This document shows positions 1 to 64,000 of a stretch of DNA of 64,000 nt, one piece after another. Position 1 is the stretch's first letter; each line of letters begins with the position of its first letter. The DNA comes from Blepharisma stoltei ATCC 30299. Taxonomy: Eukaryota > Protista > Ciliophora. Made by a program: the position numbers and the translations under genes. The DNA lies in the NCBI GenBank assembly GCA_965603825.1, contig CBFDEM010000024.1, forward strand, positions 124,001-188,000. Direction: 5' to 3'. The notes under the pieces were generated by a model. That model was given only the letters and a program-made list of their open reading frames with translations, did not search any database and had not been told where the DNA came from.

Positions 1-2
1 AT

Positions 3-965
3 CCAATAAGGATCAAAAGTAAAAATGATGAAAAATTCTCAGTTATTTATGGTAAATGCGGAATTGAAGAAATTGTGAAATACAACGAAAACGATTTTAC
101 CTTCTATTTTAATGAATATTGTGCTGATGGGCCTGATATCTGAATTCTTGGCTATGATCCTGAAAAAGTTTATGAATTCGAAATTAGCATTGATTTTATA
201 GGAATGTTTATCATGCTTTCGAAAGAGTTCCGACTGACTGTTGTTAGTATGGCTGCTAGTATTGGCATTATATTAACATTTCCCTCAAAATTAAGATGGA
301 TTCTTCTAGCAAGTATTGCAGGATTATTGTATTTGGCTAGCTGCACTTTAAGAGTTTATGGATTTTTAGGGTGGGATCACGTGCACAATCCACATCAGCA
401 TTTAGGAATAATTGATGTTGCTTTCATTATGGCAACTGGATATGGAATAGCAATAATTATGGCATTCAACTATGTCACTTTAATTGATTTTTCTTATTTT
501 GTCTGCAAAAAAGTGCCTCAGAAACATCTCTTAAAGTCCTATTATCTTGCAGTACTCATCCTTATTTTCCCTTGAATTACAGTTTTAATCTTGACAGTTA
601 TATGTTTTGCTTTAAATAAATCAAAGTCTGTAACTAAAGGAATTCTTTTCCCAAGCTTCTTATTATTATTCCTTACTATTTCTCAGCAAATCAGCTGATA
701 CCTAAACCTTGTGACTTTTTCTTACGTAGAAATTTTAAACCTATATGATGGATTCAATATCCTTTGCTATTTATCTCTACTTTTTGCTATAACTTACACA
801 AATAAAACAATTAAGCCACATAAGGCAGACGTTTTAATAGCGTTTTATATGGCGTGCTGTGGACAAGATCTATTATACAGAACAAACTTCTCCTTAAGTC
901 TGCACTGTTTAGGACTTGGCTTAAGAATTTACCTGTCGAAGACAAAAGAAAGAGAGGAAGATTAA
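3..965 (+). CDS. Multi-pass membrane protein, 5'-truncated by the window edge (ORFs 204-575 and 711-965 joined through UGA=Trp)
   Basis: A single frame is open from position 3 to TAA at 963-965 when three TGA are read as Trp. About 7 hydrophobic segments. Family not recognised. Confidence 0.7.
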
Positions 966-1008
966 TTTAATTTAAATGAAATTAAATCAATAAATAAGTA
1001 ATAAAAAT

Positions 1009-1163
1009 TAGCTGTTAGCACGAGAGCTTCCATGGCAGTCCCACCCAATTACTAGCCCCATGGCAGTCCCACCAAATTACTAGCCCCATGGCAGTCCCAC
1101 CCAATTACTAGCCTCACTTTATACCGTTTAATCTCAGAGTTCAGATGGGATCTGGCACTTTAG
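1009..1163 (-). pseudogene. Degenerate, 5'-truncated 5S rRNA copy with an internal 28-bp triplication
   Basis: After collapsing the repeat, the minus strand reads CCAGATCCCATCTGAACTCTGAGATTAAACGGTATAAAGTGAGGCTAGTAATTGGGTGGGACTGCCATGGAAGCTCTCGTGCTAACAGCTA, then ATTTTT. This is colinear with eukaryotic/ciliate 5S (GATCCCAT-CGAACTC-GAAGTTAAGC...TTAGTACT-GG-TGGGGGACC...GGGAAG...GTG-TGACAGC) plus a Pol III T-run. Confidence 0.8.
1031..1113 (+). repeat. 28-bp tandem repeat x3 (CATGGCAGTCCCACCCAATTACTAGCCC)
   Basis: Units at 1031-1058, 1059-1086 and 1087-1113, nearly identical (one substitution in unit 2). Confidence 0.95.
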
Positions 1164-1244
1164 ATTTTAATCCATTTTTTATAAATACTATCTAATTAAA
1201 TATTTAATTAACACTTAATTTAATCATATACATTACTAACTAAA

Positions 1245-2594
1245 TTAGGTAGGTCTGGTTTCTTTCAATGCTAATGAAGAAGCACTTGCTAGCACAAATC
1301 CAACAAGCGACAGCCAAAGTGCTCCAATTGGCCCTGTTGAGTTAATAAGATAGCCTATCACAATAGGGGCAATAATCCCTGCCACCTTTGAAGTGCCCAT
1401 AAGCCATCCTGTCGATAAGCACCTTATGTGCGTATTAAAACTCTCAGGAGTTGCTGCACTTAACGTCGCGAAACCGACGTTGCTCATCATATTGTTGATC
1501 CCTGACATAATCAAAATGATCCAAAACCCTGAGGAATACATGATTGGGAATAAAGTGATAGCTGTAAATAAAAATCCCAAAGCTATTGTGTAAACTCTTC
1601 CGAAAACTGTGTCCATCAGTTCATATGAAATGACCATCCCTGGCATACTGCAGCAACTTTGGAACAAAATTACGATATATATTTGATGCTCAGAAATGTT
1701 TGGCAGCAATTCTGGCATAAAATATGTGAGACTGGTAGTTGCAATTGAAGAAAAAATGTAAATTGCTGAGAGAAAAATGGTTGCTCTTTTGTTGTGATGA
1801 TTGAATAGCTCTTTTAAAGTAGGAGGCTTGTCAGTGACTTCTTCTGAGCTAATTGAATTCTCAAGCATTGGAGTGTCCATCACATTATCGCAATCTGACT
1901 TCCCATTGATCTGGGCGATGTGAAATAATACAGTGGCCAGTTTTTTATCCTCGTAATGATCACAGAGATACATTGGAGTCTCCATGAGATAGATCCTCAT
2001 GATCATAAGAATTAGAGCGATAATCAAACTGTATGACAAAACAATACCTAAAGATGGAATATCAAAAATTGATATTTGTGTAGTTAGAAGGCCAATTCCA
2101 AAAGTCGTAATTGAGCCTATGCTGCAAGCACAGTTCATAATCCCTAGCTTGCATCTCTTACTGGGAGGAAAGCTTTCAAAAGCTATAGAATTAGCTAAGA
2201 CCATGTCTGATCCAGTTCCTACTCCAACTAAGAAAAGTCCAATCTTAAGTAGCATCCATTCTGTGTCTACAATGGTCAAAGTAATCCCAATTATGGTAAT
2301 AATATCTCCATACAGGAACAGCCACTTCCTTCCAAACCGATTTGAAAAATATCCAAACCCATAGCACCCTATCACATTTCCGAGCTGCATTATGCTTGGG
2401 AGGATCCCGATGTTCCTGTCTGGGTGGTTTTCTTTGCTGTCCATCATAATGACAGCGACTGAGGCTCTGGTGCTCGTTTGAAGAATTAATGTCTATATAA
2501 ATCCTACCACAAAGCAAGTCCAAAATACATAGATTTGATATTTGCCCCATCCCATGCTTTCCAGAATCCTGTTGATTTTGTTCCTCTTACCCAT
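1245..2594 (-). CDS. MFS transporter (SV2/sugar-porter-like), 2 exons
   Basis: MGKRNKINRILESMGWGKYQ start; 15-nt intron 2493-2507 joins it in frame to ORF 1245-2447. MFS motifs GYFSNRFGRK, ESFPPSKR, PESFNTHIR, LKET. Confidence 0.9.
2493..2507 (-). other. 15-nt spliceosomal intron GTAGGATTTATATAG
   Basis: GT-AG, A at -6; removal deletes an in-frame TAG and fuses the MFS exons. Confidence 0.88.
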
Positions 2595-3389
2595 CAGATA
2601 ATCAAATTTATGTCGGTAAATTACCAGCTATATTAAAAAATCCATTGAAATATAAAAATAAGCTCTATTTTATTGCTTAATCTTAATAAATAAAGAAGTG
2701 CCTAAGATAATTTTAAGAGTGGGGAATTTTTAAATTTTCTTTATTTAGGAAAATGAAATTTTTGGTATAGAGATATTTCATAGTCTGTCTCGAGCTTTTT
2801 TGAAGGCCTCAATTTGTGTGTGAATACTTTTGTTGGAGTGTCCAATAATTATTTCTGACTACCTGAATTGTTTTTTTAGTAGTTGGCTAATATTTCATAT
2901 TTAATAGATGCTATTTCAAATTCATCCAACAACTATATGAAATTTGTAAAGTAGCCAACTATGTAAGCCTTCAGCTGTCTTTAGCCAGCCTATGAGTTAC
3001 CAATTCAAATTGTAGGCTTGCTCAGATAAGAAGGTCAGGCGTATCCCATACTTTTTTCTTGTTAGCTCCATGATATGGGCGAAAAGCTTACCACCAGGTG
3101 AACTAAATTGAGCCCATGTTATAATCGCTTAGCCAACAAAGAAACAATTTCCACTCTAATTATATAACAAGTCGATTATTCAGGAAATTATATTATTTTC
3201 CTCATATGAATTTTTATTTTATTTTCTTTAATAAGAATCCGCAACATTTTAAAATCCTGCTCATTTAAAGCTACTTTGAAAAATTAAATTTAAATATTTT
3301 TATAATTACCTCAAGGTATTTAGATAGCCTTATTCTTTTCTTGATGAGCTAGAGAGTGCAAAACCTTAAACAATGAGTGGATAAAATAA

Positions 3390-3755
3390 ATGGAGTACTC
3401 AGTCAAAAAGGGCAATATCTTTTCTCTTCTCGATGATGACACAGAAGAGACCCCTAAAGCAAAGCTAGGGGCAAAAAAAGGACCCTCTAACTCTGAAAAG
3501 CAGACTAGTCAAGCTTCAAAGTCAGAAACCCAATCAAAGTAGGCTAAGGATACCAAGAAAAGCCCATCCCAGCCAAAACCACAACAGCCGATAGCTCCAA
3601 TTCCAGCTTCCAAAGATCCAAAATCCAAGAAAAGGGTAAGCGAGAAGCACCTAGTGACGAAAAAACAAAGACAATCCTACCGAGGCAAAGATGCCAAAAA
3701 GGGAGGCATAGCCTCCTAATTTCGCAGACGCAAAAGCTTTCCTGCTTTAGCTTAA
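3390..3755 (+). pseudogene. SERBP1/Stm1-like pseudogene (copy 1 of tandem array)
   Basis: ATG 3390 (MEYSVKKGNIFSLL). CAG>TAG at 3540-3542 relative to copy 2. A ~430-bp internal deletion joins AAGGGAGGC to AGCCTCCTAATTT. Confidence 0.8.
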
Positions 3756-3900
3756 AATTGGAATGTCTCAAAAATGATTTGAGTGCTAACGATAAAACCA
3801 TTGAATAGGCATTTTAAAAGGGACTGTTAGATTCAAGCCCTGCTATAATTAAAATCTAAATGGGTGCAAAAATCTCGAATTTATGATGGCTATAAAAAAT

Positions 3901-4725
3901 ATGTTTTGGGGTACTGTATTAACCGAGACCAAACCTCTATTAAGAGGTAATATCTTTGCTCTTCTCGATAATGAAGATACAGAAGAGGCTCCTAAAGCAA
4001 AGCCTGAGGCAAAAAAGGGAGCTTCTAACTCTGAAAAGCAGACTGGCCAAGCTTCAAAGTCAGAAACCCAATCAAAGCAGGCTAAGGATACCAAGAAAGT
4101 CTCATCCCAGCCAAAACCACAACAGCCGATAGCTCCAATTCCAGCTTCCAAAGAGTCCAAAACCATAGAAAAGGGCAGGCGAGAAGCACCTAGTGACGAC
4201 AGAAAACAAAAACAAGCCTACCGAGGCAAAGATGCCAAAAAGGGAGGCGCAGGTGGACATAATTGGGGAAAGCCTACAGATTTACCACAAGAAGAGCCTA
4301 AAGAAGAAGTTGAAGCCAAGCCAGAAGATGAAGGCAAAAAGGAAGAAGCCACAGTAGAAGAAGCTGTTGAAGAGAAGCCAAAAGAAAACTTCATCACTTT
4401 AGATGAGTATTTTGGCACTGCAAAGCCAGAGGACGAAGAAAAAACTGAGGAAGCCCCAAAGGACGAGTATTTGCGCTTTAGAATTAACAAAGGAATCCGG
4501 CGCAAGCAAGGCGGGTATAATAAAAAAGGCGAAGGAGAGCAAGAACAAGGAAAAGGAGAAAGAGGAGAGAGAAAAGAGAGACAAGAAAGAGGAGAGAGAA
4601 AAGAAAGAGGAGAAAGGGGAGAAAGAGCTGAAAGAGGAGAAAAAAGGGAATATAAAGGACAAAGAAAGAATGCCCCACAGCCTCCTAATTTCTCAGACGC
4701 AAATGCTTTTCCTGCTTTGGCTTAA
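3901..4725 (+). CDS. SERBP1/Stm1 (HABP4/PAI-RBP1)-like RNA/ribosome-binding protein, copy 2
   Basis: NIFALL, KKGGAGGHNWG, ITLDEY and C-terminal DANAFPALA motifs. Start is either 3883 or 3901 (MFWG, A-rich context). Confidence 0.8.
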   Translation: MFWGTVLTETKPLLRGNIFALLDNEDTEEAPKAKPEAKKGASNSEKQTGQASKSETQSKQAKDTKKVSSQPKPQQPIAPIPASKESKTIEKGRREAPSDDRKQKQAYRGKDAKKGGAGGHNWGKPTDLPQEEPKEEVEAKPEDEGKKEEATVEEAVEEKPKENFITLDEYFGTAKPEDEEKTEEAPKDEYLRFRINKGIRRKQGGYNKKGEGEQEQGKGERGERKERQERGERKERGERGERAERGEKREYKGQRKNAPQPPNFSDANAFPALA

Positions 4726-4896
4726 AACGGGAATTTCTCAAATAATTTAAATATTGTTGAGATGATTAAAATGATTTGTAATGCTAAGGATAAAACAATT
4801 GAATAGGCCTGTTAAATTGGAGTATTAGATTCAAGCCATGATATGACAAAATCTAAATGGTGCAAGATACAAGAATTTATGATGGCTATAAAAAAT

Positions 4897-5697
4897 ATGT
4901 TTTGGGGTACTGTTATAACCGAGCACAAGGTTAGAAGTGGTAATATCTTTTCTCTTCTCGATGATGATACAGAAGAAGCTTCTAAAACAAAGCCTGAGGC
5001 AAAAAAAGGAACTTTTAACTCTGAAAAGCAGACTGGCCAAGCTTCAAAGTCAGAAATCCATTCAAAGCAAGCTAAGGATACCAAGAAAACCCCATCCCAG
5101 CCAAAACCACAACAGCCGATAGCTCCAATTCCAGATTCCAAAGAGTCCAAAACCATAGAAAAGAGCAGGCGAGAAGCACCTAGTGATGACAGAAAACAAA
5201 GACAAGCCTACCGAGGCAAAGATGCCAAAAAGGAAGGCGCAGGTGGGCATAATTGGGGAAAGCCTACAGATTTACCACAAGAAGAGCCTAAAGAAGAAGT
5301 TGAAGCCAAGCCTGAAGATGAAGGCAAAAAGGAAGAAGTCACAGCAGAAGAAGCTGTTGAAGAGAAGCCAAAAGAAAACTTCATCACTTTAGATGAGTAT
5401 TTTGGCACTGCAAAGCAAGAGGAAGAAGAAAAAACTGAGGAAGCCCCAAAGGACGAGTATTTGCGCTTTAGAATTAACAAAGGAATCCGGCGCAAGCAAG
5501 GCGGGTATAATAAAAAAGGCGAAGGAGAGCAAGAACAAGGAAAAGGAGAAAGAGGAGAGAGAAAAGAAAGAGGAGAAAGGGGAGAAAGGGGAGAAAGAGC
5601 TGAAAGAGGAGAAAAAAGGGAATATAAAGGACAAAGAAAAAATGCTCCACCTCCTCCTAACTTCGCAGACGCAAATGCTTTTCCTGCTTTGGCTTAA
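4897..5697 (+). CDS. SERBP1/Stm1-like protein, copy 3
   Basis: Near-identical to copy 2 with the same motifs. Start 4879 or 4897. Confidence 0.8.
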   Translation: MFWGTVITEHKVRSGNIFSLLDDDTEEASKTKPEAKKGTFNSEKQTGQASKSEIHSKQAKDTKKTPSQPKPQQPIAPIPDSKESKTIEKSRREAPSDDRKQRQAYRGKDAKKEGAGGHNWGKPTDLPQEEPKEEVEAKPEDEGKKEEVTAEEAVEEKPKENFITLDEYFGTAKQEEEEKTEEAPKDEYLRFRINKGIRRKQGGYNKKGEGEQEQGKGERGERKERGERGERGERAERGEKREYKGQRKNAPPPPNFADANAFPALA

Positions 5698-5869
5698 AAC
5701 GGGAATTTCTCAAATAATTTAAATATTGTTGAGATGATTAAAAGGATTTACAATGCTAAGGACAAAATGATTGAATATGCTTTTTCAAAAGGACTGTTAG
5801 ATTCAAGCCCTCCTTAACTAAAATCTAAATGGGGGCAAAAATCAAGAATTTATGATGGCTATAAAAAAT

Positions 5870-6772
5870 ATGTTTTGGGCTACTTCTTTAAAGCAAGGCA
5901 GCAACTATACCCTAAAGCCAAAAGTAGTAAAAAGTAATCTTCTTCACATTTCCCAATGTATTCTTCATCCAAATGGGCCTGAAGGACTTAACACAATCTT
6001 TGTTACTATTGAAGATAAAAAATATCCAGTTGCAAATCTAGATAAGAAATCATCAGACTCTACCCAACTCAATCTGTATTTTGAGGCTGAGTCTTCACCT
6101 GTTTTTTCTCTTCAAGGACCTGGCGAAGTCTCTCTATTAGGTTATTTCGAGCCAGAAAGCAGCCAAAAAAGTAATGAAGAATCTGATGAGGAAGAAGAAG
6201 TAAGTGAGGAAGAGAGTGAAAGTGAAAGCGAAAAAGAAAAGCCTAAACCAAATGATGGTCAAAAGAAAGATAAAATTCAAGAAAAGCCTCAAAATCAAGC
6301 AAAACCTAAAGCTCAAGCTAAGGTTGAGTCTTCTAGTGAAGAAAGTGAGAGCGAGGAGAGTGAAGAAGAAAAAGAAAGTGATGAGGAAAAGGATAGTGAT
6401 AAAGAAAAAGATAGCGATGAGGAAAGCAGTGAAACTGAACAAGAGCTGCCAAAAAAGAGAGAAGGAGGCCCAACATCTGCAGGAAAACCGCAAAAGCAAG
6501 CGAAAGGGCAAGAAGTAAAGGCTCAGCCTCAAAAGCAGCAGCAAAAGACACCTCAAAAGCAAGAAAACCAACAAAAACAGCAAACTCCTCAGCAAAAGCA
6601 GCAAAAGCAGCAAACTCCTAATCAAAAGCAGACTCCTCAACAAAAACAAGCTCCTCAGCAAAAACAGCAAACTCCTCAGCAAAAGCAGCAAACGCCTAAA
6701 CAGTCAACTCCTGCTGCTAAATCAGTAGAAAAAAGCGGTCAAAAAACAAATGAAAAATCTGGGAAAAAATAA
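5870..6772 (+). CDS. Nucleoplasmin-like (NPL) domain histone chaperone with acidic tracts and Q/K-rich repeats
   Basis: MFW start, LHISQCIL, QLNLYF and GPGEVSLLGY NPL-domain motifs; E/S/D acidic stretches; QQKQQTP repeats. Alternative start 5852. Confidence 0.8.
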   Translation: MFWATSLKQGSNYTLKPKVVKSNLLHISQCILHPNGPEGLNTIFVTIEDKKYPVANLDKKSSDSTQLNLYFEAESSPVFSLQGPGEVSLLGYFEPESSQKSNEESDEEEEVSEEESESESEKEKPKPNDGQKKDKIQEKPQNQAKPKAQAKVESSSEESESEESEEEKESDEEKDSDKEKDSDEESSETEQELPKKREGGPTSAGKPQKQAKGQEVKAQPQKQQQKTPQKQENQQKQQTPQQKQQKQQTPNQKQTPQQKQAPQQKQQTPQQKQQTPKQSTPAAKSVEKSGQKTNEKSGKK

Positions 6773-6882
6773 AAATAAGCTGATTTTCGTTAATTATCCT
6801 TTCATTTTTAAATTAAACTATAATATTATTCATATTTTAGATAAATATATCTATTTAAATAAAGTTTTAATAATTACTGCAT

Positions 6883-8031
6883 TTACCTATAGGATGCTAA
6901 ATACTTAATAATTGTAGAAACACCACTAAGTCCTACAGATAATGCTGAATCTTGCCATTCTTTACTACTTGGGCAGAAATTCTCAAGAATTTCTTTTTTA
7001 GTTCGATGGCTTAAATAATAATCGGTATTAATGCCTTGAATTTCTTTTCTTGAAAAATCTTCTATCCATAGCTGTTGATTATGCCAAATAGCTTCATTTC
7101 TTACAGCTAAATAAGATTTATAAATAGGTGTTGTTCCAATTTCAAAAGTCAACGCAAGCCATTTTGCCTCAGTTTTTTGCGCAAGCTTCAAGCCTGATAT
7201 CAGCGCTCCGTCAACTTCTCCTCCTAAAATCGTATTAAAACTGACCCTTTTTTTCCCAAAAATTTCTATAGCAGCTTTATTAGACTCTTCATCAGCTACC
7301 ACAAATGTTTCTTTTCCTTTTTCGCCTAGTCCTGTATGTAGATCTATATGATAAACCAATTCAGAATCCTTTGGTAAAAGTTTGTCTATTTCAGCTTTAA
7401 AAGATCTATGTTCAAGATCCATAGATTTCCCAGCGAATTGGGCACCTCTCTGTTTAAATCTTTGTCCAGATAGCATTGCGAAGTTAAATTTGCTTTTTCC
7501 GTATTTCCAAAAATAATACCCAATTCTAAGCAAATCAGCTGCACCTAATAGAGGGAAAGATTGAGGGTTAATAATTTCATCAATATCTCGATAAATTTTT
7601 TGGGCCTCAATATGCCTAGGATCAGTTTTATATTTTTCCAAAATTTCTGGGAAGTTTGAGATGAAGTTTCTGCCCAAGTCAACATTGTTGATATTGACTC
7701 TTCTAAGTCAAGCTGATCCTCATGGATTTAGGGCATGAGCCATTATAATTCCTACATCAGTTGGAAGAATATATTTTTCGTCAGAAATCCCCTGTAATAG
7801 ATGCGATTGGACTGCGCTGCCAAAGAAGAGCTCAAGCCCATGCACTCCACTTGTGAGGAGAAGTCATTTTTTTGGGGGTGAATTTTTATAAATTTTGATA
7901 AAATCAGTGCTTACAGGTTTGCCAGAAGGATCACTGTAAGGGAGTTCATAGCTTGATCTTTGAATAGTCAAAGGAAGTTTGCTAGAGGAATTTAGGAAGA
8001 GTTCTCTGCATTTTTGATAGGAACGATTCAT
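6883..8031 (-). CDS. M14-like zinc carboxypeptidase of DUF2817 type
   Basis: With UGA=Trp the frame opens from ATG 8031: TSGVHGLE (HxxE), HALNPWGSAWLRRVNINNVDLGRNF, IDLHTGLG, LTFEIGT. Confidence 0.85.
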
Positions 8032-8244
8032 TGAATTTATTAGATATCATCTTTCGTAATAAATTCAACATAAAATAATATCAATAAATGGCTACTAGCT
8101 TTAAATGCGCATTTTTGATATTAAGAGTGAATTTATAAGTTAATTAATTTATTAGCTATGATATTTCTAGAACTATAAAAATCCTAATCAAAGTGCCTAT
8201 ATTTTCAAATAAAGAATTTATAAAAGATTTTTCTTTATGTGTAT

Positions 8245-10335
8245 CTAGCATGGCGAATCTAAAAAGTCTTCGTACTGATCACCTTCCAGATCAGGCAAAT
8301 CTGGGACGTTGACTGAAAGCTGTTTATTAGTTCGCATTTTGAAAGAATTTTTAAGAAATATTTCTCTAAATCTCATATATTCGGGCAGTACAGCTGTACT
8401 TTCTTCTGGCTCATCATTGCTTTCTTCTTGGATTAAGTCTAATTGTGAGGTATTTCCATTAAAATCTTTTTCAATATACAATTTTTCTGCTTTCTCTCTG
8501 ATTGACTCTCTTTTGAATTTCGGCTCACTCTTTCCACTTATATTTTGAAGTGAGAAATCCTGCAATATATTTGCACTTTTTCGTTTTCTTTCTATCTTTC
8601 TCCTAATTTTATCATTTAAATTTACAAATTTTCCTCATTTGTGTTTTTCTTTGTTAGCCATAAACACAACAATGTCACGGTCAATCTGAAATCGATATAG
8701 CTCACAATCTCTAGCTATGTGTCCTGACTTTGAGCATAAATAGCATTTTATTCCTAGAGCTGAGAGGTCTTCTTCGCATTCTTTTACTAAGAGCTCCGTA
8801 ATTTCTTTTTCATTGGGCCGCGATATGAACATTCTTATCATTGATAATCGGCTTAAGCTTAGTAGCTCACTATATGCCAAGCATCTTGCTGAAGCACTTC
8901 TTGTAGAATCCAAAAAAAAAGAAATTTCTCCAAAATATTTGCCTTTTTTTAACTGTTTAAAAGCTGTCATAGTGGCTTCATGGTAGATTTCAACAATTCC
9001 ACTCTGAATGAAATAGACATCATTGCTCATTTCTCCTTCTTTAATAATTAAATCGCTAGGAGCATGAACCTTAATCGTTAGATTTCTTCCTAAAGTCCTT
9101 AAAAATGATGGAGGATATATTCCAAATGGTGGACAGTCAGTCAAAGATTGGCCACGGGTTTGAATATAAACTTCATCACGCAGCTGAGAGCTGAGGCAGC
9201 TAAGAATCTGATCGTCATTAAAATTATTTTTGCTGCTTTTTCTTAAATAGATGATATATTGGGTTATTTTGCTTCTGAGTAGCTTTGGAATATCTTTTTT
9301 GTACATAAATTTTCGCAGTTGATTGTCTATTCTTTCCCAATATTTGTATTCAGCAGTTTGTTTTCCGATTACTGTTTGAATGCTTCCTATTAAAAAGCCG
9401 AACAAAAAGCATTCAAAAAACATTGTTGTCATTGCGTTTACCATTTGTAAATCAGAGATTATGAAATAGCTTCCAAAGCCGCAAGAAGTCATCGTTAAAG
9501 CTGCATAATAAAGCATGAATAAATATCTATCCCCAACATTAACTTTATACATAGAATACAGATCTCCATAACGTAACAGCGCATCTTCGTAAAAAATATT
9601 TGTTATGCAACTTATTCAATGAGCCCATAATATCGCTACCAATAAAAACTTAAGAATCTGTATAATAGCCACAAACCGCGGGCTTGATAAAGAGTCCTCA
9701 ACCAAATATATTATCTTCTTCATCTTCGCAAGTCTCACAAGTTTAAGCAACCATATATAATTTAAAACATCATATCTTGTAATATCCTTTAAATGAACCC
9801 CTTCAATAGGCATATAAGACAGCTTATATAAGTACATAAAATTAGGGGAAAAAGTAATAACATCCAAAATAAATCAGCTCTTCACATAATTCCATATTAT
9901 GGATTTTCTGTCAATAATGTACGCTCCATAAATATAGTAAGCTGTGTTGATTTGAACTAAAATATCCAAAAAATATAAAATTTCTGTTGCTAGCACAGTG
10001 CTGAGCACAGCACTGCTGGGTGTTGGATTGAATGACAAAATAAAAGGAATTATTATGCATTGATAAGCTGTAATTGCCAGTATTAAAACGTCCCAAAAAA
10101 CTCTTAAAAAGTTGTCAGGGTCGAACGCTTTGATTAGCTGTCCTTTCTTCGCAGCTTTCCTTGCCTCTTTAAGGTGAAAAAAATTCTCAAGTTTTCTTTT
10201 TCTTTCCCGTTTGGTGATTTTCACAGACTTTCTCTCATATTGTTTGATTAGTTTCAAGTGATTTAAAATGGAAAGCATAGGTCATGATCTAGTAACATTT
10301 GGGCTTGTTTCTCTTGTGTAATTATTTTCTTTCAT
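8245..10335 (-). CDS. 6TM cyclic-nucleotide-binding-domain cation (K+-type) channel with C-terminal CCHC knuckle
   Basis: Four supplied ORFs share one frame, separated only by TGA (696 aa). FDPDNFLRVFWD, S4 LLKLVRLAK, pore TMTSCGFGS, CNBD YFGEISF...RSASA, CYLCSKSGHIARDC. Confidence 0.9.
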
Positions 10336-10546
10336 TTATTACATTTAAATTATGTCAAGGACAAGTTTTGAGTCTATACGTATGGAGCATAAATAAATGA
10401 GAGGGCAGAATATAATATATATAATTTATTAATAGTGTTATAAGGTTAGATTTTGAAAAAATTAGGGGAGAAAAATGTCTATAGAAAAGGCAGTAATCTG
10501 GTACTGATAATTATTGTGCGAATTATGAGAATTTTAGCAGGTAAAT

Positions 10547-11317
10547 TTATTTTTTATATCGGTTTAATAATAGCTGGGATTTCTCGTGGGAATTCGGAAT
10601 CGGTCGTGATGAGAGGGGAGGCTTACGGGCTTTAAGGGTGTTTAACTCATTTAAGAAATTTTCAACTTCTGGCCTGAGAATATTATTATAGTTGGAAGCT
10701 CTTGGAGATTGGTCAGAAATTGTGACGTGCTTCTGAGTTGGAGTTGAAGGTTTAGAAAAAAACTGTGGTTTTATTTCATAGTTATCATTATTTTCAGTCA
10801 AACAGTGAGAAGGGGTCCCAGAGCTTGAATTAGAAACACCTTTTCCTAAGGCTCTTAATATGCGATTTCTTGGGCCTATTGGAATTTTCATATCAGCTAA
10901 GTCTTCTCTAGTTAAAAATTTTAAGTCATGAAAAGTGACCATTTGCTTCTGAAAGACTTCTTGGAATTTTTCTAAATCAAGCGATTTCAAAAATTGTGTC
11001 ATCTTATCTCCATCGCCTGCTTTATTTTTTTTCTCAGTCCTACAGATGAATTTTTCGTTGTACTCGGTATCATTATTTTTTTTCCTGTTTACTGATGGAT
11101 TATTTGTGTTAGGTTTTAAAATAGATAAAAGAGTTGAGTCTGTTGAAGGGCATCTACTAATTTCGTCTTCTTTAATTGCAATATCTGATATATCAGCTTT
11201 AAATGGAGCATTATATTGCTTAAATACACTCAGCTTTTCTTGTACTGATTTTAGTCTTGCCCTGATAGCTATTGAATTGCTTTGAAATTCCTCTTTTAAA
11301 ATTGATCGTTTTTCCAT
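10547..11317 (-). CDS. SAM-domain protein
   Basis: FLKSLDLEKFQEVFQKQMVTFHDLKFLTREDLADMKIPIGPRNRILRAL is a typical SAM domain. Confidence 0.8.
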   Translation of the reverse strand: MEKRSILKEEFQSNSIAIRARLKSVQEKLSVFKQYNAPFKADISDIAIKEDEISRCPSTDSTLLSILKPNTNNPSVNRKKNNDTEYNEKFICRTEKKNKAGDGDKMTQFLKSLDLEKFQEVFQKQMVTFHDLKFLTREDLADMKIPIGPRNRILRALGKGVSNSSSGTPSHCLTENNDNYEIKPQFFSKPSTPTQKHVTISDQSPRASNYNNILRPEVENFLNELNTLKARKPPLSSRPIPNSHEKSQLLLNRYKK

Positions 11318-11475
11318 TTAAATTATCATGAAAGTAGGCAAATTCATAATTAATTTCTAAAAGTACGTAAAATTGCCACAAGCTGTATTATATTAAAAAT
11401 AAAATAATATTAAAACCGTATAAAGCCTTTATTACTATATATTTCCAAGAAAACCATTTCTAATAATTGTAAAAA

Positions 11476-13974
11476 ATGACTTTCCTTTTATTACTTCAGC
11501 TGTTTTGAAGTAATGCTCTTGGAAGCGATACAACATTCTTGGAAAGGAGCTATAATTCCTCAACAGAATTGCTTGGCAATGAAAAAGAGAAAATAATCAA
11601 CGATAATTCTCCATCTAATTCATCTCACTTGATGCTGCAGCAAACTGATATTATTGAGCTAGTAGATGGGGAGCCTTATCATGGGACTACTGATCACGAC
11701 ACATATGTTTATTATAGTTTCGAAAATCCCAAAGAAAGCACTGACTTATTATTTGTCTTGACCACCTTTTCTGGAGATGCCGACTTATTTGTATCAAAAG
11801 GCAAAAATAAAATAACGAAAAAAGAAGATTGGGACTGGAAATCAGAAACTCCTCAAGGTGAAGTTATTTTGATCAAGGCTGATGATACCTATTTCTTAAA
11901 TAATCATGTCAATATGAAAGGGAAATATATAGTTGGAGTATATGGATTTTCTCCAACATCTTTTACTATAAGAGCTACAAGCAACCCTGAAGTTGTCACA
12001 AAATTAACCCCAGGCAAAGCCCAGACTGGCTATTTAAATGCGACATCAGTGAACTTTTATTACTATTATGTGGAAAAGAAAGCTGATATCATTATTTCTC
12101 TGACTCCTATCTCTATAGTTGTTAACGCATGCGTCAAGCCTGTCCCGAAAGATGAAGACATCCATGAATATCTGCCATCTCCAAAGGATTATTTATGGTC
12201 AACCTACCAAAGCTCTAACCCAAGTGAAATTATAATAAGCAAGGACGACCCAAGCTTCTGCACTGATTGCAATATTACAATTGCAGTAAGACAAGAGACA
12301 ACTAATGGAACTATAACAAGAAATGGAACACATTCATATAACATTGTCATAAGAAGCGATTTTAATTATATAACTCTGCTGAATGGAGTTCCGTTTAAAA
12401 GCCACCTAGGCCAAGCGAAATGGGATTATTTTGAGTTTGAAGTTGGAGAAAAAGTGGATTTAGACATCTCCATTTTTTCATACAGCGGAGATCCAGATAT
12501 TTATGTAGGAACAAATAAAACCATCAATAGAGAAAATTGCAATTGGTTTAGCTTAGCTAGATATCAAGTAGACCATATCAAAATTTGGTCTTCTGATGTA
12601 AAGTTCATTATAGGGACTTATTATATAGGGGTCTATGCTTTTGATGAAACTTCTTATTCAATTGTAGTGCAATACAGAAATCGCTACATAAAGCTAGTAG
12701 ACGGATGACCACAAACATATAGCATTTCTAATATAAAGTCTTATCCTTTATATTTCGAATATAAAACTTCATCATTTGATTCTTTTTATTGCCAATTGAC
12801 TTCACTATCTCCTGATTTTTATCCAGATGTATATGCTGATTTTAATGAAGGAAGAAACACAGATTTCCCTGATAATACAAACTCCGAGTTTAAGTTCAGT
12901 GAAACTGACTATGATAAAGTTTATAACAAATTGTACATGGCCTTCGCACCAACCAGTCAAAAATGGGAGGTCCATATTGCCATTTTAGGAAATAATACAA
13001 TAAAAGAGAATGAAACTATGGGAGATTTTGAGCTTTTTTGTGCGTCTAGTTCTCAGTTTACTCACATCAAGCCTGGCCAGACACACTTTGATATCCTAAA
13101 ATTTCCAGTAAGTCACCACAAATATTCAATAGAAACCTACGAAAAATCAAGATTAGACGTCTTTGTCGCTCCTTGTGAAGGGAGTTTTCAACTCGATATC
13201 TCATCCAACTGAACAGTAAATTACGACCGAAACCCTGATATTTCTGTATTACGACTTACTGATGGAATAATGAGAGGCTCTATAACCAATGCAAAAGGAG
13301 TTTATTACATCACAGTTACATCTTTAAACGCGTCTGCATGGTTTAATGGTATTAGCTATCAGCTAACTTCTAAGATAACCAAAGCAGGAGATATAGAAAA
13401 AAAGCTCCTGAAGCCAGGAGGTGACGGGATTATTAAATGGACAAGAAAAAAGCATCATGTTATAGTAAAATGGGACGAAATTTTATATGACGATGATAAT
13501 GAAAAACCATATGAGTATCCTAGTAATGTACTTTATCAGATTTATGCGACTGAGGATGAAACAGTTCAAATGCAGACAGCATGCGGAATCCATACCGCAG
13601 AAATGATGGGAAAAGCAGAACTGGTAAGCCGAGGTGGAGCTGATAAAGGTGGAACTGTGGTCAGGCTAAGAGGGCTTAAGTCTTATGTGAATGTTGTAGC
13701 TTCTATTGGGGGAGAAAATAATATGCTACTGAGATATGTTCCTTATAACCCGACACTAATTGTAGTAACTTCACATGAGCCACAGTGGAAAAGAAGAGTT
13801 ATTATTTGGGGATTGATCTTAGCAATACTATTTGCAGGAGGAATTGGGATATATTTTTATATGAAGTACAGAAGAACCAAGAGAGTTTTGCAGTATGAAA
13901 TGGGAGAAGTCAGAGACTCAGCAAGTGAATTAGCAACCATAAACCGTAGCCCGAGCTCCTCACAAAAACCCTAA
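11476..13974 (+). CDS. Type I membrane/surface glycoprotein with repeated PPC-like beta-sandwich domains
   Basis: Signal peptide MTFLLLLQLFWSNALG; three ORFs in one frame via TGA (832 aa); repeats GDADLFV/GDPDIYV...YIVGVYG/YYIGVYA; TM helix then KYRRTKRVLQYE. Confidence 0.85.
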
Positions 13975-14167
13975 TTGCTAAGTCTTTTATCCTAATTAAT
14001 TCAAATTTAAATCAAAATTTAAATTTTATTGTATCTAATTATTAAAAATATGAAAATTCTTAAGGATAATTACTTGAAAGGTTTTTATTTTCCTTGTTTT
14101 CATAGTTTGAATATTTTTAAAAAATTTCATTGAACTTCCCTCACATTTATAAAACTTTTAATAAAAT

Positions 14168-14740
14168 ATGCTTTCCAGTCAAACCAGATACACTTTTAGT
14201 GAAAAGGTAGAAAAAGTTGAACTTGAAAGAAGTTTTCGTATCAAATCTCGAGGCTCAGAATCTCGTGAAACTCGTCATCACAAAAAATTGAAAAGAAGAT
14301 CCGCAGCTCTTGCAAATTCTCCAAGCATGTCAACCAATGCAAGCTTATTGTATAATATTCAAAATCAAAGCACAGAATCTATTTCAAGCCAAATTCTCCG
14401 CTCTAAGCCACCTCGTGTTCCACCTCTTTTAACTAAAAATATTTTGCTGCATAAATGCAAAGAAAAAAGCGAGCGCAGCTGCTTAACTCAGGCAGATGAT
14501 TTGTTTTTCCTGAACGAATATAAGTAGGTTTTATATAGAAAAATTGAAATAATAAAAACTCGACAAGTACCTTGCTCGAAAACTCCATTTTGGTTTCAAG
14601 ACATGGTCTTGCTAGACATTTCGTCTAAGAGGCTGAGAGATTCAAATAGGTGTTTGCAGTTAGAAGATCTAGTGCCTAATGACATCAAAAGATCAGATTT
14701 TACTAAATGGGTGAGCCGAATGAATGGAAATAGGAACTAA
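14168..14740 (+). CDS. Hypothetical protein, 2 exons
   Basis: 15-nt intron 14524-14538 removes the TAG; frame continues to TAA at 14738-14740. Confidence 0.7.
14524..14538 (+). other. 15-nt intron GTAGGTTTTATATAG
   Basis: GT-AG, A at -6, contains the in-frame stop. Confidence 0.8.
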
Positions 14741-14986
14741 CTCCTATATGATATCGCATAAATTTTGAAAATAAATTTATAAAGTATTGCAATTTCTGCT
14801 GATCTTTGAAAATTAACCCTAAATATAATTTAAAGATCTTTCCCTGAAACTACAGATTTCACAATTTTTCTTAAAATAAAGATCATCTATCATCAATGCA
14901 ATAAAAAACCCCTGAAACCTCGCTTTCATTTTTAAAAATCCTTAAAATAATCAAAATTGTCAAAAAATCCATATTTATATCTAACG

Positions 14987-16042
14987 ATGCAAGCTAACCG
15001 CTTTATTTACAGCTCAAAACACATCTTCTCACCAGGCTTCGATTTAGCGATTCCAAAAGCCTCAGACCTCTTCCAATCATCTCATAGAGATGAAGCTCTT
15101 TCTCGAAACCTCCCCACACAAGCAGAAAGAATTTTGGATGCGCCTGATCTTTTAGACGATTATTACCTAAATCTATTAGACTGGAGCTCATTAGACAGTT
15201 TAGGTGTTGCATTAGACAACACAATCTACGCATGAACAAATGGAGAAGTGCGAGAAGTCGTCAGTTCGCCCATAACAATTACCTCACTAGCATGGATGCC
15301 AGGAACCCACTGCTTAGCAGTTGGAGACACTGAAGCTGATTTGACGCTTTATGACATACAGGCTGGGAAGAAAATAAGAGTCATCCATGCTCATACAGAC
15401 AGGATTTCCAGCTTGTCCTGGAAAGGTAGTATCCTATCTTCTGGGAGCAGGGATTCGACTATTGTCCATCACGATATGCGAGCAAAGCACTTTCAGATGC
15501 AAAGTAAAGGTCATTTCCAAGAAGTGTGTGGACTTAAATGGAGTGACAGATACCTTGCTTCAGGAGGAAATGACAATCATTTGAATATCTGGGAAATTGG
15601 GTATTCAACACCTACTTATAGTTTTCATGATCATACTGCGGCTGTTAAAGCTTTGGCTTGGTGCCCTTATACAGCTGGAGTTTTGGCTTCTGGAGGTGGA
15701 TCAGCAGACCAAACTATCAGACTTTGGGATGTAGCAAAAGGAAACTGTATCAAGACAATCAATACTGGAAGTCAGGTCTGTGCACTGGAGTGGAGCAAGC
15801 ATGATACAGAGCTTTTAAGCGCTCATGGATTCGCTGATAACCAGCTGACTGTATGAAAATATCCTTGCATGCAGAAACTTGGAGATATAAAAGGTCACAC
15901 TGCAAGGGTTTTATATTTAGCGCAAAATCCTGAAGGGGATCAAGTGGTTTCAGCTGGGGCTGACGAAACCATACGATTTTGGAAAATTTTCGAAAAGCGA
16001 GGGAAAAATCGAAGCATGGATCTGAAATTCTCATGTAGATAG
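14987..16042 (+). CDS. CDC20: Cdc20/Fizzy-family APC/C activator (WD40)
   Basis: ERILDAPDLLDDYYLNLLDWS, HFQEVCGLKWS, HTAAVKALAWCP, NQLTV-W(TGA)-KYP, GADETIRFWK. Confidence 0.92.
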
Positions 16043-16205
16043 CTAGGTTATAAATTTTTTATTTAAAATGCTTTATTTGAGAAAATAAATAGATATTATG
16101 TAATTACTTGGGGCTTAAAGGCTATTGGATTTGTAACTATATCAATACTTGAATAATTATTTAATTGAATTTTATAATATGAATCCTGGTTTTACAATAA
16201 AATAA

Positions 16206-16517
16206 ATGGGAATTCCTACTATCCCATTGATAGTTGTATTCACAGGGACACTCTTAATTGGCTTTGGGTATTGGAAATCCGTTTTGTATGGATTTTTCTA
16301 TCCTGAAAAGAAGGCAGAAACATTAAGAAAACTAGCCTTGAGAGAGTTTAAATCAAATAATGGAAATTATTATGCTTTTCCCAAAAGTGAGCTCCCTGAA
16401 AATTGCATTCATTATCTTAACCAGCTAAATCAATGCCTTAAGCTATCTAAAAGCGAGTCCTCTATGTGCCAAATTTACGTTGATGATCTATTTGAGTGTC
16501 GAGAAAGATTCTTATAA
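16206..16517 (+). CDS. Small membrane-anchored twin CX9C (CHCH) protein, probably mitochondrial intermembrane space
   Basis: N-terminal hydrophobic helix; C-x9-C-x10-C-x9-C at the C-terminus. Confidence 0.7.
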   Translation: MGIPTIPLIVVFTGTLLIGFGYWKSVLYGFFYPEKKAETLRKLALREFKSNNGNYYAFPKSELPENCIHYLNQLNQCLKLSKSESSMCQIYVDDLFECRERFL

Positions 16518-16775
16518 TCAAGTAAACTAATTTATTTTTAAATAGTAAATATTTTGTATTCTCTTAAATCTGCAAGGATCATTAAGGTAAGAGAATATAA
16601 TTATAAAGAAAAAAGAAGGATTTAAAAATATAAATAATTATCTTAAGCAGTTTATTATGATAAAGCTCTTACTAAGCAATTTAATTTAAATACGATAAAT
16701 TATAGGGTTTTTTACCAAATTTAAAGATAAGAAAAACTTAAAAATAAAAATATTACAATAATTTTCCATTTACTA

Positions 16776-17234
16776 ATGATTTTATTAAATTCCAGATGAA
16801 AAGATCAGCCTTGACTCAAAAGCTTACCCTCATTTTGCATATCTGAAACTTTAGCTGAAGAAGCTAAAATAGGTGACTGCAAAATAGGTATTTACACCAT
16901 CACAGAAAATTTTGAAAATTGTAACTATCTTTTTGCCAAATTCGATCAATTAAAATCCGCAGTAAAAACACTCCGGCTTAAAGGAATATGAAATAAAGTT
17001 CTGCCTTTAGAATCTTTTCAGCAATTCGGAGAAGCAATTATAAGTCTCTCCCACACTTTTGATTTATCATTGATTCAAAGAATGAAAGAAAGTCAAGAAT
17101 CTAATGCCCAAGCTAGCCTAGGTGCAAGAGCTTACCATGCTCTGCAAAATATTGTTGGTGAGAATAGAGCAAAGCAGTTATCAGCAAGATACAACAACTT
17201 TGCTGAATTGGCTGATGTTGGTGTGTTTGACTAA
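16776..17234 (+). CDS. Hypothetical 152-aa protein, possible ERCC1/FAAP24-like subunit with C-terminal HhH (absent from ORF track)
   Basis: ATG 16776 to TAA 17232-17234, open with three TGA=Trp. MILLNSRWK start; VGENRAKQLSARYNNFAEL resembles a helix-hairpin-helix. Confidence 0.6.
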
Positions 17235-18519
17235 TAATAAAAATGAATTATAAAAGGACTTCTTAATTTTTATTAGAGGAACTAAATCGCTAGATTTATT
17301 AAGCTAATTAGTTTAGCTTGGTTTATATCTACTTTTTTCTCTTCTTATTAGATAAAAAGTGAATTTTCTTATATTAATATAATTTTTTATCAATAATTAT
17401 TTAAGTAGCTTGAATCCTTAATCAATTTTTATTAAAAAATAATGATTATTTTTACAAGAAATAAATTGAATTCTATTGGAGCTCTTAATTAAATTTTACA
17501 TTAATCAAGCCCATTTATCAATTTTTAATTCTCTGGTTCCATATTGCATATAAAAATTTACATGACGAAATCCGCACTGGGTTCTTAACCTTGATGATAC
17601 CCGCTGTTCTGATTCATTCACAATAAAATGATGACTACTACGTCGATCCTAACCCATGAAGGTTGTTCTGCAATTCTGATTCAATACTTCATAAACTTTG
17701 CATGATGATTAATCACATGTATGACTCATGCTTATCATAAAGGCTTTTATCTGAAAATCAACTTATCCATGATGATAGTCAAAATACTCACCTCTGAATC
17801 GTGGTGACAAATTTTGCCCCTATCTGATATATTTATATTTTATGATGAAAACTCATCTGACACCTCTAGAACGAGCGTTGCTATGATCACAAACCTTTTC
17901 TGACTTTCATACAATAAAATTTAGTTTCATAGCTATTAAACCTTTAATAATTATGCATAGAATTTCTTTGATTTTAAAAAGCTAAATTTATGCCTCTGAA
18001 ATCCATTACATTATACAATTAGTTTTGCAAAATAATTGTTTGGGAAAGCGAGGAGATTATATAATCTAGCATTATTATAATGATTTAAGTATATAAAAGA
18101 AAGTGTGCAAGCATCGATATCAATTTTAATTTTTTTGTTTAGTATTAGAGAATTATTAAAAGTGTTGAATCTAATTTAATATTTAAAAATCCGCTTATAA
18201 AATTTAGGATTAAATTTTTTTGGTATAGATGAAAATAGCTAACACTCCTAATTACCTTACCTATAGTTTTTATAAATGCAGAATAGAGGAAATAACGAAG
18301 GATTAATGAGCTTGCTTACTAAAGAGATACTCTTTAAACAATTGATAGGGTTTTTACCTATAAGTAAAATGTCAATAGTATTGAAACCAAAAAGCTCATG
18401 AATTGCAGCATGAATTAGTAGCTAATACAAAAGATTTTGTTAATCCTAGTCTAATGAAATCATAATGGCAAATGATTCGCATTTTAAGAAAGTTATTGAT
18501 TAAGAATTGCAATTTAAAA

Positions 18520-19260
18520 ATGGGCATAACATTAAGCCAGCAAACACAATTAGATCTTAATAAGCTCGCAACAATCAACGTCATGAAGCTATGGAACGAG
18601 AATTCTCAATCTGGATCCATGAGCGAAGCTATTTTTCAAAAATTTTTATCTTCTTTAAGCCAGACTTTATCAATGCCTCTAACACCTACACAAGTATCTA
18701 ATGCTTTCAATAAACTCCAAAATAAAGGTGAAGTCTCTTTTTCTTCTTTTGAAACAGAGTTCACAAGCTGATGCAACGACAAAGTTAAAGAAGATTTTGG
18801 GACTGAGGTTTTACAACCTATGGCTCCACAGCATGTAATTAACAAAGAATATCAGCTCTTCTTGGAAACAAATTCTATTGTCTATAAGAAGTTTTATTTG
18901 AATAATCCAGACAGTTTTGATAAAGATTTAACAGTGAAATCAGAAAATGATGTAGTTATGAAAGTAAGGACTCCAAGGATTATAGTGAAGAGAAACTCGG
19001 GAGAACATGTGAGACTAAAAATTATTGCTCCTACACTGGAAGGAAAGTTTCAATGTAATTTGGTTCTTCAGCATGCTTCAAGCTTGATGATTGAAGAAGT
19101 ACTAAGATTTAATCTGGAATTTAAAAGAAAAGAAGAAAGGATATCTTTTGGGTCATCAGGACAGAGGCCGCCTAGCTCTAGTGGGAGTATAAAAAAGACA
19201 AACTCGTGGAGCTTCCTGGGGAGGTCGCCATCTCCAAGTAGAAACTTAAACGATTCTTAA
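18520..19260 (+). CDS. Hypothetical protein: EF-hand-like N-terminus plus Ig-like domain resembling the NPHP4 C-terminus
   Basis: ORFs 18472-18771 and 18820-19260 are one frame via TGA. GEVSFSSFE; INKEYQL...KKFYLNNP...LTVKS. Confidence 0.65.
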
Positions 19261-19267
19261 TAGATTA

Positions 19268-19723
19268 TTACGATAAACCTTTTTCTCTTCTCATTTCTTT
19301 AACGTTGTCGTACAGTAGGCTTTTTTGGTCTAAATAAAGAACCCAGTCACCCTCTGGGAACTTTTGGACATACCCGTTTCTTTCAAGCTCTAAAAGAGAA
19401 TCAAGATCTCCATGAAGATATATTTGAGCAGATTCTCCAGATTCAAGCTGCTTTTCTTTTCGAATGTAGTGATTAGGCACTCCTTCAAAATCGTCTAGTG
19501 CTGGAATGTCTTCTGATTTCAATAGATAAAGCTCACCTTTAACTCTTCCTTCACCTTCGATAGCAAAAGGATAACAGCCGTCAGTTCTTGGATATAAATC
19601 GAGCCCGCTAGCATAGTCTTCTCTAACGAAAACTGGATCTTTGAGAACATGATAATTAGATAATGCATATCTAAGAGTGCCGTATACGAAAACCTTTACC
19701 CTTCCTGAATGTTCTATTGACAT
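19268..19723 (-). CDS. Gamma-glutamylcyclotransferase/AIG2-like protein
   Basis: VFVYGTL, VKGELY, LDDFEG..HY motifs. Confidence 0.88.
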   Translation of the reverse strand: MSIEHSGRVKVFVYGTLRYALSNYHVLKDPVFVREDYASGLDLYPRTDGCYPFAIEGEGRVKGELYLLKSEDIPALDDFEGVPNHYIRKEKQLESGESAQIYLHGDLDSLLELERNGYVQKFPEGDWVLYLDQKSLLYDNVKEMRREKGLS

Positions 19724-20123
19724 CTTTGTATCATCCTATGTATTCAATTTTTTTAATTCACGATTTCGGAATATTACCGTTGGCTCAATATGGATTCAAA
19801 TATACTTCCTATAGATTACGATATAAATAGTTTTAATTGAAAATTGATATTATAAATAAATCTGTTTTGTTGTGTATGTATTCTTATATCCATTCTACTT
19901 TTTAAGACTATTTTTTTTTTTGGTATTAATTAAATTCTTCCACTTATTCTGAGTGGCATTTTATGCGTTTCAGCCGATCCTACTAAAATTGAAAATTTTC
20001 CTTTATTTCTTCTTTTCTTTCTCCAATGCACTTACCAATTATTTCTTAGTATTTTTAGAAAATTTAGAAAATTACAAAAAGGGTCCTCACTAATACGTCA
20101 TGTCAACTATTATAATAAAAATA

Positions 20124-20873
20124 ATGAGCGGAAACTGGCAAGTTGCCTTGTATGAAAAAGCCAAAAAATCTAAAACTCTAGCAATTCTCAGTGAAGAATA
20201 TCAACGAGGAAAAGGGCTTACACAAGACTGGATTAAAAAATCACGTGAAATTGCTGACCGGTCAACTTTCCTTATACTAGCCGGTGCTGATGAGCTGTGC
20301 ATTTGGACATTGACGAATTTCGATAAACAAATACATATTATCTATGGGATGATGGATTGGCGAAATATTTTCTTATGGGCTTCAAAGAACAGGATCCTTG
20401 AAGATTTTCAAAGCCAGGTCAGAAAACAATATGACGGTACAGTCAACAAGTATATCAAGCATACCAAGCTTTATGAAAATTTTACTTTAAGGCTTGTGGA
20501 GCTCTCTAATTTCTACCAAAAGAATTATGAAGAATGCAAAGAAATAATTTCGACCAAAACTCACAATGCAAAAGAAAAAATAGACAATTTAATATTTTCA
20601 ATAAAAAACATCAATGCTCAAGATATCCTTGAAAAAGAGTGGCCACAAAATTTCCTTGACCAAGTCGACTCTCTTTTGACATATTTTGGAGGCCAAAAAT
20701 TTGCAAAGAAACTCCATGATGGAATATTAGATAAGCTTGACCATGATGAAGATGGTGTTCTTACCATTGGAGACATATATGAGTCTACTAATGCAAATAA
20801 AATTGCAGAATGGAGTAGACAACAAGCGAATTATTTTTCAAAATTATTTATTGTTAACGGGCAATTTAACTAA
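20124..20873 (+). CDS. Hypothetical protein with a C-terminal EF-hand
   Basis: Intact ORF; DHDEDGVLTIGD EF-hand loop. Start 20100 or 20124. Confidence 0.7.
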   Translation: MSGNWQVALYEKAKKSKTLAILSEEYQRGKGLTQDWIKKSREIADRSTFLILAGADELCIWTLTNFDKQIHIIYGMMDWRNIFLWASKNRILEDFQSQVRKQYDGTVNKYIKHTKLYENFTLRLVELSNFYQKNYEECKEIISTKTHNAKEKIDNLIFSIKNINAQDILEKEWPQNFLDQVDSLLTYFGGQKFAKKLHDGILDKLDHDEDGVLTIGDIYESTNANKIAEWSRQQANYFSKLFIVNGQFN

Positions 20874-20903
20874 GTTTTTATAAATGATAAATGTTAAGAA
20901 TTT

Positions 20904-21971
20904 CTAGAAATTAATTGTAGACTTGATGCCTTCAAAAATTCGATGCTCATCTGGATAATACATCTTTTCAAATACCAAAGGAAATGGAGTATCCCATCCA
21001 CAAACCCTATGAATCGGCGCTTCTAAGTGCAAGAAGCAGTTCTCATTGATAATCGTCGCTATTTCTCCAGCAAACCCTCCAAATTTAGGTGCTTCATGAG
21101 CAATCAGAACTCTACCAGTCTTCTTTACGCTATCTATAATAGTTTCTCTGTCAAGAGGGCTAATAGTCCTTAAATCAATCAATTCGCAAGAAATTTTTAG
21201 CTCTTTCTCAGCCCTTATCATAGCTTTTTCCATATGAACAAGCTGCAGCCCATAGCCAATCAAGGTAATGTCTTTCCCTTCCTTTAAAATTTCAGCCTTA
21301 CCTAAAGGAATTTCATAGTCTTCATTAGGGACATCAGCAACTGCAGACCTATACAACATTTTCGGCTCGAAAAAGAGGACTGGGTTTTGGTCCCTAATGC
21401 TGGCTAATAAAAGTCCTTTCGCTTGGATTGGTCCTCTCGGAATCACAACTTTCAGTCCTGGAGTGTGAGCAAAATATGCTTCAGGGCTTTGTGAGTGATA
21501 AAGGGCACCATGGTCTACTGCACCATAAGGAGCTCTTATAAGCAAAGAGCCCACGTTAAATTGCCCACCTGATCTGTATCTATATTTTGCAGCCTCATTT
21601 ACAATTTGGTCAAATGCTGGGAATATATAATCAGCGAATTGGATTTCAGCGATCGTCGTAATGCCGATTGCTGATAATCCTATAGCAAAGCCAGCGATTC
21701 CTTGTTCACAGAGCGGGGTGTTAAATACACGATTTTCGCCATGCTTTTGACGTAGGCCTTCAGCGACACGGAAAACGCCACCAAATGCAATGTCTTCACC
21801 AAATAAGCAAGCTCTATGTAAAATTTACGTTTTGTCTTTTGTGAGGGTGATGTCAATAGCGTTGCTGATTGATTGAAGCATGGTGCGGCGAGTTGCAGGG
21901 ACACCAGAAGGAGCTTCAGGAGAGGTGCCAAAAAGAAGAGATGAGAATTTCCTTGTGGCTGCTCTCTGCAT
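20904..21971 (-). CDS. BCKDHB: Branched-chain 2-oxoacid dehydrogenase E1 beta subunit, mitochondrial, 2 exons
   Basis: Transit peptide [10 protein letters not shown]; [62 protein letters not shown]. Intron 21814-21828. Confidence 0.95.
21814..21828 (-). other. 15-nt intron GTAAATTTTACATAG
   Basis: Removal deletes an in-frame TAA inside conserved BCKDHB sequence. Confidence 0.92.
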
Positions 21972-22119
21972 TTTTATTTGTATTTGTGAAGTTAGAAGAG
22001 AGTTAATTTAAAATCATAAAATGTAAATTTTGAGATTCTTTTGATGTTGAATTTTTTGTTAAAAATATTATAAATTTTAGTAAAATTATATTAAATATAT
22101 AGCCCTTGCTTATGCTTGA

Positions 22120-23377
22120 TTACATTACGCTGCAAGAGCTACTGCAAATGATTTTGGTGCACTCTGTGGCAAAGGACTCATTATGCTGCTCGATTTCTTC
22201 ATAGAGTTTTCCAAGGATCCTTACCCTATATCCATATTTATGAATTCCAATATTTTCAAGCTCATTGTGTCCCAGAGGATGCTCAGATCTCATCTGTTTG
22301 ATAAGAAACCTATAATCATCATAGCCAGCTCTCTCAAAATTTTCTATTAAACAAGCAAGTTTGATTCTGCTCAATCACTCCTCCATACTCACATATTCTC
22401 CTTGGCTCAATTCTTTATCTTGAATATTACCATTTGTATTTTCTTCGAAAGCCATCAGCAATCTCATTCTATGCCCCGGTTTCTCAATTCCTATGCATTC
22501 CAAAAACTCCTCATTTATCTGTGATTTTTGCATTTTTTCAAAAATCACATCTAAGTTATGCAGTCCTGATATTTCAAGAATTTCAAAATACATTTGAAGA
22601 TCATATCTACTTAGGAGTTCATACACTTTATTTGCAGAAATTGATCCTTCTGCTTCAGAATCTAGCTCATTTTCAAGCTTCGGCTCAAAAAGGCAAGGCG
22701 AGTCTTTTAAAATTGACGAAAAATCGGTCTCAGTTATTGAATTTATTTTTACATGGTGTGATTGCAATTTCAATAACTCTTTTGCCTCAGGCTCCGAAGC
22801 TAAGTCATAAGCTAGATTTCCATCATTATCTCTGATGCATTTATCAGCAAAGTATTTTAATAGCAAACTTATGCAGTCAATAGAATTGTATTCAGCTGCA
22901 TAATGGAGAGGAGTTCTACCAAGAAAATTATTTTTTTTATTGGGCTCAGAATTATTTGACAGCAATAATTCGACCATGTATTTATCTCCTCGAAATGCAG
23001 CATTATGCAAAGGGATTTCGCCTTCAATAGTTACACTATTTGGATTGGCGCCATAACGTATCAGAAGACTTGCAATTTCCAGTAATGAATTATCTGCAGC
23101 ATGATGCAAAGGAGTTTCTCCAATTTTATTTGTAATATTTGGATTTACACCTTTGGACAGCAAAAATTCAACGAATTTTTTATTATCTTCTAAAATCGCA
23201 TGGAATAACATTGAAGCGTTTGCCTAAATAGTGTTTTACTTTTTCTTCTGATTTATCAAATAAATCAGGATTTTCGTTTATGATTCTGCTTAAAACGGAA
23301 GGACTTGAAGAATTATAAAGTTGAGTTTGATTTATATTAGATAAATCGGGTAAATTTCTGCTATGATCAGTCTCCAT
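22120..23377 (-). CDS. Ankyrin-repeat + two SAM domain protein with C-terminal CaaX (CSVM), 2 exons
   Basis: GETPLHHAA and GRTPLHYAA ankyrin repeats; IGIEKPGHRMRL and IGIHKYGYRVRI SAM ends. 16-nt intron 23224-23239; TGA at 22375-22377 read as Trp. Confidence 0.85.
23224..23239 (-). other. 16-nt intron GTAAAACACTATTTAG
   Basis: Reconciles the frames of ORFs 23183-23377 and 22375-23211. Confidence 0.82.
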
Positions 23378-23683
23378 ATTTAGATTTTATTAGCTATCAT
23401 TAACGATTTTAATTCAACTTTGGTTGAACTTCTAATCAGAATTTGAGCTCAATAAAAGCAGAATTAAAATCTGCTTAAAATAAAAACGCTAGCTTCTTAA
23501 GGTCTCTATCTTATAGAAGTTGCAAATTAGCAGTCTAACAGATTCTGTTAGCTCTAAGGTAGTTTAAAAATAAATTGGTATTCAAATAATTCTGTTTAAA
23601 TAATAGATTAGAGCGTTTTCTAAAGCTTAAAGATAATAAAAAATATGTGAGATTTAATATAGAATTGAAAAAAACATATATGA

Positions 23684-24894
23684 CTAGCTTAAATAAGGTT
23701 CATCATTGTTATTCTTAGCAATCAAACTTCCTAGAATTTTAAGAATTTCCAACATTTGACTTCTGCTAAGCCTTGGATCACACAATGTTTTGTATTTTTT
23801 ATTTAAGCTTTCTTCAGTAATTCCTGCATTACCTCCTACACACTCTGTAACTTCTTCATATGAAGCTTCAAAATGGAATCCTCCCAAGCTCTCACGATTT
23901 TCTCTCAAAATTTTTATACTTTCAATACATTCATTTAGAATTGAGCTGACACTTCTTGTCTTCAGCCCTTGATTTGTTTTATATGTATTCCCATGCATAG
24001 GGTCAATCACCCATATATGTGGAATCCCAGTTCTTTTTACAGCTTGAACCACACTTGGAAACTGCATCCTAATTATATTGTTGCCAAGCCTTGGTATCAA
24101 GATAAGTTTACCATATTCATTTTCATAGTTTAAGAATCTCATGATGCTTTGCAATTCTTCTAAATCAGCGTTTGGGCCGATTTTTATACCTACGGGGTTA
24201 GAAATTTGTGATAAAAACTCTACATGTGCTTGTCCTAATTTTCGGCATCTTTCTCCAATTCATAAAAAATGTGCCGATGTGTCAAAATATTCATTTTCAA
24301 TTGATCTTGTCAAAGCATCTTCATAAGGCAATAACAAAGCCTCATGGCCGGTTCAGAATTTTTGATGGCTATTTCGATGAAAATTTCTTATAAATCCAAT
24401 TGTGTCTAATGACTTTGTATGACCCTCTATCATCCTATATGGATCTGGTTGCCTGAAATTTGGGTCAAATCCATTAATCATGTCTCCTCTATAAGTAGGA
24501 ATTTGAATTCCTCCATGATTCTCATATAAATCGGACCTAGGCTTTGAAAATTGTCCAGCTATTCTTCCGATCATTACAATTTCCTTTTTTGATTTAATCG
24601 AAAAAGCTCTCCTATATTTTTCATATGTGTCGAGCTTTGCTTGTAAAATTGATGGTTTACAGTCTGAAAAAGCTTCTGCGCAGTCTCCTATGATTAAAAT
24701 TAATTTTTTACCGAAATGACAATTTGATAGTTCATTTTTTAAAGCTTGGATTTCTGGATATGATACTATTGGTTGACTATTTGCTAACTGATTTAAATGC
24801 TTACGTGGGAAATAACAGCTTTTAACTCATCGAAATCATATACAGGCTGCTGACTCGCAGGAAGTAAAGACCAATGAGCTATATTGGTGTCCAT
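23684..24894 (-). CDS. Class II DAHP (DAH7P) synthase, short form, 2 exons
   Basis: SQQPVY, GDCAEAF, GRIAGQFSKPRS, YRGDMING, FW(TGA)TGHEALLLPYE, HFLW(TGA)IGER, NPVGIKIGP, DPMHGNT, GGFHFE, VTECVGG, YKTLCDPRL. 17-nt intron 24788-24804. Confidence 0.95.
24788..24804 (-). other. 17-nt intron GTAAGCATTTAAATCAG
   Basis: GT-AG, A at -6; required to restore the DAHP synthase frame. Confidence 0.82.
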
Positions 24895-25458
24895 AATTTT
24901 TATTATTATATTATAATCATAAGACAAATTCATCTTAGATTCTCAAAATATAGCAGCACCATTACTTATTAAGATCCATTTTTAGGCTACAAAATCGGAA
25001 TAAAAAAACTCTTCATTGATAAAAAGAAATTATAAGAAAATTTTTACTTTAATATAAAATCTATAGATACGCCCACATCAAGCATTCCATCTCCTCTCTA
25101 ATTTATTATCAGTTACAAATAAATGGTAGAAATTACAGAGCTTTAACACCTTATTAGTTAAAAATGTCTTGAAAACCTTTAAAGGGAAATCTAATTTATT
25201 TAAATTTTTGTAATTTATCATAATGTTATTATTAATCAATTCAAAACTTTTTAAATTTATTTTTTTGACTTTAATTCTTGATACAGATTTTAATAAATCC
25301 TATTAAAAAAGTGATAAAATTTTGTAATTTTCACATTATTCAAACTAAATCTATACAAAACCTTTAAAATTTATTATTTGAATTTAATTCACTTTAGAGA
25401 TTTAATGAAAACATACTAAATAATTTATGAATTATTATAATTTAATCACATTAAAAAA

Positions 25459-26817
25459 ATGACCAGCATGCAAGATCCCAAATATTTGCGAACCCAAATA
25501 ACAGTTAAGCCTGATCCTAACAAATTAACGCAACAACAGCCAAATCCTTACTTATCCAAAATTTCTAGATCCTCAACATCACTGCTTTCAAAAACTCCTT
25601 TAAATTCCCGATATATTTCTACACAAAATAACCCAATAATCCAGACAAACAGTCAGATCAATAAATCTCTTACAATTCTTCGTCAAAATTCAACATTTCT
25701 AGAGCAGTTTCCTGATGCAGCTCAAAGACGGCAATCAACATTCTTAAAAAAAGATTCTCTTCATCCAAGTGTTAGAAATAGCAATAAATCGCGCACAATA
25801 ATCCAACATTCAAATTCATCATTTTTAGCAGCAATTCCTGACGAGTATAAACGAAAGCAATCAACTATTTTAAAAAAAGACACATTAAAGCCTAATTTGC
25901 GTAACCCTACCAAATCTCGGACAATAATAAAACACTCAGATTCTGTATATTTAGAGCCGATTCCTAATAATCAAAAAAGAAGAACGTCAACTTTAATGAA
26001 AGTTGATACAATGAAAGGAATTAATAATGAAAATCAATATTCTGATAATTTCGATCAGATTTATCAAGCTCTTCATGATAAAATAAATAAGGATCATGAT
26101 GAAATAAATTATCATGAGCTAGTCTCTTGAACTCTTAACGAAATTGCAACCAGGATTCCCTATATTGATTTATTTAAATTATTAAGAGACTGCTTTTTTT
26201 GTATTTCTCTATCCTCTGAGAATAATCCTTTAGTTTTACATCTGAAAGATGAAATCCAAACCTTGGAGTCCGAAGCTCTCAGATTGAAAAATATTAACAT
26301 TACAATAGAAAATAAGCTAAAAGCATTATCTGAAGAAAACGTAAAATACGCGAATCAAGTCGACGAGCTTAACAGAGAAGTAAGAAACTGGAGAATTGTA
26401 AAAGAAAAAGGTCTAGATTTCTCCAAAGGAAGTGTAGAGGCAAAGCTGATTTTAGACGAAAATTCCAAAAAAGGAGAAATTATAAGAGAGCTGAAAGAAG
26501 AAATTCAGGATTTAAAACTAAAAATAGCAAAATTGACTAGTGCGCTCTGCTTGATAGAGCAACAAGGAGGCTTAACTACAAAATTTTTACAAGATCTGAA
26601 GGAACAAGTTAAACTAGATGCAAATGGACGAAGACAGTCGGCGATATTTGCTCCATCTGCATTGATGTCTACTGGGCTGATAATAGAGGAAAGCAAAGAA
26701 CTGGATTGTTTGAGGAATATTGACATGATTTTATCTGATGATATGTTTTTACAAAAAAGAGTAAGCCCTGTTCCTGCATTAAAATTAAGTGAATTAAAAC
26801 AGGAAAATGAGGAATAA
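25459..26817 (+). CDS. Hypothetical protein: 42-aa basic repeats plus coiled coil
   Basis: Two ORFs in one frame through TGA 26128-26130; heptad-rich C-terminal half. Confidence 0.75.
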
Positions 26818-26991
26818 TTTGTTATTTCCTATGAAATAAAATGTATAATAAAATCGAATACAAAATCTTCCTTTCTTAAAGAAAGCGATAAATTCCTCAT
26901 ACCTTTTTAAAATTCCATATAAATAAAAATATATTATAAATATTTTAGCTTTGATTATTTATGATTAAATTCTGAATATTATTCAGTTGAT

Positions 26992-27495
26992 TTATTTTCC
27001 AATCCTAAATCTTTTAAAAGAGACTGCTCCTCCTCTTTCTTCTAGCGTTACCGTCTCTGGATGATTTATCAGTTTTTCTCAGTAATCAACGACTCCTTCC
27101 CTCAGCCTCATAACATCACCTCTTCCATCCATCGAAGCAACTGACCCATCCTTATTTAAAACTACTAATAAAGGAATCCCAGTGACTTGAAATTTTCTGC
27201 ATAAATATTCAATTCTTTTTTTGTCTGAAAACGGCAATGCCATAAATGGGCAGCTTTCTAAGTACTCAAGCATTTCTTCTTGGTCTCTGTCCAGGCTCAC
27301 AAAAATTACTTCAAGCCTTCTTTTTTCTTCATTATTTACAGCATTAAAAACTTGGCTATATTTAGGTGTAAATGATTTACAAGGTGGACACCAATGGGCA
27401 GAAAAATAAAGCGTGATAACAGCATCTTTGCTGAGGTCTTGAAATGTTTTTTCTGAGTCTCTAGTAATAAATTTGTTTCCAAGTAATTTATCCAT
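26992..27495 (-). CDS. Nucleoredoxin/tryparedoxin-like thioredoxin
   Basis: LYFSAHWCPPCKSFTP, EVIFVSLD, VTGIP. TGA 27079-27081 read as Trp, stop TAA 26992-26994. Confidence 0.9.
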
Positions 27496-27602
27496 TTATA
27501 ACTGCAATGTTTATAAAAAACATCAGTTTATGCCTAAGGCAATTTAATTGAGATATAAATGTGTGCTTTTTATGAGAAAAGGCTTTTTATTAAGATTTAA
27601 AT

Positions 27603-29354
27603 ATGAAGCTTTCTTTTCAGCCAGATGACCCATACTCTACATATAGAGAATTTGAAATTGTTAGGGAAAAAGAAGAATTATTTGGAAAACCTGCTAGAAA
27701 GCCTCAGGATCCTTCGATAAAATCTTTATTGGCATTTGAAGAAGAGTTACCGTCTTTTAAGGAAGCTGAAAAGCAAAAATGACTCAGTGAGGCAAGAGAC
27801 GCATATCGCGGCTATTTTTATAGCACATCTGACAGTAATTATTATAGGCTGAAAGTAGAATCTCCAAGCCCTTATATAAAAAATCCAAGTATTGAACAAA
27901 AATCAGAGGAAAATCATATAGAAATTAATGATAGAGTAGAGAAGCCAATAGAAGTCCAAAAAGTAAATAATCCAGAAACAAAAATAGAGATGAAGTCTAT
28001 TAAGAAAAAAGAAGAAGAAAAGGAGAAGCCAAACACGAAAATAAATAAACCGAAACCTTCACAGCAACAAATAAAAAAAGAAAACCCAAGGCCTTTAAGC
28101 TCATCAAAATCTGTAAGTGCTATCCAAAAACCTTCAGAAAAATCCAAAAATGATGATGGGAGAATCGAAAGACAAGAGGCAAGAATTAAAAAACTAAACC
28201 AAACGACACGTTGGCTGCCTAATTCTGCTTTTACTACTTATTTTGGGAAGCCTGCTTTTGCGAACTATGGTCAAGGAAATGTAAACCCTGTAAGAGGAGG
28301 CTATTTATACGGCGACTATATGAAGAGTCATAATATTGCCCCTCATGAAGGAAAAAATGATCCAGAATATGCCCAAGTTTATAAAAACGCTGAGACTCAT
28401 GGGCTACAACAAAAGCCAAGATCCCCTGAGCCTCCAAGGAAATGTAAAGACGAAGATAGATTATCACCTGACCAAGTAGAAGAATTAAAGAGAAGATCCC
28501 AAATCATTGCAGAAAAAAAATCTACACCATCGAAGAAAATAATTAAGCCAAATTTATATGAAGTTAAGACATTTAAAAGTGTCCATAGCACTCCTAATAC
28601 TTCATTTGAAGGAGAAGCTGAAGAAGAGGAAGACTTAGAGAAAAATAATCAAAAAAATCAAAAACTCAAAAACAATTTTGTAAAAAATGAGACTGCTAAT
28701 ACTGATAGATGTTTGACCAAAACTGAGAAAAAATCAGTAAAGACTCTAACGAAGAATCATACACAAAGCAAGCAGGCAACAGCAGTGAATCAGTCAAGTG
28801 AAGTTCCAGAAATAAATTATGATGAAAATAGGCAGAATCTGCTATTACCTGCTCCAAAGCAGCCACCGACTCAGCAGTCCCCATCATTTCGCTCTCAAGA
28901 AAGTCTAGTGCCACAAGTCCAAATCTCCAACACTCAGCAGCCTATTCAACTCAAAATAACCCCAGATCAAACTGCTACCGGCAATATAAGCCCTTCTCCA
29001 GGCCTCAAATCCGAACCTCCAAGCCTAGCAGAGCCCAATCAGCAATTCCCTAACCCCAATTTCTTTACTACAACCTACAAAGAAATGGCTTCAAAAATTC
29101 ATTACTCTCCAAAATTCACCTCAGTTTTACCCCTTTCTCTCTGTGAAAAATGCCATGAGCCTATTACTTCAGAATTAGAAATTAAGCCAGAAGATTTGTG
29201 CCCACCTAACTCTTTATCTGATATGCCATTTAAAGAGCTAAATCCAAAGAATTATAAACAACTTCCTGCCACGTTTACTAAAAGGATTCCAGCAGCTGGA
29301 AAACTGAGCTATAAATCTCTCTCAGCTTATAGCGTTATCTTTCCAGAATATTAA
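27603..29354 (+). CDS. Hypothetical low-complexity protein (583 aa)
   Basis: ORF 27990-29354 extends upstream through one TGA to ATG 27603. No family recognised. Confidence 0.72.
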
Positions 29355-29385
29355 GTTAAATTAATTATTAAAAAATGACAGAGAG

Positions 29386-30345
29386 CTAATGAGGATTAAT
29401 TCAAGGTCTTGACGTCACATAAGGATAAGCTATTTCAGAGGAGTACTGATATTGCGATAATTGGTTTTGATAGCTAGAATAGTCCTGTGGGAAATCAAAT
29501 GGATTTTTAGATGTTTTGTGAGTATGGGCTTCTTCATAAGGAAAGTTCTGACTTTTTTCAAAGATACTATGCTCAGATGTAGAGTTGTATTTTTGTGACT
29601 CTGTGAAGCTTTGAGATTCTTGGATACGAGGATAAATAGAATTGGACTCAAAAGGATTGGAACTCATTGAAAATGTACCAAGTTGCATTTCTGAAGTGGG
29701 ATTTGTAAATAAATCTGAGGGCATGAAAGAAATTGTCGTAGAAGGTGTATTCATTATATCAAGAGGCTCATTTTCTTTAGGCTGCTCTAATGTTTTGTGA
29801 CTTGAATGGTCAATTATTTTGCTGGGATTCGTCGATGTTTGAAATTCATTGGATGGCTGCTTTTTTGATTTTTTAATTCCTGATAAATTTGTTTTCCATT
29901 TATTTTTTTCATGCCTATTGCTATGCTCTTCATCATATAGGTATGCCATATTTTTAATAGATAAAGCATCGTACTTATCAAATAAATCAGAATTAGAAAA
30001 ATCATTATCTCGAGTTGATTTATATTTGATTTTTCTCATGGTCTCATCGAACGACAAATTATCGCATCTTAAATCATAAACATTTGCTTCTTTTTCATAA
30101 ACAATAATTGAATGCTTTCCAATTTTCAAAGGATAGGTTGCATAAGCGCCTAGCTTTCTTGCATCAATTTTAATATCTCCGTTTATAAGTATTTTTCTTT
30201 TACCTGTGAACTTGCTTATATACAAATCAACTATATTTTCTTTCCCGTCAAGTTCAAATTTTCATATATACCGCTTCTTAGACCCTTTGATGTGCCTTCC
30301 TACATTGATGCTATCAAACACCAATGGGGAAAAATTCGTTGCCAT
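29386..30345 (-). CDS. Hypothetical protein with N-terminal beta domain (FAIM-like) and disordered tail
   Basis: ATG 30345; KKRYIW(TGA)KFELDGKENIVDLYISKFTGKRKILINGD; NPF motifs in the tail; ends at TAG 29386-29388. Confidence 0.72.
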
Positions 30346-30797
30346 ATTATTAATGGCTAAGAAAATAAAGAGCTTAAGAAATATGATAATTAAAGTGATT
30401 TATTCATTAATAAAACTTTTTAATTAATTATTTTTCAAATAAATAATCATTTTTTATTTATAATTCCCTAACAGTCATAATTTTCAAAATTTAATTATAT
30501 AAATATCCTAGACCAGATTTGTATATACAAAATTCCAAAAATTCTTAATTAAATATCTTTTTTATTCAAATTAAAAAATCTGACAGGCTATTTAAGATTA
30601 TAACTAAAAACTCTAAATGCAGCCAATTATTTGCATTCCTAAATTGTCTTATATCCATGAAATTTCAAATATCCTTTACCTGATCTCGCCATTTTTAGCA
30701 CAATTCCTTTAAAATTCAAATTTTAATTTCCGGTATAAAATCCTCATAGAGATATCCAATATGTCTATTAAAATAAATAAATTATAAATAGACTCTT

Positions 30798-31118
30798 ATG
30801 CCTCCAGTTAGTGAAAACGCAAGACTCAGTACGATTTCTGAAGTTTCCGAATATAGTGAATCCAACGAATTATTTCCTCCAGCACATTCCTTTAGCTTCA
30901 TTAAATACCAAAGGGAAGCTAAAAGCTGTGCTTCTATCGTGGAATGAGAAGAATATAGCGATGGAAGCACAACATGCAGTTCAAAGCTTGACTTAATAAA
31001 AGACACATTAATGAGCAACAAATTCAATGACGAATTTTTAGGGTGTACATTTGATATGCTAAAATCATCATTAATATTACAAGATAATGAATGTAGATGC
31101 AACTGTACGCTATTTTAA
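30798..31118 (+). CDS. Small protein with C-terminal CaaX box (CRCNCTLF), absent from ORF track
   Basis: ATG 30798 to TAA 31116-31118, 106 aa, one TGA=Trp. Confidence 0.6.
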
Positions 31119-31312
31119 CAAATTGTTCGAGTGTATATTTTTAAATTAAATAACTTCAACAATTAAAAATTGCTCTTTAAGTCCTCAATAATAATGGTTA
31201 AAGAAGTCATGATTAGTCCATTCTTATAATAAACTTATTTGTAGGATGGCGTAGATAGATTACTTTATAACAAAAAATGCTATAAGGCTTTAAGTGTTTT
31301 ACATAAATTAAA

Positions 31313-33304
31313 TTATGATGGTTTTTGTCCTTGTTTTGAAGAGATCTTTTTAAGATAATCAATCCAATCGAGCCTCCCTTTTTCTAACGCTAAGACTATT
31401 GCAGACTTTCCTTCATAGGTGGCTTCATAATCTATTCCGTTTTCTACTAAAAATTGAAAGAGGACTTTATCTGCAGGGTTTGAAGCTAAAATTTTTACTA
31501 AATTCAACCGATTAATATTAGACCCATAATCAAGGTATTTTTTAGCTAGTTTCAAATCATTTAATGCAAAGAATAAAGGGATAGTATCTCCTAAGCTTGG
31601 ATCTGCAAAAGTTGAGTCATTGAGAGCGCTGGCAATAATTTCAAATTCTGGCTCAGATCGATGAGCCATTAATAAATCAAAAATTTCAGACCCTTGATTT
31701 TGTGCGATCCTGTGGAACATATTTTTACCGTTTTGTCTGTACTTTCAATCAATATTTAACTCAGGCCATCCCAATATTATTCTACACATATTTATATTAT
31801 TTGCTGATATCGCTACTTGTAGAGCGCTTGGAGATGTTTCTGACCCATTAATCAACGCTCCAGCTGTCCTTAAAAATTTTACAATATTCGTATGTTTTGT
31901 ACTAATTGCAATATATAATGGTCTACACGTAGGTGGATCCACCAAAGCTCCACCTTCAACCAAAGCTTGTGCTGCTGAAACATTATCATATTTTTCACAT
32001 AAAACGTATAAAGGTGTATGACCTTTTTCATTTATTCTATTAGGGTCAGCTCCTGCCTTCACCAAAATTTTCAGCACATTTGCATCATTTATTGCTGCAA
32101 AAATAGGAGTCGGCATAACAGGGCTTCCTATCTCAATATTTGGATTGGCAGAAGCTTCTAATAAAAGCCTTAAGCATTCGCAATAATCACAGTCCCCATC
32201 TTCTGATTTATTTCCATAAGTAAGGCCTTCTATAGTCAAATTCGAGTTATGAAACTTAATATTGGCACATATCAAAATTGGTGGGGCGCCCATATCAATG
32301 CTTTTAGTGCAATTTCCGATTTTTGACTGAAAAGTCCCACTTAGGTGTGGAGAACTTCCATAGTCTAATAATATTTTCAGAATTTTATGAAGCCCTCTTG
32401 CACACGCTAGTTGAAGCGGGCTTATTTTTCTAGTGAATTTGTTGCCGAGCTCGAAGCCTTCGTGGGAGTACCCTCGATCCATTTCAGATTTAGGGATTCT
32501 TTCAACAAGAGTTTTTACCATTGGTAGATAGCAGGTACTCACAGCTACCGCTAGTAGGCTTACTCTTTCTGCACCATGAATTCAGTCAGATCTTGGGTCT
32601 TCTAAAAAGGTAATAGAATGAGGCATGCTTAATAAGCTTTGTAGCTCTGATATATTGCAATTTTTTACAGAATTTCAGATGCTTTCTTTATAACTATCAA
32701 AATCATTTGGGTCTGGATCAATTGGGGTAGGAATTCTTGAATGTGTCAAAAATTCAAGGTTTTGTTTGGCTTTTGGAGGCACAAAAGTAGCAGATTCTCT
32801 TGGTATATACTCTGGCGGCAATTTTTCGTTCGGCTCTTCTGAAATGGGAGGGAGAAACATCCCTTTTACACTATTTGCTGGCAAAAAAGTATCCAGAGAG
32901 TTCACTTTTACAGGATCATTCGGAACTGCTGATAAATTGCTTTGTGTTTCTCTTTTAAAATCGCTACTAACCCGATTTGCATCATTTGGAGATAAAAATC
33001 CAGGAGTGTGTCCTGAGTCAAAGCTATCATAAATCACAAGTTCAGGCTTTGTTTTAGTATTCTGGCATTCAGTAATAGTATCCATTCTTCAATTTTTCCC
33101 AAAACTCTTAAATTTGTTGATCACATTTGGGTGGGCAGTTTGTTCATGAAAAATTTTACAAACAGATGAAATCTTCAATAAATCTTCAAATTCTAAAAAA
33201 TCAAAAATTTGGTACCAATATTCGAAACGATTTAAACTTTTTGGATTGGGGACTCTTGTGTCTTTGATATTTAATTGGTTTCTTTTACATGGAGCACAGC
33301 CCAT
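31313..33304 (-). CDS. N-acylated F-box + ankyrin-repeat protein
   Basis: Four ORFs in one frame via TGA (663 aa). MGCAPC start; F-box-like WYQIFDFLEFEDLLKISSVCK; SPLQLAC and GHTPLYVLC ankyrin repeats. Confidence 0.85.
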
Positions 33305-33317
33305 ATTTTAATAAATT

Positions 33318-36159
33318 ATGTACAGCACAGAAGAAGTTGCCCAGCATATGCAAACTCTTCTGAGCAGTGCTAATGAAAATGAAAGGAACGCTTCTCATCA
33401 GTTTTTATTAAATTTCCAAGCAGCACCTGAAGCTTGAGGAATCTGCAGGGAGCTCATGGCTCCGAATATTCCTTATATCCCACTATTTGTCTCTGCGCAA
33501 ATTTTTTACAAAAAAGTGCAAACAGAGTGGCATTTATTAGACACAATACAAAAACAAGAGCTAAAAAATTACTTACTTGACTTAGTTCAATTAAACTTCA
33601 ACTGTCCTCAAGCTTTTAAAAAGCTTTGCCAATCTTTAGCCCTTGTAGGAATTCTTTCAATGAACTTATTTTGGGATACTTTTATAGTAGACATCCTCAA
33701 GCTTAGAAAGCTTGAAGTTGTCCTCGAAGTAATTGACTGTATTCCATTCTGTTTAGAAGAATTCAACCTTGCCAAGAAAACAGCGGAATTCATCAAAACC
33801 AAAGTAAGAGAGCAAGTCCAGGATATTTTAGAATTTTTATATATTGTATTGTGTGAGAAAGGGTATTTAATCCAAATTCTTGAAGTCCTTAAAAATTGGA
33901 GAACCATAACTCTACCCATATTTAAACATCCAGAATTTTTCAAAAGGCTAGTTAACGCTATGAGTGACGTCGAAGATGAGAATTTTACTAACCTTTGTGA
34001 GACTTTTTGCAATGCTTTAAACTGCTCAGAGTCTGCAATGTTGCTACAAAAAAATAAGTATACAGGGAATACCCAGGATTTTTTAAAAAAAATCCCACAA
34101 GAGGAATTAAAAAGTTTGGTGGAACTTATAGAGGTTGTTTTGACAATTAAGCCGAAGTTTATGAATCATGAAGAATCGACAGTGAGAAGAAGAGGCTGTG
34201 ACTTAATTTTAGCAATTTGTACAGATTTTATGTTTATGCTGATAGACTCACCGTATACTGAAGCTTTATGGGTTTCTTTAGCTGAGATTACGAGCCATAG
34301 CGATTTATCTATTTGTATGACAGGGATTGAGTTCTATTACGAGCTGAAAGAAATTTTTATTAAAAAGGTAGATGATTTACAAAATAGGCCTTATATTTTC
34401 CAATATCTCTTAAAATGTGCAGAGTCCTTAGCATTACGCTGCCGCTTTCTTTCTCAAGACCATTTTCTCCATGCAGTTGCTGAAAAGGTTGAAGAAGTCC
34501 CATTTTTAGATTTCAGGATTTCAGCTGAAGACGTATTTTATTCCATTTTCATGATATTCGAGAAGCATCACGAAAATAAAGGTAGAGGATTTTTATTACC
34601 ATTAGGCTCATTATTGCACCCTCCTATAGCAGAAAATAATGCTGAAGTCTTTGTTTTTATAATGAGAAGCTTGCTATTAGGATTAACCGAGACTGAAAAT
34701 TTCAAAACTCTTGAAGAGGTAAGTGATTCTATATAGGATTTTAGGAATTGTCCTGAGGTTGCCAGCTGAGCCACTTATAGTAAAATCTGTTATTTTTCTA
34801 ATCAGCGACATAGGTAGCCATTTTAAAGAGATCGAAAAGTCATTCCCAGCCGCTTTAGAATACTTAATGACAAAAGGTATAAATGATGGCCTAAATTCTC
34901 CATTTTTCATTGATTCCAATGCAGTTGAGTGCTTTTCAAATACTTCAGCTGAGTGCTATGATTTATTTACCAGAGAATTAATTTTACCAACATTGCAGAT
35001 CTGCGACAATATTTTACCAAAAATTAAATCAAATTTAGTGGATAAGCTTATTGAAGCTTTATTAAATATCATCAATAAATTGCCAAAAGAGGAAATGGGA
35101 GCTGCTATAAAAAGAGTCCTTTCTTATGTAGACAATGAATTAAAAAACTTGAATATTGATGATACTGCAGAATCTAGACAAAAATACTCAAAATGTGTTA
35201 TTATTTGGGCGTCTGCATTGAATTCGTTGAGCTCAATAGACAGTGGATTTTTAAACGAAGTTTTAGGAGAAATGGTAACCCAAGCTTTAGATATTATTTG
35301 TAGAGGACTTCTGTTATATAGAAGCCAAGATGGTGTAATTGTAGCTGTATCATTATTTTTCAAAAGAATTATTAAAGCCTTCACATGTTTCAGTGACCCT
35401 TATTTCCCAATCATAGCAAATTGTATTTTACAGTGCTATTCCCCAGGTCATGAAGACTGTCTTGGTGTGATTTCTAATGCAATTTCGATAATAGGAAATG
35501 AAGCAAATACTCGTGCATGGCTAGAACAAAATTACATAAACTTGTTTGGACTGCTTATAAGTTATTTGGAAGCCAAGCCAGAGCCTGGGATCATCGTAGG
35601 GCTTTTTGAAATCCAAACAAAACTATATGAAAGTGGAAATCCTGCTTTAAACAATATTCAAGTGGTTAATAAAACTTTAGAGACTGTCTGCAGACTTTTA
35701 CCTATCATGACTGACAGAAATCCTTGTAAGGCTGTGCTACAATTTACACAACTTTTATTTCAGCAGGAAGGTGAAGAATGGAAACAAATTTTGTTTCCAT
35801 ATGCAAGACTTATGACCAAAGCAATTTTATTTGGACTTGGAAATATAAACTCCAACACTTTTCTAATTTTAGCTCTACTGGTAGACGCATTGAAGGGAAA
35901 ATATTTCCAGGAGTATTATAATGGGGTAGTCGAAGGATTGCAGTCTCCTCTATATGCGAACTTCAGTGAAAAAGAAAAAGAAAGGCTTTTATACTGCTTT
36001 TTAAATGCAGAATCCTCACCCGCCATCATGATGATCAAGCAGTTTTTCTTCAACCTTGCCAATATCTTGAAAGGAGTTGGGACCTTTGAAAGCGTCATAA
36101 TGACAGAAATTGCTATAGCATCCAGTAAAAGAGCCGCAAAAGTAATAGATATTGCTTAG
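33318..36159 (+). CDS. Karyopherin-beta family protein (transportin-3/importin-13-like), 2 exons; intron boundaries near 34719-34744 ambiguous
   Basis: FLLNFQAAPEAW(TGA), SAQIFYKKV, KKLCQSLA, DFRISAEDVF; HEAT-like helical repeats; ~940 aa. Confidence 0.82.
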
Positions 36160-36174
36160 TTTAATTTCTTATAA

Positions 36175-37956
<1,782 letters not shown>

Positions 37957-38428
37957 CAAAAGTAACTATTTCAAATTAAGCTAGTACCATTAGGATGACT
38001 AAAACCAACTAATAATATTTTTATTTAAAATAATTTCTTTTAAAAATCACTACTTTTTTTGTTGTAATTCTCTATATAACTATTTTCTATAAATTTATTT
38101 TTATTTAATATGAGATGCATAATAATATTGCTATTCTGCTTTCCGTGGCTTAAAATTATAATCATTTTTATTCAATCCCAAAATAACGTTCTCTCAAACA
38201 TTTATTTTAAATATATTTAGGAAAATATTACTTTAGTATTCTCGAATTTACTAAAAAGATATTATCTATTTTAATGTTGCATTGCAAAAAAGTCTTTCTT
38301 GAAAACCTTTTAATTTATATAGAAAATAATAAAGTTAACCTTCTGGAATGTGTGCAGTTAGCTAAAGATTCTATTTCCCTTTTAAAAATTTAATTTTATA
38401 GAGATTGTTAGATTATAAGTTTATTTCT

Positions 38429-40294
38429 ATGTGCAAGTTATTAAAGTGGCCACTCAGTATAATGCTTAATGGAATGATTATTTCCATTACTAGTGTAATG
38501 TTTTTTTCTAATAAGCTTGATCTGTTTTGTGACCTTTTGAAAACAATTAGAGACGCTCAGAGCCATCACAAGTCCAAGGACATCTGTATTGGCAATATGC
38601 TCTGATTTTACATAAATAGTCAATATTTTAAAAGTGCTTCAGTAACACCACAGCTTCCCAGCATTGACCTAAAATTTGAAGTAGAATTAGATTACGACCA
38701 TACTGACAATGACTCTTATGTAGATACCCTCATCAGTGGCTATGAAAAAGATTTGAAGCAATGCCAAGATGATACCTCACAATTATTTCCTCAACCAAAA
38801 AAAGGGTATGAAAACTACCCAAAGCATTTAAGCGAGAACGATATGATTTTATCAGAACTGAAAAATCTGGAATATCAAGAAGCCCTGAAAAGTTACTTAG
38901 ATTATATAGAAGAAAAATCAAAGACAGAAATAGTTGAAAAGCCACCAACACCTCCTCTCCATGATGACGAATTTTTATGCGACATTTGTGGAGATGGGGA
39001 TTACGAAGACGATGACTTAATAGTCATCTGTTCAATGTGTAATACCGGCGTCCATATGAAATGCTATGGAATTTTAATTGTCCCCGATACTGATTGGTAT
39101 TGTATAGCATGCCAAGAGCGTCCATCCAGCAGAAATGAAATCCGATGTGCATTGTGCCCAAATAAAGGCGGAGTGATAAAGCCCACGCTCCTCTATACTT
39201 CTCCTCAGTCTTCATACCCAAACTACCCCTGAACAGGAGATTCAGAGCAGATTTGGGCTCATATTTTCTGCATTATTCACCTAGAAATCTCCTGCATACA
39301 AGATCAAGACTTAATGTCAGAAATCGATCTTTCAAAAATTGATAAGAACCGATTTCAGCTTAGATGCCAAAAATGCAATACCAAAAATGGGGCCTGTGTA
39401 CAATGTCATCATGGTAGATGCACGTTAGGGTTCCATCCTTATTGTGCCAAAAGCAATTTTATTAGTACAAGAGATAAGACTGGATTTGATGATATGAACT
39501 GTTATTGTGTTAAACACAGGCCACTGAAGCTAAGAAAACATTTGGAAAGCTTAGAAAAGAAGACTGTGGAAGACATATTATATTTGGCAAGAGTTTTTGA
39601 GAAATTTGAAGCTAGAAAAAATAGGCAGCTGTCTGTGAAGAGGAAGAGAGTTGGAGGAGAGTTTTCTTATGATGAAAAAAGTGAGCTTATAAAAATTGTT
39701 GAAGAGAGGCTGAAGAAAGAAGAGAAATCGGGGTTTAAATTTAGCTTTAATATGTCAAATACTCAGAAAAACCTAAGAGGGCAAGTTAAAGTGGTTAGGC
39801 CTTTATTATACACAGCTTTACACCCCCAAATCATTTTATTAGAAAAAATTACTTTGCCTGGCAGGAAATTCCAAGATTGCTATAAATGCTATAACGACTC
39901 TATCTTCCCAGTCCTTAAAGAAGAAATTCAGCTGTTGGGTAAACCCCTAGTAATTTATGAGCCTAATTTAAAAGGAAAAAATAAACTGAAAAAATTCATG
40001 AAACCAATAGGAGGAGCCAAAAGAGGGAGAAAACCGAAACAGGTCGAAATCGGAGACCTCGTTAGCCAAGAGCTTCATTGTGTATGTAGGAAGCCATTTG
40101 TTGAGGCTACACCGAAGAAAAAAAGCGAAACAGATGAAGAATACGAAGAAAGGATAAAAGAGAGCCAAATGATTGCTTGTGACGAGTGTGGAAGTTGATT
40201 TCATAGTGAATGTGTAGGACTGAAGAAGTATGAGGTTCCAGAAACTTTTTATTGTGTGGAGTGCTTGCCGAAAAAAGCGAAAATAGAGAATTAG
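38429..40294 (+). CDS. PHD / PZP (BRPF/JADE/AF10-like) chromatin reader with additional C-terminal PHD
   Basis: CDICGDG...CSMCNTGVHMKCYG, CALCPNKGG, WAHIFC, GACVQC...FHPYC, CVCRKP...MIACDECGSW(TGA)FHSECVG. Start uncertain (38429-38597). Confidence 0.88.
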
Positions 40295-40486
40295 GGATGT
40301 AACTAGTAATATCTTTTTCGAATAAATAATGTAATTTCTTTATTATCAATAAAAAATCGCCTATTTGATTAACATTCTTCAGTTTTGCTAATAAATATCA
40401 TTTCAATATAGATAAATCTGCTGTAAATCCATTGAAATAATGATTTTGTCATTTTCAATCCTCAACACTTCATTATAAAACGTATA

Positions 40487-41974
40487 ATGAAGGACGAAAA
40501 ATTAGTATGAAATGAAAACTCAAATCAGCATTGGCTGATTGGTTATGCTATCACAATTAATTCAGTAATTGGTGCAGGATTATTAAGCATTCCTTGAGGA
40601 TACTATGAAGCAGGATGGTCGCTTGGCATTTTTTCACAAATTTTATCAAGTGCAATTTGTGCTGTGCTAATTTTTCAGCTGCTTCAAGCAATAAGTAGAA
40701 CTGAAGTTTTATGGAATATGAAGGCTAACGGGTACACAATTAACCCAATGTCCATAAGTTCGCTATTTAGAAATCAGAGTAGGGATGATTATTTATTCAA
40801 ACCAGAAAAGATCGACACAGAAAATAACTCTTTTATCGAAGATATCGATATGGAGCCAAAATTAAACGATAGAAAATTTGATTTATGTGAAATGACTCAA
40901 GTTTTACTAGGAAACTTCCATGCCAAACTATTTATGGGAATTTTACTTGTGCAATGCATTGCTATATTAACTGGGTATTGCACTATCTTTGCTTCATCAT
41001 CAGCATCAATTATTCCATTATGGGGAGGCACTTGCAATATCTACGATGACTCAGATCTGAACGAATCATGTAGGTTTAAATATTGGGCATTTTTAGCAAT
41101 TTTTGCCTGCTGTGTGATTTTTTTGACAATAATTGGCATAGTGGAGCAGCTAGCATTTCAAATCACTATGTGTGCTGTGAGAATATTAGTCATCGTGACA
41201 ATAGTTGGAACTTCAATCTATGCCATAGCTTCAGATACAAAACTTGACGACACAGGAAGCAATGATGCAGATCCAGATATTGTAAACCCTTGAAGGCTAG
41301 GTCTCTGCTTTCCAATTATTGTTATGGCTTTATTTTTCCATAATACAATACCTACAACTACACAGCATGTCAGAGATAAGCCAAAAAGCATCCCATTAAT
41401 TGCTTGAACTGTTTTGATAACAACTAGTCTCTTTTATTTATCAATTGGCTTAATTGTGCCTTTTGCAGCAGATGAAGTAGAAAAAATGGTCAGTTTAAAT
41501 TGGACAGATTATTCTGCAGGCGAAGATCCTGATAAGCGATCATGGTGGGCTTATGTTATATCTTATTTTGTCCTTTTACTACCTGCTTTTGATGTTATGT
41601 CAATTTTTCCAATTATTGCAATTAATTGCTCAGATAACCTTATGTCATTAAAGTATGGCCATTTTGGTGATGAAGAAATTAGTAAGAAACATTGAGTTTT
41701 GTATAGATTGGCTGTTGCAATTCCACCTATATTAATTGCACTTTTTGTGTATGATTTAAGCTATATTTCAGAGATTACTGGATCATTAATGTTTTTAAGC
41801 TTAGGGGTATATATTCCACTATTTTGTTTAGTTACAAAAAGATTAGTAGATAGACCGAGCCCATATGATGGCTGGTTCTCTTCTGATAGAAGTGCATGGG
41901 CGATGATTTTGTTTACACTTTATTTATTTATAGCTATTTGGGTGCTGATTTTAATTTATGTTATTACGGAATAG
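40487..41974 (+). CDS. Amino-acid transporter (AAAP/SLC38, TMEM104-like)
   Basis: NSVIGAGLLSIPW(TGA)GYYEAGW, RKFDLCEM, FHNTIP; ~11 TM; one frame via TGA. Confidence 0.88.
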
Positions 41975-42891
41975 ATGAAAATATCTAAATTAATGAGCTT
42001 TAGGTTTTTTAATGATTATAAAAATTGAGGATATTATTATGATAATTGAAATAATTATAATTAGTTGTAAGCAGCATAATTTATAGGAGGAAATTTATTT
42101 TCTCTTTAGTTGATAAAGTGCTGCATATTAATGACGTATAAATCATATCATTTATAGGATTTCTCAGATGTTTAGAATTTTCCAAAAATTCCTTTTGGTC
42201 TTCAATATTAAGAAAAAATTTCTTGAATATATATTTGAATAAGACAATTAATTTTAGTTGTCTTTTATCAATTTTTTCTTTCAGCTGCTTTTTCTCTTTC
42301 AGAAAGTTCTGCTTTGAGCAAAATTTTATCTCATCTCATGTGACTCTTACCTTATTCATAAAACAAATTTTTGTATGTAGCTCATTTATGTTCTAAATAA
42401 AGTCTATTTTAGAACACATTATCCATATTTAAGATTGGCTAAGTCTTATATCAGTAATTAGCCCAGCCAAAAAAATTTCCTCGTTTTTTTAAAGTTTTTG
42501 AACAGCTTTTTAAAATAATGATTAATCTTTATAAATTTAAATCTTTGATTTATAAATAAATTATCTACAACTAAATTGAATTTTTTAGTGAAAGTTTCTC
42601 TATCGATTAAAATCGTCAAATAAAATATGTATTTATTAAGTAACACCCCTTATGAGCTACCTTAAAAATTCTCCAACCAATAGTAAAAATTTTAATTCTT
42701 AAAAATTTTTTGGTTTTCTATTCCTAGCCTAAATTTGAGCTCTCCTTACTAATTTTAGCTTAAAATCCTTAAAAGTCATACTTCGTAACGACAATTTTAT
42801 ATTTTTTATCTCTATATTCCATATTCAGCTATCCGCCCAGCAAAATCAAATATGACAAATGGGTTTCAAAATATTTACATAATAATATCTA

Positions 42892-45063
42892 ATGCAAAAA
42901 TTCATAGTGATTTTAAGCACAATTATTAGCCCAATACTCAGTTTTATTTATCAATCACTAGATGATTATATGACATTAGGTTGGGAAATCAACGGAAACT
43001 ACATAACTTTTAATTTTCTCTGCACTGGAAGCTGATGTGGACTAGGATTGGCCAATACCATGTTTGGGTGTGACATGTACATAGCAATTGGTGGCGGAAA
43101 TGTTACTGTCCCTATTACTATTTTGGACATGTGGTCGGAAAATCATGATACTCCAAAATATGACACAGATTTCTGAACTGGAGAATATAATATCATTAAT
43201 TCCACAGGCTATTTCTATCCTAACGTTATTTTAAAGGATACTGGCAAGACAGTGAATTTTATAAATGCCACTTTTACAAGACTTTTAGACACAGGCGATA
43301 TATGGGACACTGTAATTATCCCAGGCCGAAGTATAAATATCAATTGGGCCTATAGAACTAAAAACAGTGGCAAATTTGATGAGCATAATGGCTATTCCCA
43401 AGGAAAAATTAATTTTGCAAAAAATATTGAGGACGAAACCTTCACATCCTTAAGCAGCGAAAAAACAGGCCTTTCGCTCCATGCATTAGCTATGACGGCG
43501 TTTTGGCTTATTGTAGCTCCTATATCAATTATGGTCGCAAGATATTGCAAGCACCTTCGATGTTGGTATTTCTGCCACCTTATTGGTTTTAGTATAGTAA
43601 TTTTGGGTACTATAATCAGTGCTTCACTTACATATAAAATCCATACAGTTTCTTATATCCAAACAACATCAAAGCCAAGGTACCATTCAAGACTGGGTCT
43701 TATTTTGACGTGTTTAGTTATGGGACAAGGCATTTTAGGCCTCCTCTGTAAAATTCTGCAGATTAAATTTTCTGTTTATGGGATGATTGCTCATGCAAGA
43801 AGAGCTCACAAAGCAGTAGGATATGGAATGCTTATTGTCGGGCTTATAAACTGTGCGTTTGGGTTTGATATTTATAGCAGTTCTGGCGTTTACTTTGCAG
43901 GGCTTGCTATTATGCTAGTGATTATGCTGATATTTGAGCTCAGGCATCAGCTTGCATTTTGGAAGCCTTCATTTTTGTGCTTAAAAACGCTTCCAGATAT
44001 GACGCATCAAGAAGCGATGGAAAAAATCAATAATGAAGGGCTAAAAATAATGTTTTATGAGGATCTTGTAATGAATGTCGGAAAATTTATTACTTCGCAT
44101 CCTGGAGGAGCATTTATGCTTAGAGATACTATAGGCGAAGATGCAGGAAAATATATGATAGGCTGCAGTAATATAAATGGAGACTTAATGCCATATTCTC
44201 ACTCACTCCCTGCTTTTGACTATACAAGAAAGCTTGCAATTGGCAAAATCCCATATCCAGAAGGATATTTACAGATAATCGACGAAGAAGAATCACAGGA
44301 TTGTATGTTTTGGAATGTTTCTTTTCAAGAAAAATTATCTGAAAAAATCAAGCTCATTTCTTTATATTCTCAGCATTTTCGGCTTAGTCAGAGAGCCCAC
44401 AATCCAGCCTGGCTTGGAAAACATTTTAAAATTACTGCAACAATTAATTGCATAGTGATATCACGATACTACAGCGCATTTTTCGCAAATCTCCACAGCT
44501 GGGCTCAGGAACTTGACAACAGTGGGAAATTGGCTAAAAAATACCCTGCTTGTAATGAAGGAAATTTGCAGTTTATTTATAAAACTTATGAGAATGGCCA
44601 GATGTCACAGTTTCTAGATAAAATAGAAGATACTGAAGCTCTCGAAATAAAAGGACCAGTTGGCCCTGGTTTATTATTAAATTCATTTTCTGGCAATTTT
44701 GTCGGTTTCGCTGGCGGCACAGGTCTAGTCCCTTTTTTAGATGTAGCTTACCATCTGTGATTAAACAGAAAAAACCCTCCTGCGATGAAATTCACATTGT
44801 TTGCGTCTTTTCGTAATTTTGATGATTCGTTTTGCATGGATCTACTGGATGCAACTTCAAATGCTTTAGGAGAGAATCGATTTAAGCTAATTCAGGTTAT
44901 TGATAGAAAAGCTAAAGAAATGAACTTGACCGAGCTAGTTAAAAAATATGCAGGAACTAAGCCTGATGCTGCTTGGGTGTGTGGCCCTTCAGGCTACAAT
45001 AATTTTATCAAAAACCTTCTAATTGAAGGAGGCTTAGAAAGAAACAAAATAATAGTGATGTAA
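42892..45063 (+). CDS. DOMON + cytochrome b561 + cytochrome b5 + FAD/NAD(P)-binding reductase fusion, paralog 1 (intronless)
   Basis: Signal peptide; DOMON WCGLGLANTMFGCDM...NWAY...FDEH; b561 His in LHALAM, WYFCH, YHSRLG, AHKAVG; b5 HPGG...HS; RYYS, GQMSQFL, KGPVG, FAGGTGLVPF, VCGP. Confidence 0.9.
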
Positions 45064-45169
45064 ATGGTTTTTAATTCGATTTTTAATAATAATATAAATT
45101 ACAAGATTTTTGGCCAGTACTTTGGCAAGCAATCTTAAAAATTTGGCAATCCGTTGCATAATTTAAAAA

Positions 45170-47365
45170 ATGGCTTTAAAACCTTTTGTGTTGCTCATTT
45201 TCATCGCTGTTACTGTTAGTGAGTGGATATCTCAAGTCCTTGATGACCAAATGACTTTGAAATGGGAAGTAAGCGGCAATAAAATCACTTTCAACTTCTA
45301 TGTAACCTTTACTTAGTGTCCAAACGCCCAATGGTGTGGGATCGGATTTGCCAATACTATGTTCGGGTGTGATATGTTAATCGCAGTTGGAGGTGGAACT
45401 GCACAAGTTCCTATACAGGTATGAGATATGTGGTCAGAAAACCATGATACCCCTTCAATCGACACAGATTTCTGGAGTGGTGTAACCAGTGTGTTCGATG
45501 TCACAGGAACTTTTACGCCGAATAGCCAAAGTTCGCCAAGCAATGGCAGAAATCAAAACTCAGGGACAATAGATGCTACTTTTTCGAGGCTTCTTTATAC
45601 AGGAGATATATGGGATGCTTATATTGACCCAACAAAAAAAATGAATATTAATTGGGCTTATAAAGGTGGTGGCAGTTATGGAAATTTCGATAAGCATAAT
45701 GACTACTCACAAGGGAAAATTAAGTTAGCGGCTTCATCTGCTGATGCTTATTTCAGTTCAGAGTCAAGTGACAAGTCAGAATTTGACACTCATCAAGGTC
45801 TAATGACAATCGCTTGGATTATTACTGCACCAATCGGCATTGTTATTGCAAGGTATCTCAAACATTTCCGCTTCTGGTATTTATTCCACTTACTCTTGCT
45901 TAGCTACTCAGTTCTGTCCACAATTATCAGTGTTTCATTGGTCTACAAAACCCATGAAACATCTTATCTTTCAGCTACAAAAAAAGTCAGATACCATTCA
46001 AGACTAGGATTCGTTCTGACTTGCTTCGTGATCGGGCAGCTATTTATAGGCTTCATCTGCAAGATGCTGCAAATGTTTTCTCATCAATTCGGGATGATTG
46101 CTCAAATTAGAAGGGCCCATAAAGTACTTGGCTACGCAATGCTGACTGTAGGGTTAATGAATAATTCTTATGGGTATGAGATATTTGGCTCTGCTTCATC
46201 TTATTATGTTGGCTTAGCAATCCTATTAGGTGGCTGGCTACTTCTTGAAATAAGACATCAGTTTACTTATAAATGGACATGGCTTTTACTCCAGAGAAAG
46301 CCTAAAGAAATGACCCATAAAGAAGCCATGGAGAAGAAAAAAATGAAAATTATGTTTTATGACGACTTAGTGCTAAATGTCACCCATTTTATTGATTCTC
46401 ATCCTGGAGGAGCATATATGCTGAAAGATTCTATAGGTGAGGATGCTGGGAAATATATGGTAGGTTGTAGCAGTAGTGGTGGAGAGCTAGCTCCTTATGA
46501 GCACTCTAAGCCAGCATTTGACCTTGCGAAGAAACTGGCTATTGGAAGAGTTCCTTATCCTGAAGGGTATTTACAAAAAAAAAATCAAGATGTTTCTCAG
46601 GATGAAATGGTTTGGAATATCAGCCTTCAGAAAAATCTAAACCCAAGCACAAAATTCATATCTTTGCTCTCTTCTCAATTTATCATGTCCCAAGTTCCAG
46701 AGCACTCCTGGTGGCTTGGGAAGCATTTCAAAGTGTCAGCCAAAATCAAAGGAAATACTGTGTCTAGGTATTATAGTGCGTTTTTCGCTAACCTCCACAA
46801 CTGGGCAGATGAACTTGACGGATCAGGAAATCTTTCCAAAAAATATCCAGAGTCCAAAACAGGCAGCTTGAATTTTATTTTTAAAGTTTACGATAAAGGA
46901 GCTGTAACCCAATATATGCATAATTTAGGAGAAAGCGGAGAACTTCACCTAAAAGGACCCTTAGGGCCTGGCTTGATGCTAAATGAATTTTCTGGAGACT
47001 ATCTCGGGTTTGCGGGAGGCACTGGCCTGGTTCCATTTTTGGATGTAGCGAATTACATGTGAATAAATAGGGCCAGCCAGCTACCTTTTACCTTTACTTT
47101 GTTTGTGTCATTCAGGACTAATGATGACGCTTTTTGTGTTGATTTGCTTGAAGGAACTTCACAAGCGTTGGGTGAAAATAAATTCAAGCTAATTAAACTC
47201 ATTGATAAACAAGCCCAGGAGATTAAGCTATCTGATGTAGTTGCGAAATACGTTGGGATGAATCCTGCTGGAGCTTGGGTGTGTGGACCTTCTGGGTATA
47301 ATAAATATATCAAAGATCTGTTGACTGGAGCAGGGATGGAAAGAAATAAAGTTATAGTGATGTAA
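45170..47365 (+). CDS. DOMON + cytochrome b561 + cytochrome b5 + FAD/NAD(P)-binding reductase fusion, paralog 2 (2 exons)
   Basis: Same motif series as paralog 1; 15-nt intron 45302-45316. Confidence 0.9.
45302..45316 (+). other. 15-nt intron GTAACCTTTACTTAG
   Basis: Removal gives FNFY-CPNAQW, colinear with intronless paralog 1 (FNFL-CTGSW). Confidence 0.92.
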
Positions 47366-47514
47366 GCTCCAATAGTTATTAGGTAATCGAAACTTTTTAT
47401 ATAAATAAATTGCCTTGTTCATCATTTATTATAATTAAATAAATTTTAATGTCAATAATCCATTATAAATATCTGACTTCTTCAATTTTTCATTATTTAT
47501 ATCTTTATATATAA

Positions 47515-48450
47515 ATGGGACCTTATTTATCAACCCCTCGTACAGAAAAGCACACCCAGTTTGCTGAAAACTCTCGCCTGCGGTTTGCTTCATCAGATAT
47601 GCAGGGCTGGCGTATGACAATGGAAGATGCCAAAATTGTAAACTTAACCTTTGACACCTCTTCAGAAATATTTGGAGTTTACGATGGTCATGGCGGCTCA
47701 GAAGTTGCTGAATTTGTAACTCGTCACTTATGCCAAGAACTTCTCAATAATCCCAATTACCACCAAGGAAATATAGATATAGCCTTACAAGAAACCTATT
47801 TAAGGCTCGATGAGCTTCAAAACACCCAAGATGGTATAAAAGAGCTTATAAGGATTTCCAAAAAATTGCCTGAAGGCTCCCCAGTCAATCCTGATGAACT
47901 TATAGTTCAAGCAGGCTGCACTGCAGTAACTGCATTAATTAAAGGTAACCAATTATACGTGGCAAATGCTGGAGATTCCCGATGTGTCCTATGCAGAGAT
48001 GGAGTCGCAGTTGATCTTTCTATAGATCATAAGCCTGACCTCCCTGAAGAAAAAAATAGAATTTATAGAGCAGATGGCATGGTGGAGGATGGCAGAGTTA
48101 TGGGAAATTTAAATTTATCTCGGTCAATTGGTGATTTAGAATATAAAACAAATTTAAGTATCCCACAAAGAGAACAGATGATATCAGCTTTTCCTGATGT
48201 AAGAAAAGAAACGTTAGGACCCCGTGATGAGTTTATTGTGCTTGCCTGTGATGGGGTATGGGACATGCTGACTTCTCAACAGTGTGTTAATTTTATTAGG
48301 GAAAGAATTAATGCTAAGCCGCTACAACAGATCATTGAAGAATTATTGGACAGATGCCTTTCACCAAGCGTCGGGGCTAATGCAGGACTAGGATGTGATA
48401 ACATGACTGCAATTATTGTCCAATTTAAACATCCATTAAGTAATCAATAA
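47515..48450 (+). CDS. Protein phosphatase 2C (PPM family)
   Basis: MGPYLSTP, MQGWRMTMEDA, GVYDGHGG, VANAGDSR, DHKP, LACDGVWD, GCDNMT. Confidence 0.97.
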   Translation: MGPYLSTPRTEKHTQFAENSRLRFASSDMQGWRMTMEDAKIVNLTFDTSSEIFGVYDGHGGSEVAEFVTRHLCQELLNNPNYHQGNIDIALQETYLRLDELQNTQDGIKELIRISKKLPEGSPVNPDELIVQAGCTAVTALIKGNQLYVANAGDSRCVLCRDGVAVDLSIDHKPDLPEEKNRIYRADGMVEDGRVMGNLNLSRSIGDLEYKTNLSIPQREQMISAFPDVRKETLGPRDEFIVLACDGVWDMLTSQQCVNFIRERINAKPLQQIIEELLDRCLSPSVGANAGLGCDNMTAIIVQFKHPLSNQ

Positions 48451-48457
48451 TTAAAAA

Positions 48458-49771
48458 ATGCTTATATTGCTCCTAAATTTATTTTTCTGCAAAGCCCAAA
48501 TAGAAATCCCGCTCACCCGCATCCCTTCTTCCATAAAGCTATCTCAGCCTTCAAGTTTCACTATGCTAGCAACCAATATCTCAATTGAGCTTTCTAACAT
48601 TAGAAATGTAACCTTAATTTAGTTTCAATATTTAGGACCAATTTATATAGGAACTCCTCCTCAGGAATTTAAAATGATTTTTGACACAGGCTCTTCAGTG
48701 ATTTTTATATAGTGACTATGAGTCCCAGATGTCTCATTAAAAAATACTAGTGAACGTCAAACTTTTGATCCTGAAAGTTCGTCAACCTTTAAGTCAGGCT
48801 CAAAAGTGTATAAACTTGCTTATGGCAAAGGGGAAGCGCTTGGGAATTTATGCCAAGATACTGTGTCCTTTTCTGATGACTATTCTGTGTCAGCTCTAGA
48901 CCAATATTTTGTCCTTGTAGAAAACGATACTATGTATGAGAATTTTGTCGCAGATGGAATTTTGGTAAAAATTATATAGGGACTCGCCTTTAAAAGGCTT
49001 AGTGATTGGTATGATCCAGTTGTACTGAGCTTAAAAAAGCAGAAAAAAATAGAAAAAGCAGTTTTTGGGGTTTATCTTGGAGATGAAAATGGAGACCAGA
49101 AAATAAGCTCGAATATTATATTGGGAGGGTACGATTTGGCTAAATATGCAAGGGATGAATATATAACGTGAACTAAAGTTTATTCAGACTCAGGATTTTG
49201 GACAGTTAGGCTTACATCTGTAAGTGTAGGAAATGATGAAATAAGCATACGTACATCAGTCTTAGCAATTGTGGATACAGGAACCAGCTTAATTATTGCC
49301 CCTGGTGGAGAAATTACACAGATTAACCGCTTGATTTCTCTCAATAAATATTGTGAAGAGTATGAAGGATATACTGTTTGTGACTGTGGAGATAAGCATA
49401 ATATTGATGAATATCCTGATTTAATTTTAGGCATTGGAGAAATTTATTTATCAATATCTCCCAGAACTTATTTTAAGAAATTTGGAAGTTTTTGCAAATC
49501 ATTGTTAGTAAGCAATGGAAATAAAAATTTCTGGGTACTAGGAGATGTGTTTTTAAGAAACTATTACACAATATTTGATATGGATAATGAAAGAATTGGA
49601 TTTGTGACGTCTATTAATATGCAGATCAAAGAAAAGAAAACGTATTATTTCTTGTTTATTATTGCTGGGATTTTAGTTTTAATAGCGTTGAGTATAGGAG
49701 TTTGGCTGAAAAAGAGGCTTGAAATTAGAAGAAATACAGTTCAAGATGTGATTGATATGCATTTGATATAA
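48458..49771 (+). CDS. Pepsin-family aspartic protease with C-terminal TM anchor, 4 exons
   Basis: Signal peptide; QYLGPIYIGTPPQEF, FDTGSS|W(TGA)LW(TGA)VP, YGKG, DGIL|GLAF, VDTGTS, WVLGDVFLR. Introns 48608-48622, 48698-48712, 48965-48979. Confidence 0.93.
48608..48622 (+). other. 15-nt intron GTAACCTTAATTTAG
   Basis: Phase 0, in-frame TAG, in the aspartic protease. Confidence 0.9.
48698..48712 (+). other. 15-nt intron GTGATTTTTATATAG
   Basis: Splits the catalytic motif DTGSS|WLWV. Confidence 0.93.
48965..48979 (+). other. 15-nt intron GTAAAAATTATATAG
   Basis: Splits the conserved DGIL|GLAF motif. Confidence 0.93.
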
Positions 49772-49818
49772 CAATCAATAATTTAAAAATTATATTATGA
49801 GAAATATAAATTTTCTAA

Positions 49819-50826
49819 TTAAACAGCAACTGCTTCGACTACCCAGTCAGTTTTAGCAGGTCTAATATTTATAACTCTAAGTCCATTTTTTTCGAAAAAT
49901 GGTGCTAATTCTTCTCTTGATCTAACTTTACCATCAGTTATAGCCCACCACCATATGTCAAGGTACCTTTCAAACTTATACTGCTGATGAGCTCTATCCA
50001 TCATGAGGTCTACAAAATATAATTTGTTCCCTTTTTCTAAAGCCCGTCTACAATTTCTTAAAATTGAGTCTAAGGAATGATCATTATATTCTCCAGATAT
50101 GCATTTCATGACAATAGCATCATACCCTTCTGGCACATAATCAATATAATTTCCTGCAGTTACTTTAATTCTATTCGTTAATTTCTTTTCATGAATTTTT
50201 TTCTCAGTAATTTGCCGATACAAGGTTTGGTCATAAATAGTCCCTTGGAAATTCCTATATGTCTCTGCTAAAGAAATAATCAAAGCACCTCCATGAGCCC
50301 CTATTTCCAAAACCTTCCTGGCATTTCTTAAATCAATAGCTTGGCCTACTTCCTCTGATACCTGTAAAACTTTACTAGAAATTCCACTCACAAATTGCTT
50401 TAAATATTGTGGCTTTTGGCTTAAAAAATCTGTAAAAGTTGCATTATAATACACTTCAGGAGCGGTTTGGTCCGACATTAAGCATTGAGAAACAACACTT
50501 AAAAAGTCATATTGCCAAGGTGCTAAGCTTAATCTGACAAAGTCTGCATAAGTATCATCAATAAATCTCTCTGAAATCACATTATTAGAGAATCTTCTTG
50601 ATTGCTCATCATATTCAAAAATCCCTGCAGATTCTAGTGCAAGTAAAACACGTTCAAGCTTATCGCTGATCACTTGAGTTTCCTGGGAAAGATCTTCAGC
50701 TGTTTTTGGGCCTAGTGAAAGTAATTTTGGTATATTAAAATCTAATGCAGAATATAAAAGAGCACCTAATTGAGGACCAAAAAGGATTTTTTGAACTTTT
50801 CTATCTACGTCAGAATGTTGCAGCAT
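49819..50826 (-). CDS. O-methyltransferase-fold protein (dimerisation wHTH + Methyltransf_2), paralog A
   Basis: GPKTAEDLS...LERVLLAL; VLEIGAHGG; AGNYIDYVPEGYDAIVMK; ILRNCRRAL; DGKVRSREE; VVEA. Confidence 0.85.
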   Translation of the reverse strand: MLQHSDVDRKVQKILFGPQLGALLYSALDFNIPKLLSLGPKTAEDLSQETQVISDKLERVLLALESAGIFEYDEQSRRFSNNVISERFIDDTYADFVRLSLAPWQYDFLSVVSQCLMSDQTAPEVYYNATFTDFLSQKPQYLKQFVSGISSKVLQVSEEVGQAIDLRNARKVLEIGAHGGALIISLAETYRNFQGTIYDQTLYRQITEKKIHEKKLTNRIKVTAGNYIDYVPEGYDAIVMKCISGEYNDHSLDSILRNCRRALEKGNKLYFVDLMMDRAHQQYKFERYLDIWWWAITDGKVRSREELAPFFEKNGLRVINIRPAKTDWVVEAVAV

Positions 50827-50958
50827 ATATATTAATTAATATATGCCATTAAATATGGCGATTTTAAACTTTAATATTTAATATAAATATATGAAGTAAT
50901 ATTTATTTTTCAAATAACTAAATTTAATAATTTTCACTTTAATATTTGAGAATTTTAA

Positions 50959-52014
50959 TTAAACAGCTGCTGCTTCAATAACTATATCAGTTTTCGCAGG
51001 AGTTATATTTAGAATTCTAAACCCAGTCCTATTCAAAAACGCTTCAATTTCTACTCTTGTTCTCACTCTCCCATCAGTTAAGCTCATTGCCACAATATCA
51101 TTAAATCTTTCGAATCTATAATTTGTATGAGTCTTATCAATAGCAATATCAACTAAGAATATTTTTGCCCCCACGTTTAAAGCATTTCTCATATTAACCA
51201 GTATTTTTTCAAAATTGGCATCATTATTTTCTTTCGAAATGCATTTCGCCACAATTGTGTCATAGCCTATTGGTATTGATTCAAGATAATTTCCTGAAAC
51301 AAATTTTAATTTTTCTTGAAAATTATTTTCTTGGATTTTTTTCTCTGTTATATCTTTAAATAAATCAATATCGTAAACAGTGCCTTGAATATGCTGATAA
51401 AGCCTGGCTAATTCTATTAATAAAGCACCACCTTGTCCACTGATTTCTAAAACTTTGGTGGAGTCACTTAAATTTATCCCTAAGCCAATTTCATTGACTG
51501 TCCAAAGAATGTGGCTTGTGATACCATTAACAAATTGTTCTAGATAAATAGGCTTCTGGCCAAGAAAATCAATGAAATTTGTATTGTAGTATTCTTCTGG
51601 AGCTGTTTTATCCGATTTTAAGCTTTTTGGGATTACGCTAAGGAAATCCATCTGCCAAGGAGCTAAATAGAATTTAATATAGTCAAGATAAGCTTCTTTC
51701 AAAAAATGAACAGAAATAGAATTCAATGCAAATTGCTTTGTTACAGGGTTATAATTAAAGAGCTTTTTTGTTTCAAGTGTCAGTAAAACACGCTCAAGCT
51801 TATCGCTGCGCGTTGAAGTTGCAAGACCCAACTCTTCTGCTGTCTTTGGACCAGTTTCTAAAAGCTGTGGGATTTTTAGATCAACTACAATGTAAAGAAG
51901 TGAGCCAAGCTGAGGCAAAAGAAGCATTTTTTCGATTTCTTTGTCAACTACTTCTGTTGGTTTTCCGAAAAGTTTTTCAACTTGTTTTTGAATGACATCA
52001 GAAACTTGATGCAT
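50959..52014 (-). CDS. O-methyltransferase-fold protein, paralog B
   Basis: Colinear with paralog A; VLEISGQGG, SGNYLESIPIGYD, DGRVRTRVE. Confidence 0.85.
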   Translation of the reverse strand: MHQVSDVIQKQVEKLFGKPTEVVDKEIEKMLLLPQLGSLLYIVVDLKIPQLLETGPKTAEELGLATSTRSDKLERVLLTLETKKLFNYNPVTKQFALNSISVHFLKEAYLDYIKFYLAPWQMDFLSVIPKSLKSDKTAPEEYYNTNFIDFLGQKPIYLEQFVNGITSHILWTVNEIGLGINLSDSTKVLEISGQGGALLIELARLYQHIQGTVYDIDLFKDITEKKIQENNFQEKLKFVSGNYLESIPIGYDTIVAKCISKENNDANFEKILVNMRNALNVGAKIFLVDIAIDKTHTNYRFERFNDIVAMSLTDGRVRTRVEIEAFLNRTGFRILNITPAKTDIVIEAAAV

Positions 52015-52670
52015 TTTGTAATAATAATTGGCTAATAAATATGGAGGAATTCCATGGTTCTCAATTAAAGCAAATTTGATATTTGAATTAAATATGGAAA
52101 ATCTTGTGTGGTATTTATGAGAACTTTTAATTCTGTTTTAGGAATCGGTATTTATTTTAAAACAAATTTTAAAATTATAGATTAATGAATACTGTTTAAA
52201 GATTAGAGGCTTTGTGATAAATAATGTATATGATAAATGAATTTACAATTAAATATAGTTGAAAATCTGTATAAATATTTATATAATTTATGATTTTTTT
52301 GCAGAATTGAGCAATCATTTATATCTTGTATGTTACTTCAATATAGATAAATAATGCACGCCATTTTAGCTATTATCGTAGATTTACAACCATCTTTAAC
52401 AAATAAATACATAAAAGTTATAAGATGAAACTGCATATTAATCAGAAATCCGATTTCAATTTATTAAAGCAAGAAATCTTAAGAAGTCAATGTTTAAATA
52501 AAAATTGTATATTTAATTTATCAAGCAATTGGCTCTATAGATCATAATTAAATGCACAGTGCTGCATAAATTTTTCCTTTGCTTCTTCACATTTGATTCA
52601 ACATTCATGAAACGATTTATATATTCTAAGTATATTTATGACATCATTTTGTTGAAATCATAAATAAATA

Positions 52671-54635
52671 ATGGCATTTGGATTTGAAGAAAGCACGCTC
52701 ATTTTCAGTTCCATTTCTTTAGTATCAAGTTTTTGAGTGACATTAATCTACATAAGAAACAAAGAACTCCATCAGCATCCAGCAGAAATTTTAGCTTGGA
52801 TCTCTGTATTTGAAATTGCTATGTGCCATCACAGCATTGCACTTGCATTGGATTCAAATTTTACACTGTATGGCCATGGCCCTCATGAGATTTTTATTGC
52901 CCTTAGTTTTGGAACTCTTGATATAGAAGAGTCTAGAGCTATATCCTGTGCAATAAACCAAGCTTTATTTTCAGCTGCTGTAACGCTGGTGTTGGCTTAC
53001 AATATGTTTGTTTGTGTTGATCTCATCATTACATTAAGAAGTCCGCTTATTAGAGGAAAATCACGTATGAAGTATTATCATATTTGTTCACTGATTTTTG
53101 TTATTGTGCAGATCACATATAATTTATTTCAAAATTCAAGATATTCAGAGTGCTTGATTAATGGGAAAATTTATTACCAAGAACTGTGAAATTTTGGGCT
53201 ACTAACTGCTGTATTTGGAATGTTTTTTATATTTGCATTTATTTCTTTGGTGTATTCTTGAGTAAAGCTTACTAAAGACTACACTAAAGTTTGTCCTGCT
53301 ACTCGAAGCTATTTTCAAAGACACATCATTTACATAATAGTTTTCAGTATCGTTTGATGCTGGGCACTTATCGATTATTGGGTGTGAAACTCAGGATGGC
53401 TAAACAAAGCAGGAATTATCATGATGTGCGCATCAGGATTTATATTAGCTTTAATAAGAAACTGTGAGCCTTTATTTTATGAAAAATCAAAAGAATCCCT
53501 CTTATTCTGAAAGAAAGCAAAGAAAATAATTAACACAAAAACTTATATTGAAATGCATACAGATATGTGAACAATTCCGATTTCACATATAATGCAAAAA
53601 TGTTTTAGGTCCCAAACGACTATTTCAATTCTTACAGGACTGTATGAAGCTATAAGGCTTTCTTCATTAAATTCTAGGTCGATGAATTTAAACGATTTTA
53701 CGATATCTGACTATAATGAAATAGCTCAGCACAAAATTAGTGATAAAAATTTGACTTTAGATTTAAATGGAATTAAATCATCAAGATTCCCTTATTATAT
53801 AATTGCTGAATATGCTCCAAAAGTTTTTCACCACCTGCGAGTAATTGATAATATAAATACTGAAATTTCTCTTTCTGCTTTAGCTCCTAAAAACAACAAA
53901 TCAACTTTATTTTCAGTCCATAAAGGCCAAGGCGGCTCTGGGAGCTTATTCATTTTTACTGAAGATGATACTTTTGTAATAAAAACAATAACAAAAACAG
54001 AGCGAAAAACTTTAGCTAAAAGGCTGCTCCAGGCATATCACAGGCATATTCTGCATCATTCTGATTCTTTATTATGCAGAATTTATGGAGTTTATACCTT
54101 AAAAATTTCTGGTCTAGCTCCGCTTGAGCTACTTTTATGTCAAAATTTGAAAAAGGATCACGTCGTCAAATTTTATGATCTAAAAGGTTCAACACACAAC
54201 AGGCATGCAAATTCTATCAGAAAAGATTTTATTGGTCCTTATAAAGATTCGGATTTTCTGAGAGAATCTAAGACAATTTCTATGAATCCCAGCATAAGAA
54301 ATCAAATTTTACGAGCAATTTATAATGATGCTTTGCTACTTATGAGGCATGATATTATGGATTACTCAATTTTTATGCAGGTATTAAGGAAAAGTCAGCG
54401 GAAGTCATATCCAGATTTTTATCAAATGGAATGGTATTCTTTTTCTATCATAGATTTTTTAAGTGAGTATAATTACAAAAAAAAATTTGAATATTACTTA
54501 AAACTTGTACAGCTTGGGAAAAAAATTAAATCTGCGTCTGTAATGGACCCGAAAAAATATTTCAATCGGTTTTTCAATTTTGCGAGCGAGAAATTATTAA
54601 ATCAAAATACTAGCTTTTTAGCTCAGATGTTATAA
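52671..54635 (+). CDS. GPCR-PIPK: 7TM receptor-like domain fused to a phosphatidylinositol phosphate kinase domain
   Basis: One 654-aa frame through seven TGA. Hydrophobic helices with LHQHP and GFILALIRNCEP; linker FR-x9-GL; PIPK motifs EYAPKVF, GSGSLFIFTEDDTFVIKT, YDLKGS, IMDYS, IIDFL. Confidence 0.88.
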
Positions 54636-55067
54636 TTATGTAAGCTGATCATCCATTAATTTTGCCTTCGCTATAAGACTTTCTAAATTGCTTTGTATAT
54701 CAGAAACTAACACTTTAATTTTAATGAAATCGTCAATAACCTCATGAGAACGTTTTCCACTATGCAAAAGAGCAATGCTTCCTGCAATTTGTGGGCTAAT
54801 TATGTTTTTTGTGGATTTTTCTAGGTCTTTGCATTTTTCTAATAGTGAAATTTGGTTTTTTTGGATAGTGGCGAGTCGAAATTCATGCTTTTCTTTGACG
54901 AGTGTTCACATTTTTTCTAAGTCTCCAGAAATTCCTTTGATATGTGTAGCAATTGGAGGTCTTACTTTTATTTTGTTGATTTCTTCGACTTCAAAATTGA
55001 TAGGCTTCTCTTGGTTTCCTTCAGATACTGTAACAATTTGATTAGGAATCAAATTTTGATTGCCCAT
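54636..55067 (-). CDS. Coiled-coil protein resembling BORCS5/myrlysin (absent from ORF track)
   Basis: ATG 55067 to TAA 54636-54638, 143 aa, one TGA. MGNQ myristoylation-type start, IVTVSEG, NQISLLEKCKDLE. Confidence 0.65.
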
Positions 55068-55101
55068 ATTACAAGAAAATTATATTTTACATGCAAATTA
55101 T

Positions 55102-55641
55102 TTAGTTTTTGCTTTGTGCAAGCTTAACCATAATTTTTCTTCCATTGAACTCTGCGTTGTTCATAGACTCAATTGCTCTTTGTGCTTGCTCATCAGTCTG
55201 AAACGTAATAAATCCATACCCTTTGCTTCTTTTATTTGTGTCAATTGGGATATCTACCCTCACAATTTCTCCAAAATTATTAAAAACCTCTTTTAGCTGC
55301 TGCCAGGTTACAAAATAAGGTAAATTTTTGATATAAATTTGATTTTTTTTCCTTGGAGATCTTGATCTTCTAGCTACTTGATCTTCTCTTACTTTTATGC
55401 TAGTTCCATTAAATAATGTGTTATCTAATTGTTGGAGAGCTCTCTGAGCTTCCAATGCAGATGCATAGGCAACTATTGCACATCCCTTGCTTTTCCCGTC
55501 ATTTGATTTTATTATATCAACACGTGTGACTTCGCCTGCACTTTCCATGTGCCTTTTTAAGTCTTTCCATTCCACTTTTTCATCAAAATTGCCTACAAAT
55601 ACTCTTTTATTGTCTATTCTGCGAGATCGATCATGAGGCAT
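55102..55641 (-). CDS. Two-RRM RNA-binding protein (Gbp2/Hrb1/hnRNP-M-like)
   Basis: RVFVGN...WKDLK...SKGCAIV; IYIKNLPYFVTWQQLK...SKGYGFI. Confidence 0.88.
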   Translation of the reverse strand: MPHDRSRRIDNKRVFVGNFDEKVEWKDLKRHMESAGEVTRVDIIKSNDGKSKGCAIVAYASALEAQRALQQLDNTLFNGTSIKVREDQVARRSRSPRKKNQIYIKNLPYFVTWQQLKEVFNNFGEIVRVDIPIDTNKRSKGYGFITFQTDEQAQRAIESMNNAEFNGRKIMVKLAQSKN

Positions 55642-55740
55642 ATTTATTTATAAACTATCTCCAAATAAATCCCAAAATTTACCTAAAAAAACTCTTTTAT
55701 AAAGCTTATTTAATCACTAAAATTCCTAATAGGATTATGT

Positions 55741-56310
55741 TTATTCTTTAACTATATTTGTTCTTTCGCTAACATAGATCCCATCAAGGAACTTTCTGAC
55801 ATCCTTATTCTTGACTGAGCAAGATTGTTGGATGAGTGCAGCAGACATCGATACAAGTTCCAAGTCATTTCCTTTCAAGATTAGCTCGTCCTTCATGGCG
55901 TCGCTCTTTTCAATAAGCACTCCTTGCAACATAGCGATTCTTCTCACCTGTCTTTCTCCAATGTAGTTTCTGATTTCAATGGATTTGTGGTCATTAGGGA
56001 TGTGGACATTAATAGGGAAGTGAGCATAGACCAATCTCATGTGGTATTCGAAGCCCTTTACAACTCCAATCATAAGGTTTTCTATTGCGGATAATACACT
56101 TCTCACACAAGCTGCTTGCTTGCGATCGGCGAACCAGCAATCTACCTTGACAAGCTTTCCATCATCTAAAACTTGGATATCTAAGGCGAGGTGTTTAAAG
56201 TCTCTTGAGAGAGTTCCTCTTGGACCTTCTACAGTAACTTTGCGGGCTTTTACTGTGATTTTGACGCCGTCGATAACTTTAAGTTTTTCTGTCTTGATGA
56301 TCTGCTTCAT
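55741..56310 (-). CDS. RPL9: 60S ribosomal protein L9 (uL6)
   Basis: VEGPRGTLSRDFKH, VYAHFPIN, KNKDVRKFLDGIYVSE. Confidence 0.98.
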   Translation of the reverse strand: MKQIIKTEKLKVIDGVKITVKARKVTVEGPRGTLSRDFKHLALDIQVLDDGKLVKVDCWFADRKQAACVRSVLSAIENLMIGVVKGFEYHMRLVYAHFPINVHIPNDHKSIEIRNYIGERQVRRIAMLQGVLIEKSDAMKDELILKGNDLELVSMSAALIQQSCSVKNKDVRKFLDGIYVSERTNIVKE

Positions 56311-57075
56311 GGCTATTGATTATTAAATGGCATCGTCTAAGCCATAAAGTTAACACTTTAATGCTAAATCAAAACTTACAAGTTTAAAATATTTAAAACA
56401 TTTTCATTGACTTTTTTGTAGTGAAATTACCTAATTAAGCAGGAGAAATATATGCTGAGATAAATTTAGAAAATTTATTGTAGTTTCCGGCTTTTAAATC
56501 AAAAAATTCCTTAAGAGAATTATGATCTGATTACTATCAGTTAAATAACTAAGTGGAATTGTATTTTTTACACTGTCTTTATATATTGAAATAATTGTTA
56601 TAATATTGACTGCTATTTTACTACGAAAAATATTTAGAAAAAGAAATAAAAGTTTATATATTGAATTTCCTTATAAGCTGTTTTTCTCTACTTATATTTA
56701 GACTTATTTAGTATAAAATAACTCTTGAATTAAATTAAGAATAAATAAATTAGCCATCCTAATTCTATGAGCAAGCTATCTAATCTAAAATTTCATTAAT
56801 TATTTTAATCTATTCTCAAGACATTTTAAGCTTTTTCTATCACTTATGATTTGGCTCAAATAAAAAATAAAATTATTTCTCCTCAAAAAGTGGTGCCATT
56901 CCAACTTTATTTATGTCTTAATTATTTGCTGCACAAGCCTAGCAGCAGAACTTCTCCCATGAATAATAAATAGCTCAAATTATCTAATAATTAATCAGTA
57001 ATTAATTCAGTAACTTTTATCAATTTTGAGATACTTGGAGTTTAATAAATTATATCAACTGCAACTTGGTGAAAA

Positions 57076-58162
57076 ATGGGGTCAGCTTGCTGTACAAAAC
57101 AATCAATTGAAGTATCACCTAATCATGAAGGAAATCCGCTAAATAATTCAGCATCTACACACTCTCTTAATAACTCAGCTCGCATAAACATAAGTCAGTT
57201 CTTTCAAAACGAAGGCTCTGATTCTACTTTTATTGAAGCAAATACTACGAGAAATGGAAAAATAATGAAATGAAGACGTGGAGATCTAATAGGCGAAGGA
57301 GCTTACGCAAAGGTGTATCAAGGAATGAACTTAGACACAGGAGAACTAATGGCAGTTAAACACCTTGAGGTAAAAGCTTAATCAGATAACTGAAGACATT
57401 AAGAAAATTGAAAAAGAGTATCTCCACTTGAAAAAAGAAATTTTGCTGTTAAGATTGCTTGATCACCCTAACATTGTAAAATATTATCAGACAGATTTAT
57501 CAGAGGATATGACTCAGCTTGATATTATTTTGGAATATGTGTCTGGAGGGTCTTTGAAGAAAATTTTGCAAAGGTTTGGAGGACTTAGTGAAGAAATTAT
57601 AAAGCATTATGGAAGACAACTGCTTGATGGCTTAGCTTATCTCCACGATCATCTCATTATTCACCGTGACTTAAAATCTGCAAATGTCTTAATAACTTCT
57701 AATGGCCATGTAAAATTATCTGACTTCGGATCATCACGCCAATTTGAAGAATTAGGAACAAAACTTTCAAAAAGCCTAAAAGGCAGTCCATACTGGATGG
57801 CCCCAGAAATCGTTATGAGGGAAGGGCATTCTTATAGCGCTGATATTTGGTCTTTTGGATGTTTACTAATAGAAATGGTGACTGGCCGTCCTCCGTGATC
57901 AAATTTTTCAAGGGATGCTAAAGAAGTTTTGAAGCTAATCTCAGTCCCTGATAATCTACCAACTATGCCAAAGGTTACAAATTCGTTAAGAGATGCGATT
58001 TTAAAGTGTTTAAATAGAGATCCTCAATTAAGACCAACAGCAAGAGAATTACTGGGACATGATTTTTTTAAAATAGTTGAAGAAGAGACCATTTCAACTG
58101 TCGCGCTTAGTAAACCTGGAAGTTTTGATACCTCCAAAAAAGAAGGCTTGATTCTTGATTAA
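57076..58162 (+). CDS. STE11/NPK1-like MAP3K-type Ser/Thr kinase with N-terminal acylation motif, 2 exons
   Basis: MGSACC; W(TGA)RRGDLIGEGAYAKVY, MAVK, HRDLKSAN, SDFG, GSPYWMAPE, GRPPW(TGA). 16-nt intron 57370-57385. Confidence 0.93.
57370..57385 (+). other. 16-nt intron GTAAAAGCTTAATCAG
   Basis: Restores the kinase frame between subdomains II and III. Confidence 0.9.
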
Positions 58163-58872
58163 ATTCGTGTATTAATATTATTTAATACATGATTATAATA
58201 TTTATGATTATTTTTGGTATTGCGATTATTTGAATTTTGTATTACTAAATATCCCATTTATAAAGAATTAGCAGTAATAATTATTAAAATTGCAAAAGAA
58301 GAGCTTTTTTTAAAGATAGATGATATAAAAAATTTAATGCTTTGCAAGCATCTAAAACATATTTTATGCATAAAATTGTTTTGACATTTTTAATAGCATA
58401 TTAAGTCAAATTAGGAATTTATCTAAATCAAATATTTAACTTTGGGATATAAATATTAGCTTTAAATCTCAAATTGTTAAATCATACTTAAGTTCTTGTA
58501 TAAAAACTCATTTATATATTCCTAGATTGCTGAGTCAAAAACCCATTAAATATGCAAGAATAAAATGACTTATTTTATGATTTTATTTATAAAACCACAA
58601 GAAATAAATTTGTGGAGATATCATGCTTTTATGCTCTTTATATATTTGGCTTCAGCCATAAAATATTTATAAACTTTTGGAAAAACTTTCTCTAAAATTT
58701 TATTTATTATCAATTTGATAAAAGATTATCGTTTTATAGGATGATATCTTTATTATATTTGATATTTATGCTTATAAAGACAAGAAATACCTCAAAGAAT
58801 ACTCAAAACCATTGGAAAACGGCTTCTAATGTCCATTTTTTTAACAAATTTTAGATACTTAATATACATTTT

Positions 58873-59973
58873 ATGTTGAAAAACGCATTCATTGTTTTAC
58901 TTTTAGTGAACTTTGGTCTTGGTTTACGAACTAATACAGCTCAAATAGTTGCAGAAGATGATCAAGTTGAAATTACTCTTACTGTTGATGAAGAAACCGG
59001 AACAGTTTGTGCAAGTTGCATTAGCATTGAAGATGCAGAATCTTTAATGACTGGAGAATCTACCCCTGTAATTACAGTTGTGGAACCAGAAGAACCAAGT
59101 GAACCTTCAACTGAAGAGCCTAGCGAGCCTTCAACTGAAGAACCTAGCGAACCTTCAACTGAAGAACCAACCACTGAGGAACCAACTGAACCCTCAACTG
59201 AAGAGCCTGAAGAGCCAACCACTGAGGAACCAACTGAACCTTCAACTGAAGAACCAACTGAACCAACAACTGAAGAGCCTTCAGAACCAACCACAGAAGA
59301 GCCTACTGAGCCTTCAACTGAGGAACCAACAACTGGAGAACCAGAAGAACCAACCACTGAGGAACCTGCAGAACCTACTGAACCAACCACTGAGGAACCT
59401 ACTGAACCAACCACTGAGGAACCTACTGAGCCAACCACTGAGGAACCTGCAGAGCCTACTGAACCTACAACTGAAGAGCCAGCAGAGCCAGAAGAGCCAG
59501 CTGAGCCAGAAGAGCCTACAACTGAAGAACCTACTGGAGAAACCGGCGAAGGGGAAGGCACTGTATCATGCCCTACCACTAATCCAACTGAAGCTTTAGC
59601 AACAATTTCTTGGAACAAGAAAAATGTAAGAGTTTACCATGCTCATGATGGAGTAGTAGATGAATGGTGTTATGACGGCGGTAGTTGGTATGTTGGTTCA
59701 TTCTACGCTGTTGGAAAAACAGTATCAGCAGTTGCTTGGAACACCGTAAATATTAGAGTTTACGTTGGCGATGGACTCAATATTGTTGAATACTGCTGGG
59801 ACGGAAATGGATGGTATGTAGGTTCATTCACAGCTGAAGGAGTTGTTACTGGATCTACCTCATGGCTAAATGGATCAAGCATCATAATCAAAGTTTACGT
59901 TAAAACACATGCTGGACATATTGAAGAGCATACTTACAGCAATGGATGGTCTGTCACATCAACTATTGTTTAG
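58873..59973 (+). CDS. Secreted fucose-binding lectin (RSL/AAL beta-propeller family, 3 blades) on a Glu/Pro/Thr mucin-like stalk
   Basis: Signal peptide; EPTTEEP repeats; blades SW..NVRVY...EWCYDGGSWYVG, AW..NIRVY...EYCWDGNGWYVG, SW...IKVY...EHTYSNGW. Confidence 0.88.
   Translation: MLKNAFIVLLLVNFGLGLRTNTAQIVAEDDQVEITLTVDEETGTVCASCISIEDAESLMTGESTPVITVVEPEEPSEPSTEEPSEPSTEEPSEPSTEEPTTEEPTEPSTEEPEEPTTEEPTEPSTEEPTEPTTEEPSEPTTEEPTEPSTEEPTTGEPEEPTTEEPAEPTEPTTEEPTEPTTEEPTEPTTEEPAEPTEPTTEEPAEPEEPAEPEEPTTEEPTGETGEGEGTVSCPTTNPTEALATISWNKKNVRVYHAHDGVVDEWCYDGGSWYVGSFYAVGKTVSAVAWNTVNIRVYVGDGLNIVEYCWDGNGWYVGSFTAEGVVTGSTSWLNGSSIIIKVYVKTHAGHIEEHTYSNGWSVTSTIV
59083..59538 (+). repeat. Coding minisatellite (EPTTEEPT / EPSTEEPS units)
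   Basis: Imperfect 24-33 bp units such as GAACCAACCACTGAGGAACCTACT. Confidence 0.9.
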
Positions 59974-60578
59974 GTTTTACTTTTTAAAAATAATAATTAA
60001 TTGAAATCAATTTATAAAATGTGTCAAATTAAGTTATATTATTTAATTATATGAAATAATATTATTTGTTAAATCTAAATTTTAATATCCTTTGAGTCTT
60101 CCAGCCTAATTCTTTATTAATTTTATATGCAGAAATGGCTAAATTTATATGGTTTCATTTTTGCAAAATTGAAACGCAGAGTTTAAAAATATTATACTTC
60201 ATACCTATTATTCTAAATCTTTATAGAATTAACAAATATACTAAGTCATAAACCCATTAAATATGAAAGATAAAAATGACTAATATTATGATTTTATTTA
60301 TAAAACCAAAGAAATAAATTTGTGGAGATATCACACTTTTATGCTCTTTTATATTTGGTTTCAGCCATAAAATATTTATAAACTTTTGAAAACTATTTCT
60401 TTAAATTTTATTCATTATCGATTTGATAAAAGATTACCGTTTTATAGGATGATATCTTTATTATATTTGATATTAATGCTTATAAAGACAAGAAATACCT
60501 CAAAAAATACACAAAGCCATTGGAAAATGGCTCCTAATATCCATTTTTGAAACAAATTTTAGATATTCAATATATATT

Positions 60579-61569
60579 ATGTTGAAAAACGTATTCGTTT
60601 TTTACTTTTAGTGAACTTTGGCCTTGTTTACGAACTAATACAGCTCAAATAGTTGCAGAAGATGATCAAGTTGAAATTACTCTTACTGTTGATGAAGAAA
60701 CCGGAACAGTTTGTGCAAATTGCATTAGCATTGAAGATGCAGAATCTTTAATGACTGGAGAATCTACCCCTGTAATTACAGTTGTGGAACCAGAAGAACC
60801 TAGTGAACCGTCTACTGGAGAACCAAGTGAACCTTCAACTGAAGAACCTACCGAACCTTCAACTGAAGAGCCAACTGAACCAACAACTGAAGAGCCTGGT
60901 GAGCCAACAACTGAAGAACCTAGTGAACCAACCACTGAGGAACCTGCTGAACCTACTGAGCCAACCACTGAAGAACCTGCAGAGCCTGCTGAGCCAACCA
61001 CCGAAGAATCTACAGAGCCTACTTAACCAACTACTGAGGATCCTGCAGAGCCTACTGAGCCTACAACTGAAGAGCCAGCTGAGCCTTCAGAGCCAACAAC
61101 TGAAGAGCCTACTGGAGAAACCGGTGAAGGGGAAGGCACTGTATCATATCCTACCAAGAATACAACTGAAGCTTTGGCAACAATTTCTTGGAATAATAAA
61201 CACGTTAGAGTTTACCATGCTCATGATGGAGTTGTCGCCGAATGGTGCTACGATGGTGGTGAATGGTATGTTGGTTCATTCTACGCTGTTGGAAAATCCG
61301 TATCAGCAGTCGTCTGGAACAACTTAAATATTAGAGTTTACGTTGGAGATGGAGTCAATATGGCTGAATACTGCTGGGACGGAAATGGATGGTTTGTAGG
61401 TGAATTCAAAGCTGAAGGAGTTGTTACTGGAGCAACCTCATGGCTAAATGAATCAGGCGTCATAATCAAAGTTTACGTTAGAATACATGCTGGATATATT
61501 GAAGAACATACATGTGAAAATGGATGGTCTGTCACATCAACTTTTGCTTTAGGTTACTTTTTAAAGTAA
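60579..61569 (+). pseudogene. Fucose-lectin pseudogene (copy 2)
   Basis: Two 1-nt deletions in the signal-peptide region relative to copy 1 (early TAG at 60609-60611) and GAA>TAA at 61024-61026. Confidence 0.8.
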
Positions 61570-62009
61570 TAATTAATTGAAATCAATTTATAAAATGTGT
61601 CAAATTAAGTTTATATTATTTAATTATATGAAATAATATTATTTGTTAAATCTAAATTTTAATATTCTTTAAGTCTTCCAGCCTATTTCTCCATTAATTG
61701 TATATTGCAGAAATGGCTAAATTTATATAGATTTATTTTTACGAAATTGAAACGCAGAGTTTAAAAATATTATACCTAATACCTATTTTTCTAAAACTTT
61801 ATAGAAGTAATATAGAATTTGATGAGAAATATTTTAAAACCTAGAAATAATTGCTTAAATTACAAATTAGCTCTGTTAGAAAAAGCTTCTAACTCTGCTT
61901 TAATTTTTTTCTTTTAAAAATATCTAAAATCCTCTCTGCAATACTCAAAATCATTGAAAAACGGCTCTTGACGTCCATTTATACTAAAGAATTGATATCA
62001 ATAAACATT

Positions 62010-62498
62010 ATGCTAAAAAACTTATTTATTGTATTGGCTCTAGTAAACATTGGACTAAGTACAGAAACAAGTACCGAAGATACTTCAGTTTCATGTCCTA
62101 CCACAACCCCTACAGAAACTCTAGCTGTAATTTCTTGGAACAAAAAAAATGTAAGAGTTTACCATGCTCATGATGGAGTAGTAGATGAATGGTGTTATGA
62201 CGGCGGCAGCTGGTATGTTGGATCATTTTCTGCTACTGGAAAAACAGTATCTGCAGTAGCCTGGAACACCGTAAATATTAGAGTTTATGTTGGGGATGGA
62301 ACTAATATAGTTGAATATTGCTGGGATGGAAAAGGATGGTATGTCGGCTCATTCACAGCTGAAGGAGTTGTTACTGGATCAACTTCTTGACTAAGTGGTT
62401 CAAATATCATTATTAAAGTCTATGTGAAAACACATCTTGGAAATATAGAAGAGCATACTTATAATAAAGGATGGTCTGTTACGTCAACTTTTGGATAG
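62010..62498 (+). CDS. Secreted fucose-binding lectin, stalk-less form (copy 3)
   Basis: Signal peptide followed almost directly by the three blades; TGA 62388-62390 aligns with TGG in copy 1; stop TAG 62496-62498. Confidence 0.88.
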
Positions 62499-62910
62499 AT
62501 TTTTAATTTTATAATAATTAACTCGAAATAAAAATTTGCAGAAATTTAAAAGGGAGTATGAAAAAGGACTTTTGATGCTGAATTTTATTTAACAATAAAT
62601 ATGAGTTGCTTTTCAAATAATCTTAGGCTTTCTTTTAAGAAGTGAAAATTCTTTTTCTTAATGCTATTATATGTTATTCATTATAATTGATTGTCTTTTG
62701 AAAAATTGCATCTCCTTATTTCAATTATTTAGCAAACTTATTTTCTTCAATAATTTTTTCTTCATATTTGATTAGAAATAGCAATTGAGCTGATCATGAT
62801 TTTATTATATTATTAGTAAACTTTCTCTTAATAATGATTAGCTGAATTGTTTCACAATCTTGCCGATATATATATTCTTGTGATTTATTACTGATTTCTT
62901 ACTAATAATT

Positions 62911-64000
62911 ATGAACAACTCAGCAGAAGATAAAAATTCTGTGCAGGACGGCAAGCAGGAGCAGCCCAGCGATGGGCTATCTTATACAGAATCACTTGTA
63001 TCGTTCTGAAAAGAAGGATCATCCATTTCTGAGCACATTTCAAAACTCCAGTCAGAAAGATCTGGCTCATTTGATGTTCTTGAAGAAGGCAGAAGCTCTA
63101 TTGAAGAAATTACCTCGAAATTCAAAGCAATTATCAAAAAAGTTACAGATCCTAAAGAAAAGGCTTCACTACTTTTAGATATGAACAAAATTATCACCAA
63201 AGTTAAGGCCAAGGCTTATGACTCTGAATTCATTAGAAAAAGGGATAAATTAGCTTACGTTTTTTTTACTCTTAGGCTTATCCTTGGGACTTATTTATTA
63301 GGAAGATGGCCTTGCTATTATCCATGGTTCCATGTGATTTCTGCGTTAATTATGATACCAGCCAGATTTTTTTATTTCAGAAGCTTAAGGTATCATTACT
63401 TCTTACTCGATTTTTGTTATTGGGCTAATTTGATTATTGTGCTTTATTTATCAGTATACAGAGATAATCAAATTTTATATAATGTAGCCCTTGCTTTTTC
63501 TACTGGCCCATTATTGGCATCAGTGCCAATATTCAATAATGCAATTGTTTTTCATTCCCTTGACAAAATTACCAGCAATTTCATACATTTAAGCCCTTCT
63601 ATTGCTTTATGGTCTTTGAGAACAGATAGCTGCTCAGCAAACATAGAGCCTTTGCCGTTTTTGGATTACTATTTTTATGCAGTAGCATTTTATTCAACTT
63701 GGGTTATTCCATATACCCTTATTGTGTTTAAATTTACCTTTGAAAGGTGTAAAAGAAAGGATAATCTGACACTATATTCATGGATGATGGAGGACAAAGA
63801 AAGTAATTATTATAATTATGGAGGCAAATTTGGAGAAAAATACAGACCTTTAATGTTTGTCAGTCATCATGCTATTATAAATATACTGTTATTGGGAGTT
63901 GCATATTTGGCTTTGACACATTTTTATATTCATACAGCGTTTATTGGAGTAATTTTATTGAGTTCTCTGTGGAATGCAGCAAATTATTATATTGAATTTT
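62911..64000 (+). CDS. GPC1: Glycerophosphocholine acyltransferase (Gpc1/DUF2838), 3'-truncated by the window edge
   Basis: RDKLAY, YHYFLLDFCYWAN, GPLLASV..FNNAIVFHSLDKITSNFIHLSP, WNAANYYIEF. Confidence 0.88.

Follow-up and report, generated by a model that had tools for sequence, protein, structure and literature searches.

Proteins of the CYBDOM type, such as HYP1 and CRR of Arabidopsis and FRRS1/SDR2 of animals, carry an extracytoplasmic DOMON domain directly before a cytochrome b561 core with four histidines, end after this membrane domain and are supplied with electrons by soluble cytoplasmic ascorbate. In HYP1, one of these proteins, a path of three hemes delivers electrons to acceptors that are ferric or cupric (PMC10784544). 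In the NOX, FRE and FRO proteins, a single chain holds an FNR-type NAD(P)H/FAD module that feeds two stacked transmembrane b hemes, the membrane fold being FRD and the flavin domain of NOX being FAD_binding_8/NAD_binding_6, and some FRE proteins of Naegleria and oomycetes add a DOMON domain on the outside (PMC3591440). Cytochrome b5 followed by FAD_binding_6/NAD_binding_1 is the order of CYB5R4/Ncb5or and of the C-terminal half of nitrate reductase, which are soluble and serve cytoplasmic acceptors or a molybdenum centre. In cellobiose dehydrogenase (CDH), a secreted and soluble protein without a membrane span, a GMC-type flavoenzyme with a sugar donor feeds a DOMON-type b-heme cytochrome with Met/His ligation, which hands single electrons to external acceptors.

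The window analysed here is a stretch of 64,000 nucleotides from Blepharisma stoltei ATCC 30299 (contig CBFDEM010000024.1, positions 124,001 to 188,000 of the forward strand). Its initial annotation had described two proteins of about 725 amino acids encoded in tandem, each with five parts in the order signal peptide, DOMON, b561, b5 and FAD/NAD(P)H reductase, and this description is borne out: the proteins have 723 and 726 amino acids, every domain was confirmed, and all of the motifs that had been named, from NTMFG (M57) through CGP (697–699), could be assigned to positions in the first protein.

As in CYBDOM proteins, the DOMON domain stands directly N-terminal to b561 and faces outside by predicted topology, the four b561 histidines are similarly spaced and conserved, and so are the candidate Met and His ligands of DOMON; the difference lies in the b5 and FAD/NAD(H) reductase fused behind the membrane domain. 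In contrast with NOX/FRE, the membrane fold is b561 (Pfam FRD was absent from both proteins and, in a six-frame search of one assembly, from the genome), the flavin module is FAD_binding_6/NAD_binding_1, and an additional b5 heme would be interposed between the flavin and the hemes of the membrane domain. Judging from their domains, the two proteins would work like NOX/FRE but are not members of that group. Compared with CYB5R4/Ncb5or and nitrate reductase, the same C-terminal order is here tethered to a predicted transmembrane di-heme core.

Gene structure and transcription

The first gene lies at 42892–45063 (+), is intronless, ends with TAA at 45061–45063 and contains three in-frame UGA codons read as Trp (43033–43035, 43174–43176 and 44758–44760, +). 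The first 23 residues of its product (42892–42960, +) form a hydrophobic N-terminal signal, with a hydropathy peak at residues 5–23 and a low-confidence helix at residues 2–12, and this signal is presumably cleaved. The second gene consists of exon 1 (45170–45301, +; residues 1–44, comprising the signal and the start of DOMON), a 15-nt intron, GTAACCTTTACTTAG, at 45302–45316 (+), and exon 2 (45317–47365, +; residues 45–726, stop TAA at 47363–47365), with UGA=Trp codons at 45422–45424 and 47060–47062 (+). Removal of the intron leaves a single 726-codon frame over 45170–47365 (+). Translated with UGA as Trp, the two genes give proteins identical to database entries P0001 (gene 1) and P0004 (gene 2), on which the full-length domain and fold analyses were based, and 55% identical to each other.

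A single assembled RNA contig represents the gene 2 transcript over 45115–47389 (+): runs X1 and X2 contain contigs (2260 and 2158 nt) that span this region while skipping exactly the 15 nt at 45302, which restores the frame, and one spliced contig reads through both UGAs. For gene 1, coverage of 42856–45060 comes solely from several short contigs that are not joined to each other; the UGA at 44758 lies within one of them. Because none of the RNA contigs listed bridges 45061–45114, the two genes appear to be transcribed as separate mRNAs. The prediction of one mRNA for each complete protein was thus upheld for gene 2, the first gene having been seen in pieces.

Under the standard code, three TGA codons in gene 1, two in gene 2 and one TAG in gene 2 would suggest that two or more neighbouring genes, or a pseudogene broken by stops, have been misread as one protein. 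We consider the probability of such an artefact to be negligible, since a single spliced RNA contig takes in all of gene 2 and continues past the internal UGAs, a strain variant has TGG instead of TGA at 47060–47062, homologues, including those from Stentor, carry Trp or an aromatic residue where the TGA codons lie, and the database proteins are identical. Moreover, Blepharisma is well known to read UGA as Trp and to have 15-nt introns, and the use of both in the initial annotation was confirmed by the reading frames, the RNA contigs and the database proteins. On the RNA evidence together with conservation, the separate-gene and pseudogene readings are rejected. Of the differences between strains, 31 of 40 were synonymous, which speaks for selection on the encoded proteins.

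DOMON domain and b561 core

In gene 1, DOMON comprises residues 16–180 (42937–43431, +). The Pfam DOMON profile (PF03351) gives 33.6 bits for gene 1 and 47.3 bits for gene 2 against a cut-off of 32.7, and the closest folds found with VIA are the DOMON domain of dopamine beta-hydroxylase (DBH; 4zel, Z 14.7) and the cytochrome domains of CDH and pyranose dehydrogenase (1d7c, Z 12.7; 6jt6, Z 12.8). The domain can be assigned to DOMON by both profile and beta-sandwich fold, with M57 (NTMFG) and H165 (FDEH) as candidate axial heme ligands. In the alignment with the CDH cytochrome 4qi3, M57 falls on the axial Met74, and H165 would be the counterpart of CDH His176; each of the two residues is conserved in 40 of 45 homologues, the Met or His being replaced in the other five.

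The b561 core follows at 43453–43962 (+) in gene 1 and at 45791–46177 (+) in gene 2. Hydropathy and AlphaFold2 place five transmembrane helices of gene 1 at residues 191–218, 225–250, 260–292, 296–328 and 332–357, the assignment of the core being supported also by VIA and conservation (AlphaFold2 model: five helices, pLDDT 89, pTM 0.75). Four histidines, H197 (LHAL), H229 (FCH), H265 (YHSRLG) and H306 (RAHK), are conserved in 45, 45, 44 and 45 of 45 homologues respectively, and each has its counterpart among the four heme-ligating His of Arabidopsis b561 4o6y (HP..M, LVH, SLHSW and WH motifs); H197/H265 are predicted to bind an outer heme and H229/H306 an inner one.

Pfam Cytochrom_B561 (PF03188) matches gene 2 with 30.8 bits (cut-off 23; 34.9 bits in the genome scan), the match for gene 1 alone falling below the listing threshold, and the family profile matches 4o6y at E 4e-7 with an alignment that is uncertain in the TM2–TM3 loop and hence for the ascorbate-site residues. 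As Foldseek with the full-length model returned FNR and b5 reductase (b5R) matches only, the N-terminal half was folded and searched separately; VIA then gave 4o6y (Z 13.6, rmsd 2.7 A over 154 residues) and Dcytb 5zlg (Z 13.4), Foldseek gave b561 with probability 1.00 and TM 0.56 by target, and the membrane domains of NOX5 and SpNOX were lower structural neighbours (Z 9.9–11.2). In the fold search, designed helical bundles come close to b561 structures in score, which makes the fold match weak by itself; it is the sequence match that carries the case.

The structural match begins at about residue 42 of 4o6y and 5zlg and so covers canonical TM2–TM6, canonical TM1 being missing. The proteins have five helices and not the six of classical b561, and are therefore homologues of the b561 core rather than classical ascorbate-dependent six-helix b561 proteins. 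The loss of TM1 leaves an odd number of helices, which would put the two protein ends on opposite sides of the membrane. The N-terminal signal, the five helices and the positive-inside rule (the loops with predicted cytoplasmic location are rich in Lys and Arg) all lead to a predicted topology in which DOMON faces outwards and b5/FNR lies on the cytoplasmic side.

Cytochrome b5 and reductase module

Cytochrome b5 is encoded at 44005–44247 (+) in gene 1 (residues 372–452; H403 of HPGG and H437 of YSHS) and at 46334–46549 (+) in gene 2. Pfam Cyt-b5 (PF00173) scores 26.3 and 28.7 bits for genes 1 and 2 (cut-off 23.7), both histidines are conserved in 45 of 45 homologues, and the segment before the second histidine contains what we take to be an insertion of about 10 residues relative to classical b5.

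The FAD and NAD module of b5-reductase type, recognised by Pfam, a profile match to 2eix and Foldseek, is encoded at 44302–45060 (+) in gene 1 and at about 46604–47362 (+) in gene 2. In gene 1, it comprises an FAD-binding part (residues 471–590; RYYS 525–528), a KGPVG motif at 587–591 and an NAD-binding part (residues 601–723; GGTG 608–611, CGP 697–699). FAD_binding_6 gives 32.9 and 30.1 bits for the two proteins, and NAD_binding_1 gives 22.0 bits against a cut-off of 22 for gene 1, that of gene 2 being below the Pfam listing threshold. R525 is conserved in 41 of 45 homologues, Y527 and S/T528 each in 44, G609-T610-G611 in 43–44, C697 in 40 and G698 in all 45.

The best match of the family profile in the PDB is the Physarum b5 reductase 2eix (E 2e-28), and the top Foldseek matches of the reductase are 7rom and 2eix. 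An acidic pair at residues 646–647 (DD) aligns with DD of 2eix; in b5 reductases this Asp has a role in excluding NADPH. The closest alignment of the module is to NADH-cytochrome b5 reductases, and it may prefer NADH. The domain identities proposed at the outset, from DOMON to FAD/NAD, are supported in agreement by Pfam, by sequence matches to solved structures and by fold searches. The retention of ligands in both paralogues extends to the homologues: all cofactor ligands are conserved in 40–45 of 45, while mean column identity is 19%.

The nearest structural neighbours of residues ~370–723 are CYB5R4/Ncb5or and the C-terminal half of nitrate reductase, and the existence of such cytoplasmic fusions of b5 and b5 reductase would fit two halves working independently, the C-terminal one as a membrane-anchored NADH-b5 reductase for cytoplasmic acceptors and the DOMON-b561 half with another donor. 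This is, in our view, very improbable: b5 starts only about 14 residues past the last transmembrane helix, at the head of a 366-residue b5-FNR extension beyond the membrane domain, all family loci matched over their full length retain the five parts in order, no b561 was detected outside the family in the genome, and the ligands of both halves persist together across ciliates and chytrids. Docking of the b561 core (residues 186–362) with b5 (366–458) and three hemes gave a score of 0.01, which speaks neither for nor against binding.

Distribution of the family and domain content of the genome

The observation as a whole lies far beyond chance. The same five-part order occurs at no fewer than 12 paralogous loci of the B. 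stoltei genome and in about 40 of the best 150 cluster representatives (50% identity), and the fusion is therefore not confined to the gene pair studied here. Together with Blepharisma, the family is present in six ciliate genera, the others being Stentor, Fabrea, Protocruzia, Tetrahymena and Paramecium. In chytrid fungi, the same domain series is fused behind an animal-type haem peroxidase (examples of peroxidase-fused relatives: P0151, P0079, P0068, P0078, P0100, P0101 and P0087). A search of full-text literature found no paper on a DOMON-b561-b5-FNR protein, though Iyer, Anantharaman and Aravind (2007), on DOMON domains, or Tsubaki (2005), on b561 classification, might mention it. The suggested novelty therefore stands as regards characterisation but not as regards the architecture, which is public for many ciliates in the form of unnamed or automatically named proteins.

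Six-frame HMM searches of one 41-Mb B. stoltei assembly gave no matches to Ferric_reduct or NAD_binding_6, nor to the ALO domain of GULO/GLDH, the last enzyme of vitamin C synthesis, and the NOX/FRE domains PF01794, PF08022 and PF08030 had no matches on P0001 or P0004. The same method finds 8 b561 and 23 DOMON matches in the genome; all 8 b561 matches fall in family loci, and DOMON is found at about 9 sites away from them, in open frames of about 170–280 amino acids. FRD proteins are missing from 18 alveolate proteomes (PMC3591440), and Paramecium is without GULO and GLDH (PMC4396506). Since ALO, Ferric_reduct and NAD_binding_6 were not detected in the genome, a built-in electron donor and a substitute for the oxidase would be needed.

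Proposed electron path and alternative functions

We consider it probable that the product of each gene is a transmembrane reductase complete in one chain and self-sufficient, an NADH-driven wire carrying electrons outwards. Electrons would pass from cytoplasmic NADH to FAD in the b5R-type FAD/NAD(H) domain, to the cytoplasmic b5 heme (H403/H437), to the inner (H229/H306, near the cytoplasm) and outer (H197/H265, near the outside) b hemes of the five-helix b561 core, to the single b heme of a secreted or luminal DOMON domain (Met57/His165) and finally to an acceptor on the far side, the fused b5/b5R taking the place of ascorbate, the usual donor of b561 proteins. By analogy with plant CYBDOM proteins, the most likely acceptors would be chelated ferric or cupric ions or some other small oxidant. 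The analysis establishes the gene structures, transcription, domain identities, ligand conservation and predicted topology; that the cofactors are loaded, that electrons flow and in this direction, that NADH is preferred, and the acceptor and host membrane are inferred.

If the chain conducts, it would be a second, independently assembled one-polypeptide route from NAD(P)H across a membrane, and b561 proteins would not need to depend on ascorbate. Such a route would also explain extracellular or vacuolar reduction of iron, copper or oxygen by ciliates without a detected FRD or ALO domain, and a compact self-sufficient transmembrane wire would be attractive for synthetic bioelectronics. A broader proposal, to which we would give an even chance, is that ciliates, lacking NOX/FRE and their own ascorbate, and chytrids, with peroxidase-fused forms, carry out all outward transmembrane electron transport through an uncharacterised flavocytochrome with five cofactors (FAD and the b5, two b561 and DOMON hemes) that is built from parts non-homologous to NOX and would have invented independently the principle of NADPH oxidases and ferric reductases.

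The wire may instead be a dedicated electron supply to a separate luminal or extracellular enzyme or cofactor, for example a copper monooxygenase, a stand-alone DOMON protein, monodehydroascorbate or a quinone pigment, which we regard as unlikely. Analogies exist in b561 with dopamine beta-hydroxylase and in CDH with LPMO, in fold, the DOMON domain most resembles the DBH, CDH and pyranose dehydrogenase domains, which pass electrons to partners, the DOMON sites outside the family could encode such partners, and at least 12 paralogues suggest several compartments or partners. However, no partner was identified, and the neighbouring genes (PHD finger, amino-acid transporter, PP2C, aspartyl protease and O-methyltransferases) are unrelated, so that a functional link to them is rejected; ciliate genes are not usually organised in functional clusters.

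An NAD(P)H oxidase analogue is likewise a doubtful reading of the window proteins, one in which the outer or DOMON heme would reduce O2 to superoxide/H2O2 for defence, signalling or matrix cross-linking, or would feed or reduce a peroxidase. The large sister group with an N-terminal animal haem peroxidase before DOMON-b561-b5-FNR, which follows the logic of DUOX, speaks for it, as does a genome without NOX-type domains (six-frame HMM, one assembly), but both window proteins lack the peroxidase domain as well as EF-hands or other NOX-style regulatory parts (Pfam, P0001 and P0004), and a DOMON heme with six-coordinate Met/His ligation normally shuttles electrons, as it does in CDH and AIR12, and does not bind O2. 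For the outward reductase that we prefer, the earlier suggestion of a functional analogue of NOX/FRE gains support from the Ferric_reduct, NAD_binding_6 and ALO searches and from the DUOX-like peroxidase ectodomain of the chytrid relatives, although these relatives suggest chemistry with oxygen or peroxide no less than the reduction of metals.

Like DUOX, the chytrid and environmental relatives combine an outside animal haem peroxidase, a transmembrane heme wire and an inside NAD(P)H flavin domain; the wire of DUOX is FRD-FAD_8-NAD_6, whereas theirs is DOMON-b561-b5-b5R, with no EF-hands detected. They would thus represent a non-homologous analogue of DUOX for comparative work on mechanism, and one Atlas cluster of such peroxidase-fused proteins has 179 members.

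Gene models and transcription

The window covers positions 124001-188000 of C24, a macronuclear contig of Blepharisma stoltei, a heterotrich ciliate, as the names of identical and related database proteins indicate. With UGA read as Trp, gene 1 (42892-45063, forward strand) is an uninterrupted frame of 723 codons with three in-frame TGA codons (43033, 43174 and 44758) against 11 TGG, and gene 2 (45170-47365, forward strand) is a frame of 726 codons after removal of a 15-nt GT...AG intron (45302-45316), with two TGA (45422 and 47060) against 17 TGG. Database comparison showed their translations to be identical to proteins P0001 and P0004, respectively. Searches were sent with the pieces between UGAs and with exons, the database proteins were used for full-length work, and the gene 2 exons were joined in a script as a frame check only. 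In homologues, among them those of Stentor, which uses the standard genetic code, Trp or an aromatic residue is aligned with UGA positions 48 and 623/626.

RNA over the stretch comes from four small runs of one study (X1-X4). Single contigs of 2260 nt and 2158 nt (X1 and X2) span gene 2 at 45115-47389 and lack exactly the 15 nt at 45302; spliced RNA is therefore present, the 15-nt intron is genuine, and the mRNA of gene 2 passes both UGAs to the TAA instead of ending at them. The use of UGA as Trp and of one tiny intron for this tandem pair in the initial annotation is borne out by open frames, by identity to P0001 and P0004 and by gene 2 RNA. Gene 1 is represented by shorter contigs over 42856-45060, at a word depth several-fold below that of gene 2, and since none of the contigs listed bridges 45061-45114, the two genes appear to be separate transcripts. 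X3 and X4 represent a diverged allele or strain (95-99% identity); 31 of 40 listed differences (all within 43404-47257) are synonymous, the non-synonymous ones are concentrated in the b5-FAD linker (46583-46606), and one variant, 47062 A>G, turns the in-frame TGA at 47060-47062 into TGG.

Domain architecture and topology

Both proteins had been read as a signal peptide followed by DOMON, cytochrome b561, cytochrome b5 and an FAD/NAD(P)H reductase (FNR), and Pfam, profile matches to solved structures and fold searches agree on each of these four domains. Pfam DOMON scores 33.6 bits in P0001 and 47.3 in P0004 (cut-off 32.7), Cytochrom_B561 30.8 in P0004 (cut-off 23), Cyt-b5 26.3 and 28.7 (cut-off 23.7), FAD_binding_6 32.9 and 30.1, and NAD_binding_1 22.0 in P0001 (cut-off 22). 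The family profile matches the dopamine beta-hydroxylase (DBH) DOMON 4zel (E 4e-8), Arabidopsis b561 4o6y (4e-7), Dcytb (2e-6), the cellobiose dehydrogenase (CDH) cytochrome 4qi3 (4e-3) and NADH-cytochrome b5 reductase 2eix (2e-28); the four family His align with the His motifs that ligate heme in 4o6y, and M57 with the axial Met74 of 4qi3 (residue numbers are those of gene 1).

AlphaFold2 with the 45-sequence family alignment gave pLDDT 89 and pTM 0.75 for the whole chain, and pLDDT 90 and pTM 0.78 for the N-terminal half by itself. In fold searches residues 16-180 matched DOMON folds and those of CDH cytochromes at Z 12.7-14.7. For residues 188-350 the matches were b561 and Dcytb at Z 13.4-13.6, beginning at residue ~42 of those structures, which is the canonical TM2, and the C-terminal third matched b5 reductases. 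Across the 45 sequences, whose mean column identity is 19%, H197, H229, H306, H403 and H437 are each conserved in all 45, H265 and Y527 in 44, G609-T610-G611 in 43-44, R525 in 41, and M57, H165 and C697 in 40.

Hydropathy and the model both show a signal-like segment at the N-terminus, followed by five TM helices (191-218, 225-250, 260-292, 296-328 and 332-357); the loops that are predicted to face the cytoplasm are enriched in Lys and Arg, and in the model the b5 fold starts ~14 residues past helix 5. The odd helix count after a signal predicts DOMON to be outside or luminal and b5/FNR cytoplasmic, on opposite sides of the membrane, as the proposed wire demands. In this orientation the outer ends of helices 1 and 3 would carry H197 and H265, and the inner ends of helices 2 and 4 would carry H229 and H306, which is how the two b561 hemes of HYP1 are arranged (PMC10784544).

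Proposed electron transfer

The most economical reading of sequence and model is the self-sufficient chain already proposed in the initial annotation, in which cytoplasmic NADH would reduce FAD and then the b5 heme, from which electrons would pass to the inner and the outer b561 heme, the DOMON heme and finally an external acceptor. That b5 reductases are the best match and that an acidic pair is kept both suggest a preference for NADH. Whereas CYBDOM (DOMON plus b561) proteins take their input from ascorbate, these proteins are most economically seen as a CYBDOM-type conduit with fused b5/b5-reductase in its place. NOX/FRE proteins are analogous in proposed function, but the B. stoltei proteins are not members of that family, because they give no match to its Ferric_reduct domain (FRD). 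By analogy, metal chelates would be the favoured acceptor, given the CYBDOM precedent; the cases of CDH and DBH suggest a partner enzyme.

Oxygen or peroxide chemistry is suggested instead by relatives from the chytrids Lobulomyces and Clydaea and by many environmental proteins, in which an animal haem peroxidase domain precedes the DOMON-b561-b5-FNR module. An_peroxidase, DOMON, b561, Cyt-b5 and FAD/NAD reductase domains occur together in a large group of database proteins, among them P0151, P0079, P0068, P0078, P0100, P0101 and P0087, none encoded in the window; those of Lobulomyces angularis and Clydaea vesicula carry the name 'Peroxidase mlt-7', and the Atlas cluster of such proteins has 179 members. 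Their layout resembles that of DUOX, although their wire parts are non-homologous to its own.

Genome complement and neighbouring genes

Six-frame HMM searches of one 41-Mb B. stoltei assembly gave eight b561 matches, all inside loci of this family, and 23 DOMON matches, but none to Ferric_reduct (PF01794), NAD_binding_6 (PF08030) or ALO (GULO/GLDH; PF04030). On these counts Blepharisma seems to have no b561 and no NOX/FRE-like system other than this family, and the missing domains agree with reports that Paramecium is without GULO and GLDH (PMC4396506) and that FRD proteins are absent from 18 alveolate proteomes (PMC3591440). DOMON matches off the family loci (contigs C33:58574-58942, C33:61920-62243, C30:468750-469052, C10:563714-564049, C53:165175-165561, C4:559847-560128, C54:18865-21456 and C12:61380-61658) sit in open frames of ~170-280 aa and may be stand-alone AIR12-like DOMON proteins, possibly partners of the wire, either soluble or anchored.

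The genes surrounding the pair (39314-52014) show no evident link to it. At lower coordinates lie a PHD-like zinc finger (39314-40198) and a piece of an amino-acid transporter (40664-41293); at higher coordinates come PP2C (47515-48450), a fragment of an aspartyl protease (49271-49771) and two tandem plant-type O-methyltransferase genes with Methyltransf_2 and Dimerisation domains (49819-50826 and 50959-52014, reverse strand).

Family distribution and novelty

At least 12 loci of the B. stoltei genome match P0001 over its full length, at 27-61% identity. In a maximum-likelihood tree of 19 rows of the 45-sequence alignment (the other 26 being left out), gene 1 is sister to a paralogue at C24:297 kb, followed by a C64:242 kb copy and then gene 2, with strong support throughout; the tandem neighbours are therefore not mutual closest relatives. 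The tree also has at least two older subfamilies common to Stentor and Blepharisma and a separate clade of Tetrahymena and Paramecium. The C24 paralogue (P0002, 297341-299524, reverse strand) has a public model of 662 aa beginning within the DOMON domain, and its locus matches P0001 residues 1-723 in six-frame search, with four TGA and one TAG, so its annotated N-terminus is probably truncated through a missed tiny intron or UGA. Another paralogue (C51:544509-548117, reverse strand) apparently has four tandem DOMONs ahead of b561-b5-FNR. A second copy at C51:554790-556962 (forward strand) looks more degraded, with many TGA and TAA codons within its matches.

When 1.84 billion representatives were searched with a profile, 286 proteins fell below 1e-30, with ~40 end-to-end family matches among the best 150. 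Named ciliate members, all unnamed or auto-named in databases, are from Stentor coeruleus, Blepharisma stoltei, B. japonicum and Fabrea salina, and further from Protocruzia adherens, Tetrahymena utriculariae and Paramecium sonneborni. The earlier view that no characterised protein has this architecture stands in so far as no description or characterisation of DOMON-b561-b5-FNR proteins was found in the literature searched, but the architecture is already public for many ciliates; it is classed here as a variant of CYBDOM and flavocytochrome transmembrane reductases.

In the amoebozoan Arcella intermedia, a transcriptome-derived protein of 2531 aa (P0042) has 12 stretches matching the family profile, which suggests repeated DOMONs; the best covers DOMON-b561 (profile positions 9-300), so the module also occurs outside ciliates and chytrids.
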